Positions 1 through 64,000 of a stretch of 64,000 nt of DNA are shown here, piece after piece; within the stretch, counting starts at the first letter, position 1; the number at the start of each line of letters is the position of its first letter. The DNA is taken from contig JAXLQJ010000003.1 of NCBI GenBank assembly GCA_046331705.1, positions 1 through 64,000 on the forward strand, written 5' to 3'. The notes under the pieces were generated by a model. It was not told where the DNA came from, ran no database searches, and saw only the letters and a list, made by a program, of their open reading frames with translations. Position numbers and translations under genes: made by a program. This DNA is from a bacterium. Lineage in GTDB: Bacteria > JADJOY01.

Positions 1-738
1 CGCCGACCTTCCATGAACGCTCGCCCCCTCGAGAACAACGTTGGTTCGACGCCCCTGCCCGTGCCGGACGCGGCAAGGAGCCGCTTTCGTCGGGCCGATC
101 CCGCCAAGCTCCCGTGGCAACGTGGCGCTCGAGTGACGCGCGCTGGTTGCCGATCGCCGACGGTTCGCGGAGTCATCGGAAAGGTCCTCGTACGCCCCAC
201 ACCCCGGCGTCTCCCCGAATCACCTCGCTCGACAGAGGTCCAGACCGCATGCAGCTCGTCGCGTTCCCGAAGCACGTCCCGCGTGGAACTCGGCCCAAGA
301 CCCGGCGATTTCGGGCGGCCCATGGTTGCAGAGAGTTCGGTGGCTGTCCACGAAAACACGCCACGGGAAGTGCGCCCGCCTGCGGCAGTTGCGGCGGCGG
401 GTCAGGCGGCAAAAAGTGCAGGGCAGAACGCCCCCGCGCCCGGCGCATCCGCCCGCGACGAACGAGCACGGTCGTCGTCGGAAGTCGCCACACCTTTCGG
501 CAGCGCAGCAGGGCAGCGACGGCCTCTCGCTGAACGCAGCACCTCGCTGCCGAGCCGACGCCACGCTTTCGTGCGGGCGAGCCACGACGCGGCTTTCGAT
601 CGTCTTCGCCACCGGGCCTCGTCCAGCGAGCGGACGGTTTGGCGTGGCTCGATCACGACGCGCGTGGCTCACCTCTTGCACCATGCGATCTTCCCGCCGG
701 ACCGCCGCGCGCGGACCCTGCGCTGTCGGGCCGTTGCC

Positions 739-3012
739 ATGCCGATCGCCATCGTCTTACCGCTCGTCATGGCCGCGCTGGCTGCGTTCAGCGGGCTCAT
801 CTTCCTGGCGACGTGGCTTCGCGGGGCCTCGGACCCGACGAGCCGGAGCTTCGCCGTCGTCGCGTTCACCGTGGCGGCGTACGATTTCGCGTGCGCGATG
901 CTCTACTCCGCCGCCGACCCGGTGGAAGGCGCGCCGTGGCAATACCTCCAGATCCTGTGCCTGCCGTGGATGATGCTGGCGGCACTCGACTTCGTGCTGG
1001 CGTACGCCGGCAAGCGTCCCACGTGGCCGGTGCGCGTCGTGCAGACGCTGCTCGCGACCACCGGGGTCGCGCTGCTCGTTGCCGGACCCACGAGCGCCCT
1101 CGACTTCGCCTCCACGCAGGTGAAGCGAATCGAGATCGCGGGAACGTTGGTGGTGACCTATCCCGAATGGTCGCTGCGCTGGCCGGCGATTCTCGTGCCG
1201 GTGTGGTCCTTCCCCATCGGCGTGTGGGGGCTCCAGGAGGCGACGCGGCTCTATCGTTCGGGCGACCACCGGCGTGCCCGCGCGCTGATCGTCGCCGTGG
1301 GGGTCTACTTCGCCGGCGCCCTCAACGATGCGCTGGTGGCCCAGGGCAGCTACGTCTTCGTGTACCTGATCGAGTACGCGTTCACCGCCTTGGTGCTGGT
1401 GATGACCGCGCGGTTCGTCGACGAGGTGGTGAGCGCGGCCGCCGCGCGTGAAGCGCTCGTGCTGAGCGAGGAGCGGCTACGCGCGATCTTCGAAGGCGTC
1501 AACGACGCGATCTTCCTCCACGACCCGCGCACCGGCGCCATCCTGGACGCAAACCCCAAGGTGACCGAGCTCTATGGCTACACGCGCGAGGAGGTCTGCC
1601 GGCTCGCGATCGGCGATCTGAGCACCGACGCACCGCCGCACACCCAGGTGGAGGCCCTCGAGTGGATCCGGCGGGCGTCGCGGGGCGAGACGCCGGTCTT
1701 CGAGTGGCAGGGCCAGCATCGCGAGGGTCGCGCGTTCTGGGTGGAAGTGAGCATGCGACGCGCCACGATCGGCGGAAACCAGCGGGTGCTGGCGCTGGTC
1801 CGCGACATCTCCGAGCGCAAGCGCGCCGAGGAGGAGCACGCCCGACTTCGCGGTCAGCTCGAGCACGCGATGAAGATGGAAGCCGTCGGTCGCCTGGCCG
1901 GCGGCGTCGCGCACGACTTCAACAATCTGCTGACGGCGATCCTCGGGAACGCCGAGCTCTGTCTCGCCCAAACGGGCCCGGCAGAACCGATGCACGGGAA
2001 GCTCGACGACATCGCGCGCGCCGCTCGGAGCGCTGCCAGCCTGACGCGCCAGCTTCTTTCGTTCTCGCGAAAGCAGATCCTCGAGCCGCGGACGATCGAC
2101 CTCAACGCCCTCGTCGCGCGCTCCCGGCAGATGTTGCGGCGCCTCATCCCCGAGAACATCGAGCTCGAGACCGCGCTCGCGGACGACCTCCATCCGGTCG
2201 AGATGGACGAGGCGCAGCTCGAGCAGATCATCGTGAATCTCGGCGTGAACGCTCGCGACGCCATGCCCGATGGCGGCACGCTGCGCCTCGCGACCTCGAA
2301 CGTCGAGCTCGACGAGCACGCCGCCAGCACCCGCCCGGGCGTCGCGCCCGGACGCTACGTGGCGCTCACGGTGAGCGACACCGGCCACGGCATGACGGAG
2401 GAGGTCCGGCGTCGCGTCTTCGAGCCGTTCTTCACCACCAAGCCGAAGGGCCAGGGAACCGGGCTCGGTCTCGCGACGGCGTACGCCGCTGTCCAGCAGG
2501 CGGGCGGGTTCATGGACGTGGACTCGGCGCCAGGCTGCGGCGCTCGCCTCACGCTTCACCTGCCGAAGGCGAAAGCGTCGTCGTGCCGCGAGCAACGAGC
2601 GGTGCCCGCGGCTCCCGAACCCGCCGCCCGTGGGCAGACGATCCTGCTGGTGGAGGACGACGACATGGTTCGCGTTCTCGCTCACGAGATCCTGCTGCAG
2701 GCCGGTTACCGCGTGATCCAGGCAGCCAACGGCAACGAGGCCTGCGCGCTCTTCGCGTCCGATCGGGCGAGCATCGACCTGCTGCTCACCGACGTCATCA
2801 TGCCGGGCATGAACGGTCGTGAGCTCGCCAACCGCATCACGCAGGAGCGGCCCGGCATCCCGGTGCTGTTCGCGTCGGGCTACGACGACAACCTCATCGC
2901 CGACCACGACGTGCTCCCGACGGGGGTCAACTTCATCTCCAAGCCCTACACGCCCGCGAGCCTGCGCGAGAAGGTCGGCGGCATCCTGGCTGGTCGCGTC
3001 AGACCGGCGTGA
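739..3012 (+). CDS. Hybrid sensor histidine kinase (N-terminal multi-TM sensor, PAS, HisKA, HATPase, receiver)
   Basis: H-box GGVAHDFNNLL, G-boxes DTGHGM / FTTKPKGQGTGLGL, REC LLVEDD...LLLTDVIMPGMNG; hydrophobic N-terminus from ATG 739. The upstream part of ORF 13..3012 looks non-coding. Confidence 0.93.
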   Translation: MPIAIVLPLVMAALAAFSGLIFLATWLRGASDPTSRSFAVVAFTVAAYDFACAMLYSAADPVEGAPWQYLQILCLPWMMLAALDFVLAYAGKRPTWPVRVVQTLLATTGVALLVAGPTSALDFASTQVKRIEIAGTLVVTYPEWSLRWPAILVPVWSFPIGVWGLQEATRLYRSGDHRRARALIVAVGVYFAGALNDALVAQGSYVFVYLIEYAFTALVLVMTARFVDEVVSAAAAREALVLSEERLRAIFEGVNDAIFLHDPRTGAILDANPKVTELYGYTREEVCRLAIGDLSTDAPPHTQVEALEWIRRASRGETPVFEWQGQHREGRAFWVEVSMRRATIGGNQRVLALVRDISERKRAEEEHARLRGQLEHAMKMEAVGRLAGGVAHDFNNLLTAILGNAELCLAQTGPAEPMHGKLDDIARAARSAASLTRQLLSFSRKQILEPRTIDLNALVARSRQMLRRLIPENIELETALADDLHPVEMDEAQLEQIIVNLGVNARDAMPDGGTLRLATSNVELDEHAASTRPGVAPGRYVALTVSDTGHGMTEEVRRRVFEPFFTTKPKGQGTGLGLATAYAAVQQAGGFMDVDSAPGCGARLTLHLPKAKASSCREQRAVPAAPEPAARGQTILLVEDDDMVRVLAHEILLQAGYRVIQAANGNEACALFASDRASIDLLLTDVIMPGMNGRELANRITQERPGIPVLFASGYDDNLIADHDVLPTGVNFISKPYTPASLREKVGGILAGRVRPA

Positions 3013-3080
3013 CGAGCACGTCGAGGCGTTCGAAGCCGGCGACGAAGGGGAGCCAGCTCGCGACGTCGGCGGGCCGAGCG

Positions 3081-3908
3081 CTACTTGCTGCGGCCCGACG
3101 CCTTCTCGAGCCGCGCGACGAGATCGTCCGGCAGCCAGCGCCGCTTGGCCTTGGCTCGGTGCACGGCGTCCCACGCCTTGTCGTATTGCCCGGCCTCGAC
3201 ATAGGTCGCGGCCACGGCGCCGTACGGCTCGCAGTCGCAGGCGTCCGCGGGGGCGTCCAAGGCGATGGCGCGCTCGTAGTCCGCGATCGCGAGCTCGTAC
3301 TTCTTCGCGATCGTGTGCTGATCCCCGCGCCGGCAATAGAGCTCGGCGAGCCGCGAGCGCCCCAGACGAGCGTCGACGGCGACCAGTGCCGTGTAGTCGC
3401 GAATCGCCGCCTCGAAGTCGTTCGCTTGCTCGAGGATCAGGCCACGCCGGTCCAGGGCCAGCGCGTTGCGGCCGTCGAGCTCGATCGCCTTCGAGAAGTC
3501 GGCCTTGGCCAGCGCGCGAAATTCCTTCGCCTTGGACTCGGGCTCCAGCACGTCAGGCGGCGCGGGAAACCCTCGGTCGTAATACGTGAGGCCCCGATGG
3601 AGATACACGTCGGCGCTGGACGGATCGAGACGCACGGCCTCGCCGTGGTCCTCGACGGCCTGGTCGAAGATGGCGGCGTACTGCCGCAGCGTGAGCTTCT
3701 GGAAGGCCCTCAGATAGCGCGCCTTCTCGCCGTATCCGCGTGCCCGCTCCGTGTAGCCGGAGGCGCGCTCGTGGTCCGTCTTCGCCTTGGCGATGATGGC
3801 CGTCCCCTTCTTGACGTGCCCCTCGTACTGGCCGAGCCAATACGACTGCCCTCCGCATCCGCCGACGAGCGCCCACAGCACCGGCCATGCGATCCAGGAC
3901 CGCGTCAT
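3081..3908 (-). CDS. TPR-repeat lipoprotein
   Basis: Lipobox-like LVGGC; TPR-like helices (ADVYLHRGLTY, ADFSKAIELD, AIADYERAIALD); start placed at ATG 3908. Confidence 0.8.
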   Translation of the reverse strand: MTRSWIAWPVLWALVGGCGGQSYWLGQYEGHVKKGTAIIAKAKTDHERASGYTERARGYGEKARYLRAFQKLTLRQYAAIFDQAVEDHGEAVRLDPSSADVYLHRGLTYYDRGFPAPPDVLEPESKAKEFRALAKADFSKAIELDGRNALALDRRGLILEQANDFEAAIRDYTALVAVDARLGRSRLAELYCRRGDQHTIAKKYELAIADYERAIALDAPADACDCEPYGAVAATYVEAGQYDKAWDAVHRAKAKRRWLPDDLVARLEKASGRSK

Positions 3909-4262
3909 GACACCTCCTGCGCAGCCCCTGGCCGCCCCACCGACCGTCGCGTCGCCATCCCGATCGGCTCCGTCTCGCCGCGATCTCGGCCCGGTCGCGG
4001 CTCGTCTCGGCGCCATCGCCACCTCCGAATCCTAACTCGCTTCCGAGCGCGGGCGCGGGCGTCTCGGGGACCGCGGAAACGCGCTCGCGACGGCGGTAGC
4101 GCCCCGGCTCGCCGGCGCGGCGAGCATCCCCACGCGGGTGTGGCGGCAGTGGCGCGTTCCGTGCCAGTCTGGCGCGCCGCCCGCCGAGCGCCGCGCGCCG
4201 AGACCTCCGAGCCTGCGTGCATCCGCGCTCACGGGGCGACCACATCACCCGAGGGAATCGTG

Positions 4263-4943
4263 ATGAACGCAACCACACGCGCCGCGCTCGTCGTCGCGGC
4301 CTCGCTCGCGCTGTGGCAGGCCGCCATTCCAGTGGCGCGCGCACAGAGCAGCGGCAACGTCCTGGCCAATGGCAACTTCGACAGCGACACCTCCGGCTGG
4401 ACCGTACCGGCAAACCCGGGGGTCTCGTTCACGCGGAGCAGCTTCGACGCGATCGACAGCGCGAGCTCGGGATCGGGGTTCGTATCGAACGGCAATTACG
4501 GCTCGCCGACGGTGGTGGCGACGAGCGCATGCCTCTCGATGAGCTCCGGCCTCGACTACGACGTCGCCGCGCACATGGCGGTGCCGGCGGGCCAGCAACC
4601 CGTCACGGGCTCGTGCGGAATGTGGGTCGACTGGTTCGACAACGATTGCGTCGGCGCCGGCTCGCAGTACCTCACGACCACGTATCTCCCCGAGATCCAG
4701 AACGTCACGCTCGACCCGGACACCATCTGGCAGCTCTTCGCGACGCGCGTGACCCCGCCCACGGCGGCCAAACTGCGGGCGCAGGTGGTTCTGCAAACCA
4801 ACCTGGTGAACAGCTATCCCGCCGCGCCGGATTTTCTCTGCTACTTCGACCAGCTCGTCCTCTCTCCGGCCGGGGGCACGCCGATCCCGCTCTTCGGAAA
4901 CGGTTTCGAGAGCGCGTTCGGCTGGTCGGCGACGGTTCCCTGA
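4263..4943 (+). CDS. Secreted protein, carbohydrate-binding-like beta-sandwich, with C-terminal FxNGFE tail
   Basis: RBS GAGGGA; signal peptide ending ARA-Q; NVLANGNFDSDTSGW start typical of CBM4/9-like folds; ends LFGNGFESAFGWSATVP. Confidence 0.75.
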   Translation: MNATTRAALVVAASLALWQAAIPVARAQSSGNVLANGNFDSDTSGWTVPANPGVSFTRSSFDAIDSASSGSGFVSNGNYGSPTVVATSACLSMSSGLDYDVAAHMAVPAGQQPVTGSCGMWVDWFDNDCVGAGSQYLTTTYLPEIQNVTLDPDTIWQLFATRVTPPTAAKLRAQVVLQTNLVNSYPAAPDFLCYFDQLVLSPAGGTPIPLFGNGFESAFGWSATVP

Positions 4944-4995
4944 GTGACGCGCTCAGGCTGAGCCGGGAACCCCACGCCGTGCCGATCGAAGTCGG

Positions 4996-6774
4996 CTACG
5001 AGCCGCTCCCCGCGGCCTCGATCGCGAGCCGCGCGGCGGTATCGGCGGAGACCAGTCGCACGTGCGCCGGTAGATCGTGAATCATCGCCGTGAAGGAATT
5101 CTCGAGGTCGAGCCCGCCGTCGCTCGTCATGTACACGTAAGCGACGCTTCCTCGCGGGTATCCGGCGAGCTCTTTCGCCATGTCCTCCGGGCGCAAGAAA
5201 AAAGGTTCGAGGATGCCCGTCCCGCTGCCGTCGACACCGCGCCATTCTCGCGGCCGGAAGAGCGCCACCTCGCCGCCCTCCGGGCCCGCCAGCACCTTGA
5301 AGGTCTGGTTCGCTTTCCATCCCGTGAACGTCGGCAACAGGTAGGGCACGTTGACGGGGAAGATGCCCTGGATGACGCCGGTTCGGGCGTACTTCGGTAG
5401 GAAGGAAGTCTCGGCGCTGCGCCAGGTGGTGAACCACTCCCAATCGACGGTGCTCACGGTGCCGAGGATCGTGGCCGCGGCCTCCGTGCCCGCGATGAAG
5501 CGTTCTTGGTCTTCGTCGTTGAGCGAGGCCGGGTAGGCGTACAGGTACCCGCTGGGCGGAAGCATGAAGTAGTCGCGGCCGGTCTCACGGCTCTGCGCGA
5601 AGTACCACTCGAGCACGTCGGGCGCGAGATGCGTGAGATGGGGCGACATCGTCCACGTGATGGGCGCGCAGCTCTGCGAGTCTCGAGCGCATTGCGCGAG
5701 ACGATCGCGAAGCCACCGGCTGCGCGCATCGAGGATGTACTGGACGTTGTCGCCGTCGCCGACCACGAACGCCACGTAGGTCTGGCTGGGGTCGTAGACG
5801 ACCTCCTCCGGCGCGTTGCGCTCGAGCTCGCGTCCGTCCTCGATCGGCCGTCGCCGCGAGGAGAAGAACGAGAGATTGTTCACGGTGGTGGCGATCTCCC
5901 CCATGTTGCGCGACGACACGCATTGGGTCTGCGCTTCGAAGAGGTAGCCGCCGAAGACGAGCCAGTAGTCCGCGTAGCCGTAGACACCGATGGGCTTGGG
6001 CCATGGGTTCGAGCTGGCGATCTGCTCGAAGAGCTGGTGCTCCTCGGTGGGCGCGATGCACCCGTTGACCAGGAAGGTGACGAAGAGCTTCTGCGAGAAG
6101 ACGAAGTCCACCAGCGCGGCGCTGATGTCTCGCGTGACCGGTGGATCCCACACGCGGCTGCTCGAGGGATCGTAGCCCGGGTTGATCATGGCCAGGCCCG
6201 TGGTGTCGTCGACGTAACGCTCGTACACGTACTGGGTCGCCAAGTAGGGCGTGTTCCGCTCGCGGAGCTCGACGCGCGCGTCGAAGACCTCGTCTTCACA
6301 GGCCACGTCCAGCCCCTCGTCCAGGGGAACCGCCTCGAGCACGGCGCCAACGGTCAGCACGTTGGGAAGCAACCGCTGTTGCTCCCCGTACGCGTAGCGC
6401 ACGCAGCGATGGAAATCGTTCATGCAGCTCTCGAGGAACGGGGCGGGCTCGACGGTCTCCACGGGGTCGAGACCGAGATCGTCGAGCCATCGCGCGTCCT
6501 TGTCGCTCATCCGCGTGTAGACCGAGCCGCCGTGCTTGCGGTTGTAGAGACCGACGCACGCCTGCACCGCGAGCTGCACCGGAGCCGGCGTCGCAGGATC
6601 GATCTCCACCACGCGGAACTCGCGGGCGGGGCTCCCGTCCTCGCTGGACGAGCCGCAGCCGAGCGTCGCGCTCGCGAGAATCAGCGCGAGGCCGCAGACG
6701 AGAGCGGCTGTCCTCGCCCGCTGGCGCGACGGTGCTGCGTCCGCACCCGCTGCAATCGTCCTCCGTCGTCGCAT
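4996..6774 (-). CDS. GxGYxYP-family putative glycoside hydrolase lipoprotein
   Basis: Lipobox TLGC; motifs VAFVVGDGDNVQY and PSGYLYAYP resemble the GxGYxYP C-terminal domain; start approximate. Confidence 0.75.
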   Translation of the reverse strand: MRRRRTIAAGADAAPSRQRARTAALVCGLALILASATLGCGSSSEDGSPAREFRVVEIDPATPAPVQLAVQACVGLYNRKHGGSVYTRMSDKDARWLDDLGLDPVETVEPAPFLESCMNDFHRCVRYAYGEQQRLLPNVLTVGAVLEAVPLDEGLDVACEDEVFDARVELRERNTPYLATQYVYERYVDDTTGLAMINPGYDPSSSRVWDPPVTRDISAALVDFVFSQKLFVTFLVNGCIAPTEEHQLFEQIASSNPWPKPIGVYGYADYWLVFGGYLFEAQTQCVSSRNMGEIATTVNNLSFFSSRRRPIEDGRELERNAPEEVVYDPSQTYVAFVVGDGDNVQYILDARSRWLRDRLAQCARDSQSCAPITWTMSPHLTHLAPDVLEWYFAQSRETGRDYFMLPPSGYLYAYPASLNDEDQERFIAGTEAAATILGTVSTVDWEWFTTWRSAETSFLPKYARTGVIQGIFPVNVPYLLPTFTGWKANQTFKVLAGPEGGEVALFRPREWRGVDGSGTGILEPFFLRPEDMAKELAGYPRGSVAYVYMTSDGGLDLENSFTAMIHDLPAHVRLVSADTAARLAIEAAGSGS

Positions 6775-7021
6775 TCCCTGACCTCGTTCGACAAGACGCA
6801 TGGCGCTCCATCCCCGGCGGGACACCCCATCGTGGGCCGGACCCGTTCCTGGAGACGGGTGGAATAGAACACCTCCTCCGATTCGCCAACGACGCCGCCG
6901 GCTCGTCGCGTGCGCGGGTCGGGAGCCGCGACCGACGCGCGCGCTGACGGCGGGCGTCACTCCCAATGCGCTCCGCAAGCGCACGCGTTGCGCTGGCGCG
7001 CCGCGGGCGCCGCAGGGACGC

Positions 7022-8497
7022 TCAGAATCGCGGCGCCATCGCTGGCAGCGCGGCGGAGTCGATCCCCTCGCACATCGCGTTGCTCACCGTCACGTCGCCG
7101 GCGGCATCGAGCGTGACCGTCCAGATCGTGTCGTAGTCGGTGGCTGGCCACTCGGGCGCCCGTGCGGTCGCGCCGCGGCTCGCGAGCAGCGCGTTCACCA
7201 GCTGTGGGATCTGAACGTATTGCCAGGCCAGCAGCACCTCGCGGTTCGAGAATCGGCCGCCGTCGAAGAAGAGCTCGCTCGCGAGCTGCGGCGAGCTCGC
7301 ATCGGAGATCTCGAAGCTGGTCACCAGCTGGTACGGCAAACCGGTGGCGATCGCATAGGGCTCGACGGTCAACGCTGGCGCAACGTTCGACCAGACCGAA
7401 TCGCCCGACGCGCTCACGGTTCCTTGCGTGACCTGGGACGGATCGATCGAGTACACCACCTCGGGATCGATCTTGCCGCGCAACGCATCCGGAAGTCCCA
7501 GCGCGCGCCATTGACCTGCGCCGACGAAGTTGCCGTCCGCGAAGTACGGGCTGGGATGCGCATCGGCATGACGAACGATGTGAAGCACTTGGTTGACGTT
7601 CGATCGCGCCGGAATGATCACGCCATCGCGTCCACCGTTCACGGTGATGCTGAACGCCTGCTGGCTCGTGCACGGCGCGCTTGCGAGCGGCCCTCCGGGC
7701 AACTCCGGGTAGCTGGGGGACGGGTCCAGCCCGCTGTCGAACGTGGCCAGGCTGGCTCTTCCCGACGCATCGATCGACACCGCGTGAATCCGGTTGGCGC
7801 CCTCGTATTCGGCAGGCGCGCGCAAGTCGAAGCCGGCCAGCTCGTCGAGACGGGCCAGTAGCGCGCGCGTCGTCTCCCAAGGCGCCGCGAAGACGTGATA
7901 CCCGGGCACGCCGCTCGCCACGAGGCCGCTCAGCAAGGCGTCGTTGCTGGACCCTTGGTCGCGGAAATCGATGCCTTGGCAATTTCCGCACGCGAGCGTC
8001 GGAGCGACGACGCCCTCGGGCACGAAGCCCACGGCGTACGACGCGCTCACCGGGTAGCTGTCGCCGGTCGACGCGTTCGAGCCGTGGCCGTCGCTGGACA
8101 GCGTGATCTGGTTGAGCAGCGCGAACTGTTGAACCGAACCGAGCGCCGCCATGTCCGGGTAGTTGGCGCTCGTCTGCGGGCGGGTCGTCGGCTCGAGCGC
8201 GTGGATGCTCGTGACGTTTCTTTCGCCGAGGACTCGCTCCGCGAGGAACGTGGCCGTCCCAAGCGATCGCTGAAGACCCTGGCTCGTCAGGTTCGCCGTC
8301 CCTGGATCGATGTCCCCGGTATCGTGAAAGGCGAGGTCAGCGCTCACCACGAAGATCAGGTTGAGGTCGGCGGGGCTGAGCGGCTCGGGGTTTGGCGATC
8401 GCGCCGGATCGTGCCCGGCCGACGCGCCGCAGCCTGCGATCAGCGCGAACGCGAGGATTCGGAAGCACCTCGAAAAGCGTTGGATTCGTTCGTTCAT
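7022..8497 (-). CDS. Lipoprotein with duplicated histidine-phosphatase-like fold
   Basis: Lipobox IAGC; second half starts LHIVRHADAHP (RHG-like); both halves end in a similar I-H/W-x-V-x-x-D-A-x-G segment. Confidence 0.6.
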   Translation of the reverse strand: MNERIQRFSRCFRILAFALIAGCGASAGHDPARSPNPEPLSPADLNLIFVVSADLAFHDTGDIDPGTANLTSQGLQRSLGTATFLAERVLGERNVTSIHALEPTTRPQTSANYPDMAALGSVQQFALLNQITLSSDGHGSNASTGDSYPVSASYAVGFVPEGVVAPTLACGNCQGIDFRDQGSSNDALLSGLVASGVPGYHVFAAPWETTRALLARLDELAGFDLRAPAEYEGANRIHAVSIDASGRASLATFDSGLDPSPSYPELPGGPLASAPCTSQQAFSITVNGGRDGVIIPARSNVNQVLHIVRHADAHPSPYFADGNFVGAGQWRALGLPDALRGKIDPEVVYSIDPSQVTQGTVSASGDSVWSNVAPALTVEPYAIATGLPYQLVTSFEISDASSPQLASELFFDGGRFSNREVLLAWQYVQIPQLVNALLASRGATARAPEWPATDYDTIWTVTLDAAGDVTVSNAMCEGIDSAALPAMAPRF

Positions 8498-9081
8498 GAT
8501 CCGTCACCGTCGTGGCCGACGGCGCGCGCCGGCGCGGAAGCCCGCGCCATTGCGATCCCGCCGGTCCCGATCCAGGTCGGCACCCCCGGATGCGGCAGAT
8601 GCAGCTCCGCTGCCAACGCCCGCCGTGGCGGCGGCTCGGCGAGCCGATCGAGCGGACCCGCGGCATCGGTGCGATTCGCGCACCCAGCGGTGACGAAACG
8701 ACCGATTTCGTCACCTCGCGGCGATCCCGCTCATCGCGCACTGGGGGAGGATCGAGGTCCCTGCCGGGTCCCTGCGAGTGACGTCACGCAAACACGACGT
8801 CCGCACCTCGGGCGTTCTCGCCCGGGCGATGGGCAGAAGGCGACCGACGCCGGGCGCCTTTTCGATTCGCCAGCGCACGAACGAGCGCAGCCCGATCGCG
8901 CCGGGAACGGGATGGCGCGCGCCAGCGCGGACGCGGCCGCGCGGCAACGCGAGCGAAGCACAGCCAGGCGGACACGCGCGCTCACCTTCGCGGCAGCACG
9001 GGGATCCGAGTACGGTTGCCGGTCCGCGCGACGCGATCCCTCGGCGGGATGGGCGAGGATCCGCGCGGTCCGAGAGCGACG

Positions 9082-9792
9082 ATGAGCCGACGCGACAACC
9101 ACACCGAGCGCTGCCCCACGTGCAGGATGCACGTGACGCTCTGCATTTGCGCACGGGTGCCCCGGCTCGATACGCGCACGCGGGTGACGGTCCTCCTCCA
9201 CCACCGGGAAGCGCGCAAGCCCAGCAACACCGGCCGCCTCGCGACGCAATGCCTGACGCGCAGCACCCTCGAGATCGTCGGGCAGCGTCACCGCTTGATC
9301 GAGCCGCCGCGGATCGGCGACGAAGTGCCGCTCTTGCTCTTCCCCGACGACGACGCGGTGCCGATCACTCGCTACGCGTCGTGCGAGAAGCCGATCGCGC
9401 TCTTCGTGCCCGACGGCAATTGGCACCAGGCGAAGAAGATGCGGCGTCGCGGCCCGGGCCTCGCGGAGTTCACGTGCGTGACGCTGCCCGATCCCGGTCG
9501 CAGCGAATATCGGCTGCGCGCCGAGCCCTGGGCGGGAGGGCTCGCGACGCTCGAAGCCATCGCGCGGACGCTCGGCATCCTGGAAGGTGCAGCGGGTCCG
9601 GCGATCGAGGCGGCGATGCTCGGCGTGTTTCGAGTGATGGTGGAGCGGACGCTGTGGTTCCGCGGCCGGATGCGCAACGAGGACGTCACGGGCGGGATCC
9701 CGCCGGCCGCGCTCGCCGAGGACCCGCGCGGGGCGACGACGCGCCGCGCGGCGCTGGACCTCGCCACCGCCGCCTGCCTCGACGAGGCGTGA
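9082..9792 (+). CDS. DTW-domain protein (tRNA-uridine aminocarboxypropyltransferase, TapT/YfiP-like)
   Basis: N-terminal CPTC...LCIC, HHRE..KPSNTG, VPDGNW, YRLR, LATLEA motifs. Confidence 0.88.
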   Translation: MSRRDNHTERCPTCRMHVTLCICARVPRLDTRTRVTVLLHHREARKPSNTGRLATQCLTRSTLEIVGQRHRLIEPPRIGDEVPLLLFPDDDAVPITRYASCEKPIALFVPDGNWHQAKKMRRRGPGLAEFTCVTLPDPGRSEYRLRAEPWAGGLATLEAIARTLGILEGAAGPAIEAAMLGVFRVMVERTLWFRGRMRNEDVTGGIPPAALAEDPRGATTRRAALDLATAACLDEA

Positions 9793-10137
9793 CGCTCACC
9801 CGCGGGCACGAGCCCCTGGAACGTCTGGAGGGGATCGGCGGCGTTCTCGTCCGGTGCTCGGCGCTGGGCCAGCGCGACGGCGCGATTGGGCCACGGCCGC
9901 GACGCGCTCGGTCCGCCCGTCGACGGGGCTTTCGTTGTACGCTGCGCGAGCCGTCGGAAGCCGAGGAGCAAGCGGTCGCCGTGACTCGCTGCACGGCGTA
10001 CCGGCCCGCTGGGTCGTCCCTGCTCCCGAGCATTCGCAGCTCCACTCGACCATCGACGAATCGAGTCCGATCTCGGCCCGCAAGGCACGCGATAGGCTGA
10101 GCCTCGTTCACCTCAACCCCTGCAAGGAGTCAGCACC

Positions 10138-10797
<660 letters not shown>

Positions 10798-11014
10798 AGC
10801 GCGCGGGCCGAGCGGGCCCGCGGCCGCGCCCTCACGCCGGTGATCGCTCGCGTGGGGGCCGACACCGTTCGATGATGACCCACCACGGCGCCGCACGGTT
10901 GCCGCATCGCCCCGGTCGATGGCGACCGGGGCGCTTTCGTCTCCACGCGGCGCGCGATCGTGAGAGCATCCGCCTTCCCACGTCGACGGCGCCCACGTCG
11001 CGGAGGTTGGACCG

Positions 11015-12682
11015 ATGCTGACCGTTGACGACGTGCGCACCATCCCCCTCTTCGCCGCGCTCGGCGCGTCGGACCTCGAGCGCGTCGCCGAGATGGCTGC
11101 CGACGTCCGCCTCGTGGCCGGCGAGTTCGCCGTGCCGGAAGGCGGCGAGCGCGCGCTCTACGCGGTGCTGGCGGGAAAGATCGAGGTCGTGAAGCTCGTC
11201 GACGGCGTCGAGCGCACGCTCGGCTGGCGCACGCCGGGCGCCATCTTCGGCGAGGTGCCGCTCACCCTCGGCACGCCGTTCCCAGGCGGCTATCGGGCGT
11301 CGGAACCGTCCCGCGTGCTGCGACTCGACGTGAAGCAGTACTACGCGATCGTCGCCGCCGCACCGGAGATCTCGCTGCACGTGAGCGCGCTCGCCCGCGA
11401 GCGCATCGGCGGCCTCCAAGGCATCGCCGCCGAGGCGCCCAAACCGCGCGTGACGATCTTCGGCGACCGCTGGGATTCCGCGTGTGGCGAGATCCGGCGT
11501 TTTCTCACGCGCAACGAGATCACCTTCGAGTGGGTGGCGCCGGGCTCGCCGGACCAGCCGAAGCGATGGCCCGGGCCGCCGCCTGCGGCGGACGAGTGCC
11601 CGGTGCTGCGCCTGGCCGACGGAACGCGGATGAGCCGGCCGACCCCGCGCGAGGTCGCGGTGCGCCTCGGGCTCGCGACGCAACCCGCGCTCGCGGAATA
11701 CGACACCGCGATCATCGGCGGCGGCCCCGCGGGGCTGGCGGCCGCCGTGTACGGCGCGTCGGAGGGGCTGCGCACGATCGTCATCGAGCGCGAGGCGCCC
11801 GGCGGACAGGCCGGCACCTCGTCGCGCATCGAGAACTATCTCGGTTTCCCGAGCGGTGTCTCCGGCGACGAGCTCGCCAGCCGCGCGCTCCGCCAGGCGA
11901 GACGACTCGGCGCGGAGCTCCTCGTGACGCGCTCGGTGGCGCGCTTCGATCCCGAGGCGCGCACGCTCTACCTCGACGGCGACGACGCCCTCCGTGCGCG
12001 CACCGTGATCCTGGCGACCGGAGTCACGTGGCGTCGGCTCTCCATCGAGGGCATCGACCGGCTCCTCGGAAAAGGAGTGTCGTACGGCGCGGCACGCAGC
12101 GAGGCGAACGCGACCCACGGCCTCCACGTCCACCTCATCGGCGCCGGCAACTCCGCTGGGCAGGCGGCGATCCACTTCGCCAGCCACGCCCGCGAGGTGA
12201 CGCTCATCGTTCGCGGCGATTCGCTCACGAGATCGATGTCGCATTACCTGATCGAGCAGGTGCGGAAGAAGGCGAACATCTCGGTGCTGTTGAGCTCGGA
12301 GGTCCGAGCGGTGCACGGCGACACGCACGTGACCGCGATCGACGTCGTGGATCGCACGAGCAACGTCACGCGCCGACACGAGTGCGGCGGCCTCTACGTC
12401 TTCATCGGCGCCGAGGCCGAGACCGCTTGGCTCCCAGCGAGCATCGCGCGCGACCACCGCGGTTACGTCCTGACGGGGGACGACGTCGTCAAGGCGGGCC
12501 GGTGGTCGCACCATCGCGATCCCTACCTGCTCGAATCGAGCGTTCCGGGAGTGTTCGCGTGCGGCGACGTCCGCCTCAGCCCCGTCAAGCGCGTCGCAGC
12601 AGCCGTCGGCGAAGGCAGCATGGCGATCGCCTTCGTGCACCAGTTCCTGCAGCACGAGCCCCACCACCCGCAGGCGAGCTGA
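11015..12682 (+). CDS. cNMP-binding domain + thioredoxin-reductase-like FAD-dependent oxidoreductase
   Basis: N-terminal cNMP fold (GAIFGEVPL); GGGPAGLAAA, GGQAGTSSRIENYLGFP, GAGNSAGQ, GVFACGDVR; RBS GGAGG. Confidence 0.92.
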   Translation: MLTVDDVRTIPLFAALGASDLERVAEMAADVRLVAGEFAVPEGGERALYAVLAGKIEVVKLVDGVERTLGWRTPGAIFGEVPLTLGTPFPGGYRASEPSRVLRLDVKQYYAIVAAAPEISLHVSALARERIGGLQGIAAEAPKPRVTIFGDRWDSACGEIRRFLTRNEITFEWVAPGSPDQPKRWPGPPPAADECPVLRLADGTRMSRPTPREVAVRLGLATQPALAEYDTAIIGGGPAGLAAAVYGASEGLRTIVIEREAPGGQAGTSSRIENYLGFPSGVSGDELASRALRQARRLGAELLVTRSVARFDPEARTLYLDGDDALRARTVILATGVTWRRLSIEGIDRLLGKGVSYGAARSEANATHGLHVHLIGAGNSAGQAAIHFASHAREVTLIVRGDSLTRSMSHYLIEQVRKKANISVLLSSEVRAVHGDTHVTAIDVVDRTSNVTRRHECGGLYVFIGAEAETAWLPASIARDHRGYVLTGDDVVKAGRWSHHRDPYLLESSVPGVFACGDVRLSPVKRVAAAVGEGSMAIAFVHQFLQHEPHHPQAS

Positions 12683-12888
12683 CGCCGCGCGCCACGCTGC
12701 GTGGGCGGTGCGGCGCCCGCCACTTCCGCGAGCCCGCGACCCACGCCGTGGACGGTAGGCACGACTTGGCGCACGAATCCTCCCAGGGCGCGCCCGAAGG
12801 CGCTCGCGCGCGATGGATCGGGGTTCTCCGGCGCGCCGAATTGTGGAAGGGTTCGGCCCTCGTCCTCGCACCCTTCCGGAGGTCCACC

Positions 12889-14331
12889 ATGCCGTTGCCC
12901 CGCGCCGGTCGTCCCAAGGCAGAGCTGCTCGCCGAGCTGCGCGCGTTCAAGGCGCGCGACGTGCCGTGGGAAGAAGGCCGCGTGATGACGTCGATCTTCC
13001 TCGCCACGCGTGAAGGTCGCGAGGTGGCGGAGGAGGCCTACACGCTCTACTTGTGGGAGAACGCCCTCGATCCGTCGGCGTTCGCGAGCCTGCCGCGGAT
13101 CGAGCGCGAGGTGGTGGCCATGGCGCGCGACCACGTGCGCGGCGGCGCGGACGTGGTCGGCTCGTTCACGTCCGGCGGCACCGAGAGCTGCATGCTGGCG
13201 GTGAAGACCGCGCGCGATTGGTGCCGCGCGCACCGGCCCAACGTGACGCGGCCAACGCTCGTGATCCCGGCCACCGCCCACCCCGCGTTCCACAAGGGCT
13301 GCCAGTACTTCGGCGTGGAGGCGGTGGTGACTCCGGTGGATCCGGTCAGCTTCCGCGCCGACGTGGGCGCGATGGCCGCCGCGATCACCGATCAGACGAT
13401 CCTGCTGGTGGGATCGGCGTGCTCGTTCCCGCACGGCGCCGTGGACGACATCCCGGCCATCGGCCGGCTGGCGCTGGAGCGGGAGCTGCTGTTTCACGTC
13501 GACGGCTGCATCGGCGGCTTCTTGCTGCCCTTCTGGCGCGAGATGGGCGCCGACGTGCCGGAGTTCGACTTCACGGTCCCCGGCGTCTCGAGCTTGTCGA
13601 TGGACTTTCACAAGTACGCGCTCTGCGCGAAGGGCGCATCCGTGGTGCTCTACCGCGACGCCGAGCTGCGGCGTCACCAGTTCTTCTGCTACTCGAACTG
13701 GCCCGGCTACGCCGTGGTGAACGCGACCATGCAGAGCTCGAAGTCGGGAGGGCCGCTGGCCTCGACGTGGGCCACGCTCCAGCACTTCGGCCACGACGGC
13801 TACCTGGCGATCGCTCGCAAGCTCGCGGAGGCGACCGCGCGTTGCCTCGAGATCGTCGCGGGAATCGAGGGATTGCGCGTCGTCGGCGAACCGGCGATCT
13901 CGCTCTTCGCCATCGGCGCCGACGGTGAGAGCGGAGCCGACGTGTTCGCTGTCGCCGATCGCATGGAAGCGCGCGGCTGGCACATGTACCCACAGCTCGG
14001 CCGCTTCGGTTCGCCGCCGACGCTGCACGTCACGATCCTGCCGTGGGTGGCGGAGCGCGTGGACGCGTGGGGCGACGATCTGCGTCAGGTCGTCGCGGAA
14101 GTGCGCGCCCAGCCCGCACCGACCGACGGCGGCGGGCTCGCGGCCATGGCGGCAGGTCTCGACCTCGCGGCGCTCGACGCGAAGCAGATCGAGGAGCTGA
14201 TGGCCTTCGCCGGCATCGATCCTCAGGCGCTCGGCGGCGAGCTGGCCGAGATCAACCACCTTCTCGACGCGCTGCCGCCGGCGGTCGCCGACGAGGTGTT
14301 TCGGGTCTTTCTCGACCGCCTCACCCGCTGA
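12889..14331 (+). CDS. PLP-dependent group II decarboxylase/lyase, sphingosine-1-phosphate lyase-like
   Basis: TSGGTES, AHPAFHKG, HVDGCIGGFLLPF, FDFTVPGVSSLSMDFHKY (PLP lysine), KGASVVLYR match the SPL pattern; RBS GGAGG. Confidence 0.85.
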   Translation: MPLPRAGRPKAELLAELRAFKARDVPWEEGRVMTSIFLATREGREVAEEAYTLYLWENALDPSAFASLPRIEREVVAMARDHVRGGADVVGSFTSGGTESCMLAVKTARDWCRAHRPNVTRPTLVIPATAHPAFHKGCQYFGVEAVVTPVDPVSFRADVGAMAAAITDQTILLVGSACSFPHGAVDDIPAIGRLALERELLFHVDGCIGGFLLPFWREMGADVPEFDFTVPGVSSLSMDFHKYALCAKGASVVLYRDAELRRHQFFCYSNWPGYAVVNATMQSSKSGGPLASTWATLQHFGHDGYLAIARKLAEATARCLEIVAGIEGLRVVGEPAISLFAIGADGESGADVFAVADRMEARGWHMYPQLGRFGSPPTLHVTILPWVAERVDAWGDDLRQVVAEVRAQPAPTDGGGLAAMAAGLDLAALDAKQIEELMAFAGIDPQALGGELAEINHLLDALPPAVADEVFRVFLDRLTR

Positions 14332-14398
14332 CGGCCCGCGCGCGGGATCGCGCGGGGCGCTGCGCCCGCGGCGCACCCGCGCTTGCCGCGGACCCCGC

Positions 14399-16729
14399 TC
14401 AGCCGGCGAGCGCCGCGGCCCGCGCTTCCGCCCGCTCCCACATGCGCAGGTAGCCCTCCGCCGAGCGGAAGAGCGGTTCCAGGTCGGCATCCGAGAAGCC
14501 GATGCCGCGCGCGTCCTGGATGAGCTCCGGCAAGAGCCCGATGTGGATCATCCCCTCCGTCGCGAAGTCCACCACTCGGTTGCCGAGGTGCGGCAGCTCG
14601 AACTCGACGTCGTCGGCGTAGGAGCGAAAGGGATACGTGACCGGACTGTCCTGCCCAGGCGGACAGTCGTTGTCCGGACCGAAGCGCGGACGCGGCCCGC
14701 CCGCGAATCCGTTGAAGTCGAATCCAAAGCCCTGTGCCGGGTAGAGCCCGTGCGCCGCGATGCTCGCGATCCGCTCGCGGTAGTCGCGCGCCGGGTCGTC
14801 GCCGGGATTGCGGGTGTCCTGGCAGCGGCGGAGGCCCGTGATCGACACGCCGCCCAGCGTGTAGAGATCGCCGCGGTTGTCGCTGCCGTGGCTGCCCACG
14901 GCGGGATAGTCGTACTCGTGCAGGATCTCGTACGCGCGCTGATACGAGCGGCGCGGAAGGTGATCGACCTCGACCAGCATCCCTCGCCGCATCATCTCGC
15001 GGAGCAGCGTCTCGCCGAGCGGCTGGAGAGTCGCGTTCTGGCAATAGTTTCCCTCGAGCGGGCCAGCCAGCAGATCGGCAGCGTAGGGAAGGATCGTCCT
15101 GAGCGGCGTCTCGAAGATGGCGCCGGGCTCGATCACCGGCGGCGCCAGGTAGTCCTCGCGCGGGCGGTTGAGCCCGCCGAAGGTGACGCCGCCGTGATCG
15201 TAGAACGCGCCGTTGTCGGGGCAATCGACGTCCGTGTAGTTCGGGAAGCGGCCGGTGTTGGCGATGTTGCCGAGCTCGAGGAAACCGCGACTGCCGTCGC
15301 CGGGGCCGAAACCGTTGTCGAGCTTGTGCACCGGGAAGATCCCGCGGATGCCGAGCGCGTGGTAGTGGTCCAGCTTGGCGCGCACGGTGTCGGCGTCGCA
15401 AAGCGGAAACCCGGGTCGGGCGTCCAGGAAGCAGTCGAAGAGATTGGTGGTCTCGATGCCGAGGATCACCGCCAGCTTGCCGTCGCCGATCACGTGGCGG
15501 GCTTCGGCGGGCGACGTCACGATCCGGAACCAGCCCTTCCCCGGTCCGCCGGCGTGGGCGTCGATGTAGCGCTCCATCGCGTACGCGGCGTCGATCTCGC
15601 GATCGACCGACACCATCTCGTTGCACGAGAAGCGCGGCGTCTGGGCACCGATGGTGTTCATGAGCTCGCACAGCACCTCGTTGGTGGTCGCGTGCTGCAC
15701 CATGAGCCGAACGCCCCCGAGATACGCGCGCTCGAGCCAGCGGTGGTAGAGCGCTTGGTGCGTGGACGTCTTCCAGATCTTCGGCCAGTCGACGAACTCG
15801 GGGTAGCCCTCGGTGTGATGGTTGAACTCACCGATGCTGCCGGTGAGGACCGCGCGCGCGAGCTTCGCGTAGTCGATCTCGCCGCCGTCGTAGACGTAGG
15901 TGAGCACGTCCCGCTCCCCACCGGGGCCATGGAAGCGCTCGCAGCTCCCCAGCGCGTGCTCGACTCCCAGCGGATGGAAGGGCGCGCCGTGGAACACGCC
16001 GCCGGCGCCGAAGCCCAAGTTCGAGAACAGGTGCTCGTGCGCGTCCACGATGCCGTAGAGATCGCCGTCGTCGAAGTGGGTCTTGGATACGCCGCCCGTG
16101 GCGTCGAGGGTGAGCTCCTCGAACGGCGTGCAGCCGCTCACCTCCACGAACGCGACTTGCAGCGCCTGCGACGGCTCGGCGACGAGACCGCCCCGGCCGA
16201 GGTATTGCCCGGCGGCGACGTTGGTCAGCACGAAGCGCCGTGGCGCGCCCCGGACGAGCTCGGTTCGCCACAACGCCGGCGAGAGGTAACCGTCCTCGTT
16301 GCGCGTCACGTCGGACTCGAGCCAGGCGACCCGACCGAGGGTGCCGCCGTCGCTCGCGATCAAGTAGCGCTCGTCGACGTCGCGCAGCAGATACACGCCG
16401 AGATCGGCCGGCTCGGCGACGAAGCGCGCCGCTGCTGCCGCGTCGGCGGCCGCGAACGCGAAACCCGCTCCGTCGCCGGTCGCGGCCAGGAAACGATCGG
16501 CGGCTCCGCCGCCCCCCGCCGCGCCGAGCGCGTAGCAGCCGTTGGCGAGGGCGTAGACGGCGTCGCTTCGTCCATCGAGGCGGGGCGCGTCTCCACCTCC
16601 CCCGCAGCCCGCGAGCCCCGTGATCCAGACGGCACACGCGAACCGGCCGAGCGCAGCCAGCGCACCGTCGCGACTGCGGGTCGCGGCGTGTGCGCGCGAT
16701 CGCGCATCCTCGGCTTCCTCCCTTGGCAT
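14399..16729 (-). CDS. Lipoprotein amidohydrolase (membrane dipeptidase fold), sphingolipid ceramide N-deacylase-like
   Basis: Lipobox LAGC; VDAHEH, HQALYHRWLERAYLGGVRL, GKLAVILGIE, FPVHKLDN, EVDHL, GSHG, GFDFNGF, EGMIHIGLLPE. SCDase similarity is recalled, not searched. Confidence 0.75.
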   Translation of the reverse strand: MPREEAEDARSRAHAATRSRDGALAALGRFACAVWITGLAGCGGGGDAPRLDGRSDAVYALANGCYALGAAGGGGAADRFLAATGDGAGFAFAAADAAAAARFVAEPADLGVYLLRDVDERYLIASDGGTLGRVAWLESDVTRNEDGYLSPALWRTELVRGAPRRFVLTNVAAGQYLGRGGLVAEPSQALQVAFVEVSGCTPFEELTLDATGGVSKTHFDDGDLYGIVDAHEHLFSNLGFGAGGVFHGAPFHPLGVEHALGSCERFHGPGGERDVLTYVYDGGEIDYAKLARAVLTGSIGEFNHHTEGYPEFVDWPKIWKTSTHQALYHRWLERAYLGGVRLMVQHATTNEVLCELMNTIGAQTPRFSCNEMVSVDREIDAAYAMERYIDAHAGGPGKGWFRIVTSPAEARHVIGDGKLAVILGIETTNLFDCFLDARPGFPLCDADTVRAKLDHYHALGIRGIFPVHKLDNGFGPGDGSRGFLELGNIANTGRFPNYTDVDCPDNGAFYDHGGVTFGGLNRPREDYLAPPVIEPGAIFETPLRTILPYAADLLAGPLEGNYCQNATLQPLGETLLREMMRRGMLVEVDHLPRRSYQRAYEILHEYDYPAVGSHGSDNRGDLYTLGGVSITGLRRCQDTRNPGDDPARDYRERIASIAAHGLYPAQGFGFDFNGFAGGPRPRFGPDNDCPPGQDSPVTYPFRSYADDVEFELPHLGNRVVDFATEGMIHIGLLPELIQDARGIGFSDADLEPLFRSAEGYLRMWERAEARAAALAG

Positions 16730-16967
16730 CGTTCGCCTCGCCTCCCGGGTGCGCGCTCGGACGACGACGCGCTCACACCGCTCGTTGCCGGATCGGATCG
16801 GCGCAGATTCTCACTCGAGGTCGCGCGCCCGCAACCCGGCAACCGCGGCGGCGCTCGCGTCACGACGCGATCCGAACGCACACCGCTCACGCGGCGCGGA
16901 TCTGGCGCGCGCGCTCCGATGCGGGATAGAGTCCCGCATCCTGGTTTTTCCCGATGAGGCAACCCAC

Positions 16968-17966
16968 GTGAACCACGACCGCCGCATTCTCGACACCGGC
17001 GTGGCGCTGATCGCCGCGCTCGCTCTGCTCGCTCCCGTCGCCGCGCGTGCGGCGACCTACGGCTACCGCGACGAGGCCGGTCATTTCCACGTGGTCTCCG
17101 ACGAGCGCCAGATCCCGGAGCGCTACCGAGCCGGCGCCGTGCACGCCGACGAGCCCGCGCCCGCCAAGCGCGCCGCTGCTCCTGGCGCCCAGCAGGGCGC
17201 GAAGGACGTCGGTGGCCGCGCCGAAAGCACCCCCGCCGCATCGAACCCCGAGCCCGAAGGCTCCGGCGCGGGTGCGGCCGGTACCCAACCGGCAGCGCAG
17301 CCGATCGTGATCAACTCGACCGATACCTCGAGCCCGCACGTCGTGACCGAGGTCGTCTTCGAGGGATCCGTGCCCCAGAAGATGCTCGTCGACACCGGCG
17401 CGAGCATCACGACCATCTCGGTCGAGACCGCCCGGCGCCTCGGCTTCAGCGCGAGCCGGCCGCTCGCCTACGCGCTGATGAGCACCGCGTCCGGCGAGGC
17501 GCTGATGCCGATCACCCGCGTGAAGAGCGTCGACGCATCCGGTGCGCGGGTGCGCGACCTGGCGGTGGTCGTGAACCCCTACATGACGGGCGCGGGGCTT
17601 CTGGGCGTCGATTTCCTGGGTGAGTTCAACTACACGTTCGATTCCGGCACCCAGTCGCTCACCCTCTCGCCCCTCGACCCCAACCCACGGCCGGGTGTCT
17701 ACGGCGGTCATCCCGAGGCTTGGTGGAAGTCGCGTGCCGCGTCCCTGCGCGGACACCTCGCCAGCGCGCGCAAGGTTCGCGACTGGGTGGACGACGAGCT
17801 GAACGGCCGCAACTCGCACCTCAAGACCCTCATCCCTTCCTCGAGCCCCTGGTCGGCGCGCGACATCATCGCTTTCCACGACGGATCGGTGCGGTTCTGG
17901 GAGCAGGAGCTGCGGCGGCTGGAGGTGGCCGCGTCGAGCGCCGGCCTGCGCACCGGCCTTCGATGA
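16968..17966 (+). CDS. Secreted retropepsin-like aspartyl protease with N-terminal DUF4124-like domain
   Basis: Signal peptide; YGYRDEAGHFHVVSD...IPERYR; catalytic MLVDTGAS and GLLGVDFL. Confidence 0.88.
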   Translation: MNHDRRILDTGVALIAALALLAPVAARAATYGYRDEAGHFHVVSDERQIPERYRAGAVHADEPAPAKRAAAPGAQQGAKDVGGRAESTPAASNPEPEGSGAGAAGTQPAAQPIVINSTDTSSPHVVTEVVFEGSVPQKMLVDTGASITTISVETARRLGFSASRPLAYALMSTASGEALMPITRVKSVDASGARVRDLAVVVNPYMTGAGLLGVDFLGEFNYTFDSGTQSLTLSPLDPNPRPGVYGGHPEAWWKSRAASLRGHLASARKVRDWVDDELNGRNSHLKTLIPSSSPWSARDIIAFHDGSVRFWEQELRRLEVAASSAGLRTGLR

Positions 17967-18035
17967 CGCACCCGTGATCTCGCCGCGCCGCCCATCGGCG
18001 TGAGCTGGCCGGGGAATGGAGCGAGACTCGCCGCC

Positions 18036-20708
18036 ATGATTCGGCGCGCGCAGCGGCGTCGGCACACGGCCCCGCGAAGCGGGTTGCGCGCAGCCGCGCT
18101 CGTTGCCGTGTTCGCACTGTTCACCTGCGCGCCGCCGGGCTGCGGCGGTGGGGACGACGGCGGCGCCGTGCGCGGCGACGCGCCACCGATCGCCCGCGTG
18201 CGCGTGCCGGCATTCGCTTCCGCGGGTGCGACGGTCGGCGTGAACGCGCTCGCTTCGGGCGGCGCCATCGAGCGCTACCGCTTCGAGTTCGGCGACGGCT
18301 CGCGAGCGATCGCGGGAGCGAGCGGCTACGTGCTGCACCGGTTTCGCGCCGCCGGCCACTACACCGTGCGGGTCACGGCGAGCGGTCCCGGTGGAAGCGA
18401 CTCGGCGCAGCACGAGGTGGAGGTCGCGGCCGAGCCGGGCCCCATCCCGCGCTTCGATCTGCCGAGCGATCGCGCGCGGCCGTCGTGGGGCGAGATCCCG
18501 TGGCCGAGCGATCTCGACCGCGACGACGCCGGCAAGGTGGCCATCGACGGCGTGAACGTCGCCAACGCCGTCGCGAAACGCGTGCTCGAGACCGGCCTCG
18601 ACTCGCTACACGGGTTCGGCACCAGCGCCGCAGCCTACGTGTGGATCGACGGGGATCTCGATCCCACCGCGCTACCGACCACACCCGACGAGACCGTCGC
18701 CCTGGGCAGCCCCATCGTGCTCGTCGTCGCCGATCCCGACTCGCCCCACTACCGCGAGCGCGCGCCGGTGGTCGTGGGCTGGGACGCAGCCGACCGCCGC
18801 TTGTCGATCCTGCCCGTGCCCGGAGTGCCGCTTCGCCCCAAGACCCGCTACGCGCTGGTGGTGCGCACCGATGCGTGGGGCGAGCGCGGCGGCGGACCGA
18901 CGGCGAGCCTCACCGCGCCCGCGACGCTCGCCGCGCTGCTGGCCGGTGAGACGCCCGCGGTCCCGTGCGGCGCGAAGGCGCGAGCGCTCACCGACACCCT
19001 CGCGTCGGCGCTCGCCGACGCGCCCGACTTCCCGGACGGCGATCTGAGCGGGATCGCCGCAGCGACCGTCTTCACCACGCAGCCGATCGCCGACGATCTG
19101 CTCGCGATCCGCAACGCGTTCGACAGCGGCGACCCGGCGATCCCCGCGCCGGCACCGCGCTTCGATGCACAATTCGTCTTCGGCGCCGGCGGCCGCGCCA
19201 CCCTCGACGCCCTCCTCGGCCCCCAGCCCGACGACAAACCCGGCCTCGAGCCACGCGCTCACCAGCACGTCGCCACGATCGTCACCCGAGCCTGGTTCCG
19301 CGCGCCGCGCTACCTCTCGCCGGACGCGCACTTCCTCGACGCCCATGGCGGCACCTTCGTGGTCGCGGACGGCGCGCCGCAGGTGCAAGGCGTCTGGGAG
19401 ATCCCGTTCAGCCTGGTGCTGCCCATCGCGCCGCCGGGCCCGGCGGGCTATCCGGTGGTGATCGCCCAGCACGGCCTCGGTGCCGAGCGCTCGCAGGAGC
19501 TGTTGCTCGTCGCGAACGCGCTGGCTGCCGAGGGCTTCGCCGTCGCCTCCATCGACGCGATCCAGCACGGCGACCGGCTCGACCTCACGAGCATCGCTCC
19601 CGAGACCTTTGCGGTGCTGGGGCCGGTCTTCCGCTCCCTCGGCTTCGACATCGCACCGCGCGCGGTGGACGAGCGCCCCAACTACCCGGCGAGCACCCTC
19701 GTCGGACCCGACGGTTGGGCCGACGACGGCGACAGCGACGGTGCGCGAATCGGGCTCATCGACGCGCTCGTGAACCTCGCGGGCTTCCGCGACAACCTGC
19801 GCCAGAACGTCGTCGATCACATCGCGTTCGCCCGCATGCTGCGCGAATTCGACGCCGAGATCCCGGGCGTCGGCCGCGTCCGCTTCGACCCCGCGAATCT
19901 CTACTACTCGGGCACCAGCCTGGGCGGTGTGCTCGGCGCCAACTTCGTCGCGTTCGAGCCCACGCTTCGCGCCGCCAACCTCCACAGCGCCGGCGGTGCC
20001 TTGGGCGTCAACCTGCTCATCCACTCGCCCGGCATCGGCGGGCTGGTCGAGCCCTTGCTCACGGTCGTCTTCGGCGCCCGGCCCGAAGCCCTGCGCGACG
20101 ATTTCTCGCCGCTCGTGAACCTCGCGCAGACGGTGCTCGACGCGGGCGATCCCATCAACGTCGCGCGTCACGCGATCCGCGAGCCGCTCGCGGGGGCGTC
20201 TGGTCCTTCGCGCCCACGCTCGGTCCTGATGCTCGAAGCCATGTGGGATTGGCTCATCCCCAATTCCTCCACCGAGGCGCTGGCGCGCTCCTTCGGCCTC
20301 GCGCTCCTCGAGCCGTCGTATCGCGACGTACCCGGCGTGCCGGCGGGCGGGCCCCGCATCGAGGGAAACGTGAACGCGGTAACGGGTGCGCTCGCTCAGT
20401 ACTCACCCGCCGAACACGGCACGATCTACACCTCGTGGCAGGGACGGATCTCGTACGAGATCGGCTTCCCGTTCGCGAGCGGCGAACGCTTTCGCCCGCT
20501 CGCCCACGACTTCACCGTGCGCCAACCCGTGGAAGCCGCCATGGATCAGGTCCGCGACTTCTTCCTCACCGCCCGCGACGGCGGACCGGGCATCGTCGAG
20601 ATGAAGCGCGGCTACGCGCCCCGTCACGACTACGACGACGACGGCTTCCTCGACGACGACGAGACCGCCGCCGGCACCGACCCCAACGATCCCACCTCGC
20701 ATCCGTGA
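18036..20708 (+). CDS. PKD-domain lipoprotein alpha/beta hydrolase (lipase-like)
   Basis: PKD pattern YRFEFGDG...HRF..AGHYTVRVT; VIAQHGLG; nucleophile elbow GTSLGG; acidic Ca-binding-like tail DYDDDGFLDDDE..GTDPNDPTSHP. Confidence 0.8.
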   Translation: MIRRAQRRRHTAPRSGLRAAALVAVFALFTCAPPGCGGGDDGGAVRGDAPPIARVRVPAFASAGATVGVNALASGGAIERYRFEFGDGSRAIAGASGYVLHRFRAAGHYTVRVTASGPGGSDSAQHEVEVAAEPGPIPRFDLPSDRARPSWGEIPWPSDLDRDDAGKVAIDGVNVANAVAKRVLETGLDSLHGFGTSAAAYVWIDGDLDPTALPTTPDETVALGSPIVLVVADPDSPHYRERAPVVVGWDAADRRLSILPVPGVPLRPKTRYALVVRTDAWGERGGGPTASLTAPATLAALLAGETPAVPCGAKARALTDTLASALADAPDFPDGDLSGIAAATVFTTQPIADDLLAIRNAFDSGDPAIPAPAPRFDAQFVFGAGGRATLDALLGPQPDDKPGLEPRAHQHVATIVTRAWFRAPRYLSPDAHFLDAHGGTFVVADGAPQVQGVWEIPFSLVLPIAPPGPAGYPVVIAQHGLGAERSQELLLVANALAAEGFAVASIDAIQHGDRLDLTSIAPETFAVLGPVFRSLGFDIAPRAVDERPNYPASTLVGPDGWADDGDSDGARIGLIDALVNLAGFRDNLRQNVVDHIAFARMLREFDAEIPGVGRVRFDPANLYYSGTSLGGVLGANFVAFEPTLRAANLHSAGGALGVNLLIHSPGIGGLVEPLLTVVFGARPEALRDDFSPLVNLAQTVLDAGDPINVARHAIREPLAGASGPSRPRSVLMLEAMWDWLIPNSSTEALARSFGLALLEPSYRDVPGVPAGGPRIEGNVNAVTGALAQYSPAEHGTIYTSWQGRISYEIGFPFASGERFRPLAHDFTVRQPVEAAMDQVRDFFLTARDGGPGIVEMKRGYAPRHDYDDDGFLDDDETAAGTDPNDPTSHP

Positions 20709-20814
20709 GCCGAGGCGCCTCGCGCCGCTCGCCGCAGCCGGTAGCGGGCTATCGATACTTGCCTGGCGTGCTACCTGGGCGTCGTGGGGCTTGTCGTCGC
20801 TCGCGCCCACTCCA

Positions 20815-21125
20815 AGACCTCTGAAGTCGTCCACGATCACGCGCTTGGGGTTGGCCCCGCCGCTGATCTCCTGGGTGGGGTTGAAGAGCGGGAAGGCCGA
20901 GGATGCCGGGTTCCCCACACCGATCAGCACCCCGGTGTAGATCGGGTCGTCGTCGTTCACCGTGGCGCCGCGGATGTCGATGGTGCCGGTGCCGCCGTTG
21001 GCGTGCACCTCCACCTCGGTCGAGCCGTTCCCCGGGGCGCGAAGGTTGGCGCTGGCGAGGACGACGTTGGAGGCATCGGACTGGATGTCGACGTTACCCG
21101 ACGCTTCCAGGATCGCGGCCGAGAG
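20815..21125 (-). pseudogene. Coding-like fragment of a beta-rich secreted protein, at the island boundary
   Basis: Stretch AAILEASGNVDIQSDASNVVLASANLRAPGNGSTEVEVHANGG...VIVDDF has protein-like composition and GC-ending codons, but no credible own start or stop. Confidence 0.4.
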
Positions 21126-21169
21126 CGTCACCCGCACCTTCCTGGGGAGGATCGGCATCGCCCGCCGTT

Positions 21170-21186
21170 GGTCCCAGATTGGGACC
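21170..21186. promoter_or_regulatory. Palindromic operator upstream of higB (probable HigA site)
   Basis: GGTCCCA-GAT-TGGGACC perfect 7-bp inverted repeat, 16 nt before the higB GTG. Confidence 0.75.
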
Positions 21187-21202
21187 GTGATATTCATATC
21201 GC

Positions 21203-21502
21203 GTGAGGATCATCGCGCTGAGCACCCTCAAAGCATTCCTCGCGCGAGCTCCTCACGGCGACGCTCGCGATCCAGCGATGGCGTGGTACCGCCAGGTCCG
21301 CGCTGCCGACTGGGCCAACCCCGCCGACCTCAAGCGCGACTTCGGCTCGGCCAGCGTCCTCCGCGATGGTCGGGCCGTGTTCAACATCGCTGGCAACAAG
21401 TACCGCATCGTGGTCTGGATCAACTACCCGTACCGCGTCGTGTACCTGCGGTTCATCGGCACACACCGGGAACACGACGAGATCGACGCGCAAACGATTT
21501 GA
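21203..21502 (+). CDS. higB: Type II TA toxin, HigB family mRNA interferase
   Basis: MRIIALSTLKAF...W..P.DLK.DFGSAS...VFNIAGNKYRIVV.INY....YLRFIGTH.E.D; toxin-first gene order. Confidence 0.93.
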   Translation: MRIIALSTLKAFLARAPHGDARDPAMAWYRQVRAADWANPADLKRDFGSASVLRDGRAVFNIAGNKYRIVVWINYPYRVVYLRFIGTHREHDEIDAQTI

Positions 21503-21515
21503 GGAGCGAAGATCG

Positions 21516-21887
21516 ATGGACCTCCGACCGATCAAGACAAAACGCGACTATCGCCGAACGCTCACCGAGATCGAGGGTCTCATGTGCGCGCGCCGCGGCA
21601 CACCGGAAGGTGACCGACTCGATGTGCTCGTCACCCTGGTCGAAGCTTGGGAAGCGAAGCATTTCCCGATGGATCTTCCGGATCCTGTAGAGGCGATCAA
21701 GTACCGCATGGAGCAACGCGGCCTGACACCTCGCGATCTGGTGCCCTACATCGGAAGCCGCAATCGCGTCTACGAAGTACTGAATCGCAAGCGCTCGCTG
21801 ACGCTCGAGATGGTCCGGCGACTACACACCGGACTCGGCATCCCGGCCGAGTCGTTGATCAAGGCACCTACGAAGCGCGCCGCCTGA
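21516..21887 (+). CDS. higA: Type II TA antitoxin, HigA family (XRE HTH)
   Basis: RPIKTKRDY...GTPEGDRLDVLVTLVEAWE...PDPVEAIKYRMEQRGL...VYEVLNRKRSLTLEM; RBS GAGGAG. Confidence 0.93.
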   Translation: MDLRPIKTKRDYRRTLTEIEGLMCARRGTPEGDRLDVLVTLVEAWEAKHFPMDLPDPVEAIKYRMEQRGLTPRDLVPYIGSRNRVYEVLNRKRSLTLEMVRRLHTGLGIPAESLIKAPTKRAA

Positions 21888-22025
21888 CTTGCGCGCCCTG
21901 CGGTGCGCCGCGGTGGGCGCGGCACTGTGAACGTGAGGGCGCAACGCCGCGGCAGCTCGGCGTGAATCCTCGAGCGATCTCGCGATCTCGCACTCGGCAC
22001 GCGAGGTGCTTCGCGTACGTGCGCC

Positions 22026-22979
22026 ATGGCGCGACCGCTTCGCTGGCTGCGGCCCGACACGGTCTGGTTCGTCACGAACCGAATCCACCAACGCAGGCTG
22101 CTCTTGCGGGGCGACGACGAGTGCAACGCGCTCGTCGGGCTGTGGCTCGCGCGAGCGTTGCGCCGATTCCCCGGCGTGACGCTCTTCGGGTTTGTGAGCA
22201 TGGGCAACCACCTGCACGTGCTCGCCAAGGATACGGGGGGCGACCTCTCCGCATTCATGCACTACCTGGCCACGAACCTGGCGAAGGCCGTCAATCAGCT
22301 CCGCGACCGTGAGGGACACGTCTTCGACCGGCGGTTCTCCGCCGAGCCCGTCCTCGACAAGGAAGCCGAGCTCGGACGGTTGCTCTATCTCGTGACCAAT
22401 CCCGTGAGCGCGGGCCTCGTTCCCGAGAGCTCGGCGTGGCCCGGTGTGCTGCTTTTGGCACGGGAGGGGAAGGAACAAGCGCACACGTTCCGCTGGTGGA
22501 GTCGCCAGCGCTACGAGAACGCGCTGCGCAACGCCGCACGGCTCGGTGCTTTGGGGCACGAAGTGCTCGGCGTGACGGTGAGCCCGGACGATTTCTGGGA
22601 AGAAGAGACCGTCGTCGTCCATCCCCTCGAAGACCTCCACGAGATCGGCATCGAGCCCGAGCGCGTGATCGATCGGGTGCGCAATCGCGAGCGAGCGATC
22701 CACGCCGAGCGCCGCGGCAAGCCATTTCTCGGCGCCGCCACTGTGCTCCGGCAAGACCCGCGCACTCGGCCGAAGCGATCGAGTCGATCGCCGAGGCCAC
22801 TCTGTCACGCGAGCGCCGACCTCGTGCGCAAGACCTTCCGCTCTCTCTACCGAAGCTTCCGTCGAGCGTTCTGGAGTGCCGCCGAGGCGCTCCGCGCCGG
22901 CGAGCTCGACGTTCGCTTCCCGAGCTGGTCGTTCCCGCCGTGGCGGCCGCTGGTACGCGTCGTCGAAGACACCACGTAG
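22026..22979 (+). mobile_element. HUH Y1 transposase, REP-associated tyrosine transposase (RAYT)-like
   Basis: WFVTNR, MGNHLHVL (HUH), GHVFDRRF, YLVTNPVSAGLV (catalytic Tyr, NPV.AG); no tnpB adjacent. Confidence 0.85.
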
Positions 22980-23129
22980 CCGATCGCGCCGCCCGGCGCA
23001 CGCCTGACGCGCTCGCTCATGCCGAGCGCGATCGGTGAGGCATGCCTACTCCGCGACACTGGGCGTGGACGGGATGCGCGTCCGCAGCGCTTGATGTGGC
23101 TCCTCGGGCTTCGAAATCACCGAATCCCG

Positions 23130-23475
23130 GGCAAGAAGCCCTCCGGGCGCGCGATGTCGCACGCCCCCGTGGGTGGCTCCACTTCAAAGGTGTATGGCAC
23201 CGGACGTCCCGGGGCCCACCCCATTCGAGAGCAACACCTGCACACCCACCGGTGCCACGTCCCCGCCAAAGTACGGCAGGTGCGTCAGCGCCAGGTCCGC
23301 GTAGCCGTCGCCGTTGAGATCCCCAAACGCGAGGTCCGTGGGGTAATCGCCCACGGGGATGGGGCAACGTCCGCAGCTTCAAAGGTGTGTGGCACCGAAC
23401 GTCCGCGGCAAGAAGCCCTCCGGGCGCGCGATGTCGCACGCCCCCGTGGGTGGCTCCACTTCAAAGGTGTATGGC
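23130..23475 (+). repeat. 69-bp perfect direct repeat (23130-23198 and 23407-23475)
   Basis: GGCAAGAAGCCCTCCGGGCGCGCGATGTCGCACGCCCCCGTGGGTGGCTCCACTTCAAAGGTGTATGGC occurs twice. Confidence 0.95.
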
Positions 23476-23506
23476 GCCCACTTCGGCCTCAAGGGTGTGT
23501 GGCACC
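23182..23506 (+). repeat. Four copies of a 20-bp REP-like motif CYTCAARGGTGTRTGGCRCC
   Basis: Copies at 23182-23201, 23377-23396, 23459-23478 and 23487-23506; imperfect palindrome GGTG...CACC; directly downstream of the RAYT-like gene. Confidence 0.8.
23214..23365 (-). pseudogene. 152-bp diverged copy of an FG-GAP segment of the adjacent Rhs gene (25274-25425)
   Basis: Ungapped alignment, 9 mismatches counted by eye, mostly third-position; encodes PIPVGDYPTDLAFGDLNGDGYADLALTHLPYFGGDVAPVGVQVLLSNGVG. Confidence 0.92.
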
Positions 23507-23725
23507 CGCTTCTCGCCCCTTCCGACGAAACCACCGCTCGGACGCGCAAAGCACGAGCCGCGAAACGCCAACAGAAACCCCCAGTGACACTAACAGCCAC
23601 ATACTCTTCGACAGTTGGTGCTGAAGCTGGGTCGCAGCCACCACTCCCACCGCCACACCGCACAACGAGGAGATTGGAACCACATATCTATATGCGGTGC
23701 GCGCGCACCAAGGTTGCCTAGTCAT
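23489..23725 (-). CDS. Small putative two-TM protein (possible orphan immunity gene)
   Basis: 78 aa, two hydrophobic segments, lower GC; stop falls inside the last REP-like copy. Confidence 0.35.
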   Translation of the reverse strand: MTRQPWCARTAYRYVVPISSLCGVAVGVVAATQLQHQLSKSMWLLVSLGVSVGVSRLVLCASERWFRRKGREAGATHP

Positions 23726-23852
23726 GCGTTGCGCCTTCGTTGGCAGTCATGCATTCAAAATTATACTTACCCTTGGACCTGCAGACGAAATTTCAGAGGA
23801 CAATAGTGACTATTGTATCTCAAAATGATTGACATCAATTTGGAAAACGAGG

Positions 23853-24254
23853 TCAACCTGACTGGCGCACATCGTCGAGATGCCCTTCAGACGCGTGCGG
23901 CAACCCTGCATCCCGACAGATGCGCCTCCTGCCTTGGCGCACGGCAGCGAACAACAGACAAGGTCCGCGCTCATCCATAGCCGAAGCGAGCACGCGCCAG
24001 GGGACTCTGCGAAATCGAAGATCAACAAAAACAAGAAAGAGATCGAGCAAAACATAGACGACGGAAGCATAGCCAACCGCAGACTCAAGAAAGCGGCACA
24101 CAAGCGCAACATTAGAATTCGACGCCGGGCCGTAGACGAAGTCGCCAATGATCGACAGTGGCACGGTTAGCCCTGCAGCAACAGCGACAACCCATATTGA
24201 GTTGAGGCGCCAGGCTGGAACGCTGATATCGTGTTTAATGTTATCTAAATTCAT
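23853..24254 (-). CDS. Putative membrane immunity protein for the Rhs toxin
   Basis: Starts 2 nt after the Rhs stop, shares its low GC, has two hydrophobic segments. Confidence 0.55.
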   Translation of the reverse strand: MNLDNIKHDISVPAWRLNSIWVVAVAAGLTVPLSIIGDFVYGPASNSNVALVCRFLESAVGYASVVYVLLDLFLVFVDLRFRRVPWRVLASAMDERGPCLLFAAVRQGRRRICRDAGLPHASEGHLDDVRQSG

Positions 24255-24256
24255 AG

Positions 24257-26150
24257 CTATGCCTTACAAGGCTTATCATCAGTGCACTTTGGCGGTCGGT
24301 GCTCAATTCCGCCGGGATCCGTGAAGACTACGCGTCCGCTTGAGGTACAAGATGGAAACTCAAACTTCCAGCAACACGCCTGTTTATCAATATCGTAATT
24401 AATATTGCATTGATTTCTTATAATTGCCACAGCAGCGCACATCGTGAGCGAGCAGGCAAGCGCGCAATCCTTCTTGAGTGGCCCAGCTTTTTTGCATCCG
24501 GCGAGACACTCGGCGCATTGAGCAGCGACGATATTTGCCGTGAGCTTGCAAAGGGCATATTGATCTTCTGCATCACGAAGGCATCCGCGATCACAGCCCT
24601 CAACTTTTATTGTTGTAGGCTCTAAACCGGTGAGGTCCATAGTTGTCAACGGATCGTTCCTGCCATACGTATAAGCTGCTAGCGCCGCAGGTCGCGAAAT
24701 CGGCATCGGCTGTATCGAAGACAACTCCAGCGGATCGAATTGAAGATAGCGACCCACGTCGCCCGCAAACTGTCGCCACCAACTATAGTTCTGCCCACTC
24801 TCCCCATCCTCATACTGCCCCGGGAACCGGAACGCGTTGACCACATCCTCGATCGGCGTCGTGGCCTCCCCGAAGGGCTGGTAGTAGCCCTTCCACACCA
24901 CCAGCCCCGCCTGGTCCGTCATCACCTGCGGCGTCCCCAAGTGGTCGTTGTGGTACCAGTAAGGCCGGTTGTTCGCCACCGTGGACGGTAGCGGAAACGC
25001 CGCCGGCACCACGTCCGTCACCGTGAGCGGGCTCGCCGACGCCACCCGCAGCCCATCCACCCGCTTCCGCGGCGCGGGCCGCTCCCGCGCGAACATCACC
25101 TTCGGACGCGCGCGCTCGTTCGAGGCCACGTTCAGGTAGTTCCGCAGCACCGTCACCTGCGAGGTCGCCACGTCCGCGTCCACCATGTCGTTCAAGCCGT
25201 CGCCGTTCACGTCGGTGATCACCAGGCTGAACGGAGCCCAGCCCGTGAACGTCTCCTCCGGCCCCAGGAACCCGCCCACCCCGTTCGAGAGCAACACCTG
25301 CACACCCACCGGGGCGATGTCGCCATCAAAGTACGGCAGGTGCGTCAGCGCCAGGTCCGCGTAGCCGTCGCCGTTGAGATCCCCGAACGCGAGGTCCGTC
25401 GGGTAATCGCCCACGGGGATGGGGCTGTCGGCGGCGAAGGTACCCGTGCCGTCGTTCAAGAACCGCGACACCCAGCCCGCCGGCGGTGGGTCCTGCGCCA
25501 AGCCGGTCTCGTCGAAATAGAACCCCGAGTTGCCCGTGGCCACGTCTGCGTCGCCGTCGTTGTCCAGATCCGCGATCAGCACCGAGCGCGGCTTGGTGCC
25601 CTGCGCGATCGAGAGCGCGGCGCCAAGCTCCAGCCCGGGGCTCGCCTCGATGCTGCGCACGACCTGCACGGTACCCGAGTCCAGCGCCACCGCGAAGTCC
25701 GTCCGCCCGTCCCCGTCCACATCGCCACCGGCCGCCAGCGCCAGCGCCGGAACGGTCGCCGAGATCACCTTCTTCTTCGAATCCGCGAACGTGCCGTTGC
25801 CGTGCCCGGGGAAGAGCCGGAACACCGTCTCCCCGGTGGCCGCCTGCCCCACCACCGCGAGGTCCGCGTGGCTGTCCCCAGGGGTGAAGAGCCCCGCTGC
25901 CAGCAGGTACGGGGACACCGACTCCGCCGGGTTGAAGACCGTGGGGGCGTCGAACGTGCCGTCGCCATTCCCGTACGCGATCTCGTAGCGCTCGAGCGCC
26001 GGGTTCGGCCACACCAGGTCGGCATTGCCGTCCTCATCGAAGTCCGCCGTCGCCAGCGCGAGCGAAGGCGAGGCACCGAACGAAGCGGACTGCGTGTACG
26101 CCCCTTGGCCGTTGCCGAGGAGCACGGTCACCTGCCCCGACGATGTGTTG
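24257..26150 (-). CDS. 5'-truncated FG-GAP-repeat / Rhs-core polymorphic toxin with Cys-rich C-terminal domain
   Basis: FG-GAP repeats (ADFDEDGNADL, GDVDGDGRTDF, ADLDNDGDADV, GDLNGDGYADL); Rhs core YHNDHLGTPQ...FRFPGQY...GRYLQFDP...YGRNDPLTTMDLTGL; GC drops at about 24790. The ORF runs to ATG 26218 but recognisable sequence starts near 26150. Confidence 0.88.
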
Positions 26151-26306
26151 AGCTTCGAGCGATCCTTTCGCGGCGCGCTCGGTTGTCGCTGATCAGCGAG
26201 CGATGTCGACTCGCTCACGAGCTGCTGCTCGGCGCAGCTCGCGTATGGCGCCGACCATGCGGGCGATGTGGCTTGCCCGGTGCAACCCGTGTGCAGCCGA
26301 CCGCGC

Positions 26307-26332
26307 GGTGTCGAGCGTCCCTTCTCGACACC
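26307..26332 (-). terminator. Hairpin just downstream of the GAF regulator stop
   Basis: GGTGTCGAG-N8-CTCGACACC 9-bp stem; no clear U-tract. Confidence 0.35.
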
Positions 26333-26335
26333 CCG

Positions 26336-27724
26336 TCACGCGCGTTCGACGAGCTGGTAGTCGGCCCCCAGCTCGAGCCGGAAGCGTCCGCGCCCCGCGG
26401 GCACCAGCTGGATCGCCGGACAGCGCTCGGCGAGACGCCGTCGCAGCAGGATGAGGCGGCTCTCGAGGTTGTCCTTGAAGTCGGGGAGCTGAAGCGACTT
26501 GTCGAGGCGGAGCTGACGGTTGGTGAACTCGACGCGCCCCTCGGTGCGGTGCTCGTCGAGGATCTTGCGCAGGATCTTCGCGGGCAGGCTGCGCACCAGG
26601 TACTCGCCGTCCACGAGCACGCACTCGTCCTGCTGGTAGTACGCGACCTCGAGCGCCTGTCGCGCGGGGGCGCGCTCCGGCGCACGCGGCGGCGGGGCGC
26701 TCGGCGCGCTGGGCGGCTCGGCTTCCTCGGCGCGCTCGCGCAAGAGCGCGTTCTGGATGGCGATCGCCAGATAGCCGCCCAAGACCTCGAGGTACGCGCG
26801 GTCCTCCTCGTGGAACCGGTACGATCGATCGGACTCGATGCAGAGCACCCCGATCAGCTCGTCGCGCACCACGAGCGGGATGCCGAGCTGGCTCGAGGGC
26901 TCGGCGAGCCCCGGCAACGCGATCCGCCGGTCCTGCGGGCAGAGGCCTTTGCGCTGCGCGTTGGCGGCCACCGCGTTGGCGTAGAGCATGTGTCGCAGGA
27001 GCCCTGCGATCCGGATCGGCTTACGCGCCTCGGCCACCAGACCAACGATCCCTTCCCCGAGCCGCACCTCGGAGCCCACGCCGCCCTCCGGATAGCCGCG
27101 GCTCGCGAAGAGCTCGAGGGTGTCCGAGCGCTCGGACATCAGCAGGATCATCGAGTGGCGGAAGCCGAAGATCCGCTCCAGCGTTTCGAGCACCGAGTCG
27201 AGGAGCGCGTCGAGGCTGGGTGATTGCTGGAGCTGCTCGGAGAAGGACTTGAGCGCCGTCATCGTGAACGGCACGCCCGCCGCCGTCGCGCTCGAACGCT
27301 TAGCGCGCTTGGCGGGCAGCCGCCCCACCTCGTGCTCGATCGGCGTGATCGAGAGCACCTCGTAGATGTCCGCGCCGAGCAGCCGGAAGATCCCCTTGAG
27401 CCCCGAGTACGACGCGATGGCCTCGATCCGCAGCCGCATCGAGTCGAAGAGCGGCCCTTCGGTCTCGGTGCGCTCGAAGCGCAGCTCGAGCGCGTACACC
27501 TGGAACGTGTCGGGGTCGTAGAGACGCACCAGCGCCCGCGGGTTCTCCATCACGTTGCGCTTGCTCTTGTTGAAGAACTGGAACGAGAGCGCGACGTGGC
27601 GCGAGTCGACGTAGTCCACGTGGCTCAGGATCGCCACGTTGGGGATGCCGTCCTTCGAGCAAGTGCAGAGCCACGACGGGATCAGCCCTTGAAAGCACGC
27701 GCCGAGACTCTCGAGGCGGATCAT
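26336..27724 (-). CDS. PNPOx-like + GAF + C-terminal winged-HTH putative transcriptional regulator
   Basis: CFQGLIPS..CTCSKDGIPN...ALSFQFFNK; GAF GEGIVGLVA...LIGVLCIES; C-terminal FTNRQLRLD...KDNLESRLILLRRRL...GRGRFRL. Confidence 0.85.
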   Translation of the reverse strand: MIRLESLGACFQGLIPSWLCTCSKDGIPNVAILSHVDYVDSRHVALSFQFFNKSKRNVMENPRALVRLYDPDTFQVYALELRFERTETEGPLFDSMRLRIEAIASYSGLKGIFRLLGADIYEVLSITPIEHEVGRLPAKRAKRSSATAAGVPFTMTALKSFSEQLQQSPSLDALLDSVLETLERIFGFRHSMILLMSERSDTLELFASRGYPEGGVGSEVRLGEGIVGLVAEARKPIRIAGLLRHMLYANAVAANAQRKGLCPQDRRIALPGLAEPSSQLGIPLVVRDELIGVLCIESDRSYRFHEEDRAYLEVLGGYLAIAIQNALLRERAEEAEPPSAPSAPPPRAPERAPARQALEVAYYQQDECVLVDGEYLVRSLPAKILRKILDEHRTEGRVEFTNRQLRLDKSLQLPDFKDNLESRLILLRRRLAERCPAIQLVPAGRGRFRLELGADYQLVERA

Positions 27725-28188
27725 TCGAATCGCTCGCCGGCGCCCGGCCCGGGCGTCTGCTCGAAGCAGTCCGTGACGCGGAACACCACCGCGACGCACG
27801 GCCACGACTGCCACCCCGCGCTCATCGCAGGCGGGATCCCGATCGTCTCCAGCTCGCGAACGAACCCGGCGAGCTGGCGCTCGACCTCGGCGCGCTCCGC
27901 GACGCGCGCGCGCCGCGACGACACGAAGCGCCCCTTGAGCTGGATCGCCCGGTGGCTCGTGGGCCGGTCGAAGAGCGCCGCGATCTCCGCGTGCTCCTCG
28001 AGCTTGCGCAGCAAGGGCGGCGCCGCCTTCTCGTGGACGTAGAGCGTCACGTGCGCCCGATCGTCGTGCACCCGCGCCGCGCACGCCGGCGCGCCATCCG
28101 GACGCAGCTCGCCGTCGCGGCACGCCACGGTGATCGAGAGCCCGCCTTCCACGAAGGCGACCAGCTCCTCGGAGATCGGCCCGTTCAT
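27721..28188 (-). CDS. Pyridoxamine-5'-phosphate-oxidase-like (split barrel) protein
   Basis: SITVACRDGELRP, PTSHRAIQLKG, FEQTPGPGAG; ATGA overlap with the downstream GAF gene. Confidence 0.85.
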   Translation of the reverse strand: MNGPISEELVAFVEGGLSITVACRDGELRPDGAPACAARVHDDRAHVTLYVHEKAAPPLLRKLEEHAEIAALFDRPTSHRAIQLKGRFVSSRRARVAERAEVERQLAGFVRELETIGIPPAMSAGWQSWPCVAVVFRVTDCFEQTPGPGAGERFE

Positions 28189-28213
28189 CGACAGTTTCCC
28201 CGTCCCGCGCTGC

Positions 28214-28246
28214 AGCTTAGGAAAAGCTTAGGAAAAGTCTAAGGAA
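28214..28246. promoter_or_regulatory. Three 11-bp-period direct repeats in a divergent promoter
   Basis: AGCTTAGGAAA AGCTTAGGAAA AGTCTAAGGAA; AT-rich patch in GC-rich DNA. Confidence 0.75.
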
Positions 28247-28334
28247 GTTTGAGCAACCGCGTCCTCCGCGCGGGATTACGGTCGGTGCGTCGGCGAGATC
28301 CGCCGCACACGAACCCGAAACCGAGGAGGAAGCG

Positions 28335-28913
28335 ATGAAGAAGCAGCGAGTCTCGACCCGTCACCTGGCCGCCGCAATCACCCTCGCAGCGAGCGCGATC
28401 AGCGCTCCCCTGGGCGCATCGCGGGCGATCGCCGCGGAATCCGGCGACGTCGCACGCGGTGCCTACCTGGCGAAGATCATGGCCTGCAACGACTGCCACA
28501 CGCCGTGGAAGATGGGCGCCGCCGGACCCGAGCCGGACATGTCGCGGATGCTGTCGGGACACCCGCAGGACCTCGCCATGCCCGCGGCTCCCGCGGTGGG
28601 CGCCGGCCCCTGGGGCTGGGCGGGCGCGGCGACCAACACCGCGTTCGCCGGCCCGTGGGGCGTGAGCTTCACGGCCAACCTGACCCCCGACGCCGAGACC
28701 GGTCTCGGCAAGTGGACCGCCGAGACGTTCATCCAGGCGATCCGCAGCGGCCGCCACGAAGGTCAGGGCCGCCCGATCCTGCCGCCGATGCCCTACCCGC
28801 AATACCGCAACGCGAGCGACGACGACTTGCGCGCGCTGTTCGCGTTCCTGCGCTCGATCCCGCCGGTCCGCAACCGCGTGCCGCAGCCGATCGATCCACC
28901 CGACGCGCCGTGA
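28335..28913 (+). CDS. Periplasmic c-type cytochrome
   Basis: RBS GAGGAGG, signal peptide, RGAYL...CNDCHTP, ANLTPD.ETGLG.W, PPMP...DDDLRALFAFL. Confidence 0.92.
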   Translation: MKKQRVSTRHLAAAITLAASAISAPLGASRAIAAESGDVARGAYLAKIMACNDCHTPWKMGAAGPEPDMSRMLSGHPQDLAMPAAPAVGAGPWGWAGAATNTAFAGPWGVSFTANLTPDAETGLGKWTAETFIQAIRSGRHEGQGRPILPPMPYPQYRNASDDDLRALFAFLRSIPPVRNRVPQPIDPPDAP

Positions 28914-28935
28914 TGGGCGCCACGGGAGAACGGCG

Positions 28936-30021
28936 ATGAGATCGAGCTCAGCAGGCGCGTTCCGGCGCGCGTCGGGTGCGATCACGACGGTGCTCGCCGT
29001 CGCGGTCGCCCTCGTCCGCCCGGGGTCCAGCAGCGCACAAGACGCGCTCTCCGAGCCGCCGGCGCGGCTCTCCGAGACCGGCCTCTACGGTGCCGACGGC
29101 CGAGTCGACCCGCGGCATCTCGCCTACACGCCGCAATACCCGCTCTGGACCGACGGTGCGACGAAGTCGCGCTGGATCGCGCTGCCGCTGGGCGCGAAGG
29201 TGGACGTGAGCGACGTCGACGCCTGGCGACTCCCCGTGGGCACCAAGCTCTGGAAGGAGTTCGCGTGGAACGGCCGCAAGGTCGAGACTCGCATGCTCTG
29301 GAGATCCGGCGAGGAGCGCTGGACCTTCGCCAGCTACCTGTGGGACGAGGACCAGCGCGAGGCGTGGCTCGCGCCCGCGGAGGGTGTGCCGCGGGCGAGC
29401 GAGATCGCGCCGGGGCGCTGGCACTCCATCCCGTCGCACAGCGACTGTCAGGCGTGCCACGGGTCGGCGCCGGCGCGAGCGCTGGGATTCGGCGCGTTGC
29501 AGCTCTCCGACGATCGCGATCCGCTGGCGCCACACGCAGAACCGCTGCGCTCCGGGCAGGCGACGTTGCGCTCACTGGTCGAGGCCGACCTCCTCGACCC
29601 GCCGCGTCCCGAGCTGGTCGATCACCCGCCACGGATCCGCGCCACCGATCCAACGGCGCGTGCCGCGCTCGGCTACCTCTCCACCAACTGCGGCGGCTGC
29701 CATAACGCCACGAGCCCGCTCGCCCGGCTCGGGCTCGAGCTGCACCACGACGTGGCCGGCGATCCCGCCTCGCCCGAGCCCGCCGAGCGCACCACCGTGA
29801 ACGTGGCACCCGCGCGGTTCACGATGCCGGGCGTCCCCGCGGAGCGCGTGCGGCTCGTGGCGCCCGGAGTCCCCGAGGAGAGCGCCCTGCTCTACCGCAT
29901 GCGCTCGCGCCGCCCGTCGTCGCAGATGCCGCCGCTCGGCACGACGATCGTCGACGAGGAAGCCGTGGCGCTCCTGACCCGCTGGATCACCGATCTGGGG
30001 CGCTCCGCGACGCGCGACTGA
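28936..30021 (+). CDS. Secreted diheme c-type cytochrome (SO2930-like)
   Basis: LSETGLY, YTPQYPLWTDGATKSRW, KEF...VETR, CQACH and CGGCH, QMPPLG. Confidence 0.85.
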   Translation: MRSSSAGAFRRASGAITTVLAVAVALVRPGSSSAQDALSEPPARLSETGLYGADGRVDPRHLAYTPQYPLWTDGATKSRWIALPLGAKVDVSDVDAWRLPVGTKLWKEFAWNGRKVETRMLWRSGEERWTFASYLWDEDQREAWLAPAEGVPRASEIAPGRWHSIPSHSDCQACHGSAPARALGFGALQLSDDRDPLAPHAEPLRSGQATLRSLVEADLLDPPRPELVDHPPRIRATDPTARAALGYLSTNCGGCHNATSPLARLGLELHHDVAGDPASPEPAERTTVNVAPARFTMPGVPAERVRLVAPGVPEESALLYRMRSRRPSSQMPPLGTTIVDEEAVALLTRWITDLGRSATRD

Positions 30022-30038
30022 GCCTCCGCCGTTCGGGC

Positions 30039-33000
30039 TCAGCGACGGACGTCGAGCCCGGCATCGCACGGGCTGGGTTCAGTCATCGTGCGCTCGACCT
30101 CGCGCCAGTACGGGAGATTGCGAACGACGCGCTGCCGCACCGCCTCGTCGGGCAGCTCGGCGAGCACGCGCGCGAGCGCGCGCTGCAACCGGTCGAGCTC
30201 GACCGGCGCGCGCGGATCGCTCGCCATCGCCAGCGCGCGCCACACCGCGACGTGCGCATCGGGCGGCAGCTCGCTTTCGGCGGCCTCGCGCAGCAGCTCG
30301 TCGGCGCGGGTGCGCGCGGCGACGACGTCGCCACCCGCCAGGTCGAGATCGATCAGGCGCGGCAGCGTCTCGCGCAGGCCGCGAACGCGTCCGGCGGCGC
30401 GATGGCGCGCGACGGCCTCGTCGAGCATCCCACGCGCCTTCACCGTGTCGCCGAGCGCATGCCATGCGCTGGCCTCCACCGCCCACGCTTCGAGCAGGAT
30501 CTCCTCGGCATCGCAGGTGCGCGCCGCGGCCACCGCGCGCGCGGCGCGCTCCCGCTGAGCCACCGCGTCGCCGGCGAGCTCCGCGATCCCCGCCAACGCG
30601 ACCAGCGATGCCGCCTGCTGCCGTGGGACCCCGATCGCGTCGACGACCGCGAGGCTCTCGTGCGCCAGCCGCTCGGCGCCGTCGAGATCGCCCAGCTCGC
30701 GAGCGACCATCGCGCGGCGCGAGAGCAGCGAGCTGCGGTCGATCGCGTCACCCGTGCCGAGCAGCCCGATCGCTTGGTCGAGGCGTTCCGCGGCTTCGAC
30801 CAGTCGCCGCTGGGTGATGCTCGACTCGATGCCGATGAGCCTGAGCTGAAGCTCGTAGCCGGGGTGCCCGCCGCGATCTCTCGACAGGAGCGCCGTGCGT
30901 CGCGCCCACGGAATGCCGGCATCGAGGTGCCGCGAGGCGCTCTCGAAATCACGCTCCGTGACGGCGAGCCACGCGAGCAGCCCATGCGCGAGCGTGGCCG
31001 CCGTCGCCGCGCCGGAGCGCTCGGCGAGCGGCGCGGCCTGCCGTGCCAACGCTCTGGCCTCGCCGGACCTGCCGTTGCGATCGGCGTCGAGTGCTCGTGT
31101 CGCGAGCACGTCGGCCACGAGTGCCTCGTCGCCGGCGGCTTCCGCGAGCGCTGCCATGTCGGCGACCGCCTGATCGCGGCGCTCGGTATGACCCTGGGCG
31201 TCGCCGATCTGATGGCGACGCGAGAGGATCCAATAGCGTCGCTCGAGGTCGCTCTCGAGCGCCGGCTGCGCGAGCGCGCGATCGGAATGCGCCCAAGCCG
31301 CTTCGTAGGCGAAACGGTCCATCGCGTCGCGGGTCGCGCGGCTGAAGTAATCGAGCGCTCGCTCGCTGTCGCCAGCGCGCTCGAAATGCTCGGCGGTCAC
31401 CGCCAGGAACTCGCCAGCGCGCTCGCCGACGCGTTCGGCCAGCCACCGCGCCGCCCGTGCATGACCCTCGCGGCGCGCTGCCTTGAGCACGGTGCCGTAG
31501 GTCACGTCGTGCAGGATGTGATGGGCGAAGCGGAGCTCGGTGCAACCGTCGAAGGCACTCGTCCCGCGAGCTCGCACCAACGCACGCCGCTCGAGCGCCG
31601 GTAGCAGCGCCGCGGCGCCGGCGTCGAGGGCCGCGAGCGCCTCGTCCCAGAACACCGCACCGAGGATGCTCGCCTGCTGCAGCGCCGCCAGCTCGGCCGG
31701 CGGCAGCGCGTCGAGGCGCGCTTGCAGCACGCCGACCAAGGTCTCCGGCACGCGCAGGTTCGCCAGCTCGTCGGGAGAGAACGTCCATCCGTCGGCGCCG
31801 GCACCGATCACGCCATCGTCGATCAGCATCCGTACCAGCTCTTCCATGAAGAACGGGTTGCCGTCGGCGCGCGACACCAGGAGGCGGCGGAGCTCTGGAG
31901 GAGCGTCCGCCAACCGCGCGAGCAACGCCGCGGCCAGCGCTTCGCCGTGGATGGCGTCGAGTGGCGTCAGCGTCACGGTGGTGTGAAGGGTCCGTCCCTG
32001 CATCCACTCGGGCCGGCGTTCCGAGAGCGACGGTCGCGCGAAGGCCAGCAGCGCGACGGACACCTCGCCGTCGGCAAGCTGCTCCACGAAGTCCAGAGAG
32101 CCGTCATCGGCCCAGTGGAGGTCGTCGAGGAGCAGCACCAGCGGCGCGCGCGACTCGTCGGAGGCAAACCGATGGAGCGCCTGACGCAAGGCGCGAAATC
32201 CCAGGTCGCGCAGCGCGCGACCCTCGAGGCCGCGAACGAACGGACTGTCGGGGAACTCGATGCCGATGAGCTGGCCGACGCGTTGCGCCTCGGCTTCACC
32301 CTGCTCACCGAGGAGCGGTGCCAAGCGCTCGACGAGCCGGGCTCTCGCGCTGGCGGCGCTCGCACCGTCGGAGATGCCGAGCCAGCGCGCGACCAGATCA
32401 CGGAGCAAGCCGTAGGGCTGGAGCACGCTCGTGGGATGCGAGCGCGCGAGCAAGGCCGTGGCGCGCCCGGTGAGCCGGGTCTTGAGCTCCTCGACGAGCC
32501 GGCTCTTGCCGAGGCCGGCGTCGCCGATCACCGTCGCCGCGTGGGCTTGCGCCGTCTCGCGTGCCTGCGTCACCGTCGCCAGCAGTCTCGCGAGCTCGGC
32601 GTCGCGACCCACGAGCGGCGGCCGGATCCCCTCGATGCCGCGCCGCGCGGCGAGATCGGCCGAGGAGACGGCGCTCGTGACCAGATACGTCGAGAGGGGC
32701 GCCGCGCTGCCCTTCACCTCGAGCGGCGCTTGCGCTTCCACCTCGAACAGCCCGCGCACCAAGAGCCAGGTGCTGTGAGCGATGCGCAGCCGACCCGCGG
32801 GCGCGTGTTGCTCGAGCCGCGCGGCGATGTGCACCGCGTGGCCCATCGCCGCGTTGTCCGCCTCGGGTCCGGCGCCCAGCAGCACGGATCCGGTATTGAT
32901 GCCCACGCGCGCGGCGAACGAGCTGATCCCGAACGCGCGACGTAGCTCGTCAGCGTGCGATGCGGCGGCAGCCAAGATCGCGAGGCCAGCGCGCACCGCC

Positions 33001-33362
33001 CGTTCGGCATCGTCTTCGCGCGCGTTGTCGGCGCCGAAGATCGCCTTCAGCCCGTCGCCCGTGAAGCGCAACACCTTGCCGCCGGCCTCGGTGACGACCG
33101 CGGCGAATCGCTCGAGTGCCGCGCCGATGATCGTCGCGGCTTCCTCGGCGCCCAGCCGCTCGAGCATCGCGGTGGATCCGGCGATGTCGCAGAAGAGCAC
33201 CGTCACCTGACGCAGCCTGGGCTGCGGCGCGACACGAGCAGGCTCGACGCGCGCCCTGTCGCGAAGCGCCGCGATCGCGAAGTCCACCGCGTCGTTGCCG
33301 AGCGCCGCGCGCTGGGCCTCGAGCGCCGCGACCAGGTGTTCGAGCGAGGGAGCCGGCGGCAT
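30039..33362 (-). CDS. Class III adenylate/guanylate cyclase + AAA/STAND ATPase + TPR-like repeats
   Basis: VTVLFCDIAGST, FTGDGL, RVGINTG, AARLE; LVGRDAEL, Walker A GDAGLGKS, Walker B LLLDDLHWAD, GNPFF; start ATG 33362. Confidence 0.92.
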   Translation of the reverse strand: MPPAPSLEHLVAALEAQRAALGNDAVDFAIAALRDRARVEPARVAPQPRLRQVTVLFCDIAGSTAMLERLGAEEAATIIGAALERFAAVVTEAGGKVLRFTGDGLKAIFGADNAREDDAERAVRAGLAILAAAASHADELRRAFGISSFAARVGINTGSVLLGAGPEADNAAMGHAVHIAARLEQHAPAGRLRIAHSTWLLVRGLFEVEAQAPLEVKGSAAPLSTYLVTSAVSSADLAARRGIEGIRPPLVGRDAELARLLATVTQARETAQAHAATVIGDAGLGKSRLVEELKTRLTGRATALLARSHPTSVLQPYGLLRDLVARWLGISDGASAASARARLVERLAPLLGEQGEAEAQRVGQLIGIEFPDSPFVRGLEGRALRDLGFRALRQALHRFASDESRAPLVLLLDDLHWADDGSLDFVEQLADGEVSVALLAFARPSLSERRPEWMQGRTLHTTVTLTPLDAIHGEALAAALLARLADAPPELRRLLVSRADGNPFFMEELVRMLIDDGVIGAGADGWTFSPDELANLRVPETLVGVLQARLDALPPAELAALQQASILGAVFWDEALAALDAGAAALLPALERRALVRARGTSAFDGCTELRFAHHILHDVTYGTVLKAARREGHARAARWLAERVGERAGEFLAVTAEHFERAGDSERALDYFSRATRDAMDRFAYEAAWAHSDRALAQPALESDLERRYWILSRRHQIGDAQGHTERRDQAVADMAALAEAAGDEALVADVLATRALDADRNGRSGEARALARQAAPLAERSGAATAATLAHGLLAWLAVTERDFESASRHLDAGIPWARRTALLSRDRGGHPGYELQLRLIGIESSITQRRLVEAAERLDQAIGLLGTGDAIDRSSLLSRRAMVARELGDLDGAERLAHESLAVVDAIGVPRQQAASLVALAGIAELAGDAVAQRERAARAVAAARTCDAEEILLEAWAVEASAWHALGDTVKARGMLDEAVARHRAAGRVRGLRETLPRLIDLDLAGGDVVAARTRADELLREAAESELPPDAHVAVWRALAMASDPRAPVELDRLQRALARVLAELPDEAVRQRVVRNLPYWREVERTMTEPSPCDAGLDVRR

Positions 33363-33674
33363 GGCGAAGACTGCGATATCGCTGCTGCGATCGGGGACCG
33401 CGCGTCGACGGCAGCGGGCACGGACACGGACCCGCGGAAGGCGCCGGCCAGCGGCGCGCCGACGGCCGAGACTAGCAGGCGTCGAGCGCGCGGATCGAGC
33501 GTCCCTCACTCCGCACCTCCGCCGCCACCACGAGATCCTCGCCGCAGCCCCAGGCACTCGCCCGCGCCAGGCGTGCTCCGCGGAATCGTCGTGCGGACTG
33601 GTGGAAACCAGTATGATGCTTTCTCGAATCCACCCACCACACGTGGCGGCGATCCGCCACCGAGGATCCCACCG

Positions 33675-35687
33675 ATGCCGAGCCGCGCCCCGACGCTCCC
33701 GCCACGCACGCTCGATGCTCGCCCCGACACGATCGATTTCCGCGACCAGATGTACGTGCCCACGCTGGTCGAGGTGCAGGAGCGGATCCCGCTCGAGCGC
33801 TACCTCGAGCAGCGCGTGCCGATCCTGAATCAGGGACGCGAGGGAGCGTGCACCGGCTTCGGGCTCGCGACCGTCGCGCACTACCTGCTGCGAACGCGCG
33901 ACCTGGATCCCGACCCGGCCGAGGTGAGCACGCGGATGCTCTACGCGATGGCGCGGCGCTACGACGAATGGCCCGGCGAGGCGTACAGCGGCTCGAGCGC
34001 CCGCGGCGCGATGAAGGGCTGGCACAAGCACGGCGTGTGCAGCGCGGCGCTGTGGCCGTACGTCGCGGGCGACGACGGATCCGTCGCCACCACGACCCGG
34101 CTCCGGGACGCGGCGGCGCGTCCGCTCGGCGCCTACTTCCGCGTGAACCACCGCGATCTGACCGCCATGCACGCGGCCATCACCGAGGTGGGCGTGCTCT
34201 ACGTGACCGCCACGGTTCACGGCGGCTGGGAGCAGGTGGGCGCGGACGGCGAGATCCCGTTCGAGGACGAGCCGACCGGCGGGCACGCGTTCGCGATCGT
34301 CGCCTACGACCGCGCCGGGTTCTGGATCCAGAACTCCTGGGGCGAGGACTGGGGCAAGCGCGGCTTCGGCCACCTCACGTACGGCGACTGGCTCGCGAAC
34401 GGATCCGACGCGTGGGTGGCGCGCCTCGGCGCTCCCGTCGAGATCGGCGAGCCCGTACCGGTCACGGCGCGCGCGCGCTCGCGGGGCCGCCGCGAGGGCG
34501 CCGGCGACGTCGATCTCCGCCCGCACATCGTGAGCCTCGGCAACGACGGCCAGCTCGAGCGCAGTGGTGCCTACGCCAGCTCGCCCGCCGACCTCGAGGA
34601 GATCCTCGGCACCGATCTCGTCGAGCGCGTCGCCGCCTGGCCCAGACGCCGCGTGCTGGTCTACGCGCACGGTGGTCTCACCAGCGCGGCGAGCGCCATC
34701 CAGCGCGTCGGCGAGTATCGCCAAGCGCTGCTGGATGCCCAGGTCTACCCGCTGGCGTTCGTGTGGCGCACCGACTTCTGGAGCACCGTGACCCACATCC
34801 TGGAGGACGCCGTCCGCTCGCGCCGTCCCGAGGGCGCGCTCGACGCGGCCAAGGACTTCCTCCTCGATCGCGTGGACGATGGCCTCGAACCGGTGGCGCG
34901 ACTCGCCGGCGGGCGCGCGCTCTGGGACGAGATGAAGGAGAACGCGTTGGCGGCGACGCGCGAGCCCACCGGAGGGGCGCGGCTCGCCATCACCACGCTC
35001 GCGGGGCTCGCCAGCGCGCGCAAGCTCGAGATCCACGTCGCGGGGCACAGCGCGGGAAGCATCTTGCTCGCGCCCGTCGTCCACTGGCTCACGACACCCG
35101 CCGGGCAACCGATCGTCAGCGGTCCCCTCGCCAGCGCCGGGCTCGTGGGGCTCGGCCAGTCGCTCGCGTCGGTGACGCTGTGGGCGCCGGCGTGCTCGGT
35201 CCAGCTCTTCAAGGACTGCTATCTGCCGGGCGTGCGAGCGGGGACGATTCGCAAGCTCCGCCTCTTCACCCTCACCGAGGCCGCCGAGCGGGACGACGAC
35301 TGCGCGCGGATCTACCACAAGTCGCTGCTCTACCTGGTGTCGCACGCGTTCGAGCCGGAGGCTCGCATGCCGTTCGTGCGACCCGACGGGTCGCCGATCC
35401 TGGGCCTCGAGCGCGACATCGTCGCCGACAAGGAGCTCGCGAGGCTCTTCAAGCGCTCGTCGTCCCCGGCGGGGACCGATGCAGTGGCATGGGTCCGCAG
35501 CCCCAACGAGCTCGCGGAGCCATTCGCGTCCACCGCGATGCACCACGGCGATTTCGACGACGACCCGGCCACCGCTCGCTCGCTGCTCGCCACCATCGCC
35601 AGCGTCGAGAAAGGCAAGCGAGCGGCGTTCACGTTCCACCGCACCAGCGCATCGCGCCGCGATCGCAGGCGGCGGCTCGGAGCATGA
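33675..35687 (+). CDS. Papain-family (C1) cysteine peptidase fused to an alpha/beta-hydrolase-like domain
   Basis: NQGREGACTGF (Gln/Cys), GGHAFA, IQNSWGEDWG; C-terminal YAHGGL, VAGHSAG, HHGDFD; no signal peptide. Confidence 0.9.
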   Translation: MPSRAPTLPPRTLDARPDTIDFRDQMYVPTLVEVQERIPLERYLEQRVPILNQGREGACTGFGLATVAHYLLRTRDLDPDPAEVSTRMLYAMARRYDEWPGEAYSGSSARGAMKGWHKHGVCSAALWPYVAGDDGSVATTTRLRDAAARPLGAYFRVNHRDLTAMHAAITEVGVLYVTATVHGGWEQVGADGEIPFEDEPTGGHAFAIVAYDRAGFWIQNSWGEDWGKRGFGHLTYGDWLANGSDAWVARLGAPVEIGEPVPVTARARSRGRREGAGDVDLRPHIVSLGNDGQLERSGAYASSPADLEEILGTDLVERVAAWPRRRVLVYAHGGLTSAASAIQRVGEYRQALLDAQVYPLAFVWRTDFWSTVTHILEDAVRSRRPEGALDAAKDFLLDRVDDGLEPVARLAGGRALWDEMKENALAATREPTGGARLAITTLAGLASARKLEIHVAGHSAGSILLAPVVHWLTTPAGQPIVSGPLASAGLVGLGQSLASVTLWAPACSVQLFKDCYLPGVRAGTIRKLRLFTLTEAAERDDDCARIYHKSLLYLVSHAFEPEARMPFVRPDGSPILGLERDIVADKELARLFKRSSSPAGTDAVAWVRSPNELAEPFASTAMHHGDFDDDPATARSLLATIASVEKGKRAAFTFHRTSASRRDRRRRLGA

Positions 35688-35859
35688 TCTGGCCTCGCGG
35701 TGGTGCGTCGGGGCGGCCACCTCGCGTCGCCCTCGCCCCGCCGCCTCGACCGGCAAACGCCCCTTGCACGAAGCCCCGTGAGCCCCAGACACCGACAGCC
35801 CGTCGATGCCTCGGCACGCGCTCACGGCCGCCAGCTCGCACCGGCACCGCGACGTAGGC

Positions 35860-36466
35860 CGTGGGCCGCGTGGCTCGCCGCCGTCGCGATCGCGGGAGCC
35901 GTCGCCAACGCGCACGCCGCGGCGATCTCGCAGACCGACATCGTCGGCCCGCCCGGGAGCGGTGCGTTCGGCTCCCAGATCGTGCCGCTTCCCAACGGCA
36001 ACGTCGTGGTCACGGACCCGACGTTCAGCGGCGTCGCGAACGGGATCGGCGCCGTCTACCTCTTCGGCGGCAGCACTCAGGATCGCGTGGGCAACTGCGG
36101 CGTCGTGGCGCTCACGAACGGCAACTACGTCGCGCGAGCAGCAGCTGGGACGACGGCGCAACACCGGACGTCGGCGCCGTGACGTGGGTGGACGGCGCGG
36201 CCTCCACGGCGCAGGTCGTGAGCGCCGGCAACTCGCTGACCGGAGCAACTGCCGGCGACATCGTCGGCGCCGGCTACGACACGCTCATCGGCCTCGTCGC
36301 GCTCGCGAACGGCCGTTACGCGGTGGGCAGCGCGTACTGGACCAATCCCGCGGGACCGGTGACCGAGGCCCGCGCCGCCACGCTCGGGGACGGTGACACG
36401 GACACCGTGGGGGTGGTCTCGGCAGCGAACGGCGGGCTCGGCGCATGGACGAAGTCCTTGCCGTGA
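35860..36466 (+). pseudogene. Frameshifted, truncated DUF5650-like repeat secreted protein
   Basis: One frame gives signal peptide + PLPNGNVVVTDP...GAVYLF...VVALTNGNYV; the repeat continues SSSWDDG...GAVTW...NSLTG...ALANGRY in another frame after about 36133. Start approximate. Confidence 0.75.
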
Positions 36467-36667
36467 GGGCGCGCTCCGGCGCGAGCACGACCACGCGACA
36501 CGGACGAGCGGTTCGAGCACCCTCGGCGGGCTCCGCACGCGCTGCACGCGCGCCTCGCGCGCCGCGGTCTTCGCCGTCGCGAACCGCTTGGTCGCGCTTC
36601 GCGCCGGATGCTACCGTTGACGGAGCTTCTTCGCTGTTGCGCGCGCAACCGATCCGAGGAGGGAAGC

Positions 36668-37318
36668 GTGGGATTCCAGATCGTCTGCATCTCGAGGACT
36701 GCCGCCGCCGGCGGCGAGCCCGTGGGACAAGCCGTGGCCGAGCGGCTCGGCTTCCGCTACGTGGACGAGGAAGTGATCGAACGGGCCGCGGAACGCGCGC
36801 GCGTCACCCCGGACGAGCTCAAGTCCGTCGAGCGCAAGCCGTCGGTGATCCGACGCGTGATGGACGCCATCGGCTTGGCGCCGGTGGATCGAGGCAACCT
36901 GGGCGGCCTCGTCCGCAAGCCGCTCGACTACGACTACTACGGCGTGCGTGGTCTGCCGCCGGAGGTTCCGTCCGACCATCGCATGCTGATCCGCCAGGCG
37001 ATCCACGACATCGCGGAGGAGGGACGGGTGGTGATCGTGGCGCACGCCGCGTCGATGGCGCTGGCGGATCGATCGGACGTGCTGCGGGTGCTCGTGACCG
37101 CCTCGCCCGAGGTGCGCGCGGCGCGCCTCAAGCTCGAATCCAGCGAGGCCGCTCGGACCGCCATCACGCGCGACGACGACGGCCGCCGCGACTACCTGCA
37201 GCGCTTCTACGGCATCGCGCAGGAGCTGCCCACCCACTACGACCTGGTCGTGAGCACCGACAAGCTTGCTCCCGAGGACGTCGTCTCGCTGGTGACGAGC
37301 CTCGCCGCGTCCGCGTGA
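36668..37318 (+). CDS. Cytidylate-kinase-like family protein
   Basis: VCISRTAAAGG..VG..VAERLG..YVDEE, VVIVAH, R.DY..RFY...YDLVVST. Confidence 0.88.
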   Translation: MGFQIVCISRTAAAGGEPVGQAVAERLGFRYVDEEVIERAAERARVTPDELKSVERKPSVIRRVMDAIGLAPVDRGNLGGLVRKPLDYDYYGVRGLPPEVPSDHRMLIRQAIHDIAEEGRVVIVAHAASMALADRSDVLRVLVTASPEVRAARLKLESSEAARTAITRDDDGRRDYLQRFYGIAQELPTHYDLVVSTDKLAPEDVVSLVTSLAASA

Positions 37319-37364
37319 TTCGTGCAGCGGCGGTCGCGGCGACGTCGCGATCGCCCGGCCGTGC

Positions 37365-38786
37365 TCAGTCCTTCTCGCAGCCGAGCAGCTGCAGGTAGGG
37401 CAGCCCGGTGCCAGCGGGGTCGGTCACGCCTGAATAGCCAAAGGTGCCGTGGGCGCCGGTATCCCCGTAGCAGCAGCCGCTCACCAGCGCCACGTCGAGG
37501 CTCGGGATCGTCACCTGGCCGCTGAACCCGTGCACGTGCACGCGGTCCTCGCGATTCGCGAGCGCCGGCCCGCCGCGCGTCTCGTAAGGCACGCCGCCCG
37601 GAGGTAAGCCGAGCACGAAGCGGCCTTCGTGCGCGCCCGAGCGGGTCCAGCCCGACGGGCACGCGAGCGCGTTCACGAACGCGAAAGTGCCGCTCGGCAC
37701 CGAGTCGCCCACCACCGCCTGGCCCGCCGGCGGCGGCAGCCGGAAGCTCGCGCGACAGACCAAGAGCTGGAGGTACGGCATCCCGCTCGTCTGCGGCTCG
37801 GTGCGACCGAACGCGTTCGAGTCGTAAACGCCCTTCTTGGCGTGGTTGAAGTTGAGGCCGCCGAGCGCCGCGACCGAGCTCTCGGGAAGCTGAATCGAGG
37901 TTCGCAAGCCGTGCTCGTGGAGGCGATCCTCGCGATTCTCGAGCGCCACCCCCACCGCCGCACCCACGTCGCCTCCCGCTGGCGTCGCCACCAGGAAGCG
38001 CCCGTCGGCGCCGGACATGAGCGAGAAGCCCGCCGGGCAGCTCTGGCGATCGAAGAACATCACCGTGTCGGCGGGATAGGGATGATCATCGACCTCCGGC
38101 AGCGGAGTCGTGACCCGACGCTCGCAGACGAGCTGCTGGATCCGCGGCAGCGCCGCATCGCCGGCGTCGGTGGTGCCCACGAGATCGTAGGCGCCTGCGT
38201 CTCCCAGGCTCGAGTTGCAGCAACCGGTGACCGCGGTGATGCCGGTGCCAGGGACGCTCACGCTGGTCGCGTAGTCGTGATCGTGGACGCGGTCTTCCCC
38301 CTCGGCGAGCGCGTCGCCCACCAGCGCGCCCACGACGGTGCCGTCGGTCTTGCCGACGAGGAAGCGCCCCTTCGCGTCCGTCAGCTCGACCCATCCGGGC
38401 GGGCATTGCGTCCCCGGCAGATACGACACCGTGCCGTCCGGGATCTGCAACGTGTACTCGGGCGTGCGGATCTCGTGGGTGAGCGCGTTCGAGAGCTGGC
38501 CGTGGGCGAGCACCTGGACGATGTAGACGCCGTTCGCTTTGGCGGCCGGCAACGTGGCCTGGATGCGCGCGTCGGCCCAGCTCGTGATGGCGAGGGCGGT
38601 ACCGTCGTACATCACCTGCCCGACCGTGGTGCCGAAGCCGGAGCCCGTGAGGGTGACGAGGGCACCCGCGGGCGCCGGGTTCGGCGCGATCGAGCTCAGG
38701 GTGTGGCAGCCGCTCGCCACCAGGATCGACCAAGCGGCGAGCCAACCCACGCACGCGCCGCGCATCCACCGCTTCTCGTCTCGCAT
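37365..38786 (-). CDS. Lipoprotein: IPT/TIG domain + three phage tail-collar/HxH-like repeats
   Basis: Lipobox ASGC; IPT (VTLTGSGFG...ITSWADARI); 3x P.G...CP.G[WF]...GRF.[VL]...EDR.HxH...P[YR]..L.C. Confidence 0.8.
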   Translation of the reverse strand: MRDEKRWMRGACVGWLAAWSILVASGCHTLSSIAPNPAPAGALVTLTGSGFGTTVGQVMYDGTALAITSWADARIQATLPAAKANGVYIVQVLAHGQLSNALTHEIRTPEYTLQIPDGTVSYLPGTQCPPGWVELTDAKGRFLVGKTDGTVVGALVGDALAEGEDRVHDHDYATSVSVPGTGITAVTGCCNSSLGDAGAYDLVGTTDAGDAALPRIQQLVCERRVTTPLPEVDDHPYPADTVMFFDRQSCPAGFSLMSGADGRFLVATPAGGDVGAAVGVALENREDRLHEHGLRTSIQLPESSVAALGGLNFNHAKKGVYDSNAFGRTEPQTSGMPYLQLLVCRASFRLPPPAGQAVVGDSVPSGTFAFVNALACPSGWTRSGAHEGRFVLGLPPGGVPYETRGGPALANREDRVHVHGFSGQVTIPSLDVALVSGCCYGDTGAHGTFGYSGVTDPAGTGLPYLQLLGCEKD

Positions 38787-38790
38787 GGCC

Positions 38791-40212
38791 TCAGTCCTTC
38801 TCACAACCGAGCAGCGAGAGGTACGGCATCCCCAAGCCGGCGGCGCTGCTGGTGCCCGAATAGCCGAACGTGCCGTTCGCCCCGAACTTGTCGTTGCAGC
38901 AGCCCGGCGCGAGCACGACCTCGCGGTTGGGAACGGTCACGGAGCCGCTGAACGTGTGGGTGTGCTGGCGATCCTCGCCGGGCGCGAGCGGCGCGCCGCC
39001 GCGGGTCTCGTAGGGCACGCCTCCGCCCGCCGGCGGCAGCAATCCCACCGGGAACCGGCCCGCGTGCAAGCCCGAGCGCGTCCAGCCCTCAGGACAGGTA
39101 TCGAGATCGAAGTACGAAAACGTCTTCGACGGCAGCGGATCGCCGGTGATGGGCTCGCCCGCAGGCGGCGCCGGCCGATCGATGGCCTTGCACGCGAGCA
39201 GCTGGACGTAGGGCACGCCCGCGGCGGAGGCGCTGGTGACACCCGAGAAGGTCTTGGTCCCCTTGGGCGCGCGCCCATTGCTGCCGCTCGCCGCGGCCAG
39301 GCTTTGCTGGGGCACCTCGATCGACGCCGAGAACGTGTGCGAGTGGCCGCGGTCCTCGCCACTCGCGAGGGGGGTCCCGACCGTCTCTCCCACGGTTCCG
39401 CCGATCGGCGTGGGCAGCAGGAATCGGCCGTTCGCCTCGCCCATGAGCTGAAAGCCGTCGGGGCATCCTTCGCGATCGAAGAGCACCACCGAGCCGTTCG
39501 GGAAGGCGTGATCGTCGACGGTCGGAGGCGGTGCTTCGACGACCCGCTGACACGCGAGCTGGGCGATCCGCGGCGGACCCGCCGGCGCGGCAGCGGTGGT
39601 GCCGCTCACCGGCTGCGCGCCGTCGCTTCCAACGTCGGTGCAGCAACCCGTGAGCCCCGCGACTCCCGTCGAGCCGATGTCGACGCTGGTCGCGTAGCCG
39701 TGCGCGTGAGTGCGGTCCTCGCCTTGCGCGAGCGGTGCTCCCACCGTGAGCCCCACCTGCGTCCCGTCGGTGCGCCCGACCAGGAAGCGCCCCTGCGCAT
39801 CCACCACCGGCTGCCAGCCGGCGGGACAGCTCGTGCCGGCGTGGAACGCGACCGCGCCATCGGGCACCAACACCTTCCAGGTTCGCGCCGCGATCGTATG
39901 CGTGACGGCGTTCGAGAGCTGACCGGCCACTTGGACCTGGACGGGATACGTGCCGTCCGCCTTGGGATCGGGGAGGGTCGCGTCGATCTGGGTATCCGAC
40001 CAGCTGGTGATCGCGAGCGGCGCGCCGTCGTAGAGCACCTGGCTCGCGCCCTGCGTCGTGCCGAAGCTCGTGCCCGTGAGCACCACCGCATCCCCCGCTT
40101 GCGCGGGATCGGGGGCGATCGATTCGACCGTGGGCGCGCAGCCGGCGGCGAGCCACGCGAGGCACGCGGCGAGAACGTACGAGCGATGCGCGCGATTCGG
40201 GACACGAAGCAT
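38791..40212 (-). CDS. Paralogous lipoprotein: IPT/TIG domain + three tail-collar/HxH-like repeats
   Basis: Lipobox AAGC; same architecture; identical C-terminus LLGCEKD; RBS GAAGGGA. Confidence 0.8.
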   Translation of the reverse strand: MLRVPNRAHRSYVLAACLAWLAAGCAPTVESIAPDPAQAGDAVVLTGTSFGTTQGASQVLYDGAPLAITSWSDTQIDATLPDPKADGTYPVQVQVAGQLSNAVTHTIAARTWKVLVPDGAVAFHAGTSCPAGWQPVVDAQGRFLVGRTDGTQVGLTVGAPLAQGEDRTHAHGYATSVDIGSTGVAGLTGCCTDVGSDGAQPVSGTTAAAPAGPPRIAQLACQRVVEAPPPTVDDHAFPNGSVVLFDREGCPDGFQLMGEANGRFLLPTPIGGTVGETVGTPLASGEDRGHSHTFSASIEVPQQSLAAASGSNGRAPKGTKTFSGVTSASAAGVPYVQLLACKAIDRPAPPAGEPITGDPLPSKTFSYFDLDTCPEGWTRSGLHAGRFPVGLLPPAGGGVPYETRGGAPLAPGEDRQHTHTFSGSVTVPNREVVLAPGCCNDKFGANGTFGYSGTSSAAGLGMPYLSLLGCEKD

Positions 40213-40444
40213 GGTGAGATTCCCTTCCCCTTCAGCGGGCGGCGAGCGGCCGAGAACTCTCCCCACGGACTGGCCCCGAGGGCGCCGGCCCGGCGAGCGA
40301 TACCCAGCGAACGCGTGTGTTTCGATCGTACCATCGCGCCACCGCACGGCGCACCCGCGCCGCCGCGCTCGATGTCAACTACGCTTGCGAATGGTCGACG
40401 TGCGGCGCAGCGAGCGTGCCGCCCGTCCCGCCGTGGAGGCGCGC

Positions 40445-41866
40445 ATGCGCGTGCTGCTGATCATGGCCGATGCCCAGATGCACAAGTTTCATCTGGGTGG
40501 ACGCGTGCGGTCGTCGCGCGAGGCTCCGCTCTCGCTCTCGGTGCTCGCGGCGCTCACCGCCGATCAACCCGAAGTCGAGTACACGTGCGTCGACGAGAGC
40601 GTCGACTCCGTTCCGCTCGACTTCCCCGCCGATCTCGTCGGCATCAGCGTCCTCACCGGCACGGCGCGGCGCTGCTACGCGCTGGCCGACCATTTCCGTC
40701 GCCGCGGCATCCCGGTGGTGCTGGGTGGCGCGCACGTCACGATCCTGCCCGAGGAAGCGGCTCGCTTCGCCGACAGCATCGTGGTGGGCATGGCCGAGCG
40801 CACCTGGCCCGAGCTGATCCGCGACTTCCGCGCCGGCCGCCTAGAGCCCGCCTACCACGAGCCCGCGCCTGCTTCCGAGGAGGAGCGGCTGTGGGCCACC
40901 GGCATCCCCACGCCGCGCTGGGAGCTCATGCGCGAGAGCGGCTACATGATGCCGTACACGGTGCACGCCACCCGCGGCTGCGTGCACACCTGCGATTTCT
41001 GCTCGGTGAGCGGAGTCTGGAAGCGCTACCAGAAGCGACCGGTCGCCGACGTGATCCGCGACATCCGCGCCATCCCGCGCGGCCGTTTCGCGCTCAACGA
41101 CGTGAGCCCCTTCGAGGACCTCGACTACACCAAGGAGCTGCTCACGGCGATGATCCCGCTCGGGAAGACCTGGGGCGGGCTCGCGACCACGCGCATCGTC
41201 GACGACCCGGAAGTCATGGAGCTGCTGCGCAAGAGCGGTTGCCGCTTCCTGCTCATCGGCTTCGAGTCGAGCCAGCAGCGCACGCTCAACACGATCCACA
41301 AGGGCTTCAACCGCGGCGCCAACTACGACGAGGTGATGCGCCGATTGCACGCTGCGGGCATCGTCGTGCAGGGCTGCTTCGTGCTGGGCTTCGACAACGA
41401 CGGCCCCGACTGCTTCCGGCGCACCGTCGACGAGGTTCAGCGACTCAAGATCGACATTCCGCGCTTCTCGCTCTACACGCCCTACCCCGGCACCCAGCTC
41501 TTCGGCCGCCTCGAGAAGGAGGGCCGAATCTTGAGCTACGACTGGGCGGACTACGACACCATGCACGTCGTGTTTCGCCCCAAGCTGATGTCGCCCGCCG
41601 AGCTCTACGAAGGCTTCCGCTGGACCTACCGCCGGACCTTCGCCATCCGCTCCATCCTCGAGCGCACCTTGGCGGTGGGAAAGAACTTTCCGATCGCGTT
41701 CTCGGGCAATCTCACGTACCGGCTCTACGTGAAGCGGCTGATGCGTGCGCGCGGCTTCGAGATGCCCCTGCTCGGACCCGCGCCACCGGTGCCCCACGGC
41801 GGCGCCTCGGACGCGCGCTTCGCCGCCGGCGAGCGCTCCGAGCTTCCAATCGCGCAAGCCGGTTGA
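40445..41866 (+). CDS. B12-binding radical SAM protein
   Basis: VVLGGAHVTILPEE, TRGCVHTCDFC, IGFES, TPYPGT. Confidence 0.93.
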   Translation: MRVLLIMADAQMHKFHLGGRVRSSREAPLSLSVLAALTADQPEVEYTCVDESVDSVPLDFPADLVGISVLTGTARRCYALADHFRRRGIPVVLGGAHVTILPEEAARFADSIVVGMAERTWPELIRDFRAGRLEPAYHEPAPASEEERLWATGIPTPRWELMRESGYMMPYTVHATRGCVHTCDFCSVSGVWKRYQKRPVADVIRDIRAIPRGRFALNDVSPFEDLDYTKELLTAMIPLGKTWGGLATTRIVDDPEVMELLRKSGCRFLLIGFESSQQRTLNTIHKGFNRGANYDEVMRRLHAAGIVVQGCFVLGFDNDGPDCFRRTVDEVQRLKIDIPRFSLYTPYPGTQLFGRLEKEGRILSYDWADYDTMHVVFRPKLMSPAELYEGFRWTYRRTFAIRSILERTLAVGKNFPIAFSGNLTYRLYVKRLMRARGFEMPLLGPAPPVPHGGASDARFAAGERSELPIAQAG

Positions 41867-41905
41867 GCGACGTGGCTCGGCGCCCCGTCGAGCCGAGGAG
41901 GAACG

Positions 41906-43267
41906 ATGCGGATCGCGCTGATTCAGCCCGCGATGGGCCGCGACGGCTCGCGTTTCGTCACGTCGTGGAAGATGGAGCCCTTGAGCATGGCGACCCTCGC
42001 CGCGCTCACTCCCCCGGAGCACGAGGTGGTGTTCTGGGACGATCGCGTCGAGCCCATCCCCTACGACGAGCGCGTGGACCTCGCGGCGATCACGCTGGAG
42101 GCCTACACCGCGCGCCGCGCGTATCAGATCGCCGCGCGCTTCCGGGCGCGCGGCGTGCCCGTGGTCCTCGGTGGCTATCACGCGACGTTCCTCCCCGACG
42201 AGGCCGCCCAGCACGCCGACGCGGTGCTCGTCGGCGAAGCCGAGGACGTGTGGGGCACGATCGTCGCCGACGCGGCACGCGGAGCGCTGGCGCCGCGCTA
42301 CCGCTCGACGGCCCGTCCCTCGCTGCGCGCGCGGCGGCCCGATCGCAGCATCTTCGCCAACAAGCGCTACCTGCCGCTCACGCTGGTCGAGTCGGGGCGC
42401 GGCTGCATGTACGCATGCGATTTCTGCTCGATCTCGGCCTTCTACGGGAAGACCTTCGAAGCGCGGCCGGCCAAGGAGGTCGCCGCGGAGATCGAGGCCA
42501 CCGGTCGCAAGTGGATCTTCCTGGTGGACGACAACGTGTCGATGGACGTCGAGCGAACCAAGGAGCTCTGCCGCGAGCTGATCCCGCTCGGCGTGCGCTG
42601 GTTCAGTCAAGCGACCATCAACACCGGCAACGACCCCGAGCTGCTTCGGCTGCTCGAGAAGAGCGGCTGCGCCGGCATCCTGGTGGGCTTCGAGTCGATC
42701 GACGAGCACAACCTGAAGGCGATGAACAAGACCTTCAACAAGGGGCCGCACCACTACCGCGACGCGCTCGCGGGGCTCAGCGACCACGGCATCAAGATCT
42801 ACGCGACATTCGTGTTCGGCTATGACACCGATCCTCCCGACATCTTCCGGCGTACGTTGGACTTCGCCCTGGAAGAGCGCTTCTTCGTCGCCGCGTTCAA
42901 CCATCTGCAGCCCTTCCCCGGAACGCCGCTCTACCAGCGCTTCGAGCGCGAGGGCCGCCTGCTCCATCCGCGCTGGTGGCTCGAGCCGGGTTACCGCTTC
43001 GGCCAGCTCGCGTATCGCCCGCGGAACCTCTCGCCCGAGGCGCTCTACGACGAGCTCATGAAGACCCGGCGCGAGTTCTACAGCGCGCGCAACATCCTCG
43101 CCCGCGCGCGCAACGTGCGCGCCAACCTCCTCGGCCCGGGAACCGGCTGGCTCCACTTCGTGGTCAACGGGCTGTTGCGGAAAGAGCTCCACGACAAGTG
43201 GGCGACACCCCTCGGCGACCTGAGCGAGCCTTCGCCCGTCGCGGCGTTCCCGGCCCACGCCGCGTGA
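41906..43267 (+). CDS. B12-binding radical SAM protein
   Basis: VVLGGYHATFLPDE, GRGCMYACDFC, FLVDDN, VGFES, QPFPGT; RBS GAGGAGG. Confidence 0.93.
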   Translation: MRIALIQPAMGRDGSRFVTSWKMEPLSMATLAALTPPEHEVVFWDDRVEPIPYDERVDLAAITLEAYTARRAYQIAARFRARGVPVVLGGYHATFLPDEAAQHADAVLVGEAEDVWGTIVADAARGALAPRYRSTARPSLRARRPDRSIFANKRYLPLTLVESGRGCMYACDFCSISAFYGKTFEARPAKEVAAEIEATGRKWIFLVDDNVSMDVERTKELCRELIPLGVRWFSQATINTGNDPELLRLLEKSGCAGILVGFESIDEHNLKAMNKTFNKGPHHYRDALAGLSDHGIKIYATFVFGYDTDPPDIFRRTLDFALEERFFVAAFNHLQPFPGTPLYQRFEREGRLLHPRWWLEPGYRFGQLAYRPRNLSPEALYDELMKTRREFYSARNILARARNVRANLLGPGTGWLHFVVNGLLRKELHDKWATPLGDLSEPSPVAAFPAHAA

Positions 43268-43288
43268 CGCGGCCCCCGCGCCGATCGA

Positions 43289-44056
43289 TCAGCGGGTCGC
43301 GGACACCAGCGCGAACGGGACGCCGTGCGGATCGAGCGCCTGCACGATCCAGCTTCCGCCCGGCACCTCGTGCGGTCCCATCAGCAGCTGGCCACCCTGG
43401 GCGCGAATCCGTTCGATGGCGGCGTCGATCCCATCGACGCTCACGTAGAAGCCCCACGACGAAACCGGCACGTTCTCGGGCTTGTCCATCATGCCGCCCA
43501 TCTGCACGCCGTCGGCGCCGAAGATCCGGTATTTCCCCATCGGCCCCATGTCCATCAGGTCGAGCGTCTCCCAGCCGAATTGCTCGGCGTAGAAGCGAAA
43601 CGCCGCCTCCTGACCGATGCTCGAGTAGAGCTCGTGCCAGCTCACCACGCCAGGCGTGGTGGGTGGCACCGGGGGCGGCACGTCGTCGCGCGGCGACGGT
43701 GTGAGCAGCTGGAACACCGCGCCGCCTGGATCCGCGACCACGGCGAAGCGGCCGACGTTCGGGATGTCGTCGGGACCATGGTGGAGGGTGCCTCCGGCAG
43801 CGACGATGCGATGGGCGGCGGCGTCCGTGTCGGGCACCGCCACGTAGCCGAGCCACGCCGCTGGCGCCCCCTCGGCCGGCAGCGTCATCATGCCGCCCAC
43901 GCCACGGGAACCCGCCGAGAGGATCGTGTAGCGCATGCCGGGTTGCGCGGCGTCGCTCATCCCCCAACCCACCACCGCGCCGTAGAACGCCTGGGCGGCA
44001 TCGAGGTCGCGCGTCTGAAGCTCGTACCAGAAGAACCTGGGGTGTGTGCCGCTCAT
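43289..44056 (-). CDS. VOC/glyoxalase family protein (two domains)
   Basis: FFWYEL.T.D...AQAFY..VVGW, GRFAVVADPGGA; second domain WHEL...DPHGVPFAL. Confidence 0.93.
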   Translation of the reverse strand: MSGTHPRFFWYELQTRDLDAAQAFYGAVVGWGMSDAAQPGMRYTILSAGSRGVGGMMTLPAEGAPAAWLGYVAVPDTDAAAHRIVAAGGTLHHGPDDIPNVGRFAVVADPGGAVFQLLTPSPRDDVPPPVPPTTPGVVSWHELYSSIGQEAAFRFYAEQFGWETLDLMDMGPMGKYRIFGADGVQMGGMMDKPENVPVSSWGFYVSVDGIDAAIERIRAQGGQLLMGPHEVPGGSWIVQALDPHGVPFALVSATR

Positions 44057-44213
44057 CGTGCCTCCCGTTGGGATACGCGCACGGTCCGTGGGCCGATGGC
44101 GGCCCGCGCGCTCGTCTGATTCGCCAAGCTGGCCGCGCCGATCTCGCTCGTCCAGCGCGGGTGATCGAGCGACGCGCAGCGCACGCGACGTTCACCCGTG
44201 CGGCGCGCTGCGG

Positions 44214-45524
44214 TCACGGCAGGGCCGCCGTGGCCCCCGCCGGAAAGGTCGGCGGGATGGGTCCTGGATTCGTGATGCCGAGGGCGAAGAGCTGGGCCAT
44301 CGCGGCGAGGCCCAGCTCGTCGACCTCCGCGGGATCGTACGTGCCCGCGCTCTCGATCGCCGCGAGCCGCCGATCCAGCCCCACGAGGGACTCACGCTGC
44401 GAACGGCCGAGATCGGGCAGCGCCTCCAGCACGCCACGGATCGGCGTTCGAAACGCCGCGAGATCGGCGGCGGCGATCGGTGGCGATTCCACGAACGGGT
44501 AACGCTCCGTGTCGTTGGCCACCCCATCGACGAGCGCCGCCAGCACGCGCACCGACTCGAGCAGCACCTCGTACTCGATCGTGGCGGGCTCGTCGGTGAT
44601 CTGGTGATAGAAGCTGAAACCCGGGTTGACGAACCAGACCGCGGGAAAGCCCTCGTTCAGGAACGGATCGTGATCGCTCGCGAACGGAGGGTGGGGGATC
44701 AGATCCCGATGCGCGATCAAGACGTCGTGGCTGCCGAGACGCGCACGGCTCGCCTCCACGCGCTCGCGCAGCGCCGGGCTGTGCTCGAGGCCGAAGAGCG
44801 CGGTGAACGCGTAGCCCGGCACGAGCCCGCGACCGATGGGATCGAGCGAGATGCCGAGCACGATGCCGTCGCGCGGCACGGTGGGATTCTTGGCGAAGGC
44901 GCGCGCGCCGCGCAGCCCCGACTCCTCTTCGTCGGTGATCAGCCACACCACGGTGCGCGCGGGTGCGTAGCCGCTGGCCCGCAGCGCGCGCGCCAGCTCC
45001 AGCATGGTGGCCACACCCGCCACGTCGTCGTACGCACCGTTGAACACGTGCTGGAACGAATCGCGACCGAGGTGGTCGTAATGCGCCATCACCACCACCG
45101 ACTCCTCGCGATGATCGGGATCGCTGCCGAGCAGCAATCCGACGACGTCGTGGCCCGTGGGATACGGGTAGAGGTACCGGGGATGGGGCTCGGAGGGATA
45201 GAGGTAGAGATAGCTCGTGCCGTCGACGCCGCCGCGCTCCACCTGAGCCCGCGACAGCGCATCGATCACGTAGTCGCGGGCGCGGCGATGCCCCGCGCTG
45301 CCTGGGAGCCGCCCGTCGGTATCGTCGCTGGCGAGCGCCTCGACGTGGGCGCGCAGACTCTCCGCGGAGATCGAGGCGAGCGCCTGTCGCAGCGCACGCC
45401 CACGCTGCTGCTCCAGCGTCTCGCGCCCGCCACCCGAGCAGCCCACGGCGAGCACCACGGCCAGCACCGCCCCAGCGCCACCGCGCTGCGCGCGCCCGGC
45501 GGCATCCCTCCGAAGGAGTCGCAT
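44214..45524 (-). CDS. M28 family metallopeptidase lipoprotein
   Basis: Lipobox AVGC; LASDDTDGR, MAHYDHLG, NGAYDD..GVA, EESGLRG, SDH, YHQITD. Confidence 0.9.
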   Translation of the reverse strand: MRLLRRDAAGRAQRGGAGAVLAVVLAVGCSGGGRETLEQQRGRALRQALASISAESLRAHVEALASDDTDGRLPGSAGHRRARDYVIDALSRAQVERGGVDGTSYLYLYPSEPHPRYLYPYPTGHDVVGLLLGSDPDHREESVVVMAHYDHLGRDSFQHVFNGAYDDVAGVATMLELARALRASGYAPARTVVWLITDEEESGLRGARAFAKNPTVPRDGIVLGISLDPIGRGLVPGYAFTALFGLEHSPALRERVEASRARLGSHDVLIAHRDLIPHPPFASDHDPFLNEGFPAVWFVNPGFSFYHQITDEPATIEYEVLLESVRVLAALVDGVANDTERYPFVESPPIAAADLAAFRTPIRGVLEALPDLGRSQRESLVGLDRRLAAIESAGTYDPAEVDELGLAAMAQLFALGITNPGPIPPTFPAGATAALP

Positions 45525-45608
45525 GGGCGCAGGATTCAATCGATCCACCCGAGCGGTCAAGGCTCGCTCGGGGACCGCAGACCGCGGGCAACGGCGTACC
45601 ACGGCACG

Positions 45609-47144
45609 CTGCGGTGCGCGCGCCGGCTGCCGCTCGTGCTCGCGGCGTACGTTGCGTGGGCGACGAGCGCGGCCGGTTGCGGCGGCGATTCGCTCCCAGC
45701 GCTCGTACCGGGCGCACCGTCGGTGCTGCACGTCGCGGACGCGCGCATTCGCGACGAGCAGGACCGCACCGTGCTGCTGCGCGGCCCCGCGGTGATCGGT
45801 CTCGGCGACTACTTCCAGGGCAACCCCGAGGTTCCGTCTTCCGCCGGCGTGAGCGAGCGCGACCTCGACCAGATCGCGGCGCTCGGGATGAGCGCGATCC
45901 GGTTGCTCGTTCACTGGAGCGCCCTCGAGCCCGCTCGCGGCACGTTCAGCGAGGCCTACCTGGAGCGCGTTCGACGCGTGGTCGACTGGGCGCGCGCGCG
46001 GGGGCTCTACGTGATCCTCGACATGCACCAGGACGCATGGGGGAAATTCGTGAACACGGCGCCGGACGAGGTCTGCCCCGAGCCGTTCGCGCCCAACCAG
46101 GGCTGGGACGGCGCTCCCGAGTGGGCGACCCTCACCGACGGCAAATGGCGCTGCCGCTTCCAGACGCGCGAGCTTTCCCCGGCGGTCATGACCGCGTGGG
46201 AGAGCTTCTGGAACGACCGCGACGGCATCCAGCAGGAGCTCGTCGACACCTGGGCGTGGCTCGCGCGGAGCTTCCGCGACGATCCCACGGTGGCGGGCTA
46301 CGACCTGCTCAACGAGCCCAACTGGGGACTCGACTACTCGTACACCGTGCTGTCGCGAAAGCCGGCGTTCCAAGCGCGTGCGTTGGCCGCGATCCGCTCG
46401 GCCGAGCGTCCGGAGCTGCGCAAGATCGTGTTCTTCGAGCCCACGGCGGTGTGGTCGGCGGTGCCGACCGAGACTCCGGTGCCCTTCACCGACGACGACT
46501 CGACCGTCTTCGCGCCGCACATCTACGCCGAGTCGATCACCGCCGATCTGGCCTTCTTCCCGGAACCCGTCTTCTTGTTGCGCGCGAGCTTCGAGGAGGC
46601 GAGGCGCGAGGCCGCGACGTACGGCACCACGTTCTGGTCCGGCGAGTGGGGCTGGTTCGGCGATCCGGCGAGCTCGTACACCGCGCGCTACGCCGCGCTC
46701 GAGGACGAGTTCCAGGTCGGCGGCGCGTGGTGGTCGTGGCGCGGCGCCTGCGGCGACCCCCATGCGGTGTCGTGGCCGAGCGGTGCGTACGGCGACTTCA
46801 ACGGCAACCTGCTGCTGAGCCGCTGCAAGGATCCGGCGAATCTCGCCGGCATCGAGGTCGGGCTCGTCGAGCCGAACGCGCGGGTGCTGTCGCGGCCGTA
46901 TCCGCGCCGCTTCCCGGGGCGCATCACCTTCACCTCCGACCCTGCGACGCGGCGCCTGGACCTGCGCGGCGAATCCCACGCCGGCGAGGCGCCCTTCGAG
47001 GTGTGGATCCCGGGCGACGGCGAGCCGGCGCTGACGCTCGCGGGCCTCGCTGCCGAGCCCCTCGAGCGCGTCGCGGGCGGCTGGATCCTGCGCGCGCGCC
47101 CCACGGCCGACACGATCACGCTCGTGGCCGTGGGCAGCGACTGA
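45609..47144 (+). CDS. GH5 endoglycoceramidase-like lipoprotein
   Basis: IRLLVHWSALEP, VILDMHQD, DGAPEWAT, GYDLLNEP, FAPHIY, GEWG, SRPYP C-terminal domain; start uncertain (45609-45636). Confidence 0.85.
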   Translation: MRCARRLPLVLAAYVAWATSAAGCGGDSLPALVPGAPSVLHVADARIRDEQDRTVLLRGPAVIGLGDYFQGNPEVPSSAGVSERDLDQIAALGMSAIRLLVHWSALEPARGTFSEAYLERVRRVVDWARARGLYVILDMHQDAWGKFVNTAPDEVCPEPFAPNQGWDGAPEWATLTDGKWRCRFQTRELSPAVMTAWESFWNDRDGIQQELVDTWAWLARSFRDDPTVAGYDLLNEPNWGLDYSYTVLSRKPAFQARALAAIRSAERPELRKIVFFEPTAVWSAVPTETPVPFTDDDSTVFAPHIYAESITADLAFFPEPVFLLRASFEEARREAATYGTTFWSGEWGWFGDPASSYTARYAALEDEFQVGGAWWSWRGACGDPHAVSWPSGAYGDFNGNLLLSRCKDPANLAGIEVGLVEPNARVLSRPYPRRFPGRITFTSDPATRRLDLRGESHAGEAPFEVWIPGDGEPALTLAGLAAEPLERVAGGWILRARPTADTITLVAVGSD

Positions 47145-47269
47145 GCGCTCGCCCATCCGGGCCGCCCATCCGGGCTGCTTGCCCATCGGACGGTGCTGGA
47201 GCGACAAGGGCGACACGGGCGATCCTCTGGTCGCACCGCGTGCGCGCTCCGCCGCGCGAGGGAAGAGCG

Positions 47270-48556
47270 ATGCGAGGTCGTTGGCCGAGCCGTTACGCCG
47301 TTTGCGCCGTCGTGATCGTGGCCGCCATCGCGGACCCGGCGGGTGCGGTCACCCGCCGCGCGTTCGTGACCTCGTCGGCGGGCACCGGCAACTTCGCGAG
47401 CTGGCCAGGCAATTACGACGGTGGGCTCACCGGCATCGCGGCCGCCAACTCGATCTGTCAGACCACGGCGTTCTTCTCGAGCCTCACGGGGGTGGCGTCC
47501 GCGTTCCTCTCCTATCGCGCCTGGGTCTCCGTCTCCGGTACCGACGCCTACTGCAACGTGCTCGGGCTCACCGGCACCGTGGAAGGCAATTGCGGCCAGG
47601 TCGGCGTGCTCCCGCAAGGCGGGCCGTGGCGCCTCTCCAACGGCGCCACGCTCTTCACCGAGACCCTCGACGAGGTGGTGAACGGCAATCCCAAGATCTA
47701 CTTTCCGGCGCTCGCCGACGAGAACTTCACGCTCTTCACCGACGTCACGGACGCGCAGTACTGGACCGGCACCGGCAAGGACGGCATCGGAGGAGTCGCC
47801 AACTGCAACGACTGGACGTCGAGCCTCGCCGGGACCAACGGTGAGCTCGGCACGGGGCTCGGTACCTCGGTGCTCTGGACCGACGTCCGATCCCTGCCCT
47901 GCGACCAGCCGCGACGCCTGCTCTGCATGGAGATGGGCGCGGGCGATCCCGCGTCGAGCAGCTGGACGTCACCGGGCTCGATCGTGTTCGTGACGTCGGA
48001 CCAGCATCCCGCCAAGCTCGGCAACGATCCACTGGCGGGCTCGGAGGTGGGTGTCGCCGCTGGCGACGCGATCTGCCAGGCGCGCGCCAGCGCCGCGCAC
48101 CTGCCGGCGCCGAGCTCCTTCGTCGCGTGGCTCTCGGACTCCTCCACCGAACCCTCCACGCGCATCACCTCGAGCGGCCCGTTTCGCCGCATCGACGGCA
48201 TCGCGGTGGCGTCCTCGAAGGCCGATCTCGTGGACGGCGCACTCACGACCACCATCCATCAGACGGAGGTCGGCACGTATCTCGACAGCTCCTCCACGTT
48301 CCTGAGCGGCACCGACGCGTTCGGGCATTCGAATGGCGACGACTGCAACGGCTGGACCACCAGCTCGGGGTTGCTCGCGGGCCTCGGCACCGCCGCGCTC
48401 GCACGCACCGCCGACTGGTCCGAGAGTCCCACCGGTGGCGTCGGCAACTGTGCAAGCTCGGCCCGACTGGTGTGCATCGCGAACACCGTGACGGTGTTCT
48501 GGGACGGCTTCGACTACACGGGCGATACCGCGCGCTGGTCGGGGAGCTCGCCCTGA
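47270..48556 (+). CDS. Secreted protein with two DUF1554-like (endostatin-like) domains and FxDGFD tail
   Basis: 2x FVTS...G.AA[AG][ND].ICQ...AW[VL]S...GT...G...CN.WT; ends VFWDGFDYTGDTARWSGSSP. Confidence 0.75.
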   Translation: MRGRWPSRYAVCAVVIVAAIADPAGAVTRRAFVTSSAGTGNFASWPGNYDGGLTGIAAANSICQTTAFFSSLTGVASAFLSYRAWVSVSGTDAYCNVLGLTGTVEGNCGQVGVLPQGGPWRLSNGATLFTETLDEVVNGNPKIYFPALADENFTLFTDVTDAQYWTGTGKDGIGGVANCNDWTSSLAGTNGELGTGLGTSVLWTDVRSLPCDQPRRLLCMEMGAGDPASSSWTSPGSIVFVTSDQHPAKLGNDPLAGSEVGVAAGDAICQARASAAHLPAPSSFVAWLSDSSTEPSTRITSSGPFRRIDGIAVASSKADLVDGALTTTIHQTEVGTYLDSSSTFLSGTDAFGHSNGDDCNGWTTSSGLLAGLGTAALARTADWSESPTGGVGNCASSARLVCIANTVTVFWDGFDYTGDTARWSGSSP

Positions 48557-48632
48557 GCCGGCGCCGCCGAACGCGTGTCGCCGGCGTGCCGCTGGCGCGC
48601 GGATCGCATCGCGCCGGACCCCATCCTTGCCC

Positions 48633-49475
48633 ATGACCTCCGCCATCGGCCGCCGCGCGTTCGTGCGAGCGAGCGGTGCGTTCGGCGTGCTGGCGCTGCT
48701 CCCCGATTGCGGCAACGGCGGCTCGACGGACGGCGGGCGCTTCCTCGATCGCCACGAGCTCGAGACGCTGCGCGCGGTCACGGCCCGCCTGATTCCCGGG
48801 CCGCCCGAGGATCCCGATCCCGGCGCGGTCGAAGCGGGCGCCGCCGAGGCCATCGACCGACTCCTCGGCGCGTTCACGTTCCGCGTCCCGCCGATCCATG
48901 CGGGCGGCCCCTTCTCCGACCGCGCCGGCGCGACGCACGACGATTTCGCCTCGTTCGTGCCGCTCGACGCGTAGACCGAGCTCGGCTGGCGCATCCGCAT
49001 CGAGGGCTCGCGCGGCCTGCCCGAGCGCGAGCTCGCCGGTCCCGGGGTCGGGTTGCAGGAGGTTTACCGTGCGGGGCTCGCGCGCCTGGACGTACGTGCG
49101 CGCGAGCGCGCCGGCGTCGCGTTCGTCGCGCTCCCGAGCACCGAGCAAGACGCACTGCTCGGCGACCGCGGCGACGACGCGTTGCAGGAATTCGTCGGCA
49201 CGGCGCTGATGAACACCCTCGAGGCGACGTACGGTCCACCCGAGTACGGCGGCAATCGCGACGGCGTCGGATGGCTCGCGGCACGCTGGGACGGCGACGT
49301 CGAGCCGCGCGGCTACGACGACGCGGAGGTGAGCGAACCGAGCGGCGTCACGACCACGCTCGACGCCGCCTCCGCGGCGGCGCTAGTCGAGCGCTTCCTG
49401 GGCGCGCTCGCCGCCTCGCGCCTGCGGCACGCGGGCGCCATCCCGTCGCGACGCTCCTCGCGGGTCGCGCGATGA
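48633..49475 (+). pseudogene. Gluconate-2-dehydrogenase subunit 3-like Tat protein with in-frame TAG at 48972-48974
   Basis: Tat GRRAF; ARLIP...DPGAVEAG; the same frame continues after TAG to EATYGPPEYGGNRDGVGW and overlaps the GMC start (ATGA). Confidence 0.8.
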
Positions 49476-51205
49476 GCCAGCGCTCGGTGGTCATCGTCGG
49501 CTCGGGCGCCGGCGGAAGCGTCGCCGCGTGGGCGCTCGCCACCGCCGGCTGGTCGGTGCTGGTGCTCGAGAAGGGGCGCAATCTCTTTCCTGGCCTCGGC
49601 ACGGCTGCCGGCTACCGCTCGCTCTTCGGCAACGACGAGGTCAAGGCCAGCCGCTACTTCGAGAACCAGGACGTGAACCTGGAGCCGCGCAGCGCGCGCA
49701 CCCAGGCGGAGGCTGCCGCGGGCACGGCGCGCTCGTTCGTCGGCGACGTCAACAACCTCCCCACCACCGTGGGCGGCGGCACGGTGCATTGGGACGCCAA
49801 GACGCCGCGCTTCTGGAAGCAGGACTTCCAGGCGCTCTCGCTCCACGGCCCGGTGCCGGACGCGAACGTCGCCGACTGGCCGATCGGCTACGACGACCTG
49901 GCGCCCTATTACGACGAGGTCGAGGCTCGCCTGGGCGTCCAGGGCGACCTCGCCCGAATGCCCGCGACGACACTCGCGCAGGCACCGCGCACGCGCCCGT
50001 TCGCGATGCCGCCCAATCCCCCGATGTACGGCGGCACGCTGCTGGCGGAAGGCGCCAAGCGGCTCGGCTACCACGCCTATCCGTTCCCGATGGCGGTGAA
50101 CTCGCGCGAGTTCGACGGCCGGCCGCGCTGCAACTCGTGCGGCTTCTGCTCGGGCTTCGGCTGCCCGATCCTGGCGCGCGGCGATGCCGCCGTGTCGTTC
50201 CTTCACCAAGCGCTGCTGGCCGGCGCCGAGCTGCGCTCGCGCGCGTTCGTCCAGCGGATCGAGACCAGCAGCGACGGCAAGCGCGCCACGGGCGTCACGT
50301 ACCGCGACGAACGGGGCCGCGAAGAGCACGTCAGCGCCGACGTGGTGATCCTCGCGGCCTCGGCCATCGAGACCGCGCGCCTGATGCTGCTCTCGGCCAC
50401 CGCCGCGCACCCCGACGGGCTCGGCAACCGCTCGGGCCAGCTCGGCCGCAACCTCATGTTCCACTTCTTCACCCTCGGTATCGCGCTCTTCGAAGAGGAG
50501 GTCCATGCGTGGCGCGGCCCGTCGAGCACCTTCACGCTCGACGATTTCGTGGGGCCGGATCTCGGCCCGCGGCTCGGCTCCGCGGCGAAGGACGCGGGCC
50601 TGCCGTACCTCAAGGGTGGGATCCTGGAGGTGGGCGGCGCTTTCCTGCTGCTGCAGGAGGCCGAGCTCTACGCCTCGTTGCCGGGAGTGTGGGGAAAGCC
50701 GCTCAAGGACCTGATCCGACGCGGGCTGATCCGGAACCACACCGCTGGTGTGTCGATGGTCGGCGAGGACATGCCCCAACTGGGGAATCGCGTGGACCTC
50801 GATCCCGAGATCCGGGACGTGTTCGGCCTACCCGTGCCGCGCGTCACACGCAGCGCCCATCGCTTCGAGATCGCGGCCTCGAAGGCGATCGGCCCGGAGC
50901 TGGGTGCGATCTGCAAGGCCGCGCCCGGCGCGACGGCGGGCTTCTGGGTTCCGATCGGCCTGCTCGCGGAGTGGACCGCGTCGAGCCAGCTCTTAGCCGG
51001 GCCCGCCTCGACCGCGCACATCCTGGGGACGGCGCGCATGGGAAGCGATCCCTCGACCTCGGTGGTCGACGGCTTCGGTCGCGTGCACGAGCTCGACAAC
51101 CTGCACGTCGCCGACGGCGCGGTGTTCGCGACCTCGGGTGGGTTCAACCCGACGCTCACGATCATGGCGCTGGCGTTGCGCATGGCGCAGCACCTCGGCG
51201 CGTGA
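49472..51205 (+). CDS. GMC family oxidoreductase
   Basis: IVGSGAGG, VGGGTVHW, DWPIGYDDLAPYY, CNSCGFCSGFGC, HILGTARMG, NPTLTIMALA. Confidence 0.95.
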   Translation: MSQRSVVIVGSGAGGSVAAWALATAGWSVLVLEKGRNLFPGLGTAAGYRSLFGNDEVKASRYFENQDVNLEPRSARTQAEAAAGTARSFVGDVNNLPTTVGGGTVHWDAKTPRFWKQDFQALSLHGPVPDANVADWPIGYDDLAPYYDEVEARLGVQGDLARMPATTLAQAPRTRPFAMPPNPPMYGGTLLAEGAKRLGYHAYPFPMAVNSREFDGRPRCNSCGFCSGFGCPILARGDAAVSFLHQALLAGAELRSRAFVQRIETSSDGKRATGVTYRDERGREEHVSADVVILAASAIETARLMLLSATAAHPDGLGNRSGQLGRNLMFHFFTLGIALFEEEVHAWRGPSSTFTLDDFVGPDLGPRLGSAAKDAGLPYLKGGILEVGGAFLLLQEAELYASLPGVWGKPLKDLIRRGLIRNHTAGVSMVGEDMPQLGNRVDLDPEIRDVFGLPVPRVTRSAHRFEIAASKAIGPELGAICKAAPGATAGFWVPIGLLAEWTASSQLLAGPASTAHILGTARMGSDPSTSVVDGFGRVHELDNLHVADGAVFATSGGFNPTLTIMALALRMAQHLGA

Positions 51206-51217
51206 GCCCGCGAGAGG

Positions 51218-52459
51218 TCAGCGGCGAGAGCGACCGCGCGCGAGCTCGCCTGCGCCCAGGAAGTCGAGATCGAAGCGCGCGAAGCGGATGTCGAGCCCCA
51301 CCGAGCCCCCGGTGGCGCCGGCGCTCTCGTAGAGGAGGCCGATGCTGCCGTCGTCGAAGGCCGTGAGCACCGAGTACTGGGAGAAGCCCGGCTCGATCGG
51401 CGTCTCGTGGTCCCACGTCGCGCCTTCGTCGGTGCTCAGCCAAACCCGGACGCCGTGACGCAGACCGAGCGGCTGGTTGCTCAGAATGCCGCTGTGGAGG
51501 AGGACGTCGTGCGCGTCACCGGCGCGGCGCGCCGCGTAGCGCAGCACGCTCGCCATGACCGGCGGCATCGCGAGGCCGTCGCGCGGCTCGCCCCACGTCT
51601 CGCCGCCGTCGCTGCTCGACTGAACCCGGCGCGTGCCCGCGCGGCGCGCGTCGAGCTCCACCGTCCCGTCGACGAGCTCGACGACCTGCGACTCGTCCGT
51701 GCCGGGCTCGGGCACGCCGCCTCGCCGCCAGGTGGCGCCGCCGTCGTCGCTCAGCATCGCCCAGCTCCCCTCGACCTCGTCGCGCGTGTACCAGCCCGGC
51801 ACGATCATGCGGCCGCGCGGCGCGGACGCGGTGCCCCACGCGGAGACGATGGCGCGTCCCGGTCCCAGCGACGAGACCCGCCAGCCCTCGTCCTTGACGT
51901 CGCGGGTCAGCTCGCGAGGAGCGCTCCAGGTCGTTCCGTCGTCGTCGCTGGTCGTCGCCCAGATCGACGCGGCCTCCGACCCGAAACCCGGGGGTAGATC
52001 GAGCTCGCCGCCGGGGCTCGCCGGACGGCGGTTGAAGAAGAGCCACACGGTGGACGCGCGGTCCCCGTGGGGAACCACGAGCGCCGTGGGGTTGTGCGCG
52101 TCGCCCTCGCCGTTCTCGGCCAGCACCGCGGTGCGCGACCACGTCCGTCCGCAATCGCGGCTCTGCTTCATCACCACGTCGATGCGACCGGCGCCGGGAT
52201 CCGCGAGGCTCTGGCGCGCCTCCGCGAACGCCAGCACCACGCCGCTCGCCGTCGTGACCACCGCCGGGATGCGGAACACCGGGTACCCATCGACGCCCGT
52301 CCCGAACATTCCCCCCTGGAACGCGGTGCTCTCCTCGAACGCGGGGCTCGCCGCGAGCGGACAGACCGTGGCGGCGATCGAGGGGAGCTCCGATCGCGAT
52401 TCCCCGCAGCCGGCCGCCGCGAGCGCGGCGAGCACGACGCGCACGCATCCTCGGGTCAC
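51218..52459 (-). CDS. Sialidase (GH33) lipoprotein
   Basis: FRIP motif and five Asp-boxes (SRDCGRTW, SDDDGTTW, SDDGGATW, SSDGGETW, STDEGATW), YS...IGLLYE; GTGA overlap with the SDR stop. Confidence 0.9.
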   Translation of the reverse strand: MTRGCVRVVLAALAAAGCGESRSELPSIAATVCPLAASPAFEESTAFQGGMFGTGVDGYPVFRIPAVVTTASGVVLAFAEARQSLADPGAGRIDVVMKQSRDCGRTWSRTAVLAENGEGDAHNPTALVVPHGDRASTVWLFFNRRPASPGGELDLPPGFGSEAASIWATTSDDDGTTWSAPRELTRDVKDEGWRVSSLGPGRAIVSAWGTASAPRGRMIVPGWYTRDEVEGSWAMLSDDGGATWRRGGVPEPGTDESQVVELVDGTVELDARRAGTRRVQSSSDGGETWGEPRDGLAMPPVMASVLRYAARRAGDAHDVLLHSGILSNQPLGLRHGVRVWLSTDEGATWDHETPIEPGFSQYSVLTAFDDGSIGLLYESAGATGGSVGLDIRFARFDLDFLGAGELARGRSRR

Positions 52460-53241
52460 GGGAGGCCTTCGCGCGTCGCCGGTCTCGCGAACAGCGCGAG
52501 CACGCGGCGGCGCGCCGGCTCGCCCAGCACACGCGCCACGGCGATCGGCCAGCGGACGCGGCGCGGGAACATGTGGTGCGAGCGCTCCCGCTCGATCGCC
52601 CCGAGCATCTCGCGCACCGCCCGCTCCTTCGAGATGACGAGCGCCCGCGACGGCACCTCGGCCACGTCGAGCCCCTCGGTGTAGGTGAACCCGGGGTAGA
52701 GCGCGACGAAGCGGATCGGAGTGTGCGCCAGCTCGATACGACAGGTGTCGATCAGCATCCGCCCCGCGGCCTTCGCGGCGCTGTAAGGACCGGACTTGGG
52801 AAGCCCGAAGCTGCCCGCCGGCGAGCCGGTGTACGCGATCACCCCGCCGCGCTCGCGCAGGTGATCGACGAGCGGGCAGAGAAAGCTCACCAGCGTGTCG
52901 TAGTTGGTGCGCATCGTGCGCAGCACCTCCGCCGCGGTGATCGCGGTCATGTGCTGGGCCGCCGTGCCACCGGCGTTGAGCACCGCGACGTCGATCGAGC
53001 CGAAACGCTCCACGGCCGCGGCCACGACCGCCTGCGCCGCCGCCGGATCCGAGGCATCGGCGGCGCGCACCAAGCAGCGGCTGCCGCTCGCCTCGATCTG
53101 GTGCGCGAGCTCGACGAGCAAGGCCTCGCGGCGCGCGGTCACGACCAGCGCGTTGTCGCGCTTCGCCAGCTCCACGGCCATGGCGCGGCCGAGCCCCGAC
53201 GATGCGCCGGTGATCAGGATGGTCTTGCCGGTCAGCTTCAC
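52456..53241 (-). CDS. Short-chain dehydrogenase/reductase
   Basis: ITGASSGLG, LNAG, YSAAK; GTG start after GAGGAG. Confidence 0.93.
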   Translation of the reverse strand: MKLTGKTILITGASSGLGRAMAVELAKRDNALVVTARREALLVELAHQIEASGSRCLVRAADASDPAAAQAVVAAAVERFGSIDVAVLNAGGTAAQHMTAITAAEVLRTMRTNYDTLVSFLCPLVDHLRERGGVIAYTGSPAGSFGLPKSGPYSAAKAAGRMLIDTCRIELAHTPIRFVALYPGFTYTEGLDVAEVPSRALVISKERAVREMLGAIERERSHHMFPRRVRWPIAVARVLGEPARRRVLALFARPATREGLP

Positions 53242-53293
53242 GAGCCACGCTCCTCGCCGCAAGCGACGCCCACGACCAATCGGCCCGCTTGCT

Positions 53294-55621
53294 TCACGTT
53301 CCCCCCGCCGACGCCGGCAAGCCCCAGCCGGCGCCGGCGCTCCACTCGACCGGATCGAGCACCGGCGGCTCGCTGCCGCGCCACAACAGCACCTCGGCGC
53401 CCGCCGGCATGGCCACCGCCAGCACGCGCGACGACTCGCGCTCCACCGAGCCGCGTCCCCCGGACCACCGCACGTGAAACCCGTCCGCGAGATCGCTCTC
53501 GATGCGGAGGGTCTCGCCCGCCAGGCTGCGCACCGCCACGAGCCACGTCTCGCCGCCGCGACGCAACGCCGAGACCTCGAATCCGCCTTCGGCGCGCAGG
53601 TCGCGAAAGGCCGCATCCGGCCACTCGGGCGGCGTGCCCACGAAGAGCCGCACCAGGCCCGGCCGCGATTGGAACACCAGCCGGTGCACCGCATCGGCGG
53701 CCGAGAGCGGCGTCTCGATCACCGGGTTGATCGCCGCGTCACTCCAGGACTCGGCGTAGAAGCTGTTGGGCCGGAAGAACGCGAACGCCCGCTCGAGCTG
53801 ATCGAGGGCTGCGGCCCCGTCGCCCAGCGACGCCGCCACCTTGGCGGCGTACGCGCGGGCGTAGCCGAGAAAATCCGCGCTCTCTTCGCCGAGCGCGAGC
53901 CAATGATCGAAGGAGCGCTGGATGAGGGCGCGATCACGCTCGTCGGTCGGATCGAGGATCGGCAGCTCGTCGATCGCGAGCAGGTGCGAGTAGTGACGAT
54001 GGCCGACGGACTGCGGCAATCCCTCGGCGATCCAGAGACCGTCCGCGGCGCCTTGCGGAAAGCGGATGGAGCCGCGCACCTCGCGCCACGTCTGCGCGAG
54101 CGGATCGTCGAGCGACAGGCGCTCGTTCGCCCACAGCAGCGCATCGAGCGCCCACGCCAGCGTGCTCAGCGCGTAGTTCGCATTCGGCATCGAGAAGGGC
54201 CGCGAGGTCGGGTACTCGGGCGAGTACGTCGTGGGGAAGTACACGGTGCCGTCCGCGCGCCGCACCATCGCGGAGAGATAGGTGTTCACCGCGCCGCGAA
54301 GCAGCGGCACGAGCCGCTCGCGCAGATACGCGTCGTCCCTCGTGACGCCGTAACCCTGCCAGCAACGACGGAGCGCCCACGGCAGATTTCCGAGCTCGAA
54401 CGTGACGAAGGGTTGCATGCCGACCACGCTCACCAGGTCGTGACTGGAGGTGCGACCCACGTGGTACATGGGCGTGTAGCGTCGCGGGACGAATGGACCG
54501 ACGTTGGTCTCCAGGTTGCCGCGGTAGTCCCACAGCGAGTCGCAGAGCGAATCCAGCTGCGCGAGGCGTCCCGCCGTCACCACCGGCGAGTAGCTCAGCT
54601 CGACGTTCAGGTTCCACCAGGTGCCAGGCCAGCCCGAGGGCGCGAGCCACGGTCCTTGGTTGTCGAGCACCACGCCGCCGGAACGCGTGGCGGAGGCGTG
54701 CTTGTACATCTGCAGCCAGTAGAACGATTCCACGCGGCGATCGGGAAGCGCGATCCAACCCGCGGGCCAGTAGTCGTGCCACCACGCGCGATGCTCCGCG
54801 ACCAGCGCGTCGAGCCCGCGCAGCTCAGCGGCGCGCACGCGCTCGACGGCGACGTCGGCGGCACCCGTCGAATCACGGATCGGCTCGAACGCGAGCGTCG
54901 CCACGCGCCGCCCCGGCGCGAGCTCCACGACCTGCCACGCCGTGCCGTGCTCACCGCGATCGAGTGGCAACGGCTGAGCGATGCGCTCGATGGTGCCCAC
55001 TCGCGAAACCGACGGCTCGACGGGCACGAGCATCCGCGGCAAGGGATCGCCCGCGATCGCGTAAGGCGCGGGGATCGGCGCTTCCGGCTCGAAGGCGAGC
55101 GCGGCACCGGTCTCCGCGCCGCTCGCCACGATCTCCACGACCAGCGTGCGCTCCGTCGCGGCGGTGAAATGCCGGAGCGCGAGCTCGCCCCGATCGGTCG
55201 TCACCGTGGCGCGCACCTCCGCGTTCCACAGATCGATGCGGCCGCGAAAGCTCGTGATCGCGCCGACCGGACGCAGCGTCAGCCGACCGATCGGCACCCG
55301 CGGCAGATACGAGATGCTGGGCGAGAGCGGGAACGAGCCGTCGGCCTGGTTGTCGCCCAGCTCGAAGACGAGCTTGCCGGGCGCTTCCGCGTAGAACGTC
55401 GAGCCGAGAAAGCCGTTGCCCGTGAAGAGCGACTCGCCCCACGCGCGCGGCAAGGCCTCCCAGGTGGGATCTGCGCGCTCGAGGGTCGCCGGCCAGTCGA
55501 CGTTCCCGGCGAGCAGCTCGCCCTGCGCCGTCGGCGCGGCCGATCCGCCACAGCCGGCGAGCAAGACGACGAGCCCCAGGCGGGCCCATGTCGATCGCTG
55601 CGCGCGGACGTTGCTGGCCAT
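53294..55621 (-). CDS. GH95-like alpha-L-fucosidase lipoprotein
   Basis: Lipobox LAGC; GNGFLG, WWNLNVELSY, TYSPEY, GHRHYSHL, NPVIETP, FRDLRAEGGFEVSA. Confidence 0.82.
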   Translation of the reverse strand: MASNVRAQRSTWARLGLVVLLAGCGGSAAPTAQGELLAGNVDWPATLERADPTWEALPRAWGESLFTGNGFLGSTFYAEAPGKLVFELGDNQADGSFPLSPSISYLPRVPIGRLTLRPVGAITSFRGRIDLWNAEVRATVTTDRGELALRHFTAATERTLVVEIVASGAETGAALAFEPEAPIPAPYAIAGDPLPRMLVPVEPSVSRVGTIERIAQPLPLDRGEHGTAWQVVELAPGRRVATLAFEPIRDSTGAADVAVERVRAAELRGLDALVAEHRAWWHDYWPAGWIALPDRRVESFYWLQMYKHASATRSGGVVLDNQGPWLAPSGWPGTWWNLNVELSYSPVVTAGRLAQLDSLCDSLWDYRGNLETNVGPFVPRRYTPMYHVGRTSSHDLVSVVGMQPFVTFELGNLPWALRRCWQGYGVTRDDAYLRERLVPLLRGAVNTYLSAMVRRADGTVYFPTTYSPEYPTSRPFSMPNANYALSTLAWALDALLWANERLSLDDPLAQTWREVRGSIRFPQGAADGLWIAEGLPQSVGHRHYSHLLAIDELPILDPTDERDRALIQRSFDHWLALGEESADFLGYARAYAAKVAASLGDGAAALDQLERAFAFFRPNSFYAESWSDAAINPVIETPLSAADAVHRLVFQSRPGLVRLFVGTPPEWPDAAFRDLRAEGGFEVSALRRGGETWLVAVRSLAGETLRIESDLADGFHVRWSGGRGSVERESSRVLAVAMPAGAEVLLWRGSEPPVLDPVEWSAGAGWGLPASAGGT

Positions 55622-55711
55622 CCCGCCAGCGATGATAGTTTCGCCCCGCATGCGCGCCCAGCGCGCGCTGCCGCGCCCGCCCGCGCGGCACGACCAGCGC
55701 ACCGATCGCCC

Positions 55712-56554
55712 ATGGATCACCTCCGTCCCGACACCTGGTTCATCGCGTCCGCGACGCGGGTCGCCGGTTGCGCCGCGTGGCTGGCGGGGTGGCTCGTCCT
55801 GGAAGCGCTCTGGTACCGGCGCACGCGCACGTCGTGGGATCCGCGGAACGTGGCGCTCAGCCTCCAGACCGCCGTCGTCGTGGGCACGGTGCAAGTGCTC
55901 GTCAGCCTGGCGCTCGCGCCGCTGCTCTGGCGGGTGTGGCCGTATCGGTTCTGGACGCTTTCGATGGATGCGTTCGGGCACTGGGCGCTGGCGTGGACGG
56001 TCGTGGACTTCGCCTACTACTGGATCCATCGCGCGTTGCACGCCACGCGCATCGGCTGGGCGCTGCACGCACCGCATCATTCCAGCCTGCAGGTCACGAT
56101 GCTGGACAGCCTGCGTTTCTCGTGGGGCGAGCAGCCGGTGGGCGTGCTCGCGTACGGGATCCCGCTGGTCCTGCTCGGCGTTCCGCCCTACGTCGCGGCG
56201 CTCTTCTACGGGTTCGTGTCGCTCTTCCAGCTCGTCGTCCACACCGAGATGAGCTGGTCGCTCGGCGCCCTCGATGGCCTCGTCTACACGCCCGCCGCGC
56301 ACCGCATCCACCACTCGAGCGCGCGCGCCGAGGCCGACTCGAACTTCGGCGGCTTCTTCGTGCTCTTCGATCGGCTCTTCGGCACGTACACCCGCACGCG
56401 CCCCGCCGACCGGCCGGCCGCTTACGGTCTGCCCGATCGCCGAGCGACCACCCTCGGCGAGATCGCGTTCGGCGAGCTGCGCGACGTGATCGCCGGGCTC
56501 CGTGCGACCCGGGGCCTCACCGCCAAGATCCGCTTCGCGTTCACTCGCCCTTGA
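55712..56554 (+). CDS. Sterol desaturase / fatty-acid hydroxylase family (alkylglycerol monooxygenase-like)
   Basis: His boxes YYWIHRALH, LHAPHHS, VHTE, HRIHH; NFGG...DRLFGT. Confidence 0.9.
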   Translation: MDHLRPDTWFIASATRVAGCAAWLAGWLVLEALWYRRTRTSWDPRNVALSLQTAVVVGTVQVLVSLALAPLLWRVWPYRFWTLSMDAFGHWALAWTVVDFAYYWIHRALHATRIGWALHAPHHSSLQVTMLDSLRFSWGEQPVGVLAYGIPLVLLGVPPYVAALFYGFVSLFQLVVHTEMSWSLGALDGLVYTPAAHRIHHSSARAEADSNFGGFFVLFDRLFGTYTRTRPADRPAAYGLPDRRATTLGEIAFGELRDVIAGLRATRGLTAKIRFAFTRP

Positions 56555-56591
56555 CCCGTTCGAAGCGACGCACGCCCAGGGAGCGACCCGC

Positions 56592-57737
56592 GTGACCCGG
56601 AACCCGATTCGCCGCACCCGCCGCGCGCTGCTGATCGCCACGCTGTGGCTCGCCGCGAGCTGCGGCTCGGATCCCACTTCGCGCGCGCTGCCCCCCATCG
56701 AGCGCGACGCCGACGGCCGCTGGACCGCCGCCAGCGCCCAAGCCTGGTACGACGCCCAACCGTGGCTGGTGGGCGCCAACTTCATCCCGTCGACGGCGAT
56801 CAATCCGCTCGAGATGTGGCAGGCTGAAACGTTCGATCCGCAAACCATCGACCGCGAGCTCGGCTGGGCGGCGGCCGTCGGCATGAACGTGATGCGGGTG
56901 TTCCTTCACGACCTGCTCTGGGACCAGGACGCCGAAGGCTTCGTGAAGCGAATCGATCGCTACCTCGCGATCGCCGACCGCCACGGCATCCGCACCATGT
57001 TGGTGCTCTTCGACAACGTCTGGGACGCCGAGGCGCACCTCGGCCCCCAGCCGGAGCCGGTGCCCGGCGTCCACAACTCGGGCTGGGTGCAGAGCCCGGC
57101 CAAGCAAGAGACGCTCGCGTTCGCCAACGATCCGGTGCTGCGCGCGCGGCTCGAGCGCTACGTGCGTGGCGTGATCGGCGCGTTCCGCGACGATCGCCGC
57201 GTGCTCGCGTGGGACCTGCTCAACGAGCCCGGCAACTCGAACATCCACACCGGTTGCCTGCCGCTGCTCGAAGCGAGCTTCCAGTGGGCGCGGGACATGG
57301 CGCCCAGCCAGCCGCTCACGGCCGGATCGTGGTTCCTCCAGACCTGGGCGCAAGTGTCGAAGACGTCCCTCGATCTCTCCGACGTCGCGACGTTCCACAA
57401 CTACGACACCGAGCCCGACACCGCCGCCGTGATCGCGCGGCTGCGCCGCTTCAGCGATCGCCCGCTCATCTGCACCGAATACATGGCGCGCACCGTGGGC
57501 AGCACCTTCCAGACCCATCTGCCGCTCTTCCGCGACCAGCGCGTGGGCGCCATCCACTGGGGCCTCGTTGCGGGCAAGACCCAGACGATCTGGCCATGGG
57601 GATCGCTGCCCGACCCCGACGCCACCGAGCCGCCGATCTGGTTCCACGACGTCTTCCGTGCCGACGGCACTGCGTACGACGCGGCGGAGACCGAGCTCAT
57701 CCGTGCCATCACCGCGGACGTGAACGGCCGAGAATGA
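56592..57737 (+). CDS. Clan GH-A (GH5-like) glycoside hydrolase lipoprotein
   Basis: Lipobox AASC; GANFIPSTAIN.LEMWQ, WDLLNEP, FHNY, ICTEYMAR, WGLVAGKTQT. Confidence 0.88.
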   Translation: MTRNPIRRTRRALLIATLWLAASCGSDPTSRALPPIERDADGRWTAASAQAWYDAQPWLVGANFIPSTAINPLEMWQAETFDPQTIDRELGWAAAVGMNVMRVFLHDLLWDQDAEGFVKRIDRYLAIADRHGIRTMLVLFDNVWDAEAHLGPQPEPVPGVHNSGWVQSPAKQETLAFANDPVLRARLERYVRGVIGAFRDDRRVLAWDLLNEPGNSNIHTGCLPLLEASFQWARDMAPSQPLTAGSWFLQTWAQVSKTSLDLSDVATFHNYDTEPDTAAVIARLRRFSDRPLICTEYMARTVGSTFQTHLPLFRDQRVGAIHWGLVAGKTQTIWPWGSLPDPDATEPPIWFHDVFRADGTAYDAAETELIRAITADVNGRE

Positions 57738-59221
57738 GAGGCGCGTGGCGCTTCGCGCTCGCCGCGCTCCACGTGGCGCTGGCTGCGTGCGAGGCCGGCC
57801 CTCGGTCGATGCCGGACCCTGCCGCGACGCCCGCGCTACGCGTCGTCGACGGACGACTGGTCGACTCCCACGGTCGCCAGCGGCTGCTGCGCGGCGTGAA
57901 CGTGAAGGCGTTCGGCGTGTTCGATGCGAGCTTCGACGACGGCCGCAAGCCCACCCAGCAGGTTGCGCCCTTCGAAGCGAACGACGCACGCGAGATCGCA
58001 CGCCTCGGGTTCGATTTCGTGCGGCTCTGCGTGAGCTGGAGTGGGCTCGAGCCCGAGGAAGGCGCCTTCTCCGGGCCGGCGCTCGCGCGCCTCGACGAGG
58101 TGGTCGGGTGGCTCGTCGACGCCGGGCTCTACGTGCTCGTCGATTTCCACGAGGACGCCTGGTCGAAGGAGATCGGCGAGGACGGCGCGCCGCTGTGGGC
58201 GATCGTTCCGCCGCCTCCGGCGCTTCTCGAAGGGCCGCTCTGGCCGGGGCCGGATCTCCCGTGCCCGTGCACGGGCGACGGCAATCAGCGACGCACGTCG
58301 ATTCCGGTGCTCGCGGCGTTCGCGTCCTTCTTCGAGAACCGCGAGCGAATCCAGGAGCGCTTCGTGCCGGTCTGGCAGCGGGTGGCGCGCCGCTACGCCC
58401 ACGAGCCCGCGGTGATCGGCTACGAGGCCATGAACGAACCGGTCGTCATCCACGTCGCCCACGGCGCCGATCGCCTGGAGGAATTCCATCGGCGCATGGT
58501 GGCGGCGCTGCGCGCCGTGAGCCCGCGGCAGGCGTACTTCCTGGAGCCGGACGTGGTGACCCGGAACCTCTTCTGGACGGCGCCTGGCCCGCGGCAGCCG
58601 TTCCCCGACGACAACGTCGTGTATGCGGCGCACCTCTATCCGTACGCCTTTCCGAGCGAGCCGGCGGAGCGCGCGACGGCCCTCGAACGCACGTTCGACG
58701 CGCTCCTCGACGAGGCCGCGGCGTGGGGCGCGGCGCCGCTCCTCGGCGAATGGGCCACGGCGATCGACTCGCCTGCGGAGGTCCCGGCGATCGACACCTT
58801 GACTGGCGAGCTCACCCGGCGTGCGATCGGGTGGGCGCTCTGGCAGTGGAAGGACTACGGCAGCCCCGATCCGCCGCCGGGCTCGGGATCGATCGTCGAC
58901 TACGACTGGGCCGAGCGCCGCTGGATCATCAACCAGCCGGGCACCGACACACTGACGCCGCCGATCGCGTTCGCGGTGCCCGGCAAGCTGGTCGCGCAGG
59001 ACTACGACACGGCAGCGCGCCGGCTCACGATCACCTTCGAGGCCCGCGGTGGCGAAGGCCCCGCCGTGCTGTCGGTACCCGAGCACGCGAGCGCTCGCGG
59101 CTTTGCCGTCCGCGTGGACGGCACACCGGCCGAGACGCGGCTCGATGCGGCCACGCGCCGGTTGGCCGTATCCTGGAACGGCGCACCGGGCCGTCACGAG
59201 ATCGACGCCGACTTCGATTGA
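57734..59221 (+). CDS. Second GH5 endoglycoceramidase-like lipoprotein
   Basis: Lipobox LAAC; LLRGVN, WSGLEP, VDFHEDAWSKEIGEDGAPLWA, GYEAMNEP, HLY, GEW. Confidence 0.85.
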   Translation: MRGAWRFALAALHVALAACEAGPRSMPDPAATPALRVVDGRLVDSHGRQRLLRGVNVKAFGVFDASFDDGRKPTQQVAPFEANDAREIARLGFDFVRLCVSWSGLEPEEGAFSGPALARLDEVVGWLVDAGLYVLVDFHEDAWSKEIGEDGAPLWAIVPPPPALLEGPLWPGPDLPCPCTGDGNQRRTSIPVLAAFASFFENRERIQERFVPVWQRVARRYAHEPAVIGYEAMNEPVVIHVAHGADRLEEFHRRMVAALRAVSPRQAYFLEPDVVTRNLFWTAPGPRQPFPDDNVVYAAHLYPYAFPSEPAERATALERTFDALLDEAAAWGAAPLLGEWATAIDSPAEVPAIDTLTGELTRRAIGWALWQWKDYGSPDPPPGSGSIVDYDWAERRWIINQPGTDTLTPPIAFAVPGKLVAQDYDTAARRLTITFEARGGEGPAVLSVPEHASARGFAVRVDGTPAETRLDAATRRLAVSWNGAPGRHEIDADFD

Positions 59222-59287
59222 TCGTACGCCGCGCGGTCGCGAGGTCGCGGCGCCGCCGGAATGGATCGAGAGGCGAGAGGGACGCAG

Positions 59288-60361
59288 ATGCCGCGCTTCG
59301 AGATCGGTCACGGCGTCGTCCGCGGCTTCGTCGCGGCGGTCCTCGTCGCCGCGTCCGCGGTCGGTCTCGGCTGCGGCGCGTCGAACGACTCCGCCGCGAC
59401 TCCCGAAGTCCACTACGAGCCCTACACCTACCTCGACCTGCGCCGTCCCGACGCACCCGACGTCGAGGTGATCGTGGCCGACCCCCACGTGATCGAGGTC
59501 GCTCACCGCTGGTACCTCTACGGCACCTCGAGCGGCGATGGCTTCGAGTGCTGGTCGAGCGACGACCTCGCCGATTGGCGCTACGAAGGCCTGGTTTGGC
59601 GGCCGGTTCCCGGCTCGTGGAACGACCAAGGCAACTTCTGGGCGCCGCACGTGCAGGTCGCGCGCGACGGCTACTACCTCTACTACACCGCGAATCTGCG
59701 GATCGGCGTGGCTTTCTCGCCCTCGCCGACCGGCCCCTTCGAAGAGCTGCGGGACGGGCCGCTGGTGGGCGACGGGGCTGGCGGAGTCGGCGACGGTCGG
59801 AAGCCATTCGCCGACGGCCCGTTCTGGTTTCTGGATTTCGACGAGAACGCGATCGACGCGGCCGTGTACGCGGGCGGTGACGGCTCGCTCACGCTCTATC
59901 TCTCACGCAACGTGCCGTGGTCGGTGATCCAGGCGATCCCGATGGTGGACTACGCGACCCTCGCCGACGAGCCGCCGCGAACGCTCCTCGATGGCCAGCT
60001 CACGAGCTGGGAAGGGGCGGTGCGCGAGGGCCCGTTCGTGATCGAGCACGCAGGACGGATCCATCTCATGTACTCGGGCAACTTCTACTGGTCGCCCAGC
60101 TACGCGATCGGGGACGCGGTCGGCACGAGCCCGCTCGGGCCGTTCCAGCGCCGCCCCGACAACCCGATTCTCGCCGCGACGCCGAGCGGCGCGCTGGTCG
60201 GCCCCGGTCATCACAGCGTCGTGGCGGGTGCCCACGACGACCTGCTGATGTTCTTCCACACCAAGGTCTCGTCGGCGAACGGCGACGAGCGGCGGGTGCG
60301 TTACGTGCCGATCTCGTTCGATGCCGACGGTCGCGTCCAGCTCGAGGTTCCACCGCCATGA
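59288..60361 (+). CDS. GH43 glycoside hydrolase lipoprotein
   Basis: ADPHV, FWAP, AIDA, EGP, GPGHHS motifs; lipobox GLGC. Confidence 0.9.
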   Translation: MPRFEIGHGVVRGFVAAVLVAASAVGLGCGASNDSAATPEVHYEPYTYLDLRRPDAPDVEVIVADPHVIEVAHRWYLYGTSSGDGFECWSSDDLADWRYEGLVWRPVPGSWNDQGNFWAPHVQVARDGYYLYYTANLRIGVAFSPSPTGPFEELRDGPLVGDGAGGVGDGRKPFADGPFWFLDFDENAIDAAVYAGGDGSLTLYLSRNVPWSVIQAIPMVDYATLADEPPRTLLDGQLTSWEGAVREGPFVIEHAGRIHLMYSGNFYWSPSYAIGDAVGTSPLGPFQRRPDNPILAATPSGALVGPGHHSVVAGAHDDLLMFFHTKVSSANGDERRVRYVPISFDADGRVQLEVPPP

Positions 60362-60684
60362 TCACCCGCGAGAGTCCGAGGATCCCCACCACGACACGAG
60401 CCCGCAGCGTGCTCGCCACCTGCTCCGCGCTCGTCGTCACGGCGGCGTGTGGAGGCTCCCAGAACCACACCGCAACGCCGCCGAGCGGAGCCACGGTGGG
60501 GCGCCGTGTGGACTTGACTGGGTTCCCCCGCGTCCCGAAATGCTCGGTGCCCATCGCGACCCTCCCCGACGAGAGCGCAGCCGAGAGTTGTGGGGCAAGA
60601 TCAGCCAGGCGACACCCCCCCCGGAAGTCCCGGCGGGCCACGACGCTGACCACCGTGCCCGTGGAGAAATCCCCCGCTGCGTGA
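60358..60684 (+). pseudogene. Possible truncated lipoprotein (signal peptide only)
   Basis: ATGA overlap with the GH43 stop; lipobox TAAC-GGS, then non-protein-like sequence. Confidence 0.35.
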
Positions 60685-61008
60685 GCGCATGGCGGAACGC
60701 GACGATGCGATGGATGCGATGAATACATGGGCTGGAGAGTCGGGCGGCGCGAGCTGCTGCGACGCAGCGACCCCACCGGACCGCCTCGTCCGCATGACTG
60801 CGAAGCGGTGCTGGGTCTCTTGTGGACACCGGGTGGGGATTGAATGCGGCTTGCTTTTCTTGACCTTGACGGCTGCACGGCTCGATGGCCCCGGATACCT
60901 TCCGGTCGCCGGTGACCTCGATGAGCCGTATCGCCGGTGCCAACAGCGGACGAACCGAAACCGAGGTGTACCCGCCGGGCCCTGCTGCATCGCGAGGAGA
61001 GTCACTGC

Positions 61009-63285
61009 ATGAGATCACGTCACATTGGAATTCTCGGGCTTCTGCTCGCGCAGCTCGTCGGCGTCGTCGAGGTCGCGCGTGCCGTCAGCCCGTCGGTGTT
61101 CGTTCCAGAACGCGTATCGAGCGGTCCTGCTGTCTCGGAGGCGTCGATTCGCGAGATGTCGCTCGCGCTGCAGCTTTCACCGCTCGCGGCCAACGCGCCC
61201 AACATCGTCCTCTCCCGTCCCGACGGCACCACCTTCGACGTCACTCGCTCAGGCTTCGAGCGGCGTGGACCGACGAGCTACACATGGCGGGGTTACGTGG
61301 GATCGAAGGTTTCGCCCACCGGCGACGTCACCCTGACCGTCGAAGAGGGTCTACTCGCCGGGCTCGTGACGCTGACGGATGGTGTGTACGAGATCGTGCC
61401 GCGAAACGACGGTTCGTCGGTCTTGGCAGAGCTCGACCAGAGCCGCTTTCCGCGGTGTGCGGCCGACGACACGCCTGCGCCGACGATCCCGGCGCTGCAA
61501 CCGCCGGCCTCGTCGACCGAACGTTTCGCAGCTGCGGCGAACGCCTCCACCGAGGTCGATGTGCTCTCTGTGTACACCGCCGCCGCGCGCGATGCGGCGG
61601 GTGGCGACAAGCCCATGCGCGCTACCATTCGAGCCGCTGTCGACGCCGCCAACACGTCCCTCGCCGCGAGCCAGGTCGACGCACGGCTGAATCTCGTGCA
61701 CACGGCGCTCGTGAGCTACGTGGAAGGAGGGAACTCGAGCTCCGACCTCGCCTGGGTTGGCACCGATCCAGGCGTCCAAGCGCTGCGCAATCGGTACTTC
61801 GCGGACATGGTCAGCTTGATCGTCAACACGTCCGACGCGTGTGGACGCGGATACGTGATGCGCTCGGTCGGAACATCGTTCCAGTCACTGGCATTTCAGA
61901 CCACGTTGCGCACCTGCGCGGTGGGCAACCTGAGCTTCGCGCACGAGCACGGCCACAATCTCGGGAGCGAGCACGATCCCGCGAACGGCGTACAACCGCC
62001 GACGTCGGCGTCCTATCCGTGGTCGTATGGACACTTCGTGAACGGCGTGTTCCGCACGGTCATGTCATACGACACCGAATGCACCCTCGGCTGCCCTCGG
62101 GCGCAGCGTTTCTCCAACCCCAACGTGAGCTACAGCGGCTTCGCGACCGGAATCGCCGACCAGCGCGACAACCATCGCACCTTGAATTCGACGATGCCGA
62201 TCGCCGCGAGCTTCCGCGTCGCGGTGCAGGCCGCCGATCGAGTGGGTGATCTCGACGGCGACAGCCAAGACGACGTCTTGGGTCCCGTGCCCAGCGCCTC
62301 CGACGCTGTCGTGTCGCTCTCCTTGGGCGGACCCTTCGGCCATCCGAGCGGCTGGACCTCCGAAACCGACGGCGACGATGGCTGGTACGTGGGCGATTTC
62401 ACCGGCGACGCCGTGACGGACGTGCTGCGGTTCGAATCGGGTGTGTGCGGTGCCCGGGTGCTCTTCTCCAACGGCACGGCGTTGGCGTCGACGTCACCCG
62501 CAGGGTGCTGGACGGGCCTCGGTCGTGGCGATGATGGCTGGTACGTCGGCGATTTCGACGGCGACGGCCGCGACGACATCTTCCGCTACGTCGCCGGCAA
62601 TTGCGGCGCCGACATGTTGCTCTCCGACGGGACCGCGTTCGTACGCGGCACCGTCGCCTGTTGGACGGGCCTCAACCATGGCGACGATCACTGGCGCGTG
62701 GGTGACTTTGATGGCGACGGTCGCGACGACATCTTCCGTTTCCAATCCGGCATCTGTGGCGCGGACGTGTTGGTGTCCGATGGCACGTCGTTCGTACGTG
62801 GAGCGATCGGCGGATGCTGGACCGGGCTCGGCCAGGGGGATGACGGCTGGTACGTCGGCGACTTCAACGGCGATGGACGGGACGACCTCTTTCGCTACAT
62901 CGCCGGCAACTGTGGCGCCGACATGTTGCTCTCGAGCGGCACGGCGTTCGTGCGCGGCGCCGTCGATTGTTGGACGGGGCTCGGCCATGGAGACGACCAC
63001 TGGCGCGTGGGTGATTTCGACGGCGACGGACGCGACGACATCTTGCGCCTCGATGTCGGCAAGCCCGACGTTCTGCTTTCCAACGGTGACAGCTTCTGCC
63101 ACGACTGCGACGGCGACGGCCTCCTCAACAGCGACGACAACTGCCCGCGCGCCGCAAATCCCAACCAAGAGGACGGCGATCACGACGGCGTGGGCGATGC
63201 CTGCCTCCCGCGCTCGGTGTTCCGCGACGGCTTCGAAAACGGCGACCTCTCCGAGTGGTCCGGGTCGAGCGGCGACTCGACGTGA
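61009..63285 (+). CDS. Secreted M12/reprolysin-like zinc metallopeptidase with FG-GAP repeats, TSP3-like motif and FxDGFE tail
   Basis: FAHEHGHNLGSEHD, Met-turn RTVMSY, FSNP; VGDF.GDG.DD repeats; DNCP..ANPNQEDGDHDGVGDAC; ends VFRDGFENGDLSEWS. Confidence 0.92.
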   Translation: MRSRHIGILGLLLAQLVGVVEVARAVSPSVFVPERVSSGPAVSEASIREMSLALQLSPLAANAPNIVLSRPDGTTFDVTRSGFERRGPTSYTWRGYVGSKVSPTGDVTLTVEEGLLAGLVTLTDGVYEIVPRNDGSSVLAELDQSRFPRCAADDTPAPTIPALQPPASSTERFAAAANASTEVDVLSVYTAAARDAAGGDKPMRATIRAAVDAANTSLAASQVDARLNLVHTALVSYVEGGNSSSDLAWVGTDPGVQALRNRYFADMVSLIVNTSDACGRGYVMRSVGTSFQSLAFQTTLRTCAVGNLSFAHEHGHNLGSEHDPANGVQPPTSASYPWSYGHFVNGVFRTVMSYDTECTLGCPRAQRFSNPNVSYSGFATGIADQRDNHRTLNSTMPIAASFRVAVQAADRVGDLDGDSQDDVLGPVPSASDAVVSLSLGGPFGHPSGWTSETDGDDGWYVGDFTGDAVTDVLRFESGVCGARVLFSNGTALASTSPAGCWTGLGRGDDGWYVGDFDGDGRDDIFRYVAGNCGADMLLSDGTAFVRGTVACWTGLNHGDDHWRVGDFDGDGRDDIFRFQSGICGADVLVSDGTSFVRGAIGGCWTGLGQGDDGWYVGDFNGDGRDDLFRYIAGNCGADMLLSSGTAFVRGAVDCWTGLGHGDDHWRVGDFDGDGRDDILRLDVGKPDVLLSNGDSFCHDCDGDGLLNSDDNCPRAANPNQEDGDHDGVGDACLPRSVFRDGFENGDLSEWSGSSGDST
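62350..63090 (+). repeat. Intragenic tandem FG-GAP repeats (about 51 aa) with a 309-bp two-repeat unit
   Basis: Alternating DDGWYVGDF / DDHWRVGDF repeats; units start at 62506 and 62815. Confidence 0.85.
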
Positions 63286-63352
63286 CTTGCCACGATCTCG
63301 AGGGGAATGCCTTTCCGACACACGACGTGAAGGAGATTCGCTTCTACAGCGG

Positions 63353-63800
63353 ATGACGCTCAGAGACGAGCAGCGAGAGCTGATCTTCTGCCGGGCCATG
63401 CAGGCGTTCCCAAGCGTCGACCTCGGCCTCAACCTCAGCGCCCCGATCGAATACGACGACTCGGCCGCCTGCGATCGAGTCGTGGTCGGATCCTGGAACG
63501 CGGATCACCCGTGCGTCGCCACGATCTCGGGTGCCAGCATCAGCGCCCGGTGCGACGTCGGGAAGTAACGCTGCGTCGGCCTCCAGAACGGCTTCGCCGA
63601 GTGCGTCTTCCAGGGCACCACTACGGTCACGATCGCCGGCACGACGAGCGAGGGGCCCGACGACAACGGGGTGACCCACGTGAATGCAAGCGACTCGCAG
63701 ATCGGCGCGCCCGTGACGAGGTGTCGATCGGAGTACGGCTACGATTCATCGCCCTGCATCCACCGACCGAACGGCACGCCGGTCACACCGAACGACGCCT
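63353..63800 (+). pseudogene. Cys-rich coding remnant interrupted by in-frame TAA (63566-63568)
   Basis: ...SISARCDVGK*RCVGLQNGFAECVFQGTTTVTIAG... stays protein-like across the stop. Confidence 0.4.
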
Positions 63801-64000
63801 GCGCCGTCGCGCCGCGAGCTCGTGGAGATCACGCATCCACGCGCGCTTGCCGGTGGCCTCGGCGTACGGACGCGAATGGGCGAGCATGTAGGCGCGAGCC
63901 AGTCCCGCGAACGGGCGGATCAGGTGACGCGCCGGACCGACCAGCGCGCGAAGCTCGTCGAGATAGGTCTGGAAGCCGTGCTGCCGATAGCGAAGCAGCG
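63783..64000 (-). CDS. 3' end of an unidentified gene entering from beyond the window
   Basis: Open frame LLRYRQHGFQTYLDELRALVGPARHLIRPFAGLARAYML...* with GC-ending codons. Confidence 0.5.
   Translation of the reverse strand, partial: LLRYRQHGFQTYLDELRALVGPARHLIRPFAGLARAYMLAHSRPYAEATGKRAWMRDLHELAARRRRRRSV

Follow-up and report, generated by a model that had tools for sequence, protein, structure and literature searches.

The window, by which we mean the whole 64,000-nucleotide stretch of DNA analysed here, carries two tandem genes on its minus strand, at 38791-40212 and 37365-38786. P0002 is an ORF of 473 aa (38791-40212, minus strand) that opens with an ATG. The P0001 ORF runs over 37365-38804 on the same strand and counts 479 aa from a GTG, but its real start is likely the ATG at 38786, which gives 473 aa. 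The homologue P0006 starts at the matching position in the orthologue alignment, and this ATG is preceded by a GAAGGA at a distance of 9 nt. The two proteins are 53% identical, and their features are as follows.

38791..40212, minus strand: P0002 gene, encoding a signal with lipobox, a TIG domain and R1-R2-R3 (473 aa); SD-like GAAGGGGAAGGGA upstream of the ATG
40138..40212, minus strand: P0002 signal peptide ending at the lipobox Cys25 (LAAG-C), read from the sequence; the Cys is conserved in orthologues
39895..40134, minus strand: P0002 IPT/TIG domain (residues 27-106); PF01833 E 7.5e-10, VIA Z 13.4 to 1qhp_A
39544..39879, minus strand: P0002 R1, with HAH at 39700-39708
39184..39519, minus strand: P0002 R2, with HSH at 39337-39345
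38794..39153, minus strand: P0002 R3, with HTH at 38956-38964
37365..38786, minus strand: P0001 gene, of P0002-like architecture, 473 aa from the ATG at 38786; the ORF extends to the GTG at 38804
38706..38786, minus strand: P0001 signal peptide ending at the lipobox Cys (VASG-C), read from the sequence
38478..38699, minus strand: P0001 IPT/TIG domain (residues 36-109); PF01833 E 4.4e-8
38118..38456, minus strand: P0001 R1, with HDH at 38277-38285
37749..38093, minus strand: P0001 R2, with HEH at 37911-37919
37368..37718, minus strand: P0001 R3, with HVH at 37530-37538

Both proteins are predicted lipoproteins. LAAG-C and VASG-C close a hydrophobic stretch, the lipobox Cys is retained in six aligned orthologues, and position -3 is Ala where the classical residue is Leu. 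The IPT/TIG domains score 39.1 and 33.5 bits against PF01833 (cut-off 20.9), and the best VIA match among solved TIG domains, 1qhp_A, superimposes with an rmsd of 1.9 Å over 81 residues. The lipobox and the IPT/TIG domain that a sequence-only reading had assigned to both proteins are therefore present in each. The succession of lipoprotein signal, TIG stalk and distal binding domain is also found in the surface glycan-binding lipoproteins (SGBP and SusE/F-like) of Bacteroidota, whose TIG domains match that of the window proteins in VIA (3hrp_A, Z 11.9; 7k44_A, Z 9.1). However, the similarity ends at the stalk: the distal module of the window proteins bears no relation to theirs, and polysaccharide-utilisation genes are absent from the flanks of the pair.

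The distal module consists of three repeats of ~113 aa, each with a conserved Cys pair and one HxH. The motifs HxH, GRF and CPxG[WF] each occur exactly three times per protein, and the HxH stand at residues 169, 290 and 417 in P0002 (HAH, HSH and HTH) and at 174, 296 and 423 in P0001 (HDH, HEH and HVH). The three repeats per protein and both HxH triplets had been named from the sequence beforehand, together with a consensus that we find correct for CP.G[WF], GRF and HxH but not for the end of R1, which in both proteins is PRI..L.C and not PY..L.C. The six window repeats can be aligned almost without gaps (alignment A2), and repeat-versus-repeat BLASTP gives identities of 34-60% with E values of 1e-14 to 8e-49, far beyond chance. 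No model in Pfam, NCBIfam or PHROGs matched the window repeats, and the A2 profile had 0 matches at E ≤ 10 among PDB sequences.

A repeat-profile search recovered 2,562 protein clusters at E ≤ 1e-3 and 1,187 at E ≤ 1e-10, revealing a very large family that is mostly chromosomal and bears ordinary secretion signals. Of 400 repeats, 397 keep the first His of the HxH and 395 the second. Among 88 three-repeat proteins, 84 have every HxH intact, and 78 have an intact Cys pair in every repeat. A metagenome scan with the single-repeat protein P0175 gave no relative. The full-text literature open to search, with most subscription journals lying outside it, held no description of the repeat family or of single-chain fibre tips.

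The gene pair is conserved in genomes of the same genus, where the same two radical SAM genes adjoin it. We scanned 11 nearby ORFs (27.7-47.1 kb) with Pfam and found families that are cellular, or none at all. The absence of phage families among these 11 neighbours agrees with what had been noted from the sequence and gives no sign that the pair belongs to a virion or a tailocin; the same neighbours include no defence genes. RNA libraries yielded a few short contigs with parts of both genes, for which DNA carry-over is a possible source.

The repeats are related to phage fibre proteins. An HMM built from the window repeats matches single-repeat ORFs in three IMG/VR contigs (5e-21 to 9e-20). 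In two of these contigs the ORF is preceded by the major head protein and by a tail protein, and one of these two also has an endolysin immediately after the ORF. P0117, a member of the family, matches the tail-fibre profile phrog_8469 at 7e-38 over three stretches and the tail-collar profile phrog_31611 at 1e-23. The window-repeat HMM also matches both Pas28 and Pas29 of the Actinoplanes phage phiAsp2 (AY576796; ~4e-9), and the same two proteins are the best Foldseek matches in BFVD (7e-9 for Pas28 and 7e-7 for Pas29). The annotation of Pas29 mentions HXHY motifs and a possible role in receptor recognition. The distant single-repeat relative P0191 reaches Gp10_C at 5.5e-5 with 24.6 bits, below the 27-bit cut-off of that model (PF21939), to which P0001 and P0002 have no match. 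Collar (PF07484) has no match at E ≤ 1 in P0001 or P0002 and none genome-wide, and tblastn of P0002 against 50,697 phage records came back empty. The collar and fibre kinship proposed earlier thus stands at the level of the repeat profile, which reaches virion-module genes at ~1e-20 and Pas28/Pas29 and, by way of intermediates, PHROG tail-fibre and tail-collar families, but it does not extend to a Pfam Collar match. The motif order of the window repeats, P.G(W)...GR...G...HxH, resembles the Collar consensus, with a far shorter P.GW-to-GR segment than in Collar or Gp10_C; the ESM Atlas places Collar and Gp10_C clusters among the nearest (0.88-0.89), a value to be read as a lead only. Descent may have run from phage to cell.

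Pas28 and Pas29 each contain 12 HxH. Because these fall into three sets of four, with a spacing of ~140 aa, the two proteins seem to hold three units in one chain, and phages such as phiAsp2 may use a single-chain arrangement too. They differ from the window proteins in being phage tail-region proteins of 936 and 1,291 aa whose structures are predicted only, in their longer units with four HxH, and in having neither a lipobox nor a TIG domain.

With 71 homologues in the alignment, AlphaFold2 modelled residues 108-473 of P0002 with a best pLDDT of 96.4 and a pTM of 0.90. All five models of this three-repeat region have a pLDDT of 96.0-96.4, linkers included. An earlier full-length model, built from 13 sequences only, was uneven (pLDDT 42.8-77.4 across five models). 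We predict that the three-repeat region forms one rigid body, in keeping with the earlier suggestion that the repeats pack together and are not separate beads.

Comparison of the repeat model with 48,161 PDB chains by VIA returned only four chains with Z ≥ 2, all of them tail fibres, although the matches are weak (Z 2.0-2.6, rmsd 3.8-5.3 Å). One of the four, 6ov6, counts as a tail fibre on the description in a passage of PMC11821841, which, citing Pellizza 2020, presents it as C24 of a Bizionia argentinensis prophage, the putative receptor-binding tip of a long tail fibre. Over 106 residues, R1 (model residues 3-118) can be aligned with a single C24 chain, again weakly (Z 2.0, rmsd 4.7 Å, 17% identity), and C24 is a phage protein of the homotrimer type, unlike the window proteins. 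Foldseek of the repeat model against the PDB gave nothing credible, and a VIA re-check of 989 of the PDB chains that Foldseek listed found none with Z ≥ 2. The rows for CotA laccase and for a single-chain APRIL-BAFF trimer were dismissed as noise, since the best E was 0.03, the TM was 0.05 and VIA gave no Z ≥ 2. Cupin, C1q/TNF jelly-roll and beta-propeller folds were dropped as well; they are absent from the matches among the 48,161 chains, which is weak evidence. For the full-length model, Foldseek and VIA returned TIG matches only. The anticipated likeness to tail-fibre structures is hence seen in the identity of all four VIA matches, but it is faint and is not echoed by Foldseek in the PDB.

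A further constraint comes from the number of repeats. Among 173 proteins of the family, 88 have three full units, 78 have two, seven have fewer full-length units, and none has four or more; those that the profile search listed with four to six matched stretches proved to have three units bearing insertions. We examined 13 genome loci from other phyla (Acidobacteriota, Alpha-, Beta- and Gammaproteobacteria and Myxococcales). At 12 of them a two-repeat ORF is directly preceded by a one-repeat ORF, each with a signal peptide of its own, and the 13th has a single three-repeat ORF. HMMs for R1, R2 and R3, derived from 80 three-repeat proteins with the window clade omitted, assign R1 to the single ORF in 12/12 split loci, and in 12/12 they read the pair as R2 followed by R3. 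The same HMMs type both P0001 and P0002 as R1-R2-R3, whereas one fused locus, L041, gave an irregular typing. Of 68 two-repeat proteins, 66 are R2+R3 and two are R1+R2, for which the third unit was not found. The repeats are real, and a total of three units with positional identities is kept whether the units are fused or split. A fixed number of three had been proposed from the two window proteins, and the survey bears it out, as no homologue exceeds three units and the split loci sum to three in 12/12 cases. In seven of the split loci the pair is followed downstream by a conserved secreted protein of ~950-1,180 aa, which has no match in Pfam, NCBIfam or PDB sequences and was not found in the window's genome by the one query made.

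A contig recorded under Azospira oryzae strain DSM 21223 supplied the split version used for a complex prediction. R2R3 and R1 from this source, homologues 35-42% identical, scored 0.91 with author-built alignments and an added zinc ion, which the calibration does not include; the best of three controls scored 0.00. In that calibration the level was attained by 116 of 157 solved complexes and by two of 215 mismatched pairs. The runs agree on at least 98% of the contacts, which number 462-474, and the partner has a pLDDT of at least 91. Almost all R1 residues contact R2 and R3 alike, and equivalent strands from different repeats are in contact. The split parts R1 and R2R3 are thus predicted to interlock. 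The predicted interface includes five of the six His (R1 H61 and H63, R2 H64, R3 H182 and H184). It may be added that the predictor could have remembered solved trimeric fibres.

We propose that P0001 and P0002 are envelope-anchored lipoproteins in which a TIG stalk carries a single-chain pseudo-trimer of fibre-tip-like modules that binds an extracellular ligand, and we put the probability of this reading at about 0.65. Its structural part, the single-chain pseudo-trimer, is a model-based reading that is well supported, because the predicted one-body fold, the three-unit total, the fibre links and the interlock of the split pair all point the same way. The lipoprotein would be anchored in the envelope and its TIG stalk would bear the R1-R2-R3 body, in which the repeats, as diverged copies, would surround a common core much as the three identical chains of a fibre do. 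Each repeat would be closed by a disulfide from its first to its last Cys. The three HxH pairs may converge in the core on a single metal site shared by the three repeats, where six His would hold one structural Fe or Zn; the precedent in fibres is an octahedral Fe or Zn site made by three HxH pairs, as described in a section of PMC6116203. Because the three copies differ, their distal loops would form one asymmetric face, and this face might bind an extracellular ligand; a surface glycan or an envelope component of another cell would be the likeliest candidates, and the two paralogues would provide two specificities. The proteins may act as surface adhesins or receptors, as had been suggested from the sequence.

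A broader claim, which we offer tentatively and with the odds somewhat against it, is that the widespread, unnamed secreted cellular family as a whole represents a homotrimeric phage fibre tip turned into an obligate R1/R2/R3 triad, encoded in one chain or as R1 plus R2R3, with one six-His site and three disulfides, that serves as a single-site recognition device. Breaking the threefold symmetry would convert three equal sites into one unique face, so that single-site recognition of surfaces or cells becomes possible.

The pseudo-trimer reading has to be weighed against a different use of the histidines. In this view the three parts do form one body, but its HxH share no six-His site; each repeat might hold its own metal or be catalytic, and the proteins could be enzymes or lipoproteins that capture or sense metal, not binding modules. 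In favour of it, no other feature of the family is as conserved as the HxH, a motif that metal enzymes conserve as well, and R2 H62 is missing from the named interface residues. We consider this explanation unlikely, since the predicted interface between the repeats of the split homologue contains five of the six His and the relatives of known role are fibres with axial His6 sites, according to the relevant part of PMC6116203. Conservation is poor in the residues beside the HxH, where E is retained in 249, D in 153 and R in 241 of the 400 repeats, and a His-plus-carboxylate site in each repeat is improbable for that reason. Nor did the 48,161 chains yield a match to a cupin or any other metalloenzyme fold, although this last point is weak evidence.

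Rather less probable still is a fibre-tip mimic engaged in conflict with phages or neighbouring cells, acting as a decoy on the cell's own receptors or as the targeting part of a larger secreted complex, and not as a general adhesin. Such a role would suit a module homologous to phage virion proteins, and the conserved secreted protein that succeeds the pair in seven split loci suggests that the triad works with a partner there. But the one query for this ~950-1,180-aa partner did not find it in the window's genome, the scanned neighbours are devoid of defence and phage genes, and this very large family has mostly chromosomal members that carry ordinary secretion signals. We regard it as highly improbable that each repeat is a separate bead on a string and that the resemblance to fibres arose from chance motifs. 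The uneven first model from 13 sequences (pLDDT 42.8-77.4) and the low Z to solved fibres are what could be expected of beads; against them stand the rise of the pTM to 0.90 with 71 sequences, a total fixed at three with positional identities, the split-pair score of 0.91 versus 0.00 for controls, and the HMM links to phage proteins at 1e-20 and 7e-38.

As envisaged in the pseudo-trimer reading, the window proteins share with the fibre tips of T4 gp37 and gp12 and of R-type pyocins both the HxH and the making of one body from three units, as these tips are presented in a section of PMC6116203. In that account the T4 and pyocin fibres are homotrimers of one long chain and part of a virion, whereas the window proteins have unlike units in one chain (or, in split relatives, R1 plus R2R3), one HxH per unit, a conserved Cys pair, and the features of a cellular lipoprotein. 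If the pseudo-trimer is confirmed, the family would show how symmetry is broken via triplication, fusion and fission. Phage fibre tips are textbook intertwined homotrimers, and they are hard to express because folding has to involve all three chains at once and chaperones often have to assist; the family would offer structural biologists a self-contained fibre fold in one chain or in a fixed 1+2 pair. Moreover, ~2,500 sequence clusters of secreted bacterial proteins would gain a family, one so far unnamed in the libraries. The split version of Azospira oryzae strain DSM 21223 would provide a direct test bed for co-purification, metal content and binding.

The two lipoproteins stand in succession on the minus strand, 4 nt apart, in a window of ~70% G+C, and purine-rich SD-like sequences lie upstream of both.

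38791-40212, minus strand: P0002, open reading frame of 473 aa
37365-38786, minus strand: P0001, 473 aa from ATG; the open reading frame runs on to a GTG at 38804

The proteins are 53% identical. Each starts with basic residues and a hydrophobic stretch that runs up to LAAG/C or VASG/C, continues with an IPT/TIG domain (PF01833; E 7.5e-10 in P0002 and 4.4e-8 in P0001; VIA Z up to 13.4 against solved TIG domains) and then with three repeats of ~113 aa, R1 to R3, each bearing an HxH motif. This is the architecture first read from the sequence, which we confirm. The repeat motif and the six HxH triplets were also borne out exactly, except that the proposed repeat end PY..L.C holds for the other repeats and repeat 1 ends PRI..L.C. 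The six repeats align almost without gaps (pairwise E 1e-14 to 8e-49), and repeats at the same position of P0001 and P0002 are the closest (48-60% identity, against 34-42% between different positions), which places the triplication of the repeat before the duplication of the gene.

No model in Pfam, NCBIfam or PHROG covers the window repeats, the repeat profile found nothing among PDB sequences, and a full-text literature search found no paper on the family. Searched with the profile (hmmsearch), 1.84 billion representatives yielded 2,562 proteins at E<=1e-3, of which 1,187 pass E<=1e-10; most homologues carry signal peptides or lipoboxes. When units were recounted in 173 proteins, 88 had three full units, 78 had two, and 7 had fewer full-length units, these being fragments or long-insert forms; none of the 173 had four or more. 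Proteins scored with 4-6 matched stretches were three HxH-bearing units broken up by insertions. A four-unit protein would have scored high enough for the list of profile matches, and on these sequence counts the upper limit of three units per protein looks real. Single-repeat proteins occur too. Several of them (P0182, P0184, P0185, P0187, P0190, P0191 and those of loci L044-L046) have an N-terminal membrane anchor, pilin-like in P0191, and several further HxH motifs beyond the conserved one; part are cellular and part lie within phage structural modules. In these proteins the module seems to exist in its homotrimeric form.

A search with a narrower alignment of two-repeat homologues returned 13 genome loci, labelled Vicinamibacteria, Ca. 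Angelobacter, Acetobacteraceae, Endozoicomonas (2), Thiohalomonadaceae, Chromatiales, Azospira oryzae, another Gammaproteobacterium, Myxococcales/Deltaproteobacteria (3) and, for one MAG, Mycobacteriaceae. In 12 of them the two-repeat ORF is directly preceded by a one-repeat ORF, and the thirteenth has a single three-repeat ORF. Both genes of a split pair encode their own signal peptide; at one split locus (L039) the second gene has an interrupted frame. Position-specific HMMs, built from 80 three-repeat proteins with the window proteins and their close relatives (P0001-P0008) left out, assigned the single ORF to R1 and the pair to R2 followed by R3, each in 12/12 loci, recognized R2+R3 in 66 of 68 two-repeat database proteins, and read the window proteins as R1-R2-R3. 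The exceptions are P0122 and P0136, complete-looking lipoproteins whose two repeats type as R1+R2 and for which no third unit was found, and the fused Myxococcales locus L041, where typing is irregular; no preference for one position is seen in membrane-anchored single-repeat proteins that carry long strings of HxH. The sequence-only reading, in which three repeats in one chain mimic a homotrimeric fibre tip, would have been undermined by a repeat number that varied freely, and such variation was not found. A total and identities that stay fixed through fusion and fission fit a closed three-part assembly, which would predict both, while neither would be expected to persist in an open array of beads.

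The predicted structure argues in the same direction. A full-length model from 13 sequences reached pLDDT 77.4 and pTM 0.63, and a model of residues 108-473 from 71 three-repeat homologues reached pLDDT 96.4 and pTM 0.90, the five models being alike, linkers included. This model describes the three-repeat region as one rigid body rather than as independent beads. For the split form, we predicted the complex of R2R3 with its R1 partner, zinc included and with alignments of our own making, using the pair of Azospira oryzae (recorded as DSM 21223), a homologue at 35-42% identity to the window proteins. The complex scored 0.91 and the best of three controls 0.00; in the calibration, from which this run differs in its zinc ligand, a score of 0.91 was attained for 116 of 157 solved complexes and for 2 of 215 mismatched pairs. 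The runs share at least 98% of contacts, with a partner pLDDT of at least 91. The interface comprises 462-474 contacts, and almost every R1 residue contacts both R2 and R3. Equivalent strands of different repeats touch (R1 12-13 with R2 15-16; R1 37-38 with R2 35-36), as expected near a symmetry axis, and the interface includes histidines of all three units (R1 H61 and H63, R2 H64, R3 H182 and H184). The complex model may recall solved trimeric fibres.

Foldseek with the repeat model found no match in the PDB, nor did a VIA re-check of those chains. Of 48,161 representative chains compared by VIA-align, only four reached Z>=2 (best matches typically score 7-8), and all four are fibres: the tail fibre of Pseudomonas phage Pa223 (2.6), a fibre from a Photorhabdus contractile injection system (2.1), the cyanophage A-1(L) tail fibre (2.1, 22% identity) and Bizionia C24 (2.0), described as a putative long-tail-fibre tip (PMC11821841). 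These weak matches count only because no other chain matched at all. In two of them the match is restricted to one repeat, which aligns with one chain of a trimer. The anticipated likeness to fibres and collars holds for fibres, weakly as to solved structures, but the window proteins fail the Pfam Collar model.

Sequence and structure searches gave further links to phages. Against predicted viral structures, Foldseek matched Pas28 (E 7e-9) and Pas29 (E 7e-7) of Actinoplanes phage phiAsp2 and an Aeromonas phage tail fibre (2e-3). Pas28 and Pas29 (AY576796, 19272-25990) also match the window-repeat HMM (E ~4e-9, 2-3 matches each). The annotation of Pas29 calls it a possible receptor-recognising protein and mentions HXHY motifs; both proteins carry 12 HxH in three sets of four, ~140 aa apart, and may themselves be single-chain three-unit fibre tips. 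The same HMM matches single-repeat ORFs (209-310 aa) on three IMG/VR contigs (E 5e-21 to 9e-20), in two of which the ORF follows a major head protein and a tail protein, with an endolysin directly after it in one. The homologue P0117 matches phrog_8469 (tail fibre) at 7e-38 in three stretches and phrog_31611 (tail collar) at 1e-23; the single-repeat P0191 reaches 24.6 bits with Gp10_C, under the cut-off of 27. The nearest ESM Atlas clusters are viral, including Gp10_C and Collar, at 0.88-0.90, which we take as a lead only. The HMM, Foldseek and PHROG links show that the repeat module is homologous to fibre-type virion proteins. Descent would have run from phages rather than the reverse.

Of 400 aligned repeats, 397 retain the first HxH histidine and 395 the second; the E, D and R before them remain in only 249, 153 and 241. 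A His-plus-carboxylate enzyme site fits this pattern poorly. A His-only site would be in keeping with T4 gp37, gp12, P2 gpV and pyocin fibres, in which three HxH form a six-His octahedral Fe or Zn site (PMC6116203; also PMC11705849). We infer that the three HxH pairs share one metal site. In 78 of 88 three-repeat proteins, every unit retains its first and last Cys. The chain of the gp37 tip goes out and returns, which brings its two ends close together; a similar path would account for the Cys pair and also for how easily units can be joined by 8-12-residue linkers. Insertions in homologues concentrate in loops ~20 residues past each HxH, which fits, weakly, a variable distal face. The lipoproteins may have a binding role at the cell surface. 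None of the tests run among those named for the pseudo-trimer reading spoke against it, and the repeat lipoproteins are worth structure determination.

The neighbours of the pair are cellular, and the 11 ORFs scanned contain no phage family, in line with the earlier observation. They include a VOC/glyoxalase gene, a cytidylate-kinase-like gene, DUF5650 repeats, a papain-like protein, an adenylate-cyclase/AAA protein and the following:

40430-43267 (approximate), plus strand, divergent from the pair: two B12-binding radical SAM genes (PF02310, PF04055, DUF4070)
44046-47144, plus strand, ~4 kb from the pair: ORF of 1,032 aa with a GH5 cellulase domain
35700-36182 and 35861-36466, plus strand: overlapping frames resembling parts of one repeat protein

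The second of these frames matches DUF5650 (E 7e-19), and the gene here may be frameshifted or broken. In the whole 8.2-Mb genome the six HxH repeats of P0001 and P0002 are the only ones, and no Collar domain was found across it. Only 6 species-level genomes represent its phylum in the collection; the pair is present in all four other genomes of the genus and absent from the sole genome of the other genus, whose recorded completeness is 100%. In two of the same-genus genomes, G002 and G005, the pair again adjoins the two radical SAM genes, keeping a four-gene block, with a different other flank in G002; the radical SAM genes and the pair may be functionally linked. At L041, too, there is a radical SAM/SPASM gene, two genes upstream of the fused triad. 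The window stretch was found in activated-sludge and wastewater metagenomes from 13 studies. Four metatranscriptome libraries contain a few short contigs (150-270 nt) that match the two genes at >=99%, compatible with expression of both or with DNA carry-over.

Seven of the split loci, belonging to Gamma- and Betaproteobacteria and to a MAG with an odd label, encode a large secreted protein (~950-1,180 aa; copies 51-90% identical) 3' of R1 and R2R3 on the same strand:

L034: 1963-5496
L035: 4810-8280
L036: 6170-9691
L037: 5189-8659
L038: 6268-9765
L039: 6017-8872
L043: 6247-9717

It has no Pfam, NCBIfam or PDB sequence match except a weak FG-GAP match in L039, and a search with one query did not find it in the genome of the window. 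This protein could be a partner of the triad.
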